Source of the DNA: Piromyces finnis finn
Lineage: Eukaryota; Fungi; Neocallimastigomycota
Direction: 5' to 3'
Assembly (NCBI GenBank): GCA_002104945.1
Contig: MCFH01000090.1
Location: 1 to 64,000 of the forward strand
DNA length: 64,000 bases
Shown: positions 1 through 64,000 of the stretch, piece after piece
Numbering within the stretch: position 1 is the stretch's first letter
Layout of the letters: every line of letters starts with the position of its first letter
The notes under the pieces: generated by a model
The model's input: only the letters and a program-made list of their open reading frames with translations
The model's database searches: none
Told to the model about the DNA's origin: nothing
Position numbers and translations under genes: made by a program

Positions 1-1757
1 AATGATAGAATGAAAAATTTATCATAATTTATTTATATATAATTGACCTGACTTTTAGAAATATGTAAATATATATATCGAATTAAACAATCATTTTTAT
101 ACAAGATAAAATTCAATTAATGAATTTTGATTTAAAATACGAACAAATAAATTGATATATTTTTATCCTATTTTAAAAATATATATATATATATATTTAT
201 TTATTTCTAATGAGTGATTAATTATTATTTTTAAAAATAATTTATCTTTATAATAATGAAAATGAAATTTAAATAAAAAATGATAATATTATCATATTTT
301 TTAAATGTTGTATGAAGGTTTTTATTTAAAAACAATTCAATTTACCTAACAATAACATCACTTTATAATCTATTAATTATTTATTTATTCTCTAAATTGT
401 TTTCCCATCATGCCATTAGATATTATTTCATCCGATAAAACTTACAAATATTTTTTTTTATTTTAGAGATACGAGACATAATGATTTTATTTCTATTTAT
501 TATGTTTTATTATAAATATATATAAATATATATAATATATAAAAATTGAATACCTTAATATTAAATATGAAATGATTTATTATACATTATTAACAATAAA
601 AAAACCAGCCGGTTAAATAGAAGAGTTTTAATTAAAATAATAATAAATATATTTTTATTTAATTAATAAATATTATATTTACTATTATCTTTTAATATGA
701 AATAATAATATTGACAGTTCAATCATTACTATTTAATTATCCTTTATTGTTGTACTTTAAATATGATATTTTTAATAGCTCATATAATATAAAATTTATT
801 AATGTTATTATTTATTATTTTTCGTCGCTTATACTACATTAAAATATTGCTGTTAATAAAGTCTTTTTAAAATAATACATGGCAGTTACTTTAATTATTC
901 TACTAATTGGTTTTTTTATTATAAAAATTAAGCTTTTATTTAATTATAAAAAATGGTTTATATTTTAATTAAAAATTGATATTAATATTGATTTATTCAA
1001 GTTTTCCCATAAAAAAAAATAAATAAATATAAAAGGAATAAAAATGTACTATAATTTTAGTTTTATAGTTTTTATAAATTTTAATAATGAAGAGAGAAAT
1101 TCTATAAGTACTATTGATGATAAAACTTCTCTTATAATCTTTTTTATGAAAGTAGAATCCATACAATAATATATTTTGATATTTATTTTTTTTTAATTCT
1201 TTTGTATATTCATTTTCCAAAATTTTATTTAAATTAATTTCTTAATCCTTTGAAATTTTATTATTATTTATTATTTATGAATTAAATAATTTGACTAAAC
1301 TACCATCATTATACAATAAGAAGTTTTTAACATATGGTCTAACGTTTTCAAGCATTAAAACATAATTCGATTAAAAATTATTGGAAAGAAACAAGTTATT
1401 TTGTAGTATTATAAATAACCATCTTTAAAATATACAGTGTAAAGGATGAATTTATAGAATTAATTATAGAAAACAAAATATTTATTGAATTGTGTAGAAG
1501 GTATGAGAAATGATTTAAAGGGAAAAGAAAAAAGTAATAATGAAATAAAAAAAAAAAAAAAAAAGAATTATATTCAAAAATAATTACTTTTGAATATTTA
1601 AATAAAAAGATAAAGTTTTTTTTTTTTCTTTACTTTTATTTTTTTTAATATTCTTGAATTATTGTTTTTTTTTTTTTTTTTGTTTTTTTTTTTTTTTTTT
1701 GTTTTAATATTTTTTATATTTATAAATACATGTTAAAAATTATTTTATATACATATA

Positions 1758-1903
1758 TTTTTTAAAGTATACAATATACTAATTTATTGTTTATTATTAT
1801 TATTTTTTTAAAGTATACAATATACTAATTTATTGTTTATTATTATTATTTTTTTAAAGTATACAATATGCTAATTTATTGTTTATTATTATTATTTTTT
1901 TAA
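1758..1903. repeat. Tandem repeat, ~46-bp unit x3, just downstream of the first ABCA stop codon
   Basis: TTTAAAGTATACAATAT(A/G)CTAATTTATTGTTTATTATTATTA recurs with a 46-bp period (anchor G at 1767, 1813, 1859). Confidence 0.85.
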
Positions 1904-1912
1904 TAGATATAC

Positions 1913-4635
1913 CTAAATTTCTTTATTTTGTTGAAGTTTTGCAAATTTTAAAAAAATGTCCTCAAGAGTGGTTTGACTAAAACTGTAATCATGTACAACA
2001 TTTTTGATTTTATAATCTTCCATAATTTCAAAAATTTTACTGAAATCTGAGGTAATTTGAAAAGTATATTTAATTCTATTTTTAGATTTAACTTCGCAAA
2101 TTACATTATCCTTATTAAGAATTTCTAAATCTTTTTTGATCATGCTATTTAAAAGATCGGTATCATTACATTGTATTTCTAATATATAGATATCATTAAA
2201 TTTTAATTTTAAATGGTTAGCGGAGCCAATACATTGTAATTCACCATTAACTAAAATTCCAATACGGTCACATAAAACTTCCGCTTCTTCCATAGCATGA
2301 GTAGTAATAATAACGGATGAATTTTCATTTTTAATGTAATTTTGAAGAACATTCCATATATATCTTCTGGTTGATGGATCCATTCCTGAGGAAGGTTCAT
2401 CTAACATAATCTTATTAGAAAAAGTAATTAAGGCTAATAAAATACATAATTTACGTTTTGTACCACCACTTAGTTCGTATGGGTATTTGTTTCTATGGTC
2501 TTCAAGTTTACAGTATTTTATATATTGATTAGCATAATATTTTGATTCTTTCTTGGTGAAACCGCGAAGATATATAAACATTACAAGATGTTCAAATAAT
2601 GTCAATTCATTCCATAAGGAATCATTTTGTGGGCAATAACCCATCATAAAATGATCTTCTTTAATATTTTTATTTTCGATTCCATCGTAATAGAGATTAC
2701 CAATAGTTTGAGTTGTTGTATAAGTAATTAAATTTAACAAAGACGATTTTCCTGCCCCATTTGGACCAATAAGTCCAAAACATTCTTTAGGATTAATTCC
2801 TAGGGTAACGTTCCTTAAAGAAGTAACAACAAGTCTACCATCTCCATAATCAGAAAGGTGATACTCTCCATACTTTGGATTCTTGTTTTTAATTCCTTTA
2901 ATAAACTTTTCATATGAGATAGATGAACTAGAAGGATATTCTTTTCCTACTCTAACAATTTCTATAGGTAAATTTAACTTTGAAGTATTATTTTTAGTAG
3001 CGCTATTTGATATCCTTTCATATTCTCTTAAAACATCTTCATCACCATTTCTTAATTTTTCTTCATTTAATTCTACATCATCTGTTGATCTATCCTTAAT
3101 CGCTAAAATAGAATTTTTATTCTTTTGAACGTTATAGCGATAAATCATATAGGAATAAAATATTATACTGATAAAATTGCAAAAATTTCATTATTATATA
3201 CATTAAAAGATACACCATTAAGAACGTTTACATATTTTTTTCCATTCTTAATTCTATTTTTATAAAGTTTAAAAATATCTTTAACTTCAACTAATGGATA
3301 ACCATTATTGATTGGGTCTCTTTCATAATCATTAGAATACCTATTCTCAATGGTAAAATCACCTTTTTTACTATGTAAGGAAATTGATTTAGTATTAATT
3401 AATTCTAATAGTAATACCAAGCAATGATATAATACAACGGAAAGAAACATTATCAATAAATATATTCCAAATTCCGAATCAAATAAATTTGAAAAAGAGA
3501 TAAATTTATTTTGAGTTTTTGCTAGGTTTAATTTACCTAATGCTATACTAAAATTAATTGGTGATAAGAATAAACAAAGAGTTTTTTGGATTAAAGGATA
3601 GTTTGTTCCTAATTTATAAATATACTCGATAACGATACTACTTGAGAAAAAGAAGAAGGATGTTAACAAAATGGCTATTTTAACTTTTGTAAATATTTTA
3701 GTAAGTAATAGGGATAAGCCTAAGATGGATAAGCCATAAAAAAACAAAAATAAAAAAGTTATAACAAAATTGATAGATTCAAAAATTGAGTAATTTTCAA
3801 TAAGGAGTATTACAAGAGTGTTTATTAAAACCATGGGTATATAGCAAATTTCCCATGAAAGCCATAAAGTTGATGGGTGTACACCAATAGTAATTAATCC
3901 TTCTTCTTGTTTTTTTTCTTTTTCAACAATAATTGATTTCATTAAATTAATTAATACAACAAAAAATATTAAGGGTAAAATTATTGTTGACATGGTTAAG
4001 GCTTCATCATCTTTTTCACTATCAATTAAAGTGATATTAAATTCAGGTTTACTCAATTTCCCAATATTTGTATTAATATTTATTTTTTTATCTAATTTGC
4101 TTTGTATTATAGTTTGATCGATTGCTAATTGAACTGGTACAAAAGTATTCAAATAACGATCGGCATAAGTCACATCCCTATCATCAATCATTTTTCTACT
4201 TTTATAATAAGATCCAACAGGATCTAAATTAGGATCAACTATAGTTTCACCATCTATTCTAATAACATAATTTGAATAATTATAAAATGTGACTTCAGCT
4301 AAGAATTCAATACTATTTTTTTCTTTATAATCAGATAAAGAATTTTTATCTAAAAATGTTTCTATTTGGATAGCATTATAATTACTTGAGAAAATATCAT
4401 TATTCTTAAGATTTTCAACAAAGTTTGCTCTTTTAACATTTTTATCCGTGTCAGGAATAACAAATCCAATTTGAGCATTTATATTATGTTGAAAAAATTC
4501 TTTAATATCAACCGGTTTAACACTTTCCACTTTTCCAAAATTATATTCTTCATAATTTATTATATCTAATAATACATAATGAATAAAGGTTTGTTAATTA
4601 TATATTATATTAATATTATATATTTAGCATTAATA

Positions 4636-4666
<31 letters not shown>

Positions 4667-4979
4667 ATATTTATTACTTATTATTTATTTATTTATTTAT
4701 TTATTTATTATTATTATTGTTGTTGTTATTATTACTATTGTTACAACCAACTTATATTTTTTATCATTATTATAGATATTACAACAAATGATAATATATA
4801 ATATAAAAAAAACTATCCTCATTTATTATATCGTTAATTTTTTCAAACTTACTTATTATAAAGATTAAAAATATTGGAAAAAAGAATTCAAATATTATAT
4901 TTTGGTAAAAATGGTTAACTCGTTTCACCTTTATATTTTTCCATATTAAAGTTTTTAACTGTTGGATGAAAAGACCCAT
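1913..4979 (-). pseudogene. ABCA-subfamily transporter gene with internal deletion (TMD1 joined out of frame to the end of TMD2 plus NBD2); probable pseudogene or half-size derivative
   Basis: Exon 1 is 4979-4853 (MGLFIQQLKTLIWKN..., donor GTAAGT). The AG acceptor at 4567-4566 gives an in-frame exon 2 from 4565, encoding TMD1 up to ...NEIFAIL. Sequence then switches frame to ..SIIFYSYMIYRY.. and NBD2 (GPNGAGKS, LSGGTKRKL, LDEP, C-terminal FSQTTLEDIF). NBD1 and most of TMD2, both present in the paralog at 12720-18114, are missing. Confidence 0.8.
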
Positions 4980-7900
4980 TTTCGATATTATTTTATTATT
5001 AATATTATTATAATAAATTTATTATTTTTTTAGTAAAATAATAATTTATTATTACTTTTTTATTTTTTTTTATTTTTTTTTACATTTTCAAATAAAAGAA
5101 ATTTTAAGATATGTATACTTTTTTTTTTTTTAAAGTAACATCTCTTTCTTGATTATTTTTTTTTATAATTAATAAGATTAAAGATTAAATTTTTGTGTAA
5201 CCAATAATAGCAAATTTATATAAAAAAGGAAAAATTAAAAAAATACATTTTTGATAAAATTCAAAAAAAAAAAAAAACTATTATTTTGCTTTCCAATTGA
5301 ATGAATTTGTTTTTTCTTATAATAATAAACATAATAATAAACATAATAATAATAATATAAATATTTATTTATTTATTATCTTTTTTATTATTTATTTTTA
5401 ATTTTAAATTCTATATGTTTATTATTGTTATTTTAATAAATAATTGAAATATAATGTTTTTACTTCTGATGTAGTAACCAGTAATGTTCTAGAACATTGA
5501 ATTAAATCAACCATATAAAAAAGTATTTATTAAATATACTTTCGTATATTAAATTCTAAATGTTTTAAAATTAGAAACCTAAAAAAAAATAGAAAATAAT
5601 AATAATAATAATTATAAACTATATAAGATATTTAAATATAACAATAATAAAACAATAATATAATTATATTTTTTATTTTAAATATAAAAGAAGATAATAA
5701 TAAAAAAAAATGAAGCATTCAATGTTAATTATTTTTTTTTTTTTTGTAAATTATCAAGTTTCAATTAAAAATAAAAAAATATTTAAAATATAAATATTTA
5801 TAAGTATTATTTCTAAAACAAGTTTCTATAGATATCACTTTATGTCAAATAATATTATAATAATGTACTACTTTTAGATATTATTAATTATTTTAAAGAA
5901 GATGATATCTTTATTTTGTAATAAATAAAGTATTTATACTTTTTATTAATAAATAATTACATATTCTAATTTATCTCTTTATTATACAATTAATATATAC
6001 ATAAATAGATTACATAATGATTCAAGTTTCATTGAAAATTATTAAAGAAAAGTGGGGATTTTGATTTTTTTTTTTTTTAAAAAATAAAATGAAATGAACT
6101 AGGTTTAGCCTATGATAATAAAAACGATTTATACAATGTGTTTTTATTATTATATAAAATAATATTATAAATAATATTGTAAAAAGTTGTTAATAATATA
6201 ATCATTGAAATTACTACTACAACAATAATAACAGGAAAAACAAACAAAAAAAAAAAAACATTCATAATAATATATAATATATAATAATAATATGAATAAT
6301 AAATATATATTATAATATAAATGAGTAATAATAATAAAAAAAAAATATAAAATTTATTTACATTTCAATATTAATAAAAAAAATATTAAAAAAAAATATT
6401 TAATAGTTTCATAATAATAATATTATTTATTATTATTATTTTTGTACATTTTTTTATAAAAAAAAAAATATATATATATAATGTTTACTATCAAAATTTA
6501 ATCTTGAGATGTTCTTCAAATAATAGTTTCGAGTTGAATTCATATTTTTTTTTTTTTTTAAATTTTAGTTTAATGTTAAACCAAGAAGAATAACAAAATA
6601 ATATTATATTTTTTATGATTCTATAATTGTTGTCAAATATAGGTAATTTTTAAAATTCAAGTTATATCCTTTTTTTTTTTTCATTAGAATAGCACTACAT
6701 ATGAAAACATTCTCTTTTAATAATTTCTGTATTTAATTAACTCAAATTACATATTTTCGTAAAATTTAAAATCAATTAATAAATGTTAATAAACAGATCA
6801 TTTTGTTTTACAAAAACTAATATAATCATAAATTTTTAAATGACTATTTTGTAATTTACTTTTAACAAACACTTTAAAATATTTATTTTTGTTTACATAT
6901 TTATATGTCCCTTTTAATATTTTATTCATTTATTCTTTTACCAATTATTTTAATAATAATTTTAATAGTATTTACAGTTTAAAAATATAATAATTTTATT
7001 TTAATTATAAAACATTTTCTTTAAATATATTTAGTCCTTGTTTATTCATAATATTACTCCTTTTATTAATCACTAAAACCTACTATAGAATGAATTCAAA
7101 TTATTTTAATAAATAGAATTAAATGATTTTAAATTGATTCTATTTTTTTTTTAATTTTAATAAATTCAAAAAAAAAAAAAAAAATAACTTCAATCCATCC
7201 TTCCACTTTCATTAAAAAACCTTTTTTTTTTTTTTTTTTTTTATTTTTTTAAAAAAATATTTATTTTTCAAATAGATAATTAATCTTTAAGTATTAAATT
7301 AATGGTAAATAGCAAGACCATAAAATTAGAAAATGTAAATGTTCCTCTACGTAATAAATTGATTAATTCATTTATCAAATAGACCCTAAAATGTATATAT
7401 ATAAATACTATTAATTTACTTTATAAAAATATTAGTTATAAATTAAAAAGTAGTAATAAAATTTTAGAATTAGTATAGTATTGGTGAAATAAATAAAACC
7501 AGTCTCTACCATTAGTTATATTCAATAAAAAATAAAAATACAATAATTTTGGGTATGAAATATAAAAATTTTTTGAACTAAATTGATATTAAAGTTACAT
7601 TGTAAATTATTGCAATTTTTTTTTTTTTTTTTTCAAAAAAATAGTTGCTACAAGGAATTTAATTAATGTTAAAAGAATATTAAAATACTAATTTTCTTTT
7701 AAAATTTATTTACCAACTCAAGTGTTTATAGGAAAAATTCTATGAGAATACTCAAATAATTATAATTATAGACCTTCATTATATAATCAAGTAAGAATAT
7801 AAGAATATTAAAAAATTAAAATTTATTATTAAATCTCTTTTCAAATATGAAATGTTTTTAGCTAATATTTAATTACTAACATAATATAAAATAACATATA

Positions 7901-10089
7901 TCATATACTTTATGATATTTTAACTTTAAAATCTTTATATTTATGAAAGGTTTAATTTGAAATGGGTTATTAAATATTACAGAGTTCAAATAAATTTAGT
8001 TTTTTGAGAGTTTTGATAAAGTATAAGTTAATTTATCTAATGATATTATAAGCTTAGATATAATAATGTTTTTGATATCTTTTTTTTTTTTTTTATTAAT
8101 AAACAAAGAATATATATAATAATGTATATTTAAATTTTTTTAAAATTTCCTTTTTCTTATATATACATATTTAGACTATTATTTAAATATATAATTCAAA
8201 GGAATTCAAATACATATTCTTTTTTTTTTTTTTTAATGCTATTAATAATAAAAATTACATGGATCATACATTTATTTCATCTTTACAATATTTAATATTA
8301 CAGTCATCTTTATATAATAATCACAAAAATTTAACAATATTATAACCCTAATTATTACACAATTATCTGTTCAATTTAGGTAGAAATGATAATACTAGTT
8401 TTTATATAAAACAAATATAAAAAGTTCTTATTTATTAATATTTATAATACAAAATATTAGAATAAAGAGAGAAAAGAAAATACATTAATTATTTTAATAC
8501 ATATTTTCAAAAATATGTAATATAATAATATTAATATAAATGATACATTTTTTTATTTATAATTAAAAGTTTTTTTTTTTTCACTTCTATTCTTCATGTA
8601 GGTATTTAATCATTATTAATGAATAATAATTTTAATTATTAAAAAAAAAATAATAAAAAATATATGAAAATATATGAAAATCTTTTTTTTTTTTTTAATA
8701 ATAGAATGATTACCAAAAAAAAAAAAGTTTATTTATTATTAAGGTATAGAATTGGATATTTATAAAAAAAAAGAAAACATGTTTTATCAATGATAAAAAA
8801 ATATATTTATATATTAAATTTCTATTATTATAAATTAAATTCTTAGCTCATATTTTATGATATTTACAAATTTAGAAATTACATCATATTAAAATGAGTA
8901 TTACATTATTATTTGTGTTAATTTAATTATGATATAATATGTATTAAAACTTTATTTATTAATAAATCATGAATATATTCTCAATGAATTAAAAAAAGGA
9001 GACTTTTAACAAAGTTAATTCAATATAAATTTAAGATATTAATTAAAGTTTTAATAAAAATAATCATTTAAATTATTATTTAAAAATATCAATTAAAATG
9101 TTTTAATATTTTATGGTAAAAAGAATATTAAAATGTTTTTATAATAAAAAATTTGCCGTCATTGTTTTATAATAGTTTTTTTTACACACCTTTTTTATTC
9201 TTGTTTCATGTTTATTTTTAAATATTTGATATAATTATATATTGTTTAAAAAATAAATAAATAACTTTACAATATAAAAATAACTTTTTGATATTTAATT
9301 TTATTGTATATTTTTTTAATACTATGTAAATTTGATATTTAATTTTATTGTATTTTTTTTTTTTTAATACTATGTCAAGAGAAAACAGCAAAGTTATATA
9401 AAGAAAATTAATTATTACTATAATAATTTATAGGAATCTTGACTTTAATAAACTTTTTTTAATATTAGAAAAGAAAATGACACATTTTTAATTTTCACCA
9501 TTCATATTAAAATTTTATTATTATGATGATTAATAAATATAAAAAAATATAAAAAATTTTATTGATTTACATAAATTTTAATTTATTTAAGCAATGTGTA
9601 ATATTAAATAAATTTTAATTAAATCATATTTTATTCTTATTATTTCCATATAAAATTTGAATTGATTCATATATTAAAATAAATATAAATTACATATAAT
9701 ATAGCCATAAAATATATTATTAATTTTTTAAAGTAATTACTCCACAAATTAATAATAATGCTAAAAATGTATAAAAGGATAAACTTTTATCCAATTTTTT
9801 ATTAAATCAAGTAGATATTTATTATATTAAATATTAATAAGTAAATAAATTATATATATATATTAAAAAAAAGAAAAAAATTTGAAATTTCAATTTATCT
9901 TTCCTAAAAAAAAAAAAAAAAGTCATTCTCAGGAAAGATAATAAATATATATATATTAATAATAAAATAATATTATTATTTTAAATTTAAAAAAGAAATT
10001 TTAAAATTAACATTTTCATTAAACAGAAAAAATAATTAATATAACTGAAAAAAAAGAGAAAAAATATTATTGAAATTAAATTAAAGGAA

Positions 10090-12069
10090 ATGAAATTATT
10101 TTATTTTATTACTTTATTTACTTATATAGTAGCAACTAGTTTAGTTGCTGCTGATATTACTTTAACTGCTGGTCCAGTTTCTTGCAATTACAAAAATAAA
10201 GATTTAGATGATGAATACAATCCAAATTCTGATGTAAGTATTAAATGTAATGGTAATTCTTGTACTGTTAATGGTTCAGGTGCTACTGCTTCAAGTGGTA
10301 AGGTTACCATTACTTCTGCTGGTACCTACATTGTTCAAGGTTCACTCAATGGACAAGTTCTTATTGAAGCTACTAAAGAAGATTTTATTCATCTTGTATT
10401 AAACAGTGTAACTATTAAGAGTACCAATGGTCCAGCTATTTATGGTACTGCTGCTAGTAAGGTTGTCATTACTCTTGTTGGTGACAATACTCTTTCTGAC
10501 TCTAATAATTATTCTGCTGTAAATGGGGAACCAGATGCTTGTATATTCATTGATTCTGATGTTTCTATTAATGGTTCAGGTAGTATTAATGTTACTGGTA
10601 ATTACAATGATGCCATCAGATGTAAAAAGGATTTAAAATTAATTAGTGGTAAAATTACTATTCCAAAAGCTACTCAAAGAGGTATTAAAGCTAAAAACTC
10701 CATTTGTATTTTAGATGCTGATATCGATATTACTTCCCAAAATAGTGCTATCAAGGTTACTAAAGATGATGATCCAGAAAAGGGATTTGTCGTTATTGAT
10801 GGTGGAAAAATTAATATTTCTACTGGAAAGGATGCTATTCATGCCGAAACTCATCTTACTATTCGTGATGGTTATATTAACGTAAAAAAATGTGAAGAAG
10901 GTATTGAAGGTCAAATGGTTGATATTCTTGGAGGTGAAATCCATGTTTTCGCTTACAATGATGCTATTAATGCTGGTAAGATTGGTTCTGGAGATAAGAG
11001 TGCTAATCCATTTGCTGACTTTGGTGCTGGTAATGATGGTAGTGTTTATATTAACATTGTTGGAGGTAAAGTTTATGTCGATGCTGAAGGTTCAGATATT
11101 GATGGTATTGATGCAAACGGTGTTCTTTACATTGGTGGAAACGCCGAAGTTTATTCTAGTGTAAATAAGGGTACTATCTATGGTTTCTATGCCGCTCTCG
11201 ATGCCGATGGTGCTAATTCCATTTGTCCAGGTGCTACTGTTGTAGCTCTTGGTACTTCTGGTGGTAATGGTGGTTTCTTTAAGCGTGATGGCCGTAAAGA
11301 AAAGCGTCAATGGAATAATGGTGGTTGGAACATGGGTGGTAACAATAATAATGGTGGCTGGAATAATGGTGGTAATAACAATAACAACGGTGGATGGAAT
11401 ATGGGTAACAATGGTGGATGGAATAATGGAGGTTTCGGTGGCGGCTTTGGAGGTATGATGGGTGCTGAATCAGGTTTAGTATACCAACCATACATTCAAA
11501 CTAGTGTAACTGCTCAACAAGCCAATGCTAAACTCGTTGTTACTGACAGTAGTAACAATGTCATTATTTCTTATGTCCCAAGAAATCCATATGCTGCTCT
11601 TTTAATTACTTCACCAAAGATGGTTGCTGGTGAAACCTATACTATTAAGGCCGGTAATTCATCAACTACTGCTAAGGCTTCTTCTCCAGCTACTGGAAAT
11701 GTTACTCCACCATCTGTAACTACTCCACCACCAGTTACTAAGGTTACTAAAACCAGTGGATCAAAGCAAACTAACAGTAGTACAAGCTCTTGTTCTGCAT
11801 CTATTATTAAGAGTGGATATAAATGTTGCTCAGCTTCTTGTGAAGTTATTTACACAGATTCCGATGGTACTTGGGGTGTTGAAAACAATGAATGGTGTGG
11901 ATGTGGTGGAGGAAGCAGTAATGCTACTGCACCAACTTGTTCCTCATCAATTACATCTCAAGGTTACAAATGTTGCAGTTCTTCAAACTGTGATGTTTAT
12001 TACAACGACGAAAGCGGAAAATGGGGTATTGAAAACGGTAATTGGTGTGGTATTACAAGCAATTGTTAA
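10090..12069 (+). CDS. Secreted Cthe_2159/DUF4353-like (polysaccharide-lyase-like beta-helix) carbohydrate-binding protein with two C-terminal fungal dockerin (CBM10-type) domains; cellulosome component; intronless
   Basis: 659-aa ORF with a hydrophobic signal peptide. Motifs typical of Cthe_2159 (GTYIVQGSLNGQVLIEA, IHLVLNSVTI..GPAIY, NTLSD, DGIDANG). Thr/Pro linker, then two C..GYKCC...C.V.Y.D..G.WG.EN..WCG dockerin repeats. Confidence 0.88.
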   Translation: MKLFYFITLFTYIVATSLVAADITLTAGPVSCNYKNKDLDDEYNPNSDVSIKCNGNSCTVNGSGATASSGKVTITSAGTYIVQGSLNGQVLIEATKEDFIHLVLNSVTIKSTNGPAIYGTAASKVVITLVGDNTLSDSNNYSAVNGEPDACIFIDSDVSINGSGSINVTGNYNDAIRCKKDLKLISGKITIPKATQRGIKAKNSICILDADIDITSQNSAIKVTKDDDPEKGFVVIDGGKINISTGKDAIHAETHLTIRDGYINVKKCEEGIEGQMVDILGGEIHVFAYNDAINAGKIGSGDKSANPFADFGAGNDGSVYINIVGGKVYVDAEGSDIDGIDANGVLYIGGNAEVYSSVNKGTIYGFYAALDADGANSICPGATVVALGTSGGNGGFFKRDGRKEKRQWNNGGWNMGGNNNNGGWNNGGNNNNNGGWNMGNNGGWNNGGFGGGFGGMMGAESGLVYQPYIQTSVTAQQANAKLVVTDSSNNVIISYVPRNPYAALLITSPKMVAGETYTIKAGNSSTTAKASSPATGNVTPPSVTTPPPVTKVTKTSGSKQTNSSTSSCSASIIKSGYKCCSASCEVIYTDSDGTWGVENNEWCGCGGGSSNATAPTCSSSITSQGYKCCSSSNCDVYYNDESGKWGIENGNWCGITSNC

Positions 12070-12719
12070 AACTTTATCCAATTATTTTTAAAGTTTTAAA
12101 TATGTATATATTTATATAATAAATATGTAATATAACAATTTTTTTTTAATAGGATTATACTTTTTTAAAATAAAAAGACAATAATCGACGAAAAATAATA
12201 ATAATAATAATCATTAAAAAAAATTAATAATAAATAAAATTGTAAAAAAAGTGTAAATTTAATAAAAAAAAAAAAACTTTTTATGTTAAAGTTACACATA
12301 TAATTTATTTTTTAATTAATAAATTGTCCCAAGAAAAAAAATTATAAGAAATTTCTATGGGCAAATTCTTTTATATTGATTGAAACAAATTTTAATGTTG
12401 AAAAAAAAAAAAATTGTTAAGAAAATATAATTAAAAAAATTTTTATTTTTATTTAATTTTTTATTTAGTATATATATATATTAGTTTTTACTTTTAATTT
12501 TATCTAATTATTTATTTTATTTTATCTATTTTTGTTTAGTTTTTATTTTATATATATTATATATATATATATTATATATATATATTTTTTTTATTTTATA
12601 ATTTTACAATTAGTTTAATATATTTTTTTATTTTTTTTATATATATATATATATATATTTTTTTTTTTTCATTATTTTATTATTATCCTATATTATTTAT
12701 AATTAGATATCTTTGAATT

Positions 12720-18114
<5,395 letters not shown>

Positions 18115-18714
18115 TTTATCATTTACAATTTGATTAATATAAAAATTATATATTAAATAAAAATTATTGTTGTTTATATTTTATAATTAGATTAATTTAT
18201 TGTTTATATTTATGATTTTGTTTTTAATTTCAATATTTTCTTTTTCTTCTTCTTTTAACTCCTCATTTGTATATTATTATTTAAATAAATTTATCGAATC
18301 AAATTAAAAATTTAAAATTTTATTCAATTTGATTGGATTTAATAATTATAAAAGAAAATATTTTCTATTTGTTTATAGTATTTATATGACGTAAGAATTA
18401 TAAAAATAATAAAAGTTAAAATATTATTCGTTTTACTTCTTTAACTTTTATCCTTTTCCTTTTTAAATTTTAAAAAATAAAAATGGTATAAAAATGGAAT
18501 TTAAATATAATTTATATTTTTATTAAAAAAATTAAATAATTAATAATTGTGTATTTATGGCTTGATATAATAAAAAATGTATAAAGTATATTAATATAAA
18601 ATAAAATTTTTTAATTTAATTATGGTGTAACATAAAATAATTTGTTTTTATTTTTTCCTAAACAACTAATTTATATTAATATATTTTGCAACAAAAAAGT
18701 CTAGAATCATTCAC

Positions 18715-18796
18715 TGCCCTGAACTAATTATTTTAATTAGTAAATATGTTCCCCAATTTACTGCCCTGAATTAATTATTTTAATTAGTTCAGGGCA
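18715..18796. repeat. 82-bp MITE-like element with 16-bp terminal inverted repeats and an internal third copy
   Basis: TGCCCTGAACTAATTA (18715-18730) is the exact reverse complement of TAATTAGTTCAGGGCA (18781-18796). A near-copy starts at 18762. No TSD recognised. Confidence 0.5.
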
Positions 18797-19226
18797 AACG
18801 TGTTTATTTTATGGCTTGTTTTTATATTAAACAATATTGGTATTTTTATAAAGATACAATTTATTAAAATAAATTAAACTTCTAATAATATTTACACAGA
18901 ATGATTTTATGCCATTTTCCTTTAAATTATAAAAAATAATAATTAATAGATTTGATAACTATATCATTATTTATATTATTAAATAAACAAAGAAAATATA
19001 TATTTTGTGAATATTGATAGATAAACTTAGAAAATTCAAATGGTAAATATAATTTCTTTTAGAATATTATTATAAATTATAATTGTATAATTGTAAAAAA
19101 TTATAAAAATCAAATATAATTTTATATATGTTTGTTAATTTTTTTATATTAAAAAAAAAAATAAATATAAATCATTTTAATTCTAATTAATAATATTTTA
19201 TAAAAAAAAATAACTTCTATGTTAAT

Positions 19227-19276
19227 AATATATGAAATCTTAAAGATATACAAATATCTTTAAGATTTCATATATT
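19227..19276. repeat. Perfect 23-bp inverted repeat with a 4-nt loop
   Basis: AATATATGAAATCTTAAAGATAT-ACAA-ATATCTTTAAGATTTCATATATT. Confidence 0.85.
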
Positions 19277-20172
19277 TATTTTTAAGCCATACTAATTATA
19301 TATAAATGTAACATTCCGTCTTTGTAAAGTTTTAATAATTAACAAACTGTAAATATTCTTTTAAATTTTATTATAAACATTATTAAATAGCAAAATGTAA
19401 ATTATAGTAATTGTTAATTAAATCAGCTATGAAAATTTAAAATAAAAAAAAAATTTTCTTTCTTATATACAATTTGTGGCTTGTTTCTAGACCACAAATA
19501 TTTAATACATTTACATTAATTCAATACAAATACATAAATTGATAGGCTTGTAAAACAATGTAGTAAATTAATAATATAAATTTAATTTAAATCTTTTGTT
19601 AATAATTTTTAATTAGTTTGATTTAATTTATTAAAATAAATTAAAATAAATAAATGATATAACACTATTCTAATTTTTAGGGGGGAACTTTATTTATTAA
19701 TGTTTTTTTATATTAATTTTATTAAATATAAATTTGGCTATAAATTAACATATAAATTAACAAGAAGCAAAGAATTAATTACATGAAATAATAATACATT
19801 TATATATCTTTTAATAATTATAAACTATGTTTTGTTTGTTTAATAAATATATAATAACTAGTATATAAAGTATAAAAATATTTATTAAAGTATAATAAAA
19901 ATATAATAAAATATAAAATATAAAATATTATAAATAAAAATAATAAAAGAAATTATTTACATAACATAAAATTATAACATAATTTTATGTTTTATTATTT
20001 AAATTAATAAAATAAATTTATGTTATCACTTAAATTTATTTTATCTTGTGAAGTCATTTACTCCTCAATTGCTTTTAGTCACGTTATTTCATTACCCATT
20101 TTAATTTATTTTATATAATTATTAATAAAATATTTTTAAAAAAAAAAAGTTGTTTAGTTCCTAGAAAGTAAT

Positions 20173-20333
20173 ATTTTGGTTAGAAGTTCCGCTATTACCG
20201 TCAAGAATGGTGTTCTTTCGTAAGTGCCCGATTGATTCTGACACTTGCAAAGTTCTTTCCATTCCCTTGAATTGGAATTGATATTCTTAAAACTTCATAG
20301 GATTGTGACTCTTCATATACTCACAATTTGTTT

Positions 20334-20335
<2 letters not shown>
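20173..20335 (-). mobile_element. Older, diverged, internally deleted remnant of the same LINE family (left part of the target site)
   Basis: 20173-20296 aligns to 20752-20875 of the young element with scattered substitutions. 20298-20335 aligns to ~23320-23357. Confidence 0.85.
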
Positions 20336-20375
<40 letters not shown>

Positions 20376-20612
20376 GGCATCAAATATTTTAAACTTTATT
20401 ATTAATTTAATTAAAATTATAATACATGTAATAAAAAAATTAAAATTAAAATAAAAATAAAAAAAAATATGTTTAAATAAACACAAATGAATAAAAATTG
20501 GGTATAATGTATTCTAGTAATTTTAATTAAAGTAAGAAAGCCACTATCATACTAAAGTATAATAATTGTATTTGACTTCCAATGGGACACCGAGCCAAAG
20601 ATCAAAATTTTG

Positions 20613-21403
20613 TCATGGAACAAAATTATGATCTCCATTGGTTGCGCTGGCCCTCCTGGCCTGTCTTACTGTTTCTTCAGCATTGACGCTCTTGGATGTT
20701 GCTTCAAACCTTTTGAACATTGACCATTGCTGGCCAATAGCAAAAGGCATGATTTTGGTTAGAAGTTCCGCGGTTACCGTCAAGAATGGTGTTCCTTCGT
20801 TAGTACCAGATTGAATCTGACGCTTACAAAGTTCTTTCCATTCCCTTGAATTGTAATTAATATTGTTAAAACTTCTTCCCCCAAGAAGGAATTTAAATAT
20901 TTTACTGCACACACTAGAATAATCATACACATTAATATTCACCGGATTATTAGAACTATTACTATCATTAACTAAATTACTATCTAAATTAGAATTATTA
21001 TCTTCACTATTGCTATCATTACTAATATTATTATTTCTATTATTGTTATTATTACTATTGTTATTATTACTATTTCTATTACTACTATTGTTATTATTAC
21101 TATTGTTACTATTACTATTGTTACTATTACTATTGTTACTATTACTATTAATGTTATTACTATCTCTACTGATATTATCAATTTCATTATTATTGATAGG
21201 ACTATTGGAATTACGTTGACTGAAAAAATTTAATAGCTGGACTATGGAATCATAATGTTTAATACGGATATCTCTAAATGTTGGACAATCTAATAACCAA
21301 TGTTTAATACTTTGATCTCCACACTTGCAACATGGACAGTAGTTATAGGACAAACTGGATCAACAAATTTAGCAGCTTTGGCAACTCTAGCATCCAACTT
21401 GTA
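20613..21403 (-). pseudogene. Disconnected C-terminal part of the LINE ORF, with a CCHC-type zinc knuckle and an Asn-rich tract
   Basis: After TGA the frame continues YKLDARVAKAAKFVDP. A frameshift (50-nt offset) then leads to CPCC..GDQSIKHWLLDC. Confidence 0.8.
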
Positions 21404-24400
21404 TCAGCTTCTTGCTTTCAAGAGCCAGTAGAAGCCATAGGCAAACTCTGGGTACTCATAACATAATTTAATAAAATCTTTAGTTTCAATAAATTTATTA
21501 TCATCATAATATTGCGCTTTGATTGAATTTCCTTTGAGATCTTTCCAATAAAAGTTTTTAACTGCTTTAACATCTCCATGTTTCTTTAGTTTTTTATCAA
21601 GTGTCCTACTTGATTTGCACCACGTGTATTTTCTAAATTTAGGAATGTAATTGACAAGGTATGAGATAATACAATTCGAGTTTTTCCATTTGTTAAAACA
21701 TCTAACCTGAGCTAACGCACATTTGGCTGACAATGGAGGAATATTCAAATCTTTTGAGATAGAGTATAAAGATATAAACGATACAGCTTTATGAACTCCG
21801 GCAACCCATCGTATTCCTTTGTTAACATGCTTCTGAGCAATCCTAGACCTAGCTTTGTTGGATCCAAGTAATGGTGCAAAGTATGAAACTCTGCTAATCA
21901 CTTGTGAGTTAAGTACTAGTTTTTTGAAAGGAATAGGAATATTAGGATTTCTTAAGAATTTACTGACTGAGAAAAGTCCTTTCAAAACCTTGTTATTAAG
22001 AGCTTTAATAACTGGTTTAAGGGACAGATTCTTATCAAATGGAACACCAAGATAAGTATAACAATCAGTAGTTGGAATGGGTTGTCCTGCTAAGTAAAAT
22101 GTTGGATCTCTCTTGTTCTGATTTTCTATTGATTCAGGACGAATCACCATCGTTGAACATTTCTGGATACCAAATTCCATTTCATTATACAAGGCCCAAT
22201 CATTAACTCTTCTAAGCATCTTTTTTAAGTATCCTCTTGTTGGAGCACAAATAACTATATCATCTGCAAAAAGTCCACCACAGCATCGAGTGTCACCTAA
22301 ACTGACTCCAAGATCTTCGCACTCTTTAAATATATCATTAATAAAGAGATTAAAGAGAATAGGAGAAAGAGGGCAACCTTGACGGACTCCTTTCTTCACA
22401 TCAAAAGATTTCGAGAATTGTCCATCTAATTTGACATTAGCCTTAGATGTTAAATATAAATTTTTTATGAATTGTAAACTCTTACCTCGGATTCCTAAAC
22501 AATCTAATTTATGGAGAATATTACCGATTGGGACTGAATCGTATGCTTTCCTGAGATCTAAAAAGGCCAAATATGTCTCTTTATTATCTAATTGACGTCT
22601 ACGGCATATTTCTTGGATTGAAATGAAAAGACTGATACTTTCTTCCTTTTTTCGAAAACCAAATTGTTCAGGTCTAATGAAATTATTCTTTAAACCATAT
22701 TCTGAGATTCTAGTGGTGACAATTTTGGAAATCAACTTAATACCATTATTGATAAGTGATATACCTCGATAGTTATCACAATCTGTCAAATCTCCCTTCT
22801 TAGGAATAGAAACAATACTGGATTCATTCCATGAGTTGGGGAAGTCTCCATCCCAAATACGGTTGAATAATTTAAGAATAAAATTTAAACCATGAGCATC
22901 ATTATCTGAAGTGGTATTACCAGAAGAAATATTATCTGTAACATTATTAGAATCATTACTTGATGGAATTAATGCTTTGTAAAATTCAATTGGAATACCA
23001 TCCGGACCTGATGCTTTATAATTTGGAGTAGAGAGGATAGCTGACTTGACTTCATCAATACTAATATCTTGGTTGATATCCCACTCATCAAGCATAGGAA
23101 GTGAAAAACGTTTATTCATTGGTTCTTCATACCAATGCTCTAAATCAAGACTTATACCACTTGGATCTGATGCAAGGTTTTCGAAATGATCATGCCACAC
23201 TTCTAGTTGTTCTTCTGTAGCAACAACTAATTCTCCATTTTTATTTTTAATTGGTTGAGCAATAAAGAAAGAATCTTTTCCAATTTTTGCAGTTTTCTTG
23301 ATCCATTTCCAGGCCTTCTTAGGATTATGACTCTTCATATACTCACATCCTGTTTTAATCCAATGAAGATATTCTTGTTTCCTAAATTCATTACATCTTT
23401 TGTGGATGTAATCAATGAGCTTACGGTAGATTTTAATTCTTTTAATAAATTCATCTATATCATAAATTCTTTCTTTTTTAAATCTCTTATACAACTTCAT
23501 TTTGATTTTTTGAAGATTAAAAATTTGTTGTGAAATATGAAATGAAGACTTTATAACATTATTTGCTGAGGTAATACTGAGCTCGTCTGCAATTGAAAAA
23601 GCAGTTGAAGTAAACTCTTTGGAAAGTTCATCTGTAGAAACATTAGGATCGTTGAATTTTGCTGAAAGTATTTGGAATTTATTATGACTGAGAATAGATT
23701 CCTTTTCCTCAATACATTTTAATCTATTCCATTTCAGAATTTTCTTAGGAACATTAAAGTCATTAGAAAAATCTTCCATAGGAATAATTTTACCATTAAT
23801 AAGAAGTGGCTTATGGTCTGATACAGGATAAAAATTATTTATAAATGATCCTGAGTGAATAAGATCTTTCATCTTCGAATTGATAAGAGCATGGTCAATG
23901 TCGGAAGATTGATCACCTCGAGTCCAAGAGATAGTCGACCCTCTAAGCGGAAGAATTTCCCAATCTCCTAATCCATTAGTTGATAACCAGTTGGATAATT
24001 TTACTTTAGACATATTAAAATCACCAACAAGAATCGATGGATGGGATGAATGAGTTTGTAACCACAAGCGAACTTCTAACTTTGCATGATCAACATAGAT
24101 GTTGTGATGACTATGAGGCATATAAACATTTCCAATCGAGCATTTGAATCTATTCCAAAGACTAAAAGTATAAATAGAAATAATATACTTTCCAGAGAAG
24201 TTTTCAAGTGAGGCTTGACACGAATTGTGAAAACCTAAATATAAACCTCTCATTCCCGGAACTGATTCTTCAGCTTTCTTGAAAAAGTGTCTATAGTTTC
24301 GCAAAGTAACACGACAAAGATAATCTGTATTCGAACCAGAACCATTACCAGTTTCTTGGAAACATAAGAATAATGGTTTGAAAATAGCTGTGAAATAGCT

Positions 24401-25168
24401 AATACTATCTCTCTTTTCGTGATTCCACCCATTGGTGTTCCAACTAAGACAAAAAGAAAAGTTATCAGGCTTGTTGGATGAGGAAGAATCGTTGCTATTA
24501 TTATTATTATTAAAGTCATCGTTATTAATGGATGATGCATCAGAGGAATAAGTAGAACTATTACTAGATGGCTGTGAAACTGAAGAACTATCAACTATTG
24601 AACTGTTATCAGAGTTGATAGAACTATTAGAATTAATTGTTGAATGTTGAGATTGAAATTGTGTTTGCTGTAGATCTGGAATATTTTCATGATGGGAAAC
24701 TTGTTGAAGATCTTGTTGAAGATCTTGTTGAAGATCGGATTGTTGATGAGATTGTTGAACTGATTGTTGAAATGATTGTTGAATAGAATGTTGATGTTTA
24801 TTAGAAACTAAAATTTTACGTTTGAGAGTGGAAAAAGTGTATTTGTGATTCCTTCTACTACGAGCTGAAAAGGAAATTGAGGTAACTGAAAGTTTCTTCT
24901 TTAACATGTGTAAGATTTTAATACAATCTTTTGATGAACCATGAACCTTGACTAAGAAAAAGTGATCATTGAAAGTTTGAAAATATTTAACACTAATAAC
25001 TGAATTAAATTTATCTTCTAGAATAACCTCGAGTTTTTCCCATAGCATATTTACTGACCATGATCGAATACCACGGATAAAGAAGGAGCGAATATCATCT
25101 AAGGGGATACCATAAGACCGGGTACCACGTCTGATATAATTCTTATCTTTAATATAAAGGACTGACAT
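21404..25168 (-). CDS. LINE polyprotein: N-terminal RRM-like region, Q/S/N-rich linker, apurinic-type endonuclease and reverse transcriptase; ends at a probably premature TGA
   Basis: APE motifs SWNTNG, QET, GDFN, DIDH, SDH. RT motifs YRGISL, QFGFR, FLDLRKAYDSV, GVRQGCPLSPILF, LFADD. Confidence 0.93.
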   Translation of the reverse strand: MSVLYIKDKNYIRRGTRSYGIPLDDIRSFFIRGIRSWSVNMLWEKLEVILEDKFNSVISVKYFQTFNDHFFLVKVHGSSKDCIKILHMLKKKLSVTSISFSARSRRNHKYTFSTLKRKILVSNKHQHSIQQSFQQSVQQSHQQSDLQQDLQQDLQQVSHHENIPDLQQTQFQSQHSTINSNSSINSDNSSIVDSSSVSQPSSNSSTYSSDASSINNDDFNNNNNSNDSSSSNKPDNFSFCLSWNTNGWNHEKRDSISYFTAIFKPLFLCFQETGNGSGSNTDYLCRVTLRNYRHFFKKAEESVPGMRGLYLGFHNSCQASLENFSGKYIISIYTFSLWNRFKCSIGNVYMPHSHHNIYVDHAKLEVRLWLQTHSSHPSILVGDFNMSKVKLSNWLSTNGLGDWEILPLRGSTISWTRGDQSSDIDHALINSKMKDLIHSGSFINNFYPVSDHKPLLINGKIIPMEDFSNDFNVPKKILKWNRLKCIEEKESILSHNKFQILSAKFNDPNVSTDELSKEFTSTAFSIADELSITSANNVIKSSFHISQQIFNLQKIKMKLYKRFKKERIYDIDEFIKRIKIYRKLIDYIHKRCNEFRKQEYLHWIKTGCEYMKSHNPKKAWKWIKKTAKIGKDSFFIAQPIKNKNGELVVATEEQLEVWHDHFENLASDPSGISLDLEHWYEEPMNKRFSLPMLDEWDINQDISIDEVKSAILSTPNYKASGPDGIPIEFYKALIPSSNDSNNVTDNISSGNTTSDNDAHGLNFILKLFNRIWDGDFPNSWNESSIVSIPKKGDLTDCDNYRGISLINNGIKLISKIVTTRISEYGLKNNFIRPEQFGFRKKEESISLFISIQEICRRRQLDNKETYLAFLDLRKAYDSVPIGNILHKLDCLGIRGKSLQFIKNLYLTSKANVKLDGQFSKSFDVKKGVRQGCPLSPILFNLFINDIFKECEDLGVSLGDTRCCGGLFADDIVICAPTRGYLKKMLRRVNDWALYNEMEFGIQKCSTMVIRPESIENQNKRDPTFYLAGQPIPTTDCYTYLGVPFDKNLSLKPVIKALNNKVLKGLFSVSKFLRNPNIPIPFKKLVLNSQVISRVSYFAPLLGSNKARSRIAQKHVNKGIRWVAGVHKAVSFISLYSISKDLNIPPLSAKCALAQVRCFNKWKNSNCIISYLVNYIPKFRKYTWCKSSRTLDKKLKKHGDVKAVKNFYWKDLKGNSIKAQYYDDNKFIETKDFIKLCYEYPEFAYGFYWLLKARS

Positions 25169-25939
25169 GATAATAAATTCTAATTAAAAAATATTGAATA
25201 TAAAATAAATACTAATAAAAATTACAAATATAACGTATATGGAAAAAAATCTGTCTCTCTCTCTCTTCTTAAAAGTACTGGATAGTACAAAAATTGTTAC
25301 GATGCTTTGTTTAAAGTTTCTTTTTTTTTTTGAATTCTAGTTGTAAATTTTCTTTAAAAATTCTAGTTTTGGTTTGTTGTTAGTAAATTCGATTCGCTTT
25401 TTGACACTAAAATTGTTTGACTTTACTTTTCATTAAATATTTAAATTGGTAAAAAATTTGAATCAAGAATGTCGACACCAGAAAGCTTGTGAATAGTATT
25501 TTTACATGATGTAGAGTGAATCAGTCTCTTACAAGAAACAATACAACAATAGCTACATGAATATAAAAATACAATGCAAATGCTAAAGTTGACTACATTG
25601 GATTCTTACAAGAGAAGAGTAGTACTACATGAACACATGAATAAAAGAAAAAATACAGCAACAAAATGTATTACTCTTCTAATTAAATACTATACAAACT
25701 TACCTGAGTATCAAACATTCAACTTATTCATCAAATACTTAAATTCGATGAATAAAATGTTTTTTAATCGCTCAGTACCATGAGTTTAGTCCTAATAATT
25801 TTCCCTTAAAGACTAACCAAGCATCCATTGCGCAATGCTTGGATTTAATTCTTTCTACTCTCTCAGTACCATGAGCATGAGTAGACCCCCTTGAGAAACT
25901 ACATTTATTAAATAAATGAAGGCACGTTCCCAAGAGGGA

Positions 25940-25972
25940 ACAATTTGTTTAAATCCAATGAAGATAATCTTA
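25940..25972 (-). mobile_element. Right TSD plus continuation of the older LINE remnant
   Basis: The reconstructed empty site ACTCACAATTTGTTTAAATCCAATGAAGATAATCTT matches 23341-23376 at 31/36 positions without gaps. Confidence 0.8.
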
Positions 25973-26615
25973 GTTGAAATAGAAATTTCATTTCTATATA
26001 TAATAATATAATTACTAAAAAATACTACAACCTTATTATTGAAATTATTTAATAAATATATATGTTTTTTTTAAAAATCTGTCATACGTTTTATTATTCT
26101 TTAATCAATATCATTGATTACTCTCTATTATTTCATAAAAAATTCATCAATTATGATACATTTTATTAAATAATTTAAGTTTTATTTATAATTATTAATA
26201 GATATCATTTTAATAATAACTATTAGAATGAAAAAATAGAAAATTTAAAAACACTAATAATGAAAAAATTTAAAAATACTATTTATATTATTTTAATATT
26301 ATTTCTCAAAATTTTCATTTTATTTATGAATTCTTAATAATTAAACTATTGTAAATGTATATACAAAATATATAAATGTTATATATAATAGATATTAGAT
26401 TTAATTAAAAATTATTAATAATTACTTATTTTAAAATATATAATTTAAATAAATAATCACTGCTCTCTTTTTTATGGTATTGTTAGTAAACGATAACTTT
26501 AATATAATTAATTTGATTATAATTAATTATTGGTATATTATAGATTTAACATATAATATACATGTATTATTACAAAATTTTCCCCTTTTTTTAAAAAATA
26601 CATTTTCCTATATAT

Positions 26616-28636
26616 CTAATAGAATAAAATAATACTTAAAAGCATAGTGAATAAAACAAACATTGTTGAAATATTATTATTAGTTATTGTACCACTTTCA
26701 CTGTTAGAATTTTGCATATTACTCTCATTTGGATTACTTGTTAATCCATTATTAGATATAGTGCCATTTTCTGTTGAATCATTTTGATCATTAGTTGTTA
26801 ATTGATTATCTGAAACCGAATAAAAGTTGCATATCATATTAAACTGTTTACAAACAGTATCAGAAATTACTTTGGTCCAATCCATAATACCGTAAGAAGA
26901 GGATACACCAACTTCAATTCCTTCAACAAAATCATTATATGTAAAATGATAGGTTCCTTCAGTACCTTTATGTAAACGAGTTAGCGAAGTATCCCATTTC
27001 ATTTCTTCATCTAAACGTTCCTTATAACCTTCTACTTTTCTTCCTAAAGCTACTGGATTGAAAATATTATTAACAATAGACTTTAGGTGCTTTTCAAATA
27101 ACTCCTTAGTTGGACAAGTCTCTAAACCCTCACAGCCAATTAATTTATCAATAATCACACGAGTACCTGGTTCAGCCTCTTCATTTAAATTGATTTTTTT
27201 CCAATATTCAGCACCTTTACCAACAAATTCAGTATATTTCTTTGTAGGGAATGTTTCTGGTTCAAAATTATCACTCATACCAACACTCCATGTTTGATCA
27301 AAATCTTGATCAACAAAGTAATACTTATATTTAGAATAGTTATATTGAGTACCAATAGTTTCTTCAGCAGGATGATAAGTAATAAAATTTGAAGTAAGGA
27401 ACCAGTATGAATCCCAATGACCAGCAAGATATTCAAGAGCCATAGCTTTCAAAAGTGAGTTTAAATCAAGCCAATTTTCATCAAAATCTTTAATTTGATC
27501 TTCATTAGTAATATCCATATCTACAAGTTTTCTTGTCATCTCCTTTAAATCGATTTTAAGATCTGTTTCAATACTAGATTGGAATGCTGCTAAATGGTGT
27601 GGATCATCAGGATTGAAATCGGCCCCAGTAGAACAATCATAGATTGGGGATAATTCATAATTATTAATAGAACCATCTGAATTACCATAAAAAGTTGTTT
27701 TTATGAAACTTTCAGTTGTTGCATCTTCTTGTAAAACATAAAGACCAATGCCAGTACCATCCTTGAGATAAACACGAGCCGCAACAGATTCTTGAGCTGG
27801 ATTACCAATAGCATGGGCAATATCACAATATAATATTTGACGAAATAGTGTTGGATCATAAGAACTTGGTCTAAACTTAAAAACATTTCTGTTATACATA
27901 TTGTCATTATCTCTTAATTCAACTCTAAATTGAAATTTATCTTCTTCACCATTTTTACTTGAAGTTCTAACATTCTTTTTAATATAATAATAATATTATT
28001 ATTATATATTTATTATTTTTTTTAAAAATAAAATTCTTAATAATATAAATATTATTATTAATAAAACTTACATTAAAAACATGTACACTATCCTTCAAAA
28101 TAAAAGTTATCTTATTAAAATTATTACCACCAGCATTAATAAAGTATTCTTTATCAGTATCAACTATAACAATTGGAACATAAGATGGGTCAAAAACCTC
28201 GGTTCTACCAATAGTTCTACTCCATGGTTCACTATCTGGGTAAGTAAATTCTGGCATATCATAAATTGTTAAAGCACGACCAAAAAGTTCATTATGTGTA
28301 GTATTACCAAAAAGTGTACGTTCTACATCTTCAACCCCACCACATATATACTTGTACCTAAATCATTAAAAAAAATAAAAATCACATAAATTAAATAAAA
28401 AAAATAATAAAAATATTATGATAATTATGAATTTTTTATCATTATATTTACTTTGAGTTTATAGGAACATCAACCGAAGCTTTATAAATATTTGAACAAT
28501 CTGAACTTGGTGCCATAGGATAAATTGTTCCATCGATGCTCAACTGACAACTTCCATTGAAAGAAACAATTGAGAATTCTGCTGCCATTATTTTTGATAT
28601 TAAACCTAATATATATAACCTTTCCTTAAAATTCAT
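26616..28636 (-). CDS. cotH: CotH-family protein kinase (~609 aa) with signal peptide and GPI-like hydrophobic C-terminus; exons 28636-28452, 28357-28072, 27974-26616
   Basis: GT-AG splicing restores one frame. Motifs FKFRPSSYDP, GLYVLQED, EYLAGHWDSYW, DQDFD. S/N/T-rich linker, then the terminal MFVLFTMLLSIILFY. Confidence 0.9.
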
Positions 28637-29104
28637 TTTTTATAAATAATAATTCAACTTTATATTTGTTAAAACGTTAATCTTTTTATTATATTTCTGT
28701 AATTTAATATATTGATATTTTAAAACATAGTATAATTAGCTATTAAATGTTTATTTTTTATTAACAATAAAAATTTTAAAAAAAAAAAAAAAAAAAGAAA
28801 AAATAAAAGAAAAAAAATCTACTATTTATATAATGGATAAAATGTATATTAATAAAAAACTATTTTTAACTTAATATTTCTTCATTTCATATATCATGAT
28901 TTTATTTTTTGTTTTTTTTTTAAACAATTTTATAAACATAAACACTAAGATATAAACAATTTTAACTTTTAATTAAAAAAAGTTTATATTTACTTTTTGT
29001 AAAAATAATTGAGAAATGAATTTCTTTCATCGTGTATGTAATACTATAAATTAATTATAAACATGAAAAATATATTAAAAAAATTTTTAAAGTTTAATTA
29101 AAAA

Positions 29105-29275
<171 letters not shown>

Positions 29276-30811
29276 GATATATATAGATGTTTAGTTGTTT
29301 TATTACATGTATTAATATTATTTTTTTTATTTTATTATAATTAATTATTGATATTTTTATTTTATTTTATTTTTTTTTTTTTTGTATTTTAATAAATAAC
29401 TCAAAAACTATTATTATTGTTATATTTTATATAATAACAATTAAAGAAAATGTGTGAAAAAAATTAAAGTAAAATAAAAAAGATAAATAAACGATATAAA
29501 AGATATAAAATTGATAATGAATGAAAATAGATATTTACTATTAATCTCACATGAATCTTTTTATTATATTAACTTTTCTTTAATCTCGAGTTTTAATATT
29601 TTAACTTTTTGAATAATAATAATTTTATTAATAAACATTTTTTTGTAAACTTTATTACATATTGCTGCGCAATACATTTATTTCTTTAATAATCTAAAAA
29701 ATATTAAAGTTTGCTATTATTATTATTATTATTTTTATTCTTATTTTATATAAAGTTAAAGTTGTAAAAAATTAATATATAATATATTCATTTTATTTAT
29801 TTAATAATAAAATTATAAAAATAACATTTTATAAACTTAAATACCTTTCCTTTTTTTTTTAATTTATCTTAATATTCTGAAATATGCATTGCGTAGCAAT
29901 AAAACTTTATATATAAGTAAATAATAATATTATATATTTTATTAATTTAATAAAAAGTTAATATACTCTTTTTTAATTAAATTATATATGTTCATTCCGA
30001 ATATGAACATGTTTTCAATAATATTCTTTACTCATAATTATAAATTATTTTTTATTTAATATCACATATTAAAAATACTAATTTAAATAATATAATAAAA
30101 AAATAAAGATAGAAATAAGCAATTATACATTTATAGTTATTTCCTATTTTAAATAACTTAATTAGAGATATATATATCTATAATTCAGTTATTTCTTTCC
30201 ATAAAATAGTATATAAAACAGTTAATATTATTAATATAATTATTTTTTAACATATTAAACTTGTTTAGTTGTAGCTTAGTAAACCATAGTATTTTTTTTA
30301 TTATAATATATAATATATATAATAATTTATTAATGAAAAACTATAAAAAGTTAGATTTATTTTTAGGGTTAAAAATATAAGTTATAAAAAATTTTAAACC
30401 AAAAAAATAAATTTTACTTATATTTAATTAATAATTTCTATTAAGGAAATGAATCTGGTTATACTTTTAGGTTTTAAATATTTTTATTAAAGAAAATATT
30501 TATTTTTATAAAAATACGATTTGCTATATATAAAAGATAATCTTTTACATTTTTTTATTTTCATATTTAAATTACTTTTTTATTATTATTCATTAAGTAT
30601 TAAATATGAAATTAATTGTAAAAGAAATGAAATTATATAAATTTTATCTATTATGTTGTCTATTTATTTTATATATTTTAAATAATATTAATTTATATAA
30701 TTATTTCTTTTATCATATTATGTCTATATTTTTATTAATTTTATATTTTATTTTTATATTATATTTTTTTTAATATTTTATAATAATATTAAATATTATT
30801 GAATATTAAGA

Positions 30812-32599
30812 TTAATTATGGAATTTAACACGACATTTATGAATGGTCTTCTTTGGCTTTTTAGTAGCTGGTTTTTTAGTTACCGGAATGGTTTGTCTCA
30901 TTACAGTAACAGTTTTAGTAATATGTCTAATTGTTGTTGAATTAATTTCTTCTTTAATTTCATCGTTTTCATCTAATTCAGTGGATTTTTCATCTTCAAT
31001 AATATCCTCATTAACATTTTCATCAATATTTTCATCAGCAGAATCAATTTCTTCAACCTCTTCAACTGGTGTTACTTCTTCTTCTTCTTTTTCTTCTTCT
31101 TCATCTGAATTTAATGAAGGTTCTTCTTCTGTAATTTCTTCGTCTTTAACTTCAATTACTTCTTCCTTAATAATACTAGTTGGTTCAATAGTAGTAGTAG
31201 TAGTAGTAGTAGTAGTAATTATTGGTTCAATAACACAAACACCTACTTCATTGGTAATGAAGCCTTTGTTACAAACACATTTGCCATCAATTAATGAACT
31301 TCCTTCTTTACATTTACTACATGTATTTCCATCAAGACAACTAGCACAGTTAACTGGACATGCTGAACATCTACATTTATCACCAATAAATGTTCCTTCA
31401 CCACAGCTCATATTAATAGTGAAACGAGCAATACCACTGGATTCAGCTGCTTTGAATTCCTTGTATGAAACTGATTCGGTTTCGCATTTTGGTAAGCTTC
31501 CACGATTGTAGTTTTCAATAGTGATTGAATATTGACTGAATTTAGCTGTAATGTTAGAAGCATTAACACTCCATTCTGCCTTTTCTTTTTGATCAACAAT
31601 GACATCTAAACAGTTATCGACAAATTCCTTTTGGAATTCTTCATAACTCAACTTTTTGTTGGATGAAATGGTACAGATTACTTGATCCTTGTTTTGTTCA
31701 CTACAACCATCTTGATAAATTTCTATTAAATACTTTTGGTTAACAAGAATACCATCCATATGTCCATTTTCGGATCCTTCTCTCTTGATAACGTATCCTT
31801 CATAATAATCACCAAAGAGTTCATCCATTTGTTCATAGTCAATATAGGAACTCTTAGCAGCTTTATAGAAGGCTGTGTTATTACATTTTTCACCATTAAT
31901 ATTGTCGGTAGAAAGATACCAAACCCAATGATTTCCACTAGTTTTGTCTCTACGATTGTAATCAATGTAAATACGACATTGTTCTCTGACACGATCTAAA
32001 CCAGTATTCATGTCCCAATGGATTATATCGTATGGAACATTGTTTGAAGAAGGACCGAATTCGGCAATATCGAATGCATGATTGATATCGAGTGGTGAAA
32101 CGTTAGAATAGTACAAGTAGGTTGCCATGAGAGCTTCTGTTTTGTAGGCTTGTTTAACAGAAAGTCCATCACAAGTTTTTAAATTCTTGATGAGTAATGA
32201 GAATTTTCCATCAACAACAGAAGCAACTGAAAAATCTTTGATTTCAACATTATTTTGTTTAATTTTAACATAATCCTTAATTTCATCATCTGTAAAACGA
32301 TAACCAGTTTTGTAATTGTTGAGACCTTCATTACCGTTCTTTAATTCATCGATTCTTAAATTGAAGGAACCGTCCTTGTTATTTTCTTTCTTTACAGAGA
32401 TGTTAACGATATCATTTTTAATACCAAAATTTACAAAGTTTATGAAGCATTGATCTTCTTTTCTTAAAACACCATCTTTAGTGTATTCAAGGGATACATT
32501 CTCAGCAGCCTTTTCATTGATTAAAGGAGAATCAGCATTTACAAAACAAACACTGGATAAAGAAAGTAAAGCAACAAACTTTAAAATATTCTTGAACAT
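30812..32599 (-). CDS. Secreted uncharacterised protein, copy 1 (595 aa): signal peptide, ~370-aa unrecognised domain, furin-like Cys-rich repeats, Thr/Glu-rich stalk, basic KKPKK..C tail
   Basis: Intronless ORF with coding-like composition. CSACPVNCASC..C..C motif. Near-identical to 34973-36592 and 39706-41442. Confidence 0.88.
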   Translation of the reverse strand: MFKNILKFVALLSLSSVCFVNADSPLINEKAAENVSLEYTKDGVLRKEDQCFINFVNFGIKNDIVNISVKKENNKDGSFNLRIDELKNGNEGLNNYKTGYRFTDDEIKDYVKIKQNNVEIKDFSVASVVDGKFSLLIKNLKTCDGLSVKQAYKTEALMATYLYYSNVSPLDINHAFDIAEFGPSSNNVPYDIIHWDMNTGLDRVREQCRIYIDYNRRDKTSGNHWVWYLSTDNINGEKCNNTAFYKAAKSSYIDYEQMDELFGDYYEGYVIKREGSENGHMDGILVNQKYLIEIYQDGCSEQNKDQVICTISSNKKLSYEEFQKEFVDNCLDVIVDQKEKAEWSVNASNITAKFSQYSITIENYNRGSLPKCETESVSYKEFKAAESSGIARFTINMSCGEGTFIGDKCRCSACPVNCASCLDGNTCSKCKEGSSLIDGKCVCNKGFITNEVGVCVIEPIITTTTTTTTTIEPTSIIKEEVIEVKDEEITEEEPSLNSDEEEEKEEEEVTPVEEVEEIDSADENIDENVNEDIIEDEKSTELDENDEIKEEINSTTIRHITKTVTVMRQTIPVTKKPATKKPKKTIHKCRVKFHN

Positions 32600-33042
32600 T
32601 TTGATATATTATTATTTCTTAAAGTGTTTTAAAATTTTAATTTATATTACAAGTAGAAAGTAGTTATATTTTTTTAGATTATATATTAAAATATATTACA
32701 ATTTGACTTTTAAAGTCAATAACATCTAAAAATTATTTAAAATACATAATATTATTAGTTAAATTATTAATTGTTAGTTAAAATTATTAATTATTAGTTA
32801 AATAAACTAATATTTTTAATCGTTTATTCTTACCTAAATATAGATGAAATATTAGGTGATTAATTAATAAAAATATTAATTATAATAATATTTTTAAACA
32901 ATATTACAATATTTGAATATTATAATGTTTGAAATTAATGATTATTAAAATAATTTTCAAAGTAAGAAAATCGAGGTCCTTTTATATTTCAAATTAAATA
33001 ACTTTAAAATATAAATTTTTATTTCATCTTTAATCAAACCTT

Positions 33043-33202
33043 TAATAAATATTTAATAAATATGATATTAAATCAATATTAGATATAATATAAAATTGAA
33101 ATATAAAATATACTATTTAATATAATAAATATTTAATAAATGTGATATTAAATCAATATTAGATATAATATAAAATTGAAATATAAAATATACTATTTAA
33201 TA
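33043..33202. repeat. 80-bp tandem duplication upstream of copy 1
   Basis: Units start at 33043 and 33123. The homologous region upstream of copy 3 (~39186-39265, inverted) has a single unit. Confidence 0.8.
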
Positions 33203-33672
33203 TAATTTAATAGTAATAATATATAACACTATTTAATAATATTCTATATATTTTAAATCAAAAAATTAATTTCTTTTATTACTTATTAATGAAAAAAAGG
33301 AAATTCCCTTATTTAATTTTAACATTAATAAATGTTATTTAATAAGTAATATTAATAATCTTGTTATATATTGTTATTAATAATTTAATTTTTTATTTTT
33401 TATTTTTTAAAAAACTATATTTATAATTAAAAAAAAAAACAATTTCAATAATTTTTTTTCTATATTAATTATTTATTTAATATTTATACATAGGAAAATT
33501 GTTTAAATTAAAATTAATAAAAAAAATAAATTAATATAAAATTTAATTTAGAATTCAGGATTCAATTTAATTTTTATATTAAAAAATAAATTCTAATACT
33601 TCTTTTAGTATTTAATAAAGTTCTTATAATTTTTATCTTTTTTTTTATTAATTAAACTTTTAATATACCAAC

Positions 33673-33751
33673 TTGATTTTAAATTGAAGAATAAAATTAT
33701 AGATTCTAAACATTAATACATCTATAATTTTATTCTTCAATTTAAAATCAA
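33673..33751. repeat. Perfect 32-bp inverted repeat with a 15-nt loop
   Basis: TTGATTTTAAATTGAAGAATAAAATTATAGAT (33673-33704) and its exact reverse complement at 33720-33751. Confidence 0.9.
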
Positions 33752-34972
33752 CTTATACTTATTAATATATTTAATATAAACATAATTTCTTTAAATATAT
33801 TTATAAAAAATGTGAAATTTTACAATATTTTATTTTTTTATTTAATAGTATATAATAAAATATGTATATAGAATTTATAATATAATTATTTATTAATTTA
33901 AAGATTAGATTAAAAATAATATAATGATTCTTATACTTTTAAATAATGAATTATGATACTACAACAACCACAATGAAACTATAATTCAAAATATTTAAAA
34001 AATTATTAAGAATTTTAACTATTTTTAAGGGTAAGTTATTAGTAAGTTATTATCTAAATTATTTAGTTAAAAAAGGTGAAATTGATAAGCACTCTTATTT
34101 ATATAATATATTATTAGATATTATTTTTAACAAAAATACATAGGAATGATGACTTATATATTTTTAATTAATATTAAATAAGAATTTAAACATAATTAAA
34201 AATAAATTGTAATATTTAATTAATTTTTAATATATATAATTAAATTAAATTATGAATTAAAAATTAAAACTTATATTAAAATTAGTTTTAATTTAAATTA
34301 TTTTCCTTGAATAAATATTAATTATTTAAGTAAATAAAAAAATTAAATAGTAATAGAGTTTTAAAAAATGTTAAATATGTGTGGTTTTATAATATCAAAA
34401 ACTAATTAAATTATAATAATTTATAAAATTATTAATAATATAAAGAAAATTTCCTTTATTCAATTTAATAAAAATTTAATATTTAATATTTAATATTAAA
34501 TATTTAGTAAAAATTGATATTATTAATATACTTAATGATTCAATTTATTTAAATTTAAAGCCCAAATAAAAATTTATGTTTTAAAGTATAAAAGGAACTT
34601 GATTTTTCTTTTCCAAAAAATTGTTTCAATAATATATTAAACTTCAAAAATTATTATATTTAAATATTCTAATCTTTTTTAAAAATATTATCATAATACT
34701 TTTATTAATTAATCACCTAATATTTCATCTATATTTAGGTAAGAATAAACGATTAAAAATATTAGTTTATTTAACTAATAATTAATAATTTTAACTAACA
34801 ATTAATAATTTAACTAATAATATTATGTATTTTAAATAATTTTTAGATGTTATTGACTTTAAAAGTCAAATTGTAATATATTTTAATATATAATCTAAAA
34901 AAATATAACTACTTTCTACTTGTAATATAAATTAAAATTTTAAAACACTTTAAGAAATAATAATATATCAAA

Positions 34973-36592
34973 ATGTTCAAGAATATTTTAAAGTTTGTTG
35001 CTTTACTTTCTTTATCCAGTGTTTGTTTTGTAAATGCTGATTCTCCTTTAATCAATGAAAAGGCTGCTGAGAATGTATCCCTTGAATACACTAAAGATGG
35101 TGTTTTAAGAAAAGAAGATCAATGCTTCATAAACTTTGTAAATTTTGGTATTAAAAATGATATCGTTAACATCTCTGTAAAGAAAGAAAATAACAAGGAC
35201 GGTTCCTTCAATTTAAGAATCGGTGAATTAAAGAACGGTAATGAAGGTCTCAACAATTATAAAACTGGTTATCGTTTTACAGATGATGAAATTAAGGATT
35301 ATGTTAAAATTAAACAAAATAATGTTGAAATCAAAGATTTTTCAGTTGCTTCTGTTGTTGATGGAAAATTCTCATTACTCATCAAGAATTTAAAAACTTG
35401 TGATGAACTTTCTGTTAAACAAGCCTACAAAACAGAAGCTCTCATGGCAACCTACTTGTACTATTCTAACGTTTCACCACTCGATATCAATCATGCATTC
35501 GATATTGCCGAATTCGGTCCTTCTTCAAACAATGTTCCATACGATATAATCCATTGGGACATGAATACTGGTTTAGATCGTGTCAGAGAACAATGTCGTA
35601 TTTACATTGATTACAATCGTAGAGACAAAACTAGTGGAAATCATTGGGTTTGGTATCTTTCTACCGACAATATTAATGGTGAAAAATGTAATAACACAGC
35701 CTTCTATAAAGCTGCTAAGAGTTCCTATATTGACTATGAACAAATGGATGAACTCTTTGGTGATTATTATGAAGGATACGTTATCAAGAGAGAAGGATCC
35801 GAAAATGGACATATGGATGGTATTCTTGTTAACCAAAAGTATTTAATAGAAATTTATCAAGATGGTTGTAGTGAACAAAACAAGGATCAAGTAATCTGTA
35901 CCATTTCATCCAACAAAAAGTTGAGTTATGAAGAATTCCAAAAGGAATTTGTCGATAACTGTTTAGATGTCATTGTTGATCAAAAAGAAAAGGCAGAATG
36001 GAGTGTTAATGCTTCTAACATTACAGCTAAATTCAGTCAATATTCAATCAATATTGAAAACTACAATCGTGGAAGCTTACCAAAGTACGAAACCGAATCA
36101 GTTTCATACAAGGAATTCAAAGCAGCTGAATCCAGTGGCATTGCTCGTTTCACTATTAATATGAGCTGTGGTGAAGGAACATTTATTGGTGATAAATGTA
36201 GATGTTCAGCATGTCCAGTTAACTGTGCTAGTTGTCTTGATGGAAATACATGTAGTAAATGTAAAGAAGGAAGTTCATTAATTGATGGCAAATGTGTTTG
36301 TAACAAAGGCTTCATTACCAATGAAGTAGGTGTTTGTGTTATTGAACCAGTAACTACTACTACTACTATTACTATTGAAGAAACTATTGAACCAACACCA
36401 ACAATTATTATTGAAGATGAAAAATCCACTGAATTAAATGAAAATGAAGAAATTAATTCAACTACTATTAATCATGTTACTAAAACTGCTACTGTAATGA
36501 AACAATCCATTCCAGCAACTAAAAAGCCAGTTACTAAAAAACCAAAAAAGATTATTCGTAAATGTCGTGCTAAATTCCATAATGAAATTTAA
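34973..36592 (+). CDS. Secreted uncharacterised protein, copy 2 (539 aa); lacks the Glu-rich stalk segment
   Basis: First ~455 aa are almost identical to copy 1; C-terminal stalk is shorter. Confidence 0.88.
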   Translation: MFKNILKFVALLSLSSVCFVNADSPLINEKAAENVSLEYTKDGVLRKEDQCFINFVNFGIKNDIVNISVKKENNKDGSFNLRIGELKNGNEGLNNYKTGYRFTDDEIKDYVKIKQNNVEIKDFSVASVVDGKFSLLIKNLKTCDELSVKQAYKTEALMATYLYYSNVSPLDINHAFDIAEFGPSSNNVPYDIIHWDMNTGLDRVREQCRIYIDYNRRDKTSGNHWVWYLSTDNINGEKCNNTAFYKAAKSSYIDYEQMDELFGDYYEGYVIKREGSENGHMDGILVNQKYLIEIYQDGCSEQNKDQVICTISSNKKLSYEEFQKEFVDNCLDVIVDQKEKAEWSVNASNITAKFSQYSINIENYNRGSLPKYETESVSYKEFKAAESSGIARFTINMSCGEGTFIGDKCRCSACPVNCASCLDGNTCSKCKEGSSLIDGKCVCNKGFITNEVGVCVIEPVTTTTTITIEETIEPTPTIIIEDEKSTELNENEEINSTTINHVTKTATVMKQSIPATKKPVTKKPKKIIRKCRAKFHNEI

Positions 36593-37929
36593 TAATCTAT
36601 AATATTTAATTTATTATAAAAACAAAATTAAACATAACATAGAAATAATAAAAGATATAAACATGATAGATGTAATTATATAAATTAATATTAATAAAAA
36701 TATGTATCAAATTCTTTTTTATATTATTAAATTATTATTCTTAATAAAAATAATTTTATAATTATACCAAAAAAAAAAAAAAAAAAAAATTAATTTATAG
36801 TATTTAAATAAGAGAAAATTTTATGTGTTTATGATAATATAAAAAAGTATAAAAAATTATTAATGTTTTTAAAACGAATTTTTAATATTAGTTATTACTT
36901 TATATATATATATATTATTTGATTATTTGTTTTTTGTATTTTTTTAATATTTATATTTTTTTAATTAAAATAAAATTTATTTTATTTGAATATTTTATAT
37001 TTTAAAATTAAAGTAATTTCTAAACTTTATTGATTATAATTAAATAATATTTAGTTGGAAAAATAAAACGTATTTTTTTCTGCATTTTTCTTTTCCTTTT
37101 CATGTATTAATGCTATTTTCCTGTAAAAATATCTATATAATTAACTATAGATATTTTTATATTTTACTTATATCTATAATTGTCTTATTTCATAAAAGGG
37201 AATAGTCCACTATATATACTGCAAAATATCAATTATAGTCTTATTGATTATTCAACTTCGCTTTAGATTAATATATTAATATAAATATATTTATGAAAAT
37301 TCAAGTCAATTAATATCAGTACAAATAATATATTTAATACTTCCAGTACTTTTAAAAAAAAGGTAATTTTTATAAAATTAAAAAAAAAATAAAAAGAAAG
37401 AAAGAAAAGAAATATGAAAATTAAACTACTTATATTTTGTTTTAAATATTTATAGTTTTTTTAAAAATAAATAATAAAAAGTGGAAATAATTCCGCAATA
37501 TAATTATTTTTTTTTTTTTTTAATTTAAAAGATTTATTATTTTTAATTATATTTAATTATATATTAACCATTTCTTTTATTTTTGTAATTTATTATTCAT
37601 TCATAGTATTTCTAATCTTGGTTAAAATTTAAAAATTTTTAATTCTACTTCTTTTATTTTTTTAAAATAAATAAGAAGAGTATAAAATATTCATTATAAT
37701 ATTTCCCTTTCAAAAAATATTAATAATAAATTTATATAGAATTATTAATAAATATCATAATGATTAATTGCTTAAAATGGTATAAATTTATAAATATAAA
37801 AATAATGATAGTAATACTCTAATATATATTGCATGTCAAAAAGGTGATATAGATTATGTAATATATTTAATTGATGATAGTGTATAAATATTCATTTCAA
37901 ATAATAATATAGATATACTTTTAACTTTG

Positions 37930-38280
37930 GAAAATAAAATGAGAGATAAAAATATTGTTAAACTCTTAAAATGCAGAAAATTAAAATATAATCAAAAAAA
38001 TACATAAAAAGAAAATATTGAACCAAGTTATATCAATTATTTATTTAAAAATGTTATGAATAATAACGAAGAAAGATTAAATATAAATACTTGAGAGTAT
38101 AATTAAATTTACCACTATTGTGTTTGTGAACAAGGAAATGAAAAAAGTGTTAATCTTATTAAATATTTAATTAAAATAAGAAAGTATTAATATTATAAGT
38201 ATTGATAAATACTTTTATATTTTACCGATGAAAAAGGAAATGAAAATATAAATAAAATAAGAATTGAAAATTTGAATAAA
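37930..38280 (+). pseudogene. Possible decayed ankyrin-repeat gene fragment
   Basis: Short frames such as CEQGNEKSVNLIKYLIKI resemble ankyrin helices, but the region is full of stops. Confidence 0.3.
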
Positions 38281-39705
38281 AAAATAGTATATCGATAATA
38301 AATTCTAACATTTAGGATGTAATAGATAAAATTAATTTTTCATAATATATTTTATAATTAGTACCCCTGTCTAATTCTGACAAAAATAAGCATTTTAATA
38401 ATAATTTATTAAGTATTAAATAAAATTGTTTAAACTCTTTTTAATAATTAAACTTAATTCATTATTAAAAATAAATAAAAATTATTTGATTTTTTCAGAT
38501 AAAAATGCATAGAATATTTATTTATAAAATTCACCATTATTTTAAATAAAAAATGTGATTTTTTTAATATTTTATAATAATAATTTTTTTAACATATCTA
38601 TTAATAATTAATTATATATATGAATAAAAAAAGAAGTAATATCTGGTATATTAAAATTTAATTAATCCAAAAAGGATAAAAATATTAAAATAAGAACTTT
38701 ATTAAATATTAAAATCAGAATTAAAGATTAAATTTTTATATTAAATTGGTTTTTAATATAATATTAAATTAAATTTTAAATTAAAAATTAATAATTTATA
38801 TTAAAATTACATTTTTTATTAATTTTAATTTGAATAATTTTCCTTGTATAAATATCAAAAAAAAAATATTTAATATAGAATAAAATTAAATATTAAAAAT
38901 GTTTTTTTTTTAATATTATAATTTTAAAAAAGTGATGGTTTACAATAAAAAATTAATTTAAAAGTTAATAATTATTTAATTTATTAAAATAAAAAAAAAT
39001 TAAAACAAATAAGAAAATTTAAAAAATGAATTATAAAAAAATATTAAAAAAAATTTTCCCATAGTTAATTTAATATCTATTAAATATTAGAAAGGCTTTA
39101 TTAAGTAATAAATAATAATAGTAAAGAAATTAATTTTCAAAATATAAAATATTATTTAATGATATTATTATTAAATGGAATTGCTATTAAATAGTATATT
39201 TTATGTTTCAATTTTATTATATCTAATATTGATTTAATATCATATTTATTAAATATTTATTAAAGGTTTGATTAAAGATGAAATAAAAATTTATATTTTA
39301 AAGTTATTTAATTTGAAATATAAAAGGACCTCGATTTTCTTATTTTGAAAATTATTTTAATAATCATTAATTTCAAACATTATAATATTCAAATATTGTA
39401 ATATTGTTTAAAAATATTATTATAATTAATATTTTTATTAATTAATCACCTAATATTTCATCTATATTTAGGTAAGAATAAACGATTAAAAATATTAGTT
39501 TATTTAACTAATAATTAATAATTTTAACTAACAATTAATAATTTAACTAATAATATTATGTATTTTAAATAATTTTTAGATGTTATTGACTTTAAAAGTC
39601 AAATTGTAATATATTTTAATATATAATCTAAAAAAATATAACTACTTTCTACTTGTAATATAAATTAAAATTTTAAAACACTTTAAGAAATAATAATATA
39701 TCAAA

Positions 39706-41442
39706 ATGTTCAAGAATATTTTAAAGTTTGTTGCTTTACTTTCTTTATCCAGTGTTTGTTTTGTAAATGCTGATTCTCCTTTAATCAATGAAAAGGCTGC
39801 TGAGAATGTATCCCTTGAATACACTAAAGATGGTGTTTTAAGAAAAGAAGATCAATGCTTCATAAACTTTGTAAATTTTGGTATTAAAAATGATATCGTT
39901 AACATCTCTGTAAAGAAAGAAAATAACAAGGACGGTTCCTTCAATTTAAGAATCGGTGAATTAAAGAACGGTAATGAAGGTCTCAACAATTATAAAACTG
40001 GTTATCGTTTTACAGATGATGAAATTAAGGATTATGTTAAAATTAAACAAAATAATGTTGAAATCAAAGATTTTTCAGTTGCTTCTGTTGTTGATGGAAA
40101 ATTCTCATTACTCATCAAGAATTTAAAAACTTGTGATGGACTTTCTGTTAAACAAGCCTACAAAACAGAAGCTCTCATGGCAACCTACTTGTACTATTCT
40201 AACGTTTCACCACTCGATATCAATCATGCATTCGATATTGCCGAATTCGGTCCTTCTTCAAACAATGTTCCATACGATATAATCCATTGGGACATGAATA
40301 CTGGTTTAGATCGTGTCAGAGAACAATGTCGTATTTACATTGATTACAATCGTAGAGAACAAACTGGTGGAAACCATTGGGTTTGGTATCTTTCTACCGA
40401 CAATATTAATGGTGAAAAATGTAATAACACAGCCTTCTATAAAGCTGCTAAGAGTTCCTATATTGACTATGAACAAATGGATGAACTCTTTGGTGATTAT
40501 TATGAAGGATACGTTATCAAGAGAGAAGGATCCGAAAATGGACATATGGATGGTATTCTTGTTAACCAAAAGTATTTAATAGAAATTTATCAAGATGGTT
40601 GTAGTGAACAAAACAAGGATCAAGTAATCTGTACCATTTCATCCAACAAAAAGTTGAGTTATGAAGAATTCCAAAAGGAATTTGTCGATAACTGTTTAGA
40701 TGTCATTGTTGATCAAAAAGAAAAGGCAGAATGGAGTGTTAATGCTTCTAACATTACAGCTAAATTCAGTCAATATTCAATCAATATTGAAAACTACAAT
40801 CGTGGAAGCTTACCAAAATGCGAAACCGAATCAGTTTCATACAAGGAATTCAAAGCAGCTGAATCCAGTGGCATTGCTCGTTTCACTATTAATATGAGCT
40901 GTGGTGAAGGAACATTTATTGGTGATAAATGTAGATGTTCAGCATGTCCAGTTAACTGTGCTAGTTGTCTTGATGGAAATACATGTAGTAAATGTAACAA
41001 GGGATTTATTACCAATGAAGAAGGAACTTGTGAACCAATTACTACTATTAAACCAATCACCACCAATACTACTACTACTATCGAAGAAACTATTGAACCA
41101 ACTGTTATTATTGAAGAAGCAGTCACGGATATTAAAGACAAAGAAACTACAGAAGAAGAATCTTCATTAAATTCAGATGAAGAAGAAGAAAAAGAAGAAG
41201 CAGAAGAAGTAACACCAGTTGAAGAGGTTGAAGAAATTGATTCTGCTGATGAAAATATTGATGAAAATGTTAATGAGGATATTATTGAAGATGAAAAATC
41301 CACTGAATTAGATGAAAATAAAGAAACTAAAGAAGAAATTAATTCAACTACCATCAGACATATTACTAAAACTGTTACTGTTCCAGTAACTAAAAAACCA
41401 AAGAAGACAATTCGTAAATGTCGTGTTAAACTCCATTATTAA
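39706..41442 (+). CDS. Secreted uncharacterised protein, copy 3 (578 aa); lacks one Cys-rich unit (KEGSSLIDGKCVC)
   Basis: Near-identical N-terminal domain. REQTGG replaces RDKTSG. The Glu-rich stalk is shared with copy 1. Confidence 0.88.
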   Translation: MFKNILKFVALLSLSSVCFVNADSPLINEKAAENVSLEYTKDGVLRKEDQCFINFVNFGIKNDIVNISVKKENNKDGSFNLRIGELKNGNEGLNNYKTGYRFTDDEIKDYVKIKQNNVEIKDFSVASVVDGKFSLLIKNLKTCDGLSVKQAYKTEALMATYLYYSNVSPLDINHAFDIAEFGPSSNNVPYDIIHWDMNTGLDRVREQCRIYIDYNRREQTGGNHWVWYLSTDNINGEKCNNTAFYKAAKSSYIDYEQMDELFGDYYEGYVIKREGSENGHMDGILVNQKYLIEIYQDGCSEQNKDQVICTISSNKKLSYEEFQKEFVDNCLDVIVDQKEKAEWSVNASNITAKFSQYSINIENYNRGSLPKCETESVSYKEFKAAESSGIARFTINMSCGEGTFIGDKCRCSACPVNCASCLDGNTCSKCNKGFITNEEGTCEPITTIKPITTNTTTTIEETIEPTVIIEEAVTDIKDKETTEEESSLNSDEEEEKEEAEEVTPVEEVEEIDSADENIDENVNEDIIEDEKSTELDENKETKEEINSTTIRHITKTVTVPVTKKPKKTIRKCRVKLHY

Positions 41443-42271
41443 TTTTTATATTTAATAATATTTAATTATATAATATTAAAATAAAACAATATAGAAATAA
41501 TAGAGATGATATAATATATTAAAGAAATAAATATATAATATATATAAATAAAAATAGATAAAATTTATACTTAATAATATTATCAAAACAAATTTATTTT
41601 CATATATTTAATAATAATTAGTAATATGAAAAATAAATTATATAAAAAAAGAAATAAATATAATATGAAAATATAAATATAGATATTTTTTTCAGAATTA
41701 TTTAGTGTAATTGGATATTTTTATTCCTTTTTAAAAGCATATAGAAAGTTAAATAATATTTATCTTTTTTTTCTTTTTGACTTGTATTAATAACATATGC
41801 TACTTTAAAAGTAGTACATATTTGGAAACATTGTTTGTTTTATATCCAAATTTTTAAATTTAAGATAAATATCAAATAAACAAAGTTTTCCAAATTATTA
41901 CTGTTTAAAATCATATCCATTAAATGTTCAGAATAATATATCAATTATATATATATAGAAAGAAAGAGAGAGAAATAATCAAAAGGAAAAAAAAGTATTT
42001 ACAGAAAGAGTTGATTTTTATACTATGTATATATTTGATATATTTTTTAAAATATATTCCTTTCTGTCTTCTCCTTTATTATTAAAATTAAAAATATATA
42101 TGATTTTCAACTTGATAATTATCTATTATTTTTATTATATTTTAATTGTTTTATTTTTATTATTTTATTTTATTTATATTTATATTTTAATATAGAGTTT
42201 TATTTTTATTATTCAAATTACATTAATATATTTATTATTTTTTAATATTGTTTTTTATTGTAATAATAGAG

Positions 42272-44878
42272 TATAAATAATTATTTAACATCATTTAGAT
42301 TATTAGAAATAAATTACTTATAAAGGAAAGAAAAAAAGCATTTAATTACAGGATGTGAAAAAGTATAAATAATCGTAGTAAGATTGAGAGTTATAAATTA
42401 ATATAGAAGTAACTATTTCAATAGCTGTTAATTAAATGCTAAAAAAAATTAAATATAATTTTAATTAATTTTATGATGACTAAAAATCTACTAAAATCAA
42501 ATTAAGAAATGTATATTTATTTTTTTTTAAAATGTTTATAATAATAGTATCATTAAAATCTAAAATATTTAATATTAATAATTGAAAATGATTTAGTTCA
42601 TTAATAACATTAATATTTTGATCTTTTCTTCTTTTAAGATCTTGACTCAAAAAGGAGACAGTACAAAATTTTGTCAAGTATTCTTCATTATCTTTACAAA
42701 AATAATAAATACTTAAATACTTTAGAGATATTTTCTTTCAATTTGTTCATTAAATATTTCGTAGTTGTGTAGTTGTGGAGTCATTTAAGTCATTATCAAC
42801 TTTTTTGATTTTTGATTCTTGGTGCATACATTTAACTCTTGTTACTTGTTATTGGTTAAGACAGGAGAGGAATAAGCATTGTTCTTGAAGTTATATTAAT
42901 GACATTATTGATATTTAAAATCGCAGGATGTAAATTAGTAAAATGGCCTCAAAATACTCGTTATAATATTTTGTATTAGAAGTAACTAATTTGGTAGCTG
43001 TTAATTTTAAATCTAAATAGTCATTTATGTTAATTTCTTTTATTTATTTTTTCTATGTCTTGATGAAGTGTTTTTTTTTTTTTTACTTGATATCATTTTT
43101 ATTATTAAAATATTAAATATTTAATAAATAAAAATAATACTATTATATATTATTTTAGAAACCTTTTTTAATCAATCTTAATACGCTCGATATTTTTTTC
43201 TTTTCATTTTTGAGACCGCTGAATTTTTAAAAAATATGAAAAAAAACCTTTCCTTTTATACCTTTTTTTCAAATATAAAATATTTTAATTATTATGTTTA
43301 TCATATATAATAAATAATAATAATTATAATATATAATATATTTATATTTTATTACTTTTTTTTATTCTACTTCAATCTTTAAAAATTAATATATTGCTTG
43401 ACATTTTATTTTTTAAATATACCACTTTGATATTTCTTTTACTATTTTTATTTTCTTTATCAGCAATATATATTTAAAATTTTAATTCACTACTAAAAAT
43501 TTTATGTGGTAAAGATAAATTTTTTGTGGTAAAAACTAAAAATAAAAAATTTTAATTAAAACTAAATAAATAATATTGAAATAATATTAAAATACTAAAA
43601 TACTAAAATAATAAAATAATAAAATAAAAACAAGAAATAATAATAATTATTAACCATTTATTAAAAATAAATAGTAGTTTAATTAAAAGTATTAAACTAC
43701 TGTTTTTAATTTATAGAATAAAAACAAAGAAATAGCAAATACATAATTAGAATGTTAAATGATAAATGTAAAACAATTTCTTAAAGGTTGAGGTGGAATA
43801 AAAAAAAGTAACATGATATTTATTAATTATTATTTATTATATATGATAAACATAATAATTAAAATATTTTATATTTGAAAAAAAAGGTATAAAAGGAAAG
43901 GTTTTTTTTCATATTTTTTAAAAATTCAGCGGTCTCAAAAATGAAAAGAAAAAAATATCGAGCGTATTAAGATTGATTAAAAAAGGTTTCTAAAATAATA
44001 TATAATAGTATTATTTTTATTTATTAAATATTTAATATTTTAATAATAAAAATGATATCAAGTAAAAAAAAAAAAAACACTTCATCAAGACATAGAAAAA
44101 ATAAATAAAAGAAATTAACATAAATGACTATTTAGATTTAAAATTAACAGCTACCAAATTAGTTACTTCTAATACAAAATATTATAACGAGTATTTTGAA
44201 GCCATTTTACTAATTTGCATCCTGCGATTTTAAATATCAATAATGTCACTAATATAATTTCAAGAACAATGCTTACTCCTCTCCTGTCTTAACCAATAAC
44301 AAGTAACAAGAGTTAAATGTATGCACCAAGAATCAAAAATCAAAAAAGTTGATAATGACTTAAATGACTCCACAACTACACAACTACGAAATATTTAATG
44401 AACAAATTGAAAGAAAATACCTCTAAAGTATTTAAGTATTTATTATTTTTGTAAAGATAATGAAGAATACTTGACAAAATTTTGTACTGTCTCCTTTTTG
44501 AGTCAAGATCTTAAAAGAAGAAAAGATCAAAATATTAATGTTATTAATGAACTAAATCATTTTCAATTATTAATATTAAATATTTATAGAATTTAATGAT
44601 ACTATTATTATAAACATTTTAAAAAAAAATAAATATACATTTCTTAATTTGATTTTAGTAGATTTTTAGTCATCATAAAATTAATTAAAATTATATTTAA
44701 TTTTTTTTAGCATTTAATTAACAGCTATTGAAATAGTTACTTCTATATTAATTTATAACCCTCAATCTTACTACGATTATTTATACTTTTTCACATCCTG
44801 TAATTAAATGTTTTTTTTTCTTTCCTTTATAAGTAATTTATTTCTAACAATCTAAATGATGTTGGATAATTATTTATA
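42272..44878. repeat. Large fold-back: ~1.05-kb inverted arms (~42272-43326 and ~43824-44878) around a ~500-bp AT-rich spacer; possible non-autonomous long-TIR DNA transposon
   Basis: For example TGAGACCGCTGAATTTTT (43211) vs AAAAATTCAGCGGTCTCA (43920). The arms match throughout with only scattered substitutions. Confidence 0.9.
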
Positions 44879-46181
44879 GGTACTTAAATAAATAAAAATG
44901 ACTAAAATAAATAAAATAATAAAAATAAAAATAATTATATAAATATAAAAGTATATTTGTAAAATTTTGTGTAATTTGTTATAAAACATATTATATATGT
45001 TAAATTAATAATAATATAAAACGAAAAAAATGTTATTTATTTATTTTATGCAATTAAGTTAATAATTAAATAAATAATTTACTATTTTTATAATAATTAT
45101 TACAAAGAGTAATTTTTATAAATTAAAAAGTTATATAATATTATAAAGTGTGAATCATATAATGTTTCATTTAATAAAAAATGGCAGTTAGTATCTTTTA
45201 AAATTTATTATGAGTGGTATTTATTTTTCTATTTATCAAGTATAATAAAAAACTCTTATAATTTTATTAAATTTTTTAATATATTTAAGATTCATATTAA
45301 TATTCTTATTCTCTAGTATCCTTTCTTACAGAAACTAATTTTTTAAGGTATAATTATTTATGTTATGTTATAAAATATTTTATTAATTATATATTTTTAT
45401 ATTCCATTATTAATGGTTTATTACATGGAAAATTCAAAGTTTATTTATATTTCCAAATGAATATGGAATAAAGTATATTAAACATATAATTTATTAATAA
45501 CCTAAATAATATCTAATAACCTTTAATCCGTTTTAAATAAATATTTCCATCAATTATTTCATTTCTTATTTTATGGAATATATTATAATATTATAATAGA
45601 TTTTATAAGTATACATAATAACATAAAAATAGAAAGTTTATATAAATTAACTTTACTATTAAAATAGCTAATTAATAAATTATATTTTATATATTATTTC
45701 ATATATACAGCAAGTTTCTATAATACTTTTAATAGAATCATAAACTATTTTGCGATAAAGGAGATCACTTTAAATATAACAAATATATAATTAAAATTTT
45801 TATTTGACGTTTTATTTATAATTCGTTGTATAAGAGCAAAAACATAAAAATTATCATCTAAAAAACATAGTAATATAAATTCCTTATTACAAAATTAAGG
45901 AACATATATTTTATTTTCTTTATATTCAACGAATCCTGGATTAAATTCATAACATAATAAATGTATCACAAAATCGAGTGTATTATACACTAACAAAGCA
46001 ATATAACAAATCACTTTCATTATTTCATGTTATGTTTTACAATAAAAAAAAAAAGAAATCCAAATCATTTGCAAAATAATATAGAAATAATATATTAATT
46101 GTTTTATTTCAGTAAATAAATACTTTAAAATAAAACTAAATTTTATCAAATGTCCTTTAAAAAGAAATAAATATTGTGAAG

Positions 46182-46463
<282 letters not shown>

Positions 46464-47527
46464 AAAATGGTATTATTTAATAAATAATCTATTTTAATAA
46501 TAAAGCGTGAATTATTTTACAACCAATAAAATTTCAATTTCCAATATGAAACATAAACTTTTTTTAATTAAAAATGTTGAAACTAAAAAAGAAATACAAA
46601 ATTCTTTTTCAAAATAAAATAAAATAAAAAAAAAAAAGAATAATAATAATTAAATAGAAAATTAAGCATCTTTTTAAAAATAAAAGTAGAAACAAATATG
46701 AATTTTCATTTTATTATATTTTTATTTTGTTTTAATATTGACAGTGAAAATTACTTTTTTTAAAAAAAAAAATCATTCTTGTTATAATTATATTAGAATA
46801 ATATTTATTAATAATAATATTTAATCATAATTTATTATTTTAATTAAATAAAATATTGCGGCAATTTCATATATTTAAAAAAAGAAAAGAAAAAAAATTT
46901 TTTTGAATAACTAAAATTCATCATATTTTTAATCATTTATAATCCTATATCATACCTTATTACATTTTGATTATATTTATAGAATCATTCCATACACTTT
47001 CTATTTTATTTATTATTCATAAATCCTAGAAAAAATGCATTATTTCTCAATTTTTAAACCTAAAAAAAATGCAATCTTTCTTTATGCGTTAAAGAAGATT
47101 TAAAAAAAATGACCGTTAAAAAATTTTTTTCGATTTATTATAATTATAATGAAATTCATTTTATCCAATAAATTTTATTCAATTATCTTACCAAATTTAT
47201 TGTAATATATATACCATTATATATTAAATTAAATTAAATTTTTGTTTTATTAATTTTTAATTAATTTTTAAATTAAAAAAAAAAAAAAGAAATTTGTTTT
47301 TAAAATGTAAAAAAGAAGAAAAAAAATTTTTTTTCTGTTCATGACTAGAAGCTATATTATTTTTTATTAACCACATTAACTACCTTTAAATATTTTTTTT
47401 TTCTTTTTATATCTATTAAATAAACACCTAAAAAAATATTTTTTTGTAATTGTATATAGAAAAATAGAAAAGAAAAAACCGGTTATAATAATAGAAAAAA
47501 AAACGTAACCTTTTTTAAAATATTAAA

Positions 47528-49677
47528 ATGAATATCAAGTGTAAGATTTTCATTCTAAGTTTGATATCTAAAATATATGCTGCCAAATTTTCTGTTATTT
47601 CCTTTAATGGAAATTGTCAGGTAAATGTTGGTGGTCAACTTTATGATATGGTTCAAGAAATACCAGACATTCCACTTTACACAGCACTTGTTGATGCTCC
47701 ACTTCAAACAACGTATATATTTTTTAACAATAGTTCTAATTAATAAGACAATTATAAGACCCTATAATTTTTAATAAAAACAAAATAGTTATATATTAAT
47801 TAACTACTATTATTTAAATATTATATATTTTAAAATATATTACATATAAATATATAATTTTACTTGTTATCTCTATTCTAATTATACAAAAAAAAAACAA
47901 AAAGGTATAATTATATTTGTGGAGGTGTTAATGATATTGAACGTGTTCTAATGGAAGAAAATACACATAATGAATTGGTTGGTCGTGCTACAACATTATA
48001 TGATATGCCAGAATTTGAATATTTCAATGAATCATGGAATAGATCTATTGGAAGAACCGAACTTTTTGATCCAGATTATATTCCAACAGTTATTGTAAAT
48101 ACAGATGAATACTATTTTGTTCAACCATCCACATCAGGAAAATTTGAAAGAATTACTTTTATTTTAAAGGATAATGTTTTTACTTTCAATGTAAATAATT
48201 AATATACATATATATAATACTTATAACAAAAAAAAATATTTAAGAAATGAATTTAATTTTATTTATATAACTATATAATAATATTCTATAGAATGTTCAT
48301 TTCAGTTCAAAAAATTTTGATCAAGATAAATTCCAATTTGAAGTTTTAGACTTACCAAACGGTGGTATTTATGGTAGAGATGATTTAAAATTCAGACCAA
48401 GTTCTTATGATCCTGTTTTCTTCCGTCAAATACTCTATGGTGATATTGCACATGCTATCGGTAATCCTGCTCATGAATCTGTTGCTGTTCGTGTATATTC
48501 AGGTGAAGGTACACCAATTGGTCTTTATGTTTTACAAGAAAATACAGCATCTGAAAGTTTTATTAAATCTGCCTTCTATGGTAACCCACAAACCGAACAA
48601 ATAAGTGAATTCCAATCTGGTACAGACATTTATGATTGTTCCACTGGTGCTGATTTTACAAATATTGATCTTGACCAATTAGGAGCATTCCAAAATATAA
48701 ATAATTCCGACGATTATAAAATTGATTTACAAGAATTAAATGATAAGCTTAATGCACTTGATGTTAACGATGAAGCTGCCATTAACGATTTTAATAAAAA
48801 TTTCTTTGATTTGGAAACGTTATTGAAAGCTCTTGCTCTTGAATACCTAGCAGCTCACTGGGATTCCTATTGGTTCCTTACTTCAAATTTTGTTGTCTTC
48901 CATCCACCAGAAGAAACCGAAGGTACCGAATATAATCATACCAAAATGAAATACTATTTCATTGATCAAGACTTTGACCAAACATGGGGTTCAAATATAC
49001 GAGAAGAACTAGATCCATACAATTATCCAATGAAACCTTACACAGAATATGTTGGAAAAGACAATGCTTACTGGAAATCTATAAATACAGATGAAGAATA
49101 CGATTGGGGAAGTCGTGTTCTTCTCAATAAATTCCTAGGTTGTGATGGTCATCCAAATTGTATTACAAAAAATTATTTTGAAAATTATTTAAAATCAATC
49201 GTTCAAACCATTTTTAATCCAACGGCAATGGAAAAAAAGGTGAATGGATATAAGGCTCGTTTAGCCGATGAAATTAAATGGGATTGTGGATTAGAACGTT
49301 TACATACCGGAACCTGTGCAGAGGATGGATGTGTATTATTTAAATTTACTTATGATGATTTTGAACGTGGTATTGTTGGTCCTACAGGACCTTTCATCTA
49401 TGGTATTTTAGATTGGACTAGAGCCATGGCAGAAAGTGTTTCTAGTAATTTAAACTTTAGTATTGATAATAATCAGAGTAACACTTTAACTGGATACGAT
49501 AATCCTGACACTACTAACCTAAATAACATTAGTGATATTAATAGTTCAAATAATGATGCTTCAAATATTCTTGGTTCAAATATAAATTTAGAAGATTATA
49601 GTGGTTCTATTATGACAGTAATAAATATTAAGATGTTAACTCTTTTTGCTATCTTAAGTTTCATTTTAATTGTATAA
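47528..49677 (+). CDS. cotH: CotH-family protein kinase (~618 aa) with signal peptide and GPI-like C-terminus; exons 47528-47712, 47905-48190, 48292-49677
   Basis: The spliced frame is open. Motifs LKFRPSSYDP, GLYVLQE, EYLAAHWDSYW, DQDFD. Terminal MLTLFAILSFILIV. Exons 1 and 2 (185 and 286 nt) are the same sizes as in the minus-strand paralog. Confidence 0.9.
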
Positions 49678-49683
49678 TTAGTA

Positions 49684-49724
<41 letters not shown>

Positions 49725-50507
49725 TAAATGAAAAAAGTATAAAAAGTAACTTTTTACTTTTTTTTTTTTATTTCAAAGTCATTATTTAATAATTATAATT
49801 TATAATGAATAATAATTTGTATATAGAAATAAAGCTTTTATCTTATATATAGAAAGGTATATAGAATTATTATTTATCAAAAAAAAAAAAATGTATAATA
49901 TTTGTTGTATTGTATATAATTATTGGAATAGTATTTTCTATTAAATATTATATAAATAATCTAATTATTATAATTTATTAAAAAAAAAAAAAAAACTATT
50001 TTTTTTTTTAATAATAAATTATCAAATTAATATTTAAACATAGTTTTATAAAAATAAATAAATATATAAAAAATAATATAAAAGATGCAATATATAATGA
50101 TAAAAATATAATATAAATTTGAGATTAAATAAGGATCAATATTGATGATGCTTGTCTGTCTTATTGTTTTCATTTTCTTAGTGTTGTTTTAAACTTATTA
50201 ACAATGGTTAATTACTAAATAAGACAAGTATTTTTATTAAAAAAATATGTTGGAATTTAAATCTTTCCGGTTTTTTATATTCCTTCCTTTATTAATATAC
50301 TTTTAGAACTCATTTTAGCATATGATATTTTTTTATTTTAATTCCTTGTGAATAAAGTACCAATATTTTAAAAGGTAATAACTTTAAATTTCTTACTTTT
50401 AAAATAAAATACTGGTTATTTTCGTTATTTTATTAAAATGTATGATAATGGATTTATTATTTCTGTCCAAAAAGAAAATTACTTTATATTATTATTAAAA
50501 AATATTG

Positions 50508-50510
<3 letters not shown>

Positions 50511-50581
<71 letters not shown>

Positions 50582-50612
50582 GTTTATTATTATTATTATT
50601 ATTATTATTATG

Positions 50613-50662
<50 letters not shown>

Positions 50663-50663
50663 G

Positions 50664-50698
<35 letters not shown>

Positions 50699-50699
50699 G

Positions 50700-50737
<38 letters not shown>

Positions 50738-50738
50738 G

Positions 50739-50785
<47 letters not shown>

Positions 50786-50838
50786 GTTTATTATTATTAT
50801 TATTATGTTTATTATTATTTTATGATTATTATGAATTA
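50511..50838. repeat. (TAT)n microsatellite periodically interrupted by GTT
   Basis: Runs of TAT separated by recurring ATGTTT junctions. Confidence 0.92.
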
Positions 50839-50871
50839 TTAAATAATATTATTTTTTTTTTATCTAATTAT

Positions 50872-53800
50872 TTAATAATATCTATCAAGTAATATAATAT
50901 GACCATTTTGTATTAGATAACTACCTAAATAGTCTATGGTATAATTTTGTCCATTATGGTTATCCCATAGATGATTCCCATTGTTAAATACAAAGGATAA
51001 AGGTTTTGTCCAATCTTTTATTACTATTTTATGATAACCTTTACCAATGAAACTCATTTGAATGCCAGGATAATTCGTCCATTGATGATCCTTCACCTGA
51101 TGATAAATATAGGCTGGATTCCAACCTGAATAATAATAAATTGTGATATTAGGAAGGGATTGATTCACAGTTTGATCTTCATTTATAGTATTAGTTTCGA
51201 TCGTATTATTTTTATTCTCCTTATCAATACGATCCATATTATTTTCATAATGAATTATTTTCGCTAAACCATTAGAATTATAGTAACCATGAATGGCTAG
51301 ATTAAAACCAGGGCTTCCTGGTTCCAATGGAATTTGTTGGCCATCCTTATCATTAAATATAATAAATGACGCCTTATACTGATTTGGAATGGTTAAAGAA
51401 TATAGCGTATCATATACATAATTCATTTTTACACCAGGCCAAGGACTTATTTCTTTAATTTGGTTATTTTCTTGATGATAAATATATGCCATTATATCCG
51501 CACTATATTTCCATTGGTTTGGTTTTTCAAAGTATACTTTGATAGTTTGATTTTCGTTGTCTATATACTCTTGCAGTAGTTTTATCATTTCATGATACCG
51601 ATGATCTTTTTTCATTCTCAACCTTTCTAAAAAATAATTTATTCTGTTAAACCCATTTAAATCAACGTAGTGCTGACTCGCATACTCCATTAATAATTTA
51701 AGAATGGCATTATTATTACTTTGAATAGAAGCTTCAAATGGGGTGTTACCCATATAATTTTTTTGATCCAAAGGGATATTGATTTTATGTTTATCCGCAT
51801 ATTCCAGTAGTAATCGAACAATCGCTAAATGCTTATTTTCAATGGTCATTAAAAGAGGATTATTACCAAAATATATATCTTGTTCATTAAAAGTAATATT
51901 TAAACAATACTCGCTTGTATATTTAAATAATAAGTGAATAAACTGATAATCCTGTTGATATATTGCTATTGGTAATAAATAATTTCTAAAATAATTGTGT
52001 TCATTAATTATAGAATGATGTAATGAATCTATTGTGCTATGGCAATTCTCATTGACGTTACTTTTATTGTCTTCCTCCTCCAGACATTGTAATACGTGTT
52101 TAACAATACAATAATTAATTTTTTTAATGATATTTAAAACATCTTGATTCTCATTAATACTACAGTTATAAACGTCATTAATTTCGGGTAGCATTAAATC
52201 AATATGATACTCCAAAGCATATTCAACCAATAATTTAATGATTTCAGTACTATCATTATACGGAGAATTCATTGCTAATAGTATAGGAAAACTTTTAGAA
52301 ATATCTTTACATTGCCGATTTTGTTTGTTCACCATCAATAACTGTTGGCATTCACGAGAATAGGTAAATATCAATTTTATAATATCAATTTGATTATATT
52401 CAATTGCTTTTAAAAGTGGATAGTCACCATACGTATTAGATTCATTCACGGCAAGTGCAAGATGATGTTCATGAGCATACTGAATTAGTATTTTTGCTAT
52501 CTTAAAATTTTTATTCAATAGCGCTTTTAATAAAGGATAGTTACCCGTACCATCCTTTGCATTAAGATTAATATTTAAATGACGCTCACTAGCACAATTT
52601 AAAATCAATTTTATAATTTTTAAATTGTGATGGGATACAGCATTTAGTAGTGGGTAATCACCATCCTTATTTTGACCATTTATCATGATATGATAATTAT
52701 TTTTATTAGCATATTCAAAAAATAATTCTACCATTCCAACTTTGTTATAATCAGTGGCTACCAATAAAGGATAATTTCCCTTTAAATTTTGTTGATTTAA
52801 ATCTATAGGAATCTTGTTTTTTACCGAATACTTAAATAAGAGTTTAACAAGAAAATGTTTTTTAGGATTTGACACTGCCTCCAGTAAAGGATAATCCCCA
52901 TCCAAATTTTTCAAATTCAAATTTAAATTTAGTTTACAATAATGAGCATATTTAAATAAATGTTTCATGATGATTAGTTGATTGTTTTTAATGGCTTTGA
53001 GTAGTGGATAGTCACCATGTTTATTTTGTTTATTGATATTGATGTTTATATGATGTTCCTTGGCAAAATTTAGTAATAGGATAACAATGTCAACTTCATT
53101 TTGATCAATTGCCTTTATTAATACATAATTACCATATTTATCTTGTTTATTTAAATCTATATCCATAGGATAATGCTTAACATAATTTAATAAGACTTTA
53201 ACTATGCTAACACTATTATTAATAACTGCCATTAACATTGGGTATTTTCCATCATTATTGCTGGAATTTATATTTAATTCTATATGGTATTGGTGGGCGT
53301 AATCGCATAGTAATTGAACCATATTATAATTATTAGAAATTATTGCTGATAATAATGGAAAATCACCCTTTGAATTTTGTTCATTTATGTTCAGATAGAT
53401 ATTATGATCGATAGCATAATTCAATAGCCATTTTACAACCTCCAATTTATTACTTTCAATCGCGATTAAAAGCAAGGTATCACCTAATTGATTTTTTTGA
53501 TTTAATACTTCATTCATGGTATATCCTTCTTTTTCATATTGATTTAAGAGGTAATATATAATGTCCAAGTTTCCGGTAGAACAGGCAATGGTTAACAAAG
53601 AATCATCGGTGTTACTTTTTATATTTATTTTAGCATGATGATGAATTAAATTTTTAACTAGGGTTGCATTCCCATAATAACACGCAATCATTAACGGAGA
53701 ATAACTATTACTCATTTTTTTATTAACATTTGCACCATTATTAATAAATAAATCAACCATCTCATCGTATCTTTGTCGACATGCTATTATTAAGGGAGTA

Positions 53801-54378
53801 TCACCATCTTTCCCTTCCATATTAACATTCGCACCAAGATCTAATAAATATTTTACTATGGTTAAGTTTCCCTTTTTACATGCCGCAAGTAATAAAGTAT
53901 CACCTTTATTATTTTTCTTGTTTATATTTTCCTTAATTTTATATTTTTCTCTATAAATGATAGTGTTTAAGTTTTCATTTGATAATGGTATCCTGTTTCT
54001 ATAGCACAAAAGTATATTAATGATAATAAAATTATTATATAAATAATAATCTGTAATTATTTTGAAAAAATCTTCCCTATGATCTTGAATAAAACTCATC
54101 AATACCTCCAGAGAAATATCATAATGCCTATTTAAAAAATACTTTAGAATCTTTGAATCTAATAAATCCTTTTGATAGAGATATAAAACAATATCTTTAT
54201 TTAGGGTATCATGACAACTTAATATATCCAAAGCTTTTAAATTTTTAAATTTAATAGCTGCCTCATATATTTCTTTATTAAAATCAATAGCTTTTAAATT
54301 TTTTTGAATAAAACAACTTAAATTTAAAATATTTTTACTTTTAATAATATCTATTATTTCTTCATTCATATATACCAT
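50872..54378 (-). CDS. Ankyrin-repeat protein (1168 aa) with C-terminal CBM26-like and CBM25-like starch/glycogen-binding modules; no signal peptide
   Basis: Many G(D/N)(T/Y)PL..A....N..IV..L repeats. IKVYFEKP..W..AYIY..PWPGVKM..IIFND..QIP is CBM26-like. TIYYYSGW.PAYIY...WT..PGIQM...FVFNNG...WDN.NGQNY is CBM25-like. An upstream exon cannot be excluded. Confidence 0.85.
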   Translation of the reverse strand: MVYMNEEIIDIIKSKNILNLSCFIQKNLKAIDFNKEIYEAAIKFKNLKALDILSCHDTLNKDIVLYLYQKDLLDSKILKYFLNRHYDISLEVLMSFIQDHREDFFKIITDYYLYNNFIIINILLCYRNRIPLSNENLNTIIYREKYKIKENINKKNNKGDTLLLAACKKGNLTIVKYLLDLGANVNMEGKDGDTPLIIACRQRYDEMVDLFINNGANVNKKMSNSYSPLMIACYYGNATLVKNLIHHHAKINIKSNTDDSLLTIACSTGNLDIIYYLLNQYEKEGYTMNEVLNQKNQLGDTLLLIAIESNKLEVVKWLLNYAIDHNIYLNINEQNSKGDFPLLSAIISNNYNMVQLLCDYAHQYHIELNINSSNNDGKYPMLMAVINNSVSIVKVLLNYVKHYPMDIDLNKQDKYGNYVLIKAIDQNEVDIVILLLNFAKEHHINININKQNKHGDYPLLKAIKNNQLIIMKHLFKYAHYCKLNLNLNLKNLDGDYPLLEAVSNPKKHFLVKLLFKYSVKNKIPIDLNQQNLKGNYPLLVATDYNKVGMVELFFEYANKNNYHIMINGQNKDGDYPLLNAVSHHNLKIIKLILNCASERHLNINLNAKDGTGNYPLLKALLNKNFKIAKILIQYAHEHHLALAVNESNTYGDYPLLKAIEYNQIDIIKLIFTYSRECQQLLMVNKQNRQCKDISKSFPILLAMNSPYNDSTEIIKLLVEYALEYHIDLMLPEINDVYNCSINENQDVLNIIKKINYCIVKHVLQCLEEEDNKSNVNENCHSTIDSLHHSIINEHNYFRNYLLPIAIYQQDYQFIHLLFKYTSEYCLNITFNEQDIYFGNNPLLMTIENKHLAIVRLLLEYADKHKINIPLDQKNYMGNTPFEASIQSNNNAILKLLMEYASQHYVDLNGFNRINYFLERLRMKKDHRYHEMIKLLQEYIDNENQTIKVYFEKPNQWKYSADIMAYIYHQENNQIKEISPWPGVKMNYVYDTLYSLTIPNQYKASFIIFNDKDGQQIPLEPGSPGFNLAIHGYYNSNGLAKIIHYENNMDRIDKENKNNTIETNTINEDQTVNQSLPNITIYYYSGWNPAYIYHQVKDHQWTNYPGIQMSFIGKGYHKIVIKDWTKPLSFVFNNGNHLWDNHNGQNYTIDYLGSYLIQNGHIILLDRYY

Positions 54379-54505
54379 ATTCTTTTTCTCTTAACCTTCA
54401 TCATTATACCAGAAAAAATTGATGGTCCATCCCATTAATTTAATTTATTATTATATATATATTAATATTAATAGTTATAATTAAATATTTTTATATTAAT
54501 TTTTT

Positions 54506-54538
<33 letters not shown>

Positions 54539-57154
54539 AAAAAATAGGAATAACCAGTGTAATAAATTATTGCTAATATAACATTATAGATATAAATATA
54601 TCATTTACTTTTATTATTATTATTATTATTATTATTCTACCTACATAAATTTTATTAAAAGTAATTATTCACATATTCTATTAAATACATTATTTATTTT
54701 GTTTGTTTATTTGGTTGGTTTTTTTTAAATATTATATTTATTTATCTTATTAAATTTAATAATAATTTTTTTTTATTATTTGAAATATTTTAATAATAAA
54801 GATATATAAAAATATTAATATTGTTTTTTTTTTATTTTCTGCAAACTTAAAACAATGATTTTTATCTATTCATTTATTAATATATTTATATATGTAATTT
54901 ATTTAGCTATCTATTTATTAAATCTATCTATCAATTCAATTATATACATTATATAAGTATATTATTTAATATTGCTATATATTCAAAATAAATTATCATT
55001 AAAGTTTAAAAAACATATATTTTATTATAAATCATGAATATCATGGATATCATGTGTTTAATAGACATTTACTTTTTTTTCCATATATATTTAACTGCAT
55101 AGTTTCAAATTTTTAAATATATATATTTATATTCATTTATATATATTAAATATTATATTACAAATTTATTGATAATAAAGTTAAGATAAAAAAAAAAATA
55201 ATCAATTTATGATACTATATCATTAAAAAAAAAAAAAGGAAAAGTCACCTTTTGTTTTATATAACTCATTAATAGTATAATAAAATAAAATTTCTTTTTA
55301 TAAAGAAAGAAACTAAGGAATTGTAATAAAAAAAAAAGTTAAGAGAAATGTCTTTTAATATCAAGAAAACATAAATTGAGTATTTTTTTTTATCACTTTT
55401 AATTTTTAAAAATAAAACTAATAAATATATTTAATATTAGTCTTTATCCTTAAATATACTGTAAACTGATCTTTATTCAAGTAGTTTATTATTTTAAGAA
55501 TTTTCATTATTTTTTTTGTAATAAAGAAATAATATTTTCCTTACTTTTAAATTTCTTTATACTTTATTAAATAACAAAGGCTTTACTTTTTTATATACTG
55601 AAAATAAGTGAAAAATTATTCATTTACTATTTTTTCTATATATAGAAATAATAGAAATAATAATAATCTAAATGTGTAATATAGCTTTCAAATAAATAGA
55701 TTGTCACTCAAAATATAAAAATAATAATAATAATATATAGATATTGTTCATCTTTATAAATTGAGCCATAAATGTTACATTTATTGTACAATTCCATTTT
55801 CAATAAACTATAAAATACATTATTAAAAAAAAATAAAAAAAAAAAAAAAAGACATTTAAAGTTACTATATATTGAATTATACAGTAAACTATGTAAAATG
55901 TTTATAAAAAATAATAATAAGGAAAAATAATCATAATAATGATAAGGAAAAAAAAAAATGTGACAGATACACTGGATTGATAGAATTTTTAAAAATAGTT
56001 ATTCCACAAACTAAAGTTAAATTTGTGTAACGTGAAACACCAAACTTTTTTGGATAAAAAATAATTTGATCTTGTTTGAATTAAAAATTGAATCGCTACG
56101 GTTAACCTCTCTAAAACTTAAACACTTACCATAGAATTAAAAAAAAAAAAAAAAAAACTTTTGAATTAAAAATTGTAATTTATAATAATTTAACTAGTGT
56201 AAAATATAATATGAAAATAATAGAGATTTCAAATAAAGTTTTTGGATATTGAATAATGGATTAGAATACTTTTACCACTGTAATCTTATAATTTTACAAC
56301 TTTGTAATAATACTTTTTTTTTTTTGGTATATTATTATGTGTTTAATAAAGTGTCATTAATCAAGGGAATACCTTTACTACATTAATACAATATTGCAAG
56401 AAAATAAGATAATACTATAAAAAACATGGATTTACTCACACATTCTTTAAAGGTAAAAAATTTAAAAAAAAAAAAAACACTTCAAATTTACATTCATCTT
56501 TTTTTTTTTTTTTTTGATTTTGATTAATTTTATATTTGCTTTTTTTTATTGCGTCAATATGAATAATTAGTTAATTTTTAGAGAATTAAAAACAATTACT
56601 TTAATAATAGTGATTATTTTTCTTCTCTTGGTCTTTTTTGTTTTGTTTTCGTTTTAATATATATTACAAATTCTTTTTTAATTGAGGTATTATTATTATT
56701 ATTATTATTATTATTAGTATTGGTAGTAGTATTAATAGTAGTAATAGTATAAAATAATTTCATTTTATTATGAAATTATTCACATAAATAAAGGTTTGAT
56801 ATGATTAAAATGTTAAATTATTTGGTATTTTTTTGTACAATTAATAAGATGATAATTATTATCTTTTTTTTTTTCTTTTGGGTAATATAGAAATAAAGTC
56901 TTCATATTTTTCCTTCTTGGGAATGATCTTTTTTTAAAAAAAAAAAAAAAAATCGATTTATCAAAAAAAAAAAAAATACTACTTATTTTCTTTATATATA
57001 ATAAAAAAAAATAAAACTTTAATTTTATATCTAGATTTTATATACAAGAGTTCCCCTTAAAGATTTTGAAAAATTATTAAATAATCTTCCATCAATAAAT
57101 TTATAAAATGAATAAATGAAAAAAGTAATTCTTCATTGTATCCCTTTTAACTAT

Positions 57155-57376
57155 CTATTGTTTTATTGGCTTATTTTTTACTTTTATTGGAAAACAGCAA
57201 AACATAGATGGATGATTTTTAACTGGTTTTTGCTTTTTCTTATCTTCTTGGGTATTTGTAGTAGTATTGTTGGTGGTGGTTGTAGTTGTTTCTGGAGTTT
57301 CATTTACTTCTTCGGTCTTAGTAGCCTTAGAAGATTCTTCTTTATTATCTTCGTCTTGGGGGGTACCATCTAGTCA
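57155..57376 (-). other. Candidate stop-codon readthrough extension of NDK (UGA-CUAG plus 72 in-frame sense codons)
   Basis: TGA (57376-57374) is followed by CTAG. The frame reads LDGTPQDEDNKEESSKATKTEEVNETPETTTTTTNNTTTNTQEDKKKQKPVKNHPSMFCCFPIKVKNKPIKQ up to TAG at 57157-57155. Confidence 0.72.
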
Positions 57377-58034
57377 CTCATAAATAATGTTATCAAGTGC
57401 ACGTGGGTAATCCTTAACACCTTCTGGGAACCATAAATTGATTTCTCTTTCGGCACTGGCAACAGAGTCAGAACCGTGAACAACATTTCTACCAGAGTCA
57501 ATACCAAAGTCACCACGAATAGTTCCTGGTTCAGACTTTAATGGATCAGTCTTACCAAGCATAACACGTCCATAGGCAACAACACCCTTACCTTGCCAGA
57601 CCATACCAACAACTGGTCCACTTAAAATGTATTTAACAATCTTTGGGAAGAATGGTTTACCAATGTGTTCTTCATAATGCTTAGTAATAAGTTGTTCATC
57701 AGCTTGAAGCATTTTAATACCAAGAAGTTTGAAACCCTTGTTTTCAAAACGCTTAATAATTTCACCGACAAGACCACTATTATATTATATTTTAAATTTA
57801 TAATATTTATTAATATTCTATTTTATATACTTTATGATTTTTAAACTTTTTTTTAAATTGATCAAACTCCATTTTTAATTTTGAAAATTAAAATTAAGTT
57901 TAAAATAAATAATTATTTCTAAAAAATATTATTTTTAAATTAAAATATTTGTTTTTATACTATTATTGAAGTCTTAATATTTACCGGGCAACACCGTCTG
58001 GCTTGACCATAATGTAAGTTCTTTCAGTAGTCAT
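57374..58034 (-). CDS. NDK1: Nucleoside diphosphate kinase (150 aa), 2 exons: 58034-57985 and 57776-57374
   Basis: [17 protein letters not shown]|[11 protein letters not shown]..., [17 protein letters not shown] (catalytic His), C-terminal IIYE. GT-AG intron in phase 2. Confidence 0.96.
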
Positions 58035-61000
58035 ATTTGTTATCTAATTTTTAAATTAAAAAAGATAAAAGGTTAATATCTTTTTTATTTTATTTAAAAA
58101 ATAAATATTTCGTTTATTATTATTTTTTTTCTTTATATCTAGTTTCACCTATACTATACATATATATATTTTTTTTTTTAGTTTTTTTTTTTTGTTTGTT
58201 TGTTTGTTTTGTTTACCCTCTCTATAAATTTTATATTCCTTTATTTCTAACTATTTAAACTATTTTTTATTTTACTCGTAGGGTAACGTTTACTTTCACT
58301 ATATATTTTTATTCGTTATTATCCTATATATTATTATATTTCATTTCTATTATTACTATTGTTATTTTCTTATATTCCTTTTTTATGTTTTTTATTCTAT
58401 ATATTTATACACTATCTTTCATCCATTCTACATAATATTATTACTCTTTAATATAAACTAACAAGAAAACATACTTTTATTTATTAAAAAAAAAAACTAC
58501 TATTAAAATATATAATTTAAAAGGCTTTTTTTTATATTATTTATTTATAATTATTTTAATTTTCAATATTTATTGAAAAGGTTTAGTTAAAGAATTTAAA
58601 AGAATAAAAGTATAAACAGCCTCTTTTATACTATTTTAAAAAATTAATAAAAAAATTAATTAATGAGAAATAAACATGATTTAATAATTAATTAATTTTT
58701 TCATATTTGAATGACCTATAATCAACAATATTATGTAGAATTTATTATCCAATGAATCCACCATATATTACAATATATAGTAAATATAATAATGATGAGC
58801 CATTAATAAATAAAGAATTAAAATGAATTCATACTCAACTATTATTGATAATAAATAATGATATAATACTATAGATATAATAAATAAAAATAATATTATA
58901 AGATAATAAATTAGATTAGTATATTTATATATATTATACATATATTATAAAATAATTTATAGAATTCTATTTATTATAAAATTATACTTTTTTATTTCTG
59001 TTTAAAGATTGTTCATCTCAACTTCCTTTTTTGGTATACTATCTTTTGAGTTTAAATTAATTATAATATATCAACGATTAATTAATTATATTTATTTAGT
59101 ACATTCATTGACTTAATAATAGATTAGTTAATATTTTATTTAAATAAATAGTATTCATTCATTTAATAGAATAGAAACTTTAAAAAAAAGAATTAACAAG
59201 AAAAAAATAAATGAATCTCTTATAAAGTTAAATGATAAATAAGATGAATAATATATTACAATACATTATAATATATATTGATATTCTATTTTTAATAAAA
59301 TGAGGTTAGTATTGATTAAAAAAAAAACAAATTTATACTCTAAATAATTTAAAATTAAATTAGTTCTTTTTATATTATTCATTTCTCTAAACGCTTATTT
59401 ATAAGTTCACTTAATTATCAATATACATTTATTTATATATTTATTTTTTCATTTATTTATTTAATATTTGTTGATTTCCTTTTTAGCATGAAGAAATTAG
59501 TAGTTTTAATAAAATAAGCTATTAATTAAAATCTTTAATACAAATGAAACCAAATAAAGTATTATTAAAATGATGATAGGAATGGTATTTAATAAAAATA
59601 ATTGCCATAAAGGTTCATTTCAATGATTTGATAGGGTATACATGGAGAAAGGAATATAACTTGATAACATAATAACAACAAAGTTTACACCTAGTAATAT
59701 TTAAAAGATATAATAGTGGTGTTTAAAATAATATTTTTAAATATTAATTAATAACCATTCTAATTATTATATTAATTATTATCATATGAATAAATAAAAC
59801 ATAGTTCAATTTATTAAGCGATTAAATATAATTAAAAAATAAAGTGTTTTTTTATAGGATGTATATAAAAGAACACTTATTAATTTTAATAAATACTATA
59901 AACATTCATATATATTTTTATTTTTATATTATTACTTTTATTTTTCATACCATCAAATGGCAGTTATTAATATTATGGTGTTGTACGAATAACGTTCTAA
60001 TAAAATATAATACCAGCTAATTCTGGTTACAAATCAAATGGATGGTATAAAAAATAGGTTTCATTTTTTCTATTTAAATAATATATTAATATTTAATTAT
60101 AATATAATAAAGAATAACTATTCTATTCTATCTCATTGTTTTGACAAAAATAGAATAGCAATAAATTTATAATATAATAATTTGTATATATTATAGTATA
60201 CTTTTTATATATTATTAAATAAATTGATCTGAATTTGAGAATTTTTATAAAAAAAAAAAAAGATTTAGATAATCTATTTATATAGCACATAATATCTCTA
60301 AAAAAAAAAAAGATGATTTAGAACCTCTATCTTTTTTTTTTTTGTATTTATTTATTAGTTGAATAATCTTTTCAAGGTTGCATGTTGTATTTAACATTGT
60401 GTATCATTTTTTTTTGAGGTGTTAATAAAAGAATGAAAGGGTGTAAATGACGTAAATAATGATATAAATATTGGGGTATTTTATTTTTATAATTATTAAT
60501 ACTGCTTAAACGATTAATTACTTTTTATTATAAATAAAATTTATTAATATAATTTATATTTAATATAAAAAAAAAAGTTTTTTTTTAAAAATCAGCTACT
60601 ATACATTCAATCCAAATAAACCAGAAATGTTAATGATCCCTACCAATCTATAAAAATGACTTTTATTATTTCCATTTCTTTGGAATGATTAACTTTTTTG
60701 TTGATTTATAGGTTCTTATAATTAAAAGGCCTTTGAATCTTTTTTTTTTCTTTTTTGGCTAGCTATATCAAACAGTTTAACTAATGTGGCCGTTAATTTT
60801 CCATTTTAATAAAAACTAGAGTTGAATAAAGTATCATGTGAATGGTGCAATACTCCTTTTCAAAAAAAATTTTTGATTTAGATAATATATAAATAAAATA
60901 TATTTCTTCATATATTATTATAAATCATTATTTCTATAGAAATTATGTCAATGAATAAATATATATTAAATTAATAATATAATTAAAGTATATTCATCAG

Positions 61001-64000
61001 TATATTATAATATATTTTGCAAATGAAACAAATAATTTGACATTTGGTAATCAAAAGAATAATAAGCCAAATAATAAAAAAGCCAAAAAATAGATATGAA
61101 TAAAAGTAAATGAATAAATAAATAGTAAGTTAAATGAATATCTACTAGTTGATAATAAAGAAAAAGGGTGTAGGTGTGATAAAAAAAAAAAGAATGATAA
61201 TAACAGAAATACTATTAAAACAATGATAAAAATAATAAATATTAAATAACAATAATAATAATAAATATTAAATAATAATAATAAATAATAATAATAAATA
61301 ATAAACAATAAACAATAAATATTAAATATAAAAAAATTTCACAGAATTAATATTAAAATAATAATTAAAATAATAATATTAATGACAATAGTAGTTAATA
61401 ATAATTTATTATAATATAGAAATAAAATAATACTCTCTAGTTTATCATTAATTTCTATTCATTTGTTTTATATAAAGAATAAACAACAAATTAACAAAAA
61501 TAGTGTAGCATTAGCTAATTTATTTATAAATAATATTAAAAAGTGGGAGTTTTTAACAAAATCTTATTACTATTTAATCATTTCTATAGTATTGTTTATA
61601 AAAAAATATTATCATTTAATTAACTCTTTTTTATTAAAATTATAAAATATTGCCATTAATTATTATGATGTTCATACATTCTATTCATTAAAGTTAACTG
61701 GATTATTAAAGTTATTACTGTTTTTTTAATTTATTTTAAAGTTCAATGTGTCTTAAAAAAATGTCTATTTTCTCGTTATTTGTAATATATCCTTTTTTAG
61801 TACCTATTTTAATTAATAAAATTTAATTAAAAAATAAAAAAAAAATGATTATAATTAAATAAGTATTCAAAAAGGTATACCATAGTCATGACATTCTTAT
61901 AAAATAGAATTTGTAGTATTAGTTTTGAAGTTTTGAATAAAAAAAAAAACTAATTTTTTGATAAAAGATAAAATTCTCTAAGTATCATCAATCTATTTAA
62001 AAGTATTAAAAAAAAAAAGTTAATACTATCAAATTCATTATAAATAGATATAGTTGTTATATTCAATTTATTAACAACAAATATATATAAAGCAAAATAG
62101 ATAAAATAGATGAGTTTAATGAATAAGATAATAATATATTGAAAATACTTTATATTTTTTGTTTATTTCATTTTATAATTTTTAATTAATTTTTTTTATC
62201 ATTTGTATATCGAAAAGAATTATAAAGTAATCAAGGTTTTTTAATTAAAAGAATTATATTGATTACTTTTTATTGAAAAAAAAAAAAAAAAAGATATTTT
62301 ATTTCTTAGTTATAATAAAATTTAATTTAAAAAAAGATTGTTTTTTTTTTTTAAAAAAAAAAATAAAGTTTGAGGTAAATATAAATAATACAATAGTGAT
62401 TAGTATTGTTTTTACTGTTATTCTATTAATTATCTAGTGAGGAATAAAGTTTCAATAAACTGTTACTCTAAATAATTAATGTATTGATTCCTACAAAATG
62501 TAATTCCTCTATGGATTCTTTTTATTCATATATTAAAAAGATGTAAATTACTAGATTTTATTAAAATGTCATTGTACGATAGGCCTAATAAATAAACAAA
62601 AGTAAGCAATGTTAACGGACTAGAAAAATATAAAAACTACTCTTTCATTATTTTTTATCCTATTCCACATTTGTTACACAAAAACAAGTATAAATCCATT
62701 ATGGACAAGCATAATTTACAATTTTATTATTTATTAAAATGACTTGTTATTTTATTAAATATTAACCTTTCATTTTTTATTTCTTAAATCAAGGACCAAA
62801 CTATTTTAATTCTTATGGTGTCTGGCAATTAAAAGTATAAACTGTAATTAATGCATAGTGGATAATCTTTTTGAACCTTTTTATATTTATTATATTTAAA
62901 ATTCATTTGAAAATTAATATATACATATATATATATAATTATATGAAATACACACTATAATATATAATAAAATAATAAATAAAATAAGGATGATTTTTTT
63001 TTTAAAGTTTATATATAATAACTTTTTATTTTTTTATCATGATTAAATTACAAGATACATTTGCAAGTAAAAATTAAAAAAGAAAGCATGTGTTGAATGT
63101 AGTATGATAGAGAAATTTCAACCTTGATTAATATTTATTAGGGTTAGATTTATAATGAAAGGTTTTAAACTTTAAATCTTATAAAATTTGTTAATATTTT
63201 AATATCACAATACTTTAGTTTGTACGACGTACTACATTCTTTAGGTCTAAATATTCTTTTTTATCCAATATAAAACACGATGTAGATCATACATCCACGC
63301 TCTATCCTTTGATTTAATAATAATATCATTATAAAAGTTTTATAAATATACTATGGTAACTTATCATGCTGAAAAAACAAAAGTCTGTTGTATATCATTA
63401 AAAAAAAAAGGTTTATGCAACACATAGAATTTCATAATTTCACTAAACTTTACAAAATAATTATTATTAATATAATTATTCCTATTGTTAAAGAATGATA
63501 TAAAATATATTAATTTTAAAAATGTTATTTCAGTAAAAGTAATTTCAATGATTTTAAAAACTTATTAATTATATACAAAATATACAATATTAAATAAGAT
63601 AATAAATGTTATTCCTCATTTTTTCTAAAATAAAACTAAATTCGATATTTTAAATTGAAAAGTAATTTAAATTTAGTTTACTTTTTACTCTATTAAAGGT
63701 ATATCAAAGAAAAAAACAAAAATTTAATTACTTTTAAATAATAAAAATATAATTTAAATAATTATGATAATACAAAATTTAATTAATATTTCAATTCTTT
63801 ACTTTCAAACATTTAATATGATTTATTTATTTCTAATCCTCCTGTTTTATCTATAATGTATTACTTTTAAAAATGCTTTTATATATTAATTTTTTAAAAC
63901 GCTTCATCTTTATTTTCAAAGTGTATTATAATTTTAAATTATTTCAATTTTTCTATTCCATTTATTAATTAATTTTCCGTCACATGTACTACTTTCAAAA

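Follow-up and report, generated by a model that had tools for sequence, protein, structure and literature searches.

The NDK gene and its transcript

The window, a 64,000-nt stretch of contig MCFH01000090.1 of the gut fungus Piromyces finnis, contains a two-exon NDK gene on its minus strand (Table 1). The second exon, which shares 84–98% identity with Pfam PF00334 relatives in a protein search, ends in ATT ATT TAT GAG TGA. The spliced coding sequence specifies a canonical 150-aa protein with the ending DNIIYE, identical to the public NDK protein P0128 (ORX41376.1), the last residue of which is residue 150.

Each of three RNA runs, drawn from as many studies of this organism, contains one abundant NDK transcript contig, with a word depth of 990–2333. 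Across 57029–57776 the contigs show zero differing letters and zero indels, and the sole well-supported joint is that of the 208-nt intron. As the contigs span this interval unchanged, the TGA is real in the mRNA, the tail downstream of it is unspliced and there is no polyadenylation ahead of the tail; this evidence consists of assembled contigs, from which rare isoforms drop out. The preliminary description had proposed RNA data as a check on whether the region belongs to unspliced mature mRNA, and the contigs of the three studies, with the TGA intact, agree that it does. The NDK transcript is bordered by long T/A homopolymer runs at 56923–57028 and 58150–58218. These were masked as repeats in the RNA mapping, and the 3′ end of the mRNA is placed at or beyond 57029.

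Table 1. Features of the NDK locus, in order along the minus strand (positions are those of the window)
Feature	Position	Strand	Basis
NDK exon 1, ATG to ...GCC CG	57985..58034	-	contigs join 57985 to 57776 in three RNA runs
Intron, 208 nt, GT..AG, GC about 0.1	57777..57984	-	joint 57776/57985 in contigs of runs X1, X2 and X3
NDK exon 2, last sense codon included (..DNIIYE)	57377..57776	-	sequence and relatives
Invariant 21-nt context GAG TGA CTA GAT GGT ACC CCC, proposed readthrough signal	57359..57379	-	11 identical sequences
Stop TGA, proposed to be leaky	57374..57376	-	sequence; no difference in transcript contigs of three studies
72-codon in-frame extension: LDGTP, acidic/Thr-rich disordered linker, C-terminal motif	57158..57373	-	open frame, orthologs
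Conserved C-terminal block KPVKNHPSMFCCFPIK	57182..57229	-	Cys-Cys codons at 57194–57199
Second stop TAG, end of extension	57155..57157	-	sequence
Remainder of 3′ UTR under transcript contigs	57029..57154	-	contigs of X1–X3 extend to 57029

An open frame beyond the stop codon

After the TGA the sequence continues CTA GAT GGT ACC CCC CAA, and the frame remains open for 72 sense codons until the TAG at 57157–57155. This arrangement of IIYE-TGA-CTAG and open frame had been given in the preliminary description exact to the base, and the translation quoted there, KKKQKPVKNHPSMFCCFPIKVKNKPIKQ included, matches. The tail had also been described as richer in GC than the intergenic DNA, which holds at 0.33–0.36 in the tail versus 0.11–0.21 in the flanking non-coding DNA. 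The two other sense frames contain 5 and 8 stops, and 0.7% of shuffles of the tail's letters remain open. In one sequence alone, such an open frame is moderately unlikely to arise by chance; chance is ruled out as the explanation because the tail is conserved in ten further orthologs.

The ortholog set was assembled from a protein search with exon 2, an unbiased scan of JGI metagenome contigs with NDK protein, and genome records. It comprises 11 distinct DNA sequences, the window and 10 others, and takes in Anaeromyces robustus (L013) and three Neocallimastix assemblies (L045–47, of the same type as L001). Two further variants are known as proteins only (P0131 and P0135), and L051, which matches the window exactly over 3661 nt at identical coordinates and is thus the window itself, was left out of the ortholog count. 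All 10 of the further distinct gut-fungal orthologs contain TGA-CTAGATGGT(ACCCCC), the NDK frame staying open beyond the TGA for 51–72 codons, and in every gut-fungal NDK sampled the TGA is followed by CTAGATGGTACCCCC. The NDK dS among these orthologs ranges from 0.12 to 0.99. Several of the contigs, from metatranscriptomes of other species, are cDNA-like in that intron 1 is absent, and still contain the TGA and the tail. The TGA-CTAG, the open downstream frame and the [FLT]CC[FL] motif, which had been put forward as features to look for in related fungi, are retained in all sampled Neocallimastigomycota orthologs.

Metagenome gene callers recorded gut-fungal NDKs at 171–225 aa with the sequence ...IIYEWLDGTP..., reading the TGA as Trp. 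Comparison with the DNA showed that the ‘W’ of these called fusion proteins is a TGA in every case. The JGI, ENA and Logan callers presumably chose a TGA=Trp code for AT-rich contigs (L001–L012, L015 and L017–L022), and the resulting fusion proteins (P0001–P0003, P0007–P0010 and P0122–P0142) are an artefact that exposed the conserved tail.

The second stop is TAA in nine of the 10 orthologs and TGA in the other. In the two lineages in which the second stop is, like the first, a TGA (L002:948-962; P0135/P0136), the callers continued into unconserved sequence (KY, KLRCLPIL...); nothing in these sequences suggests a second functional readthrough. Beyond the gut fungi, the NDK gene of the chytrid Spizellomyces ends in TAG-ATG, behind which 36 unrelated codons are open. 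In all the non-gut NDKs that the metagenomes yielded, the stop is TAA or TAG, with 3–29 unrelated open codons thereafter.

The stop codon and its context

The TGA CTA G occupies 57376–57370 on the minus strand, with UGA directly before CUA G. Experiments in Ustilago maydis and human cells have established CU(A)(G) directly behind UGA as a signal for readthrough, in accordance with the initial account of this locus (PMC4207609, PMC4359377, PMC12233894), and as a context of high readthrough (PMC4207609, PMC4359377). Positions as far as +11/+12 and −8/−9 also modulate UGA readthrough (PMC12233894). In the gut fungi the run of 21 nt from −3 to +18, GAG TGA CTA GAT GGT ACC CCC, is identical in 11/11 distinct sequences. 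Within the final 330 nt of the NDK coding sequence the longest such run measures 14 nt, versus 21 nt at the stop, and the codons immediately upstream of the 21-nt run vary synonymously among the orthologs.

The codons within this context are ones that the gene avoids elsewhere. CTA accounts for none of the 76 other Leu codons in the NDK sequences and CCC for one of 130 Pro codons. GAG makes up 12 of 184 Glu codons, 11 of the 12 being the last codon before the TGA. ACC makes up 18% of Thr codons. The concentration of avoided codons (CTA, CCC and GAG) within the stop context points to selection on this context at the RNA level.

The window contains a single copy of the 18-nt string TGACTAGATGGTACCCCC, where 0 would be expected. 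The heptamer TGACTAG alone is not rare, as 2 are found in the window versus 2.15 expected. The other copy, at 47342–47348 on the plus strand, lies in intergenic DNA of 17% GC, ends no open frame and was rejected as a chance match. An analysis of stop-codon usage through the long open frames of the window was dropped, as introns, antisense frames and a LINE all interfere with it.

Folding of the RNA 3′ of the stop revealed no conserved structure: RNAalifold returned −1.8 kcal/mol and detected no covariation, and z for the single sequence was 0.2. For this reason the proposed readthrough signal appears to be linear.

Evolution of the tail

In frame 0 there are zero stops in 11/11 tails, and the two other sense frames contain 2–9 stops each. 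When each of the 11 tails was shuffled, the frame was open in 0.6–3% of trials (P 0.006–0.03). GC falls from 0.29–0.37 in the tails to 0.10–0.20 immediately past the second stop.

Nucleotide pairwise alignments were too noisy in this low-complexity, AT-rich sequence and were replaced by a test anchored on the distance from the stop to the Cys-Cys codons. Seven different spacings, from 129 to 174 nt, separate these codons from the TGA, all of them multiples of three. It follows that at least six length changes kept the frame, for which the probability by chance is approximately (1/3)^6, or 0.001.

Near the end of the tails stands the motif KPxKxxPSx[FLT]CC[FL](F)P[IL], with residues rich in Lys and Arg behind it. 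Residues L1–P5, K49, P55, C59, C60, F61 and P62 of the tail are invariant in 12 sequences, and the LDGTP at its start was excluded as protein-level conservation because the nucleotides themselves are invariant there. The Cys (TGT/TGC), Phe, Pro and Ser codons of the C-terminal block differ synonymously between species, and the variable sites of this block number 8, 5 and 13 at codon positions 1, 2 and 3. The linker has a pN/pS of 0.87, the C-terminal block one of 0.55 and the basic end one of 0.49. The median pairwise dN/dS of the whole tail is approximately 0.7, versus approximately 0.2 for NDK.

The preliminary description had named synonymous-biased substitution as a check; in the C-terminal block, third positions are the most variable. 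Given the values for the linker and for the whole tail, most of the tail is constrained in frame and composition only. The constraint is concentrated on the stop context, on the reading frame and on the C-terminal block, and the linker can vary almost freely. The linker is held mainly to its frame and to an acidic, Thr- and Lys-containing composition, as is usual for disordered spacers, and the terminal motif to its sequence.

The basic end has been shortened in some lineages. The tail of L014 (546-701) stops right past CCFPI, and those of L007 and P0131 end in KGKK and GKSK. Of the whole tail end, only the Cys-Cys-Phe-Pro core is retained in every case.

Nature of the tail

The tail was compared with known classes of targeting signal. 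As had been proposed at the outset, it is not a PTS1: no tripeptide of the [SAC]-[KRH]-[LM] kind is present among the C-termini of the sampled orthologs, which are IKQ, KKQ, SKQ, TEN, GKK, TDN, TEQ, AKK, FPI and RKQ. A CaaX box is absent in 10/11 sequences, in which the cysteines lie 9–14 residues from the end, and L014 (CCFPI) is a formal exception. The tail contains no hydrophobic stretch of the length that a tail anchor needs. Nor does it contain a conserved ATG, from which it follows that the tail is not translatable on its own.

A search of the tail alone against a set of 5.8 billion proteins found no stand-alone homolog within a length window that excluded fused gene calls. Among 1.84 billion cluster representatives, a profile of 12 tails matched nothing but the cluster of the gut-fungal NDKs themselves. 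The best score in a protein atlas search with the last 31 residues was 0.63, with no functional lead. AlphaFold2 assigned the tail a pLDDT of 58 and no secondary structure, which amounts to predicted disorder.

The terminus that is predicted to be disordered carries an invariant Cys-Cys, preceded by F, L or T, followed by F or L, and succeeded by K/R-rich residues. These are the sequence features of an S-acylated polybasic membrane anchor, and the tail would on that basis belong with such anchors. Adjacent cysteines of this kind are part of the palmitoyl and polybasic signals of plant type-II ROP GTPase C-termini, of GAP-43 (MLCCMRR) and of PI4KII-alpha (CCPCC motif). Like the NDK tail, these signals combine adjacent Cys among hydrophobic or aromatic residues with a Lys/Arg cluster on a flexible terminus. 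The NDK tail differs in having no sequence homology to them and no CaaX box, and its acylation is hypothetical.

Alternative explanations

Several other accounts of a conserved frame behind a stop codon were weighed. A minor alternatively spliced mRNA could skip the stop, with a donor in the last NDK codons joined in phase to an acceptor ending in CTAG; with a donor such as GAA G|GTGTTA, which lies 51 nt upstream, the product would be an NDK shortened at its C-terminus and continued by the tail, and CTAG would be a 3′ splice site. The interval from GAAGGTGTT to CTAG is a multiple of three with both ends conserved, and a minor isoform would escape notice in contigs, which drop rare variants. 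Nevertheless, no such joint is present in the three RNA runs or in metatranscriptome contigs of 8 taxa, and the putative intron has approximately 40% GC, a poor donor and no AT-rich body, compared with approximately 10% GC in the real intron. Such splicing would also sacrifice the conserved NDK C-terminus and would leave the constant TGA, the invariant GAG and the ACC CCC unexplained, so that this account is very improbable. An equally low probability is given to an untranslated tail that acts as a conserved 3′ UTR regulatory element, for example a site for an RNA-binding protein, with the open frame as a by-product. The first 15 nt past the stop are indeed conserved at the nucleotide level, and the linker dN/dS is near 1. 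Against this, 51–72 codons are free of stops in one frame only, across 11 diverged sequences from a genome of 80% AT. The distal motif has stayed in phase through at least six length changes, the changes at Cys-Cys, Phe and Pro are synonymous only, GC drops sharply at a TAA, and the RNA folding analysis described above found neither conserved structure nor covariation.

Deterministic recoding of the UGA is less probable still. A-to-I editing of UGA to UGG occurs in the sexual stage of some ascomycetes, and stop-loss editing exists in fungi. Here, however, the TGA stands in the RNA contigs of three studies and in many metatranscriptomes, and the A of the UGA is preceded by G where known fungal editing prefers U. 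The other deterministic route would be selenocysteine, for which UGA is the codon. Some early-branching fungi have selenoproteins and the Sec machinery, and Neocallimastigomycota are unmentioned among the Sec users in that work (bioRxiv 10.1101/314781). An Rfam scan found no SECIS in 56800–57500 up to E = 10, with chance-level matches only, and a Sec residue between the enzyme and a disordered linker would have no plausible redox role. The least probable account, to the point of being negligible, ascribes the coding-like composition to a gene on the opposite strand. The window does contain an 85-aa plus-strand ORF at 57116–57373, antisense to the tail, and one antisense frame is free of stops in 4 orthologs. 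The antisense frames of the other orthologs contain 1–8 stops, and the product is a Phe/Leu-rich mirror of the A-rich coding frame with no conservation signal; moreover, the Cys-Cys motif and the phase of the indels are defined on the NDK strand.

Proposed readthrough and its consequences

Conservation extends to the stop and its context, to the open frame and to the terminal motif, and the tail is present in the mature mRNA. The best explanation, to which a probability of approximately 0.78 is assigned, is that the NDK mRNA of P. finnis and of all sampled Neocallimastigomycota undergoes programmed UGA-CUAG readthrough into a tail that is not a PTS1. That readthrough takes place at the NDK UGA at all is very probable from the comparative and transcript data. 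It is a possibility at somewhat less than even odds, suggested by the composition of the terminus, that the Cys-Cys/aromatic and basic cluster acts as an S-acylation/polybasic membrane anchor.

Under programmed readthrough, most ribosomes would terminate at the UGA and release the normal 150-aa NDK. A minority would insert a near-cognate amino acid at the UGA and continue for 51–72 codons. The near-cognate insertions at UGA in other eukaryotes are Trp, Arg or Cys. The product would thereby gain a disordered acidic/Thr-rich linker and the short conserved Cys-Cys/basic end. The two cysteines might then be S-acylated and keep the extended NDK at a membrane with the help of the basic cluster, while the long disordered linker would allow the enzyme body some distance from the bilayer.

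Because eukaryotic NDKs are hexamers, a few tailed subunits could tether hexamers composed mostly of normal subunits. At a readthrough rate r, a fraction 1−(1−r)^6 of the hexamers would bear one tail or more, or about a quarter at r = 5%, and a small recoding rate could in this way relocate a sizeable NDK pool and supply NTP/GTP locally at the membrane. Candidate docking sites for the tailed hexamers are the plasma membrane, the zoospore flagellar membrane and the hydrogenosome surface, and candidate purposes are GTP for dynamins or small GTPases, or zoospore flagella. Taken as a whole, the picture is tentative: a clade-wide recoding would give a soluble enzyme a lipid/polybasic anchor, tailed subunits would dock NDK hexamers for local GTP, and the long linear signal (−3 to +18) would be, perhaps, a lineage-specific, high-efficiency context in strict anaerobes.

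Relation to known readthrough systems

Functional readthrough at UGA CU(A)(G) is known for Pgk1, Art1 and Rpe1 of Ustilago maydis and for mammalian LDHBx and MDH1x (PMC4207609, PMC4359377, PMC12233894). Like NDK, these are highly expressed metabolic housekeeping enzymes in which UGA-CUAG is conserved across a clade, with an in-frame extension carrying a short end, which is functional in the known cases. LDHBx piggy-backs LDHA, and by analogy a sub-stoichiometric extended subunit of the oligomeric NDK could carry normal ones. The known fungal cases form a PTS1 subclass, whereas the NDK tail is without a PTS1. The NDK tail is also longer, at 51–72 codons with a disordered linker versus 6–20 codons for LDHBx and MDH1x. 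The proposed NDK case further differs in its invariant context of 21 nt (−3 to +18) and in its host clade, which is strictly anaerobic with hydrogenosomes.

A UGA CUAG extension that alters membrane sub-localisation and does not lead to peroxisomal import is found in AQP4x (PMC12233894). AQP4 is already a membrane protein, whereas the soluble NDK would acquire membrane affinity, and the two extensions are unrelated in sequence.

On the best reading, the type of mechanism is known, namely functional UGA-CUAG readthrough, with which NDK agrees in all the features open to a sequence test, and the novelty lies in the gene, the clade, the unusual payload and the unusually long invariant context. 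A full-text literature search returned no paper that describes readthrough in either NDK or anaerobic fungi, in keeping with the absence of any earlier account stated in the preliminary description. Going by the literature searched, no case of programmed readthrough has been described before in Neocallimastigomycota, and this one would also be among the few fungal cases with a non-peroxisomal payload. It would correct the annotation of a very highly expressed gene, as all named gut-fungal genome annotations stop at 150 aa. The reach of stop context is under study in human cells (PMC12233894), and the invariant 21 nt amount to a natural experiment on the same question. If the tail is a lipid anchor, it would show how a single gene can cheaply keep part of an oligomeric enzyme membrane-bound, and would serve as a portable membrane tag in a group of organisms for which genetic tools are scarce.

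Membrane-associated isoforms of NDK encoded by separate genes include human NME3, with an N-terminal hydrophobic anchor, and NME4, with a basic cardiolipin-binding surface. In the longer NDKs of other chytrids the extension is N-terminal and none is C-terminal. The NDKs of Synchytrium, Hyaloraphidium, Amoeboaphelidium and Cladochytrium (P0012, P0015, P0041 and P0077) have 191–200 aa, with a hydrophobic N-terminal extension of 40–50 residues that is signal- or anchor-like, and the usual ...IYE end. The presumed outcome is the same for NME3, NME4, these chytrid paralogs and the gut-fungal enzyme, namely a membrane-held NDK that feeds local GTPases. The means differ, as the former use paralogous genes and N-terminal segments, while the gut-fungal NDK would use one gene, stop recoding and a C-terminal lipid/basic signal. 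The N-terminal extensions of the zoosporic-fungal NDKs may thus represent a different route to a membrane-bound or secreted pool.
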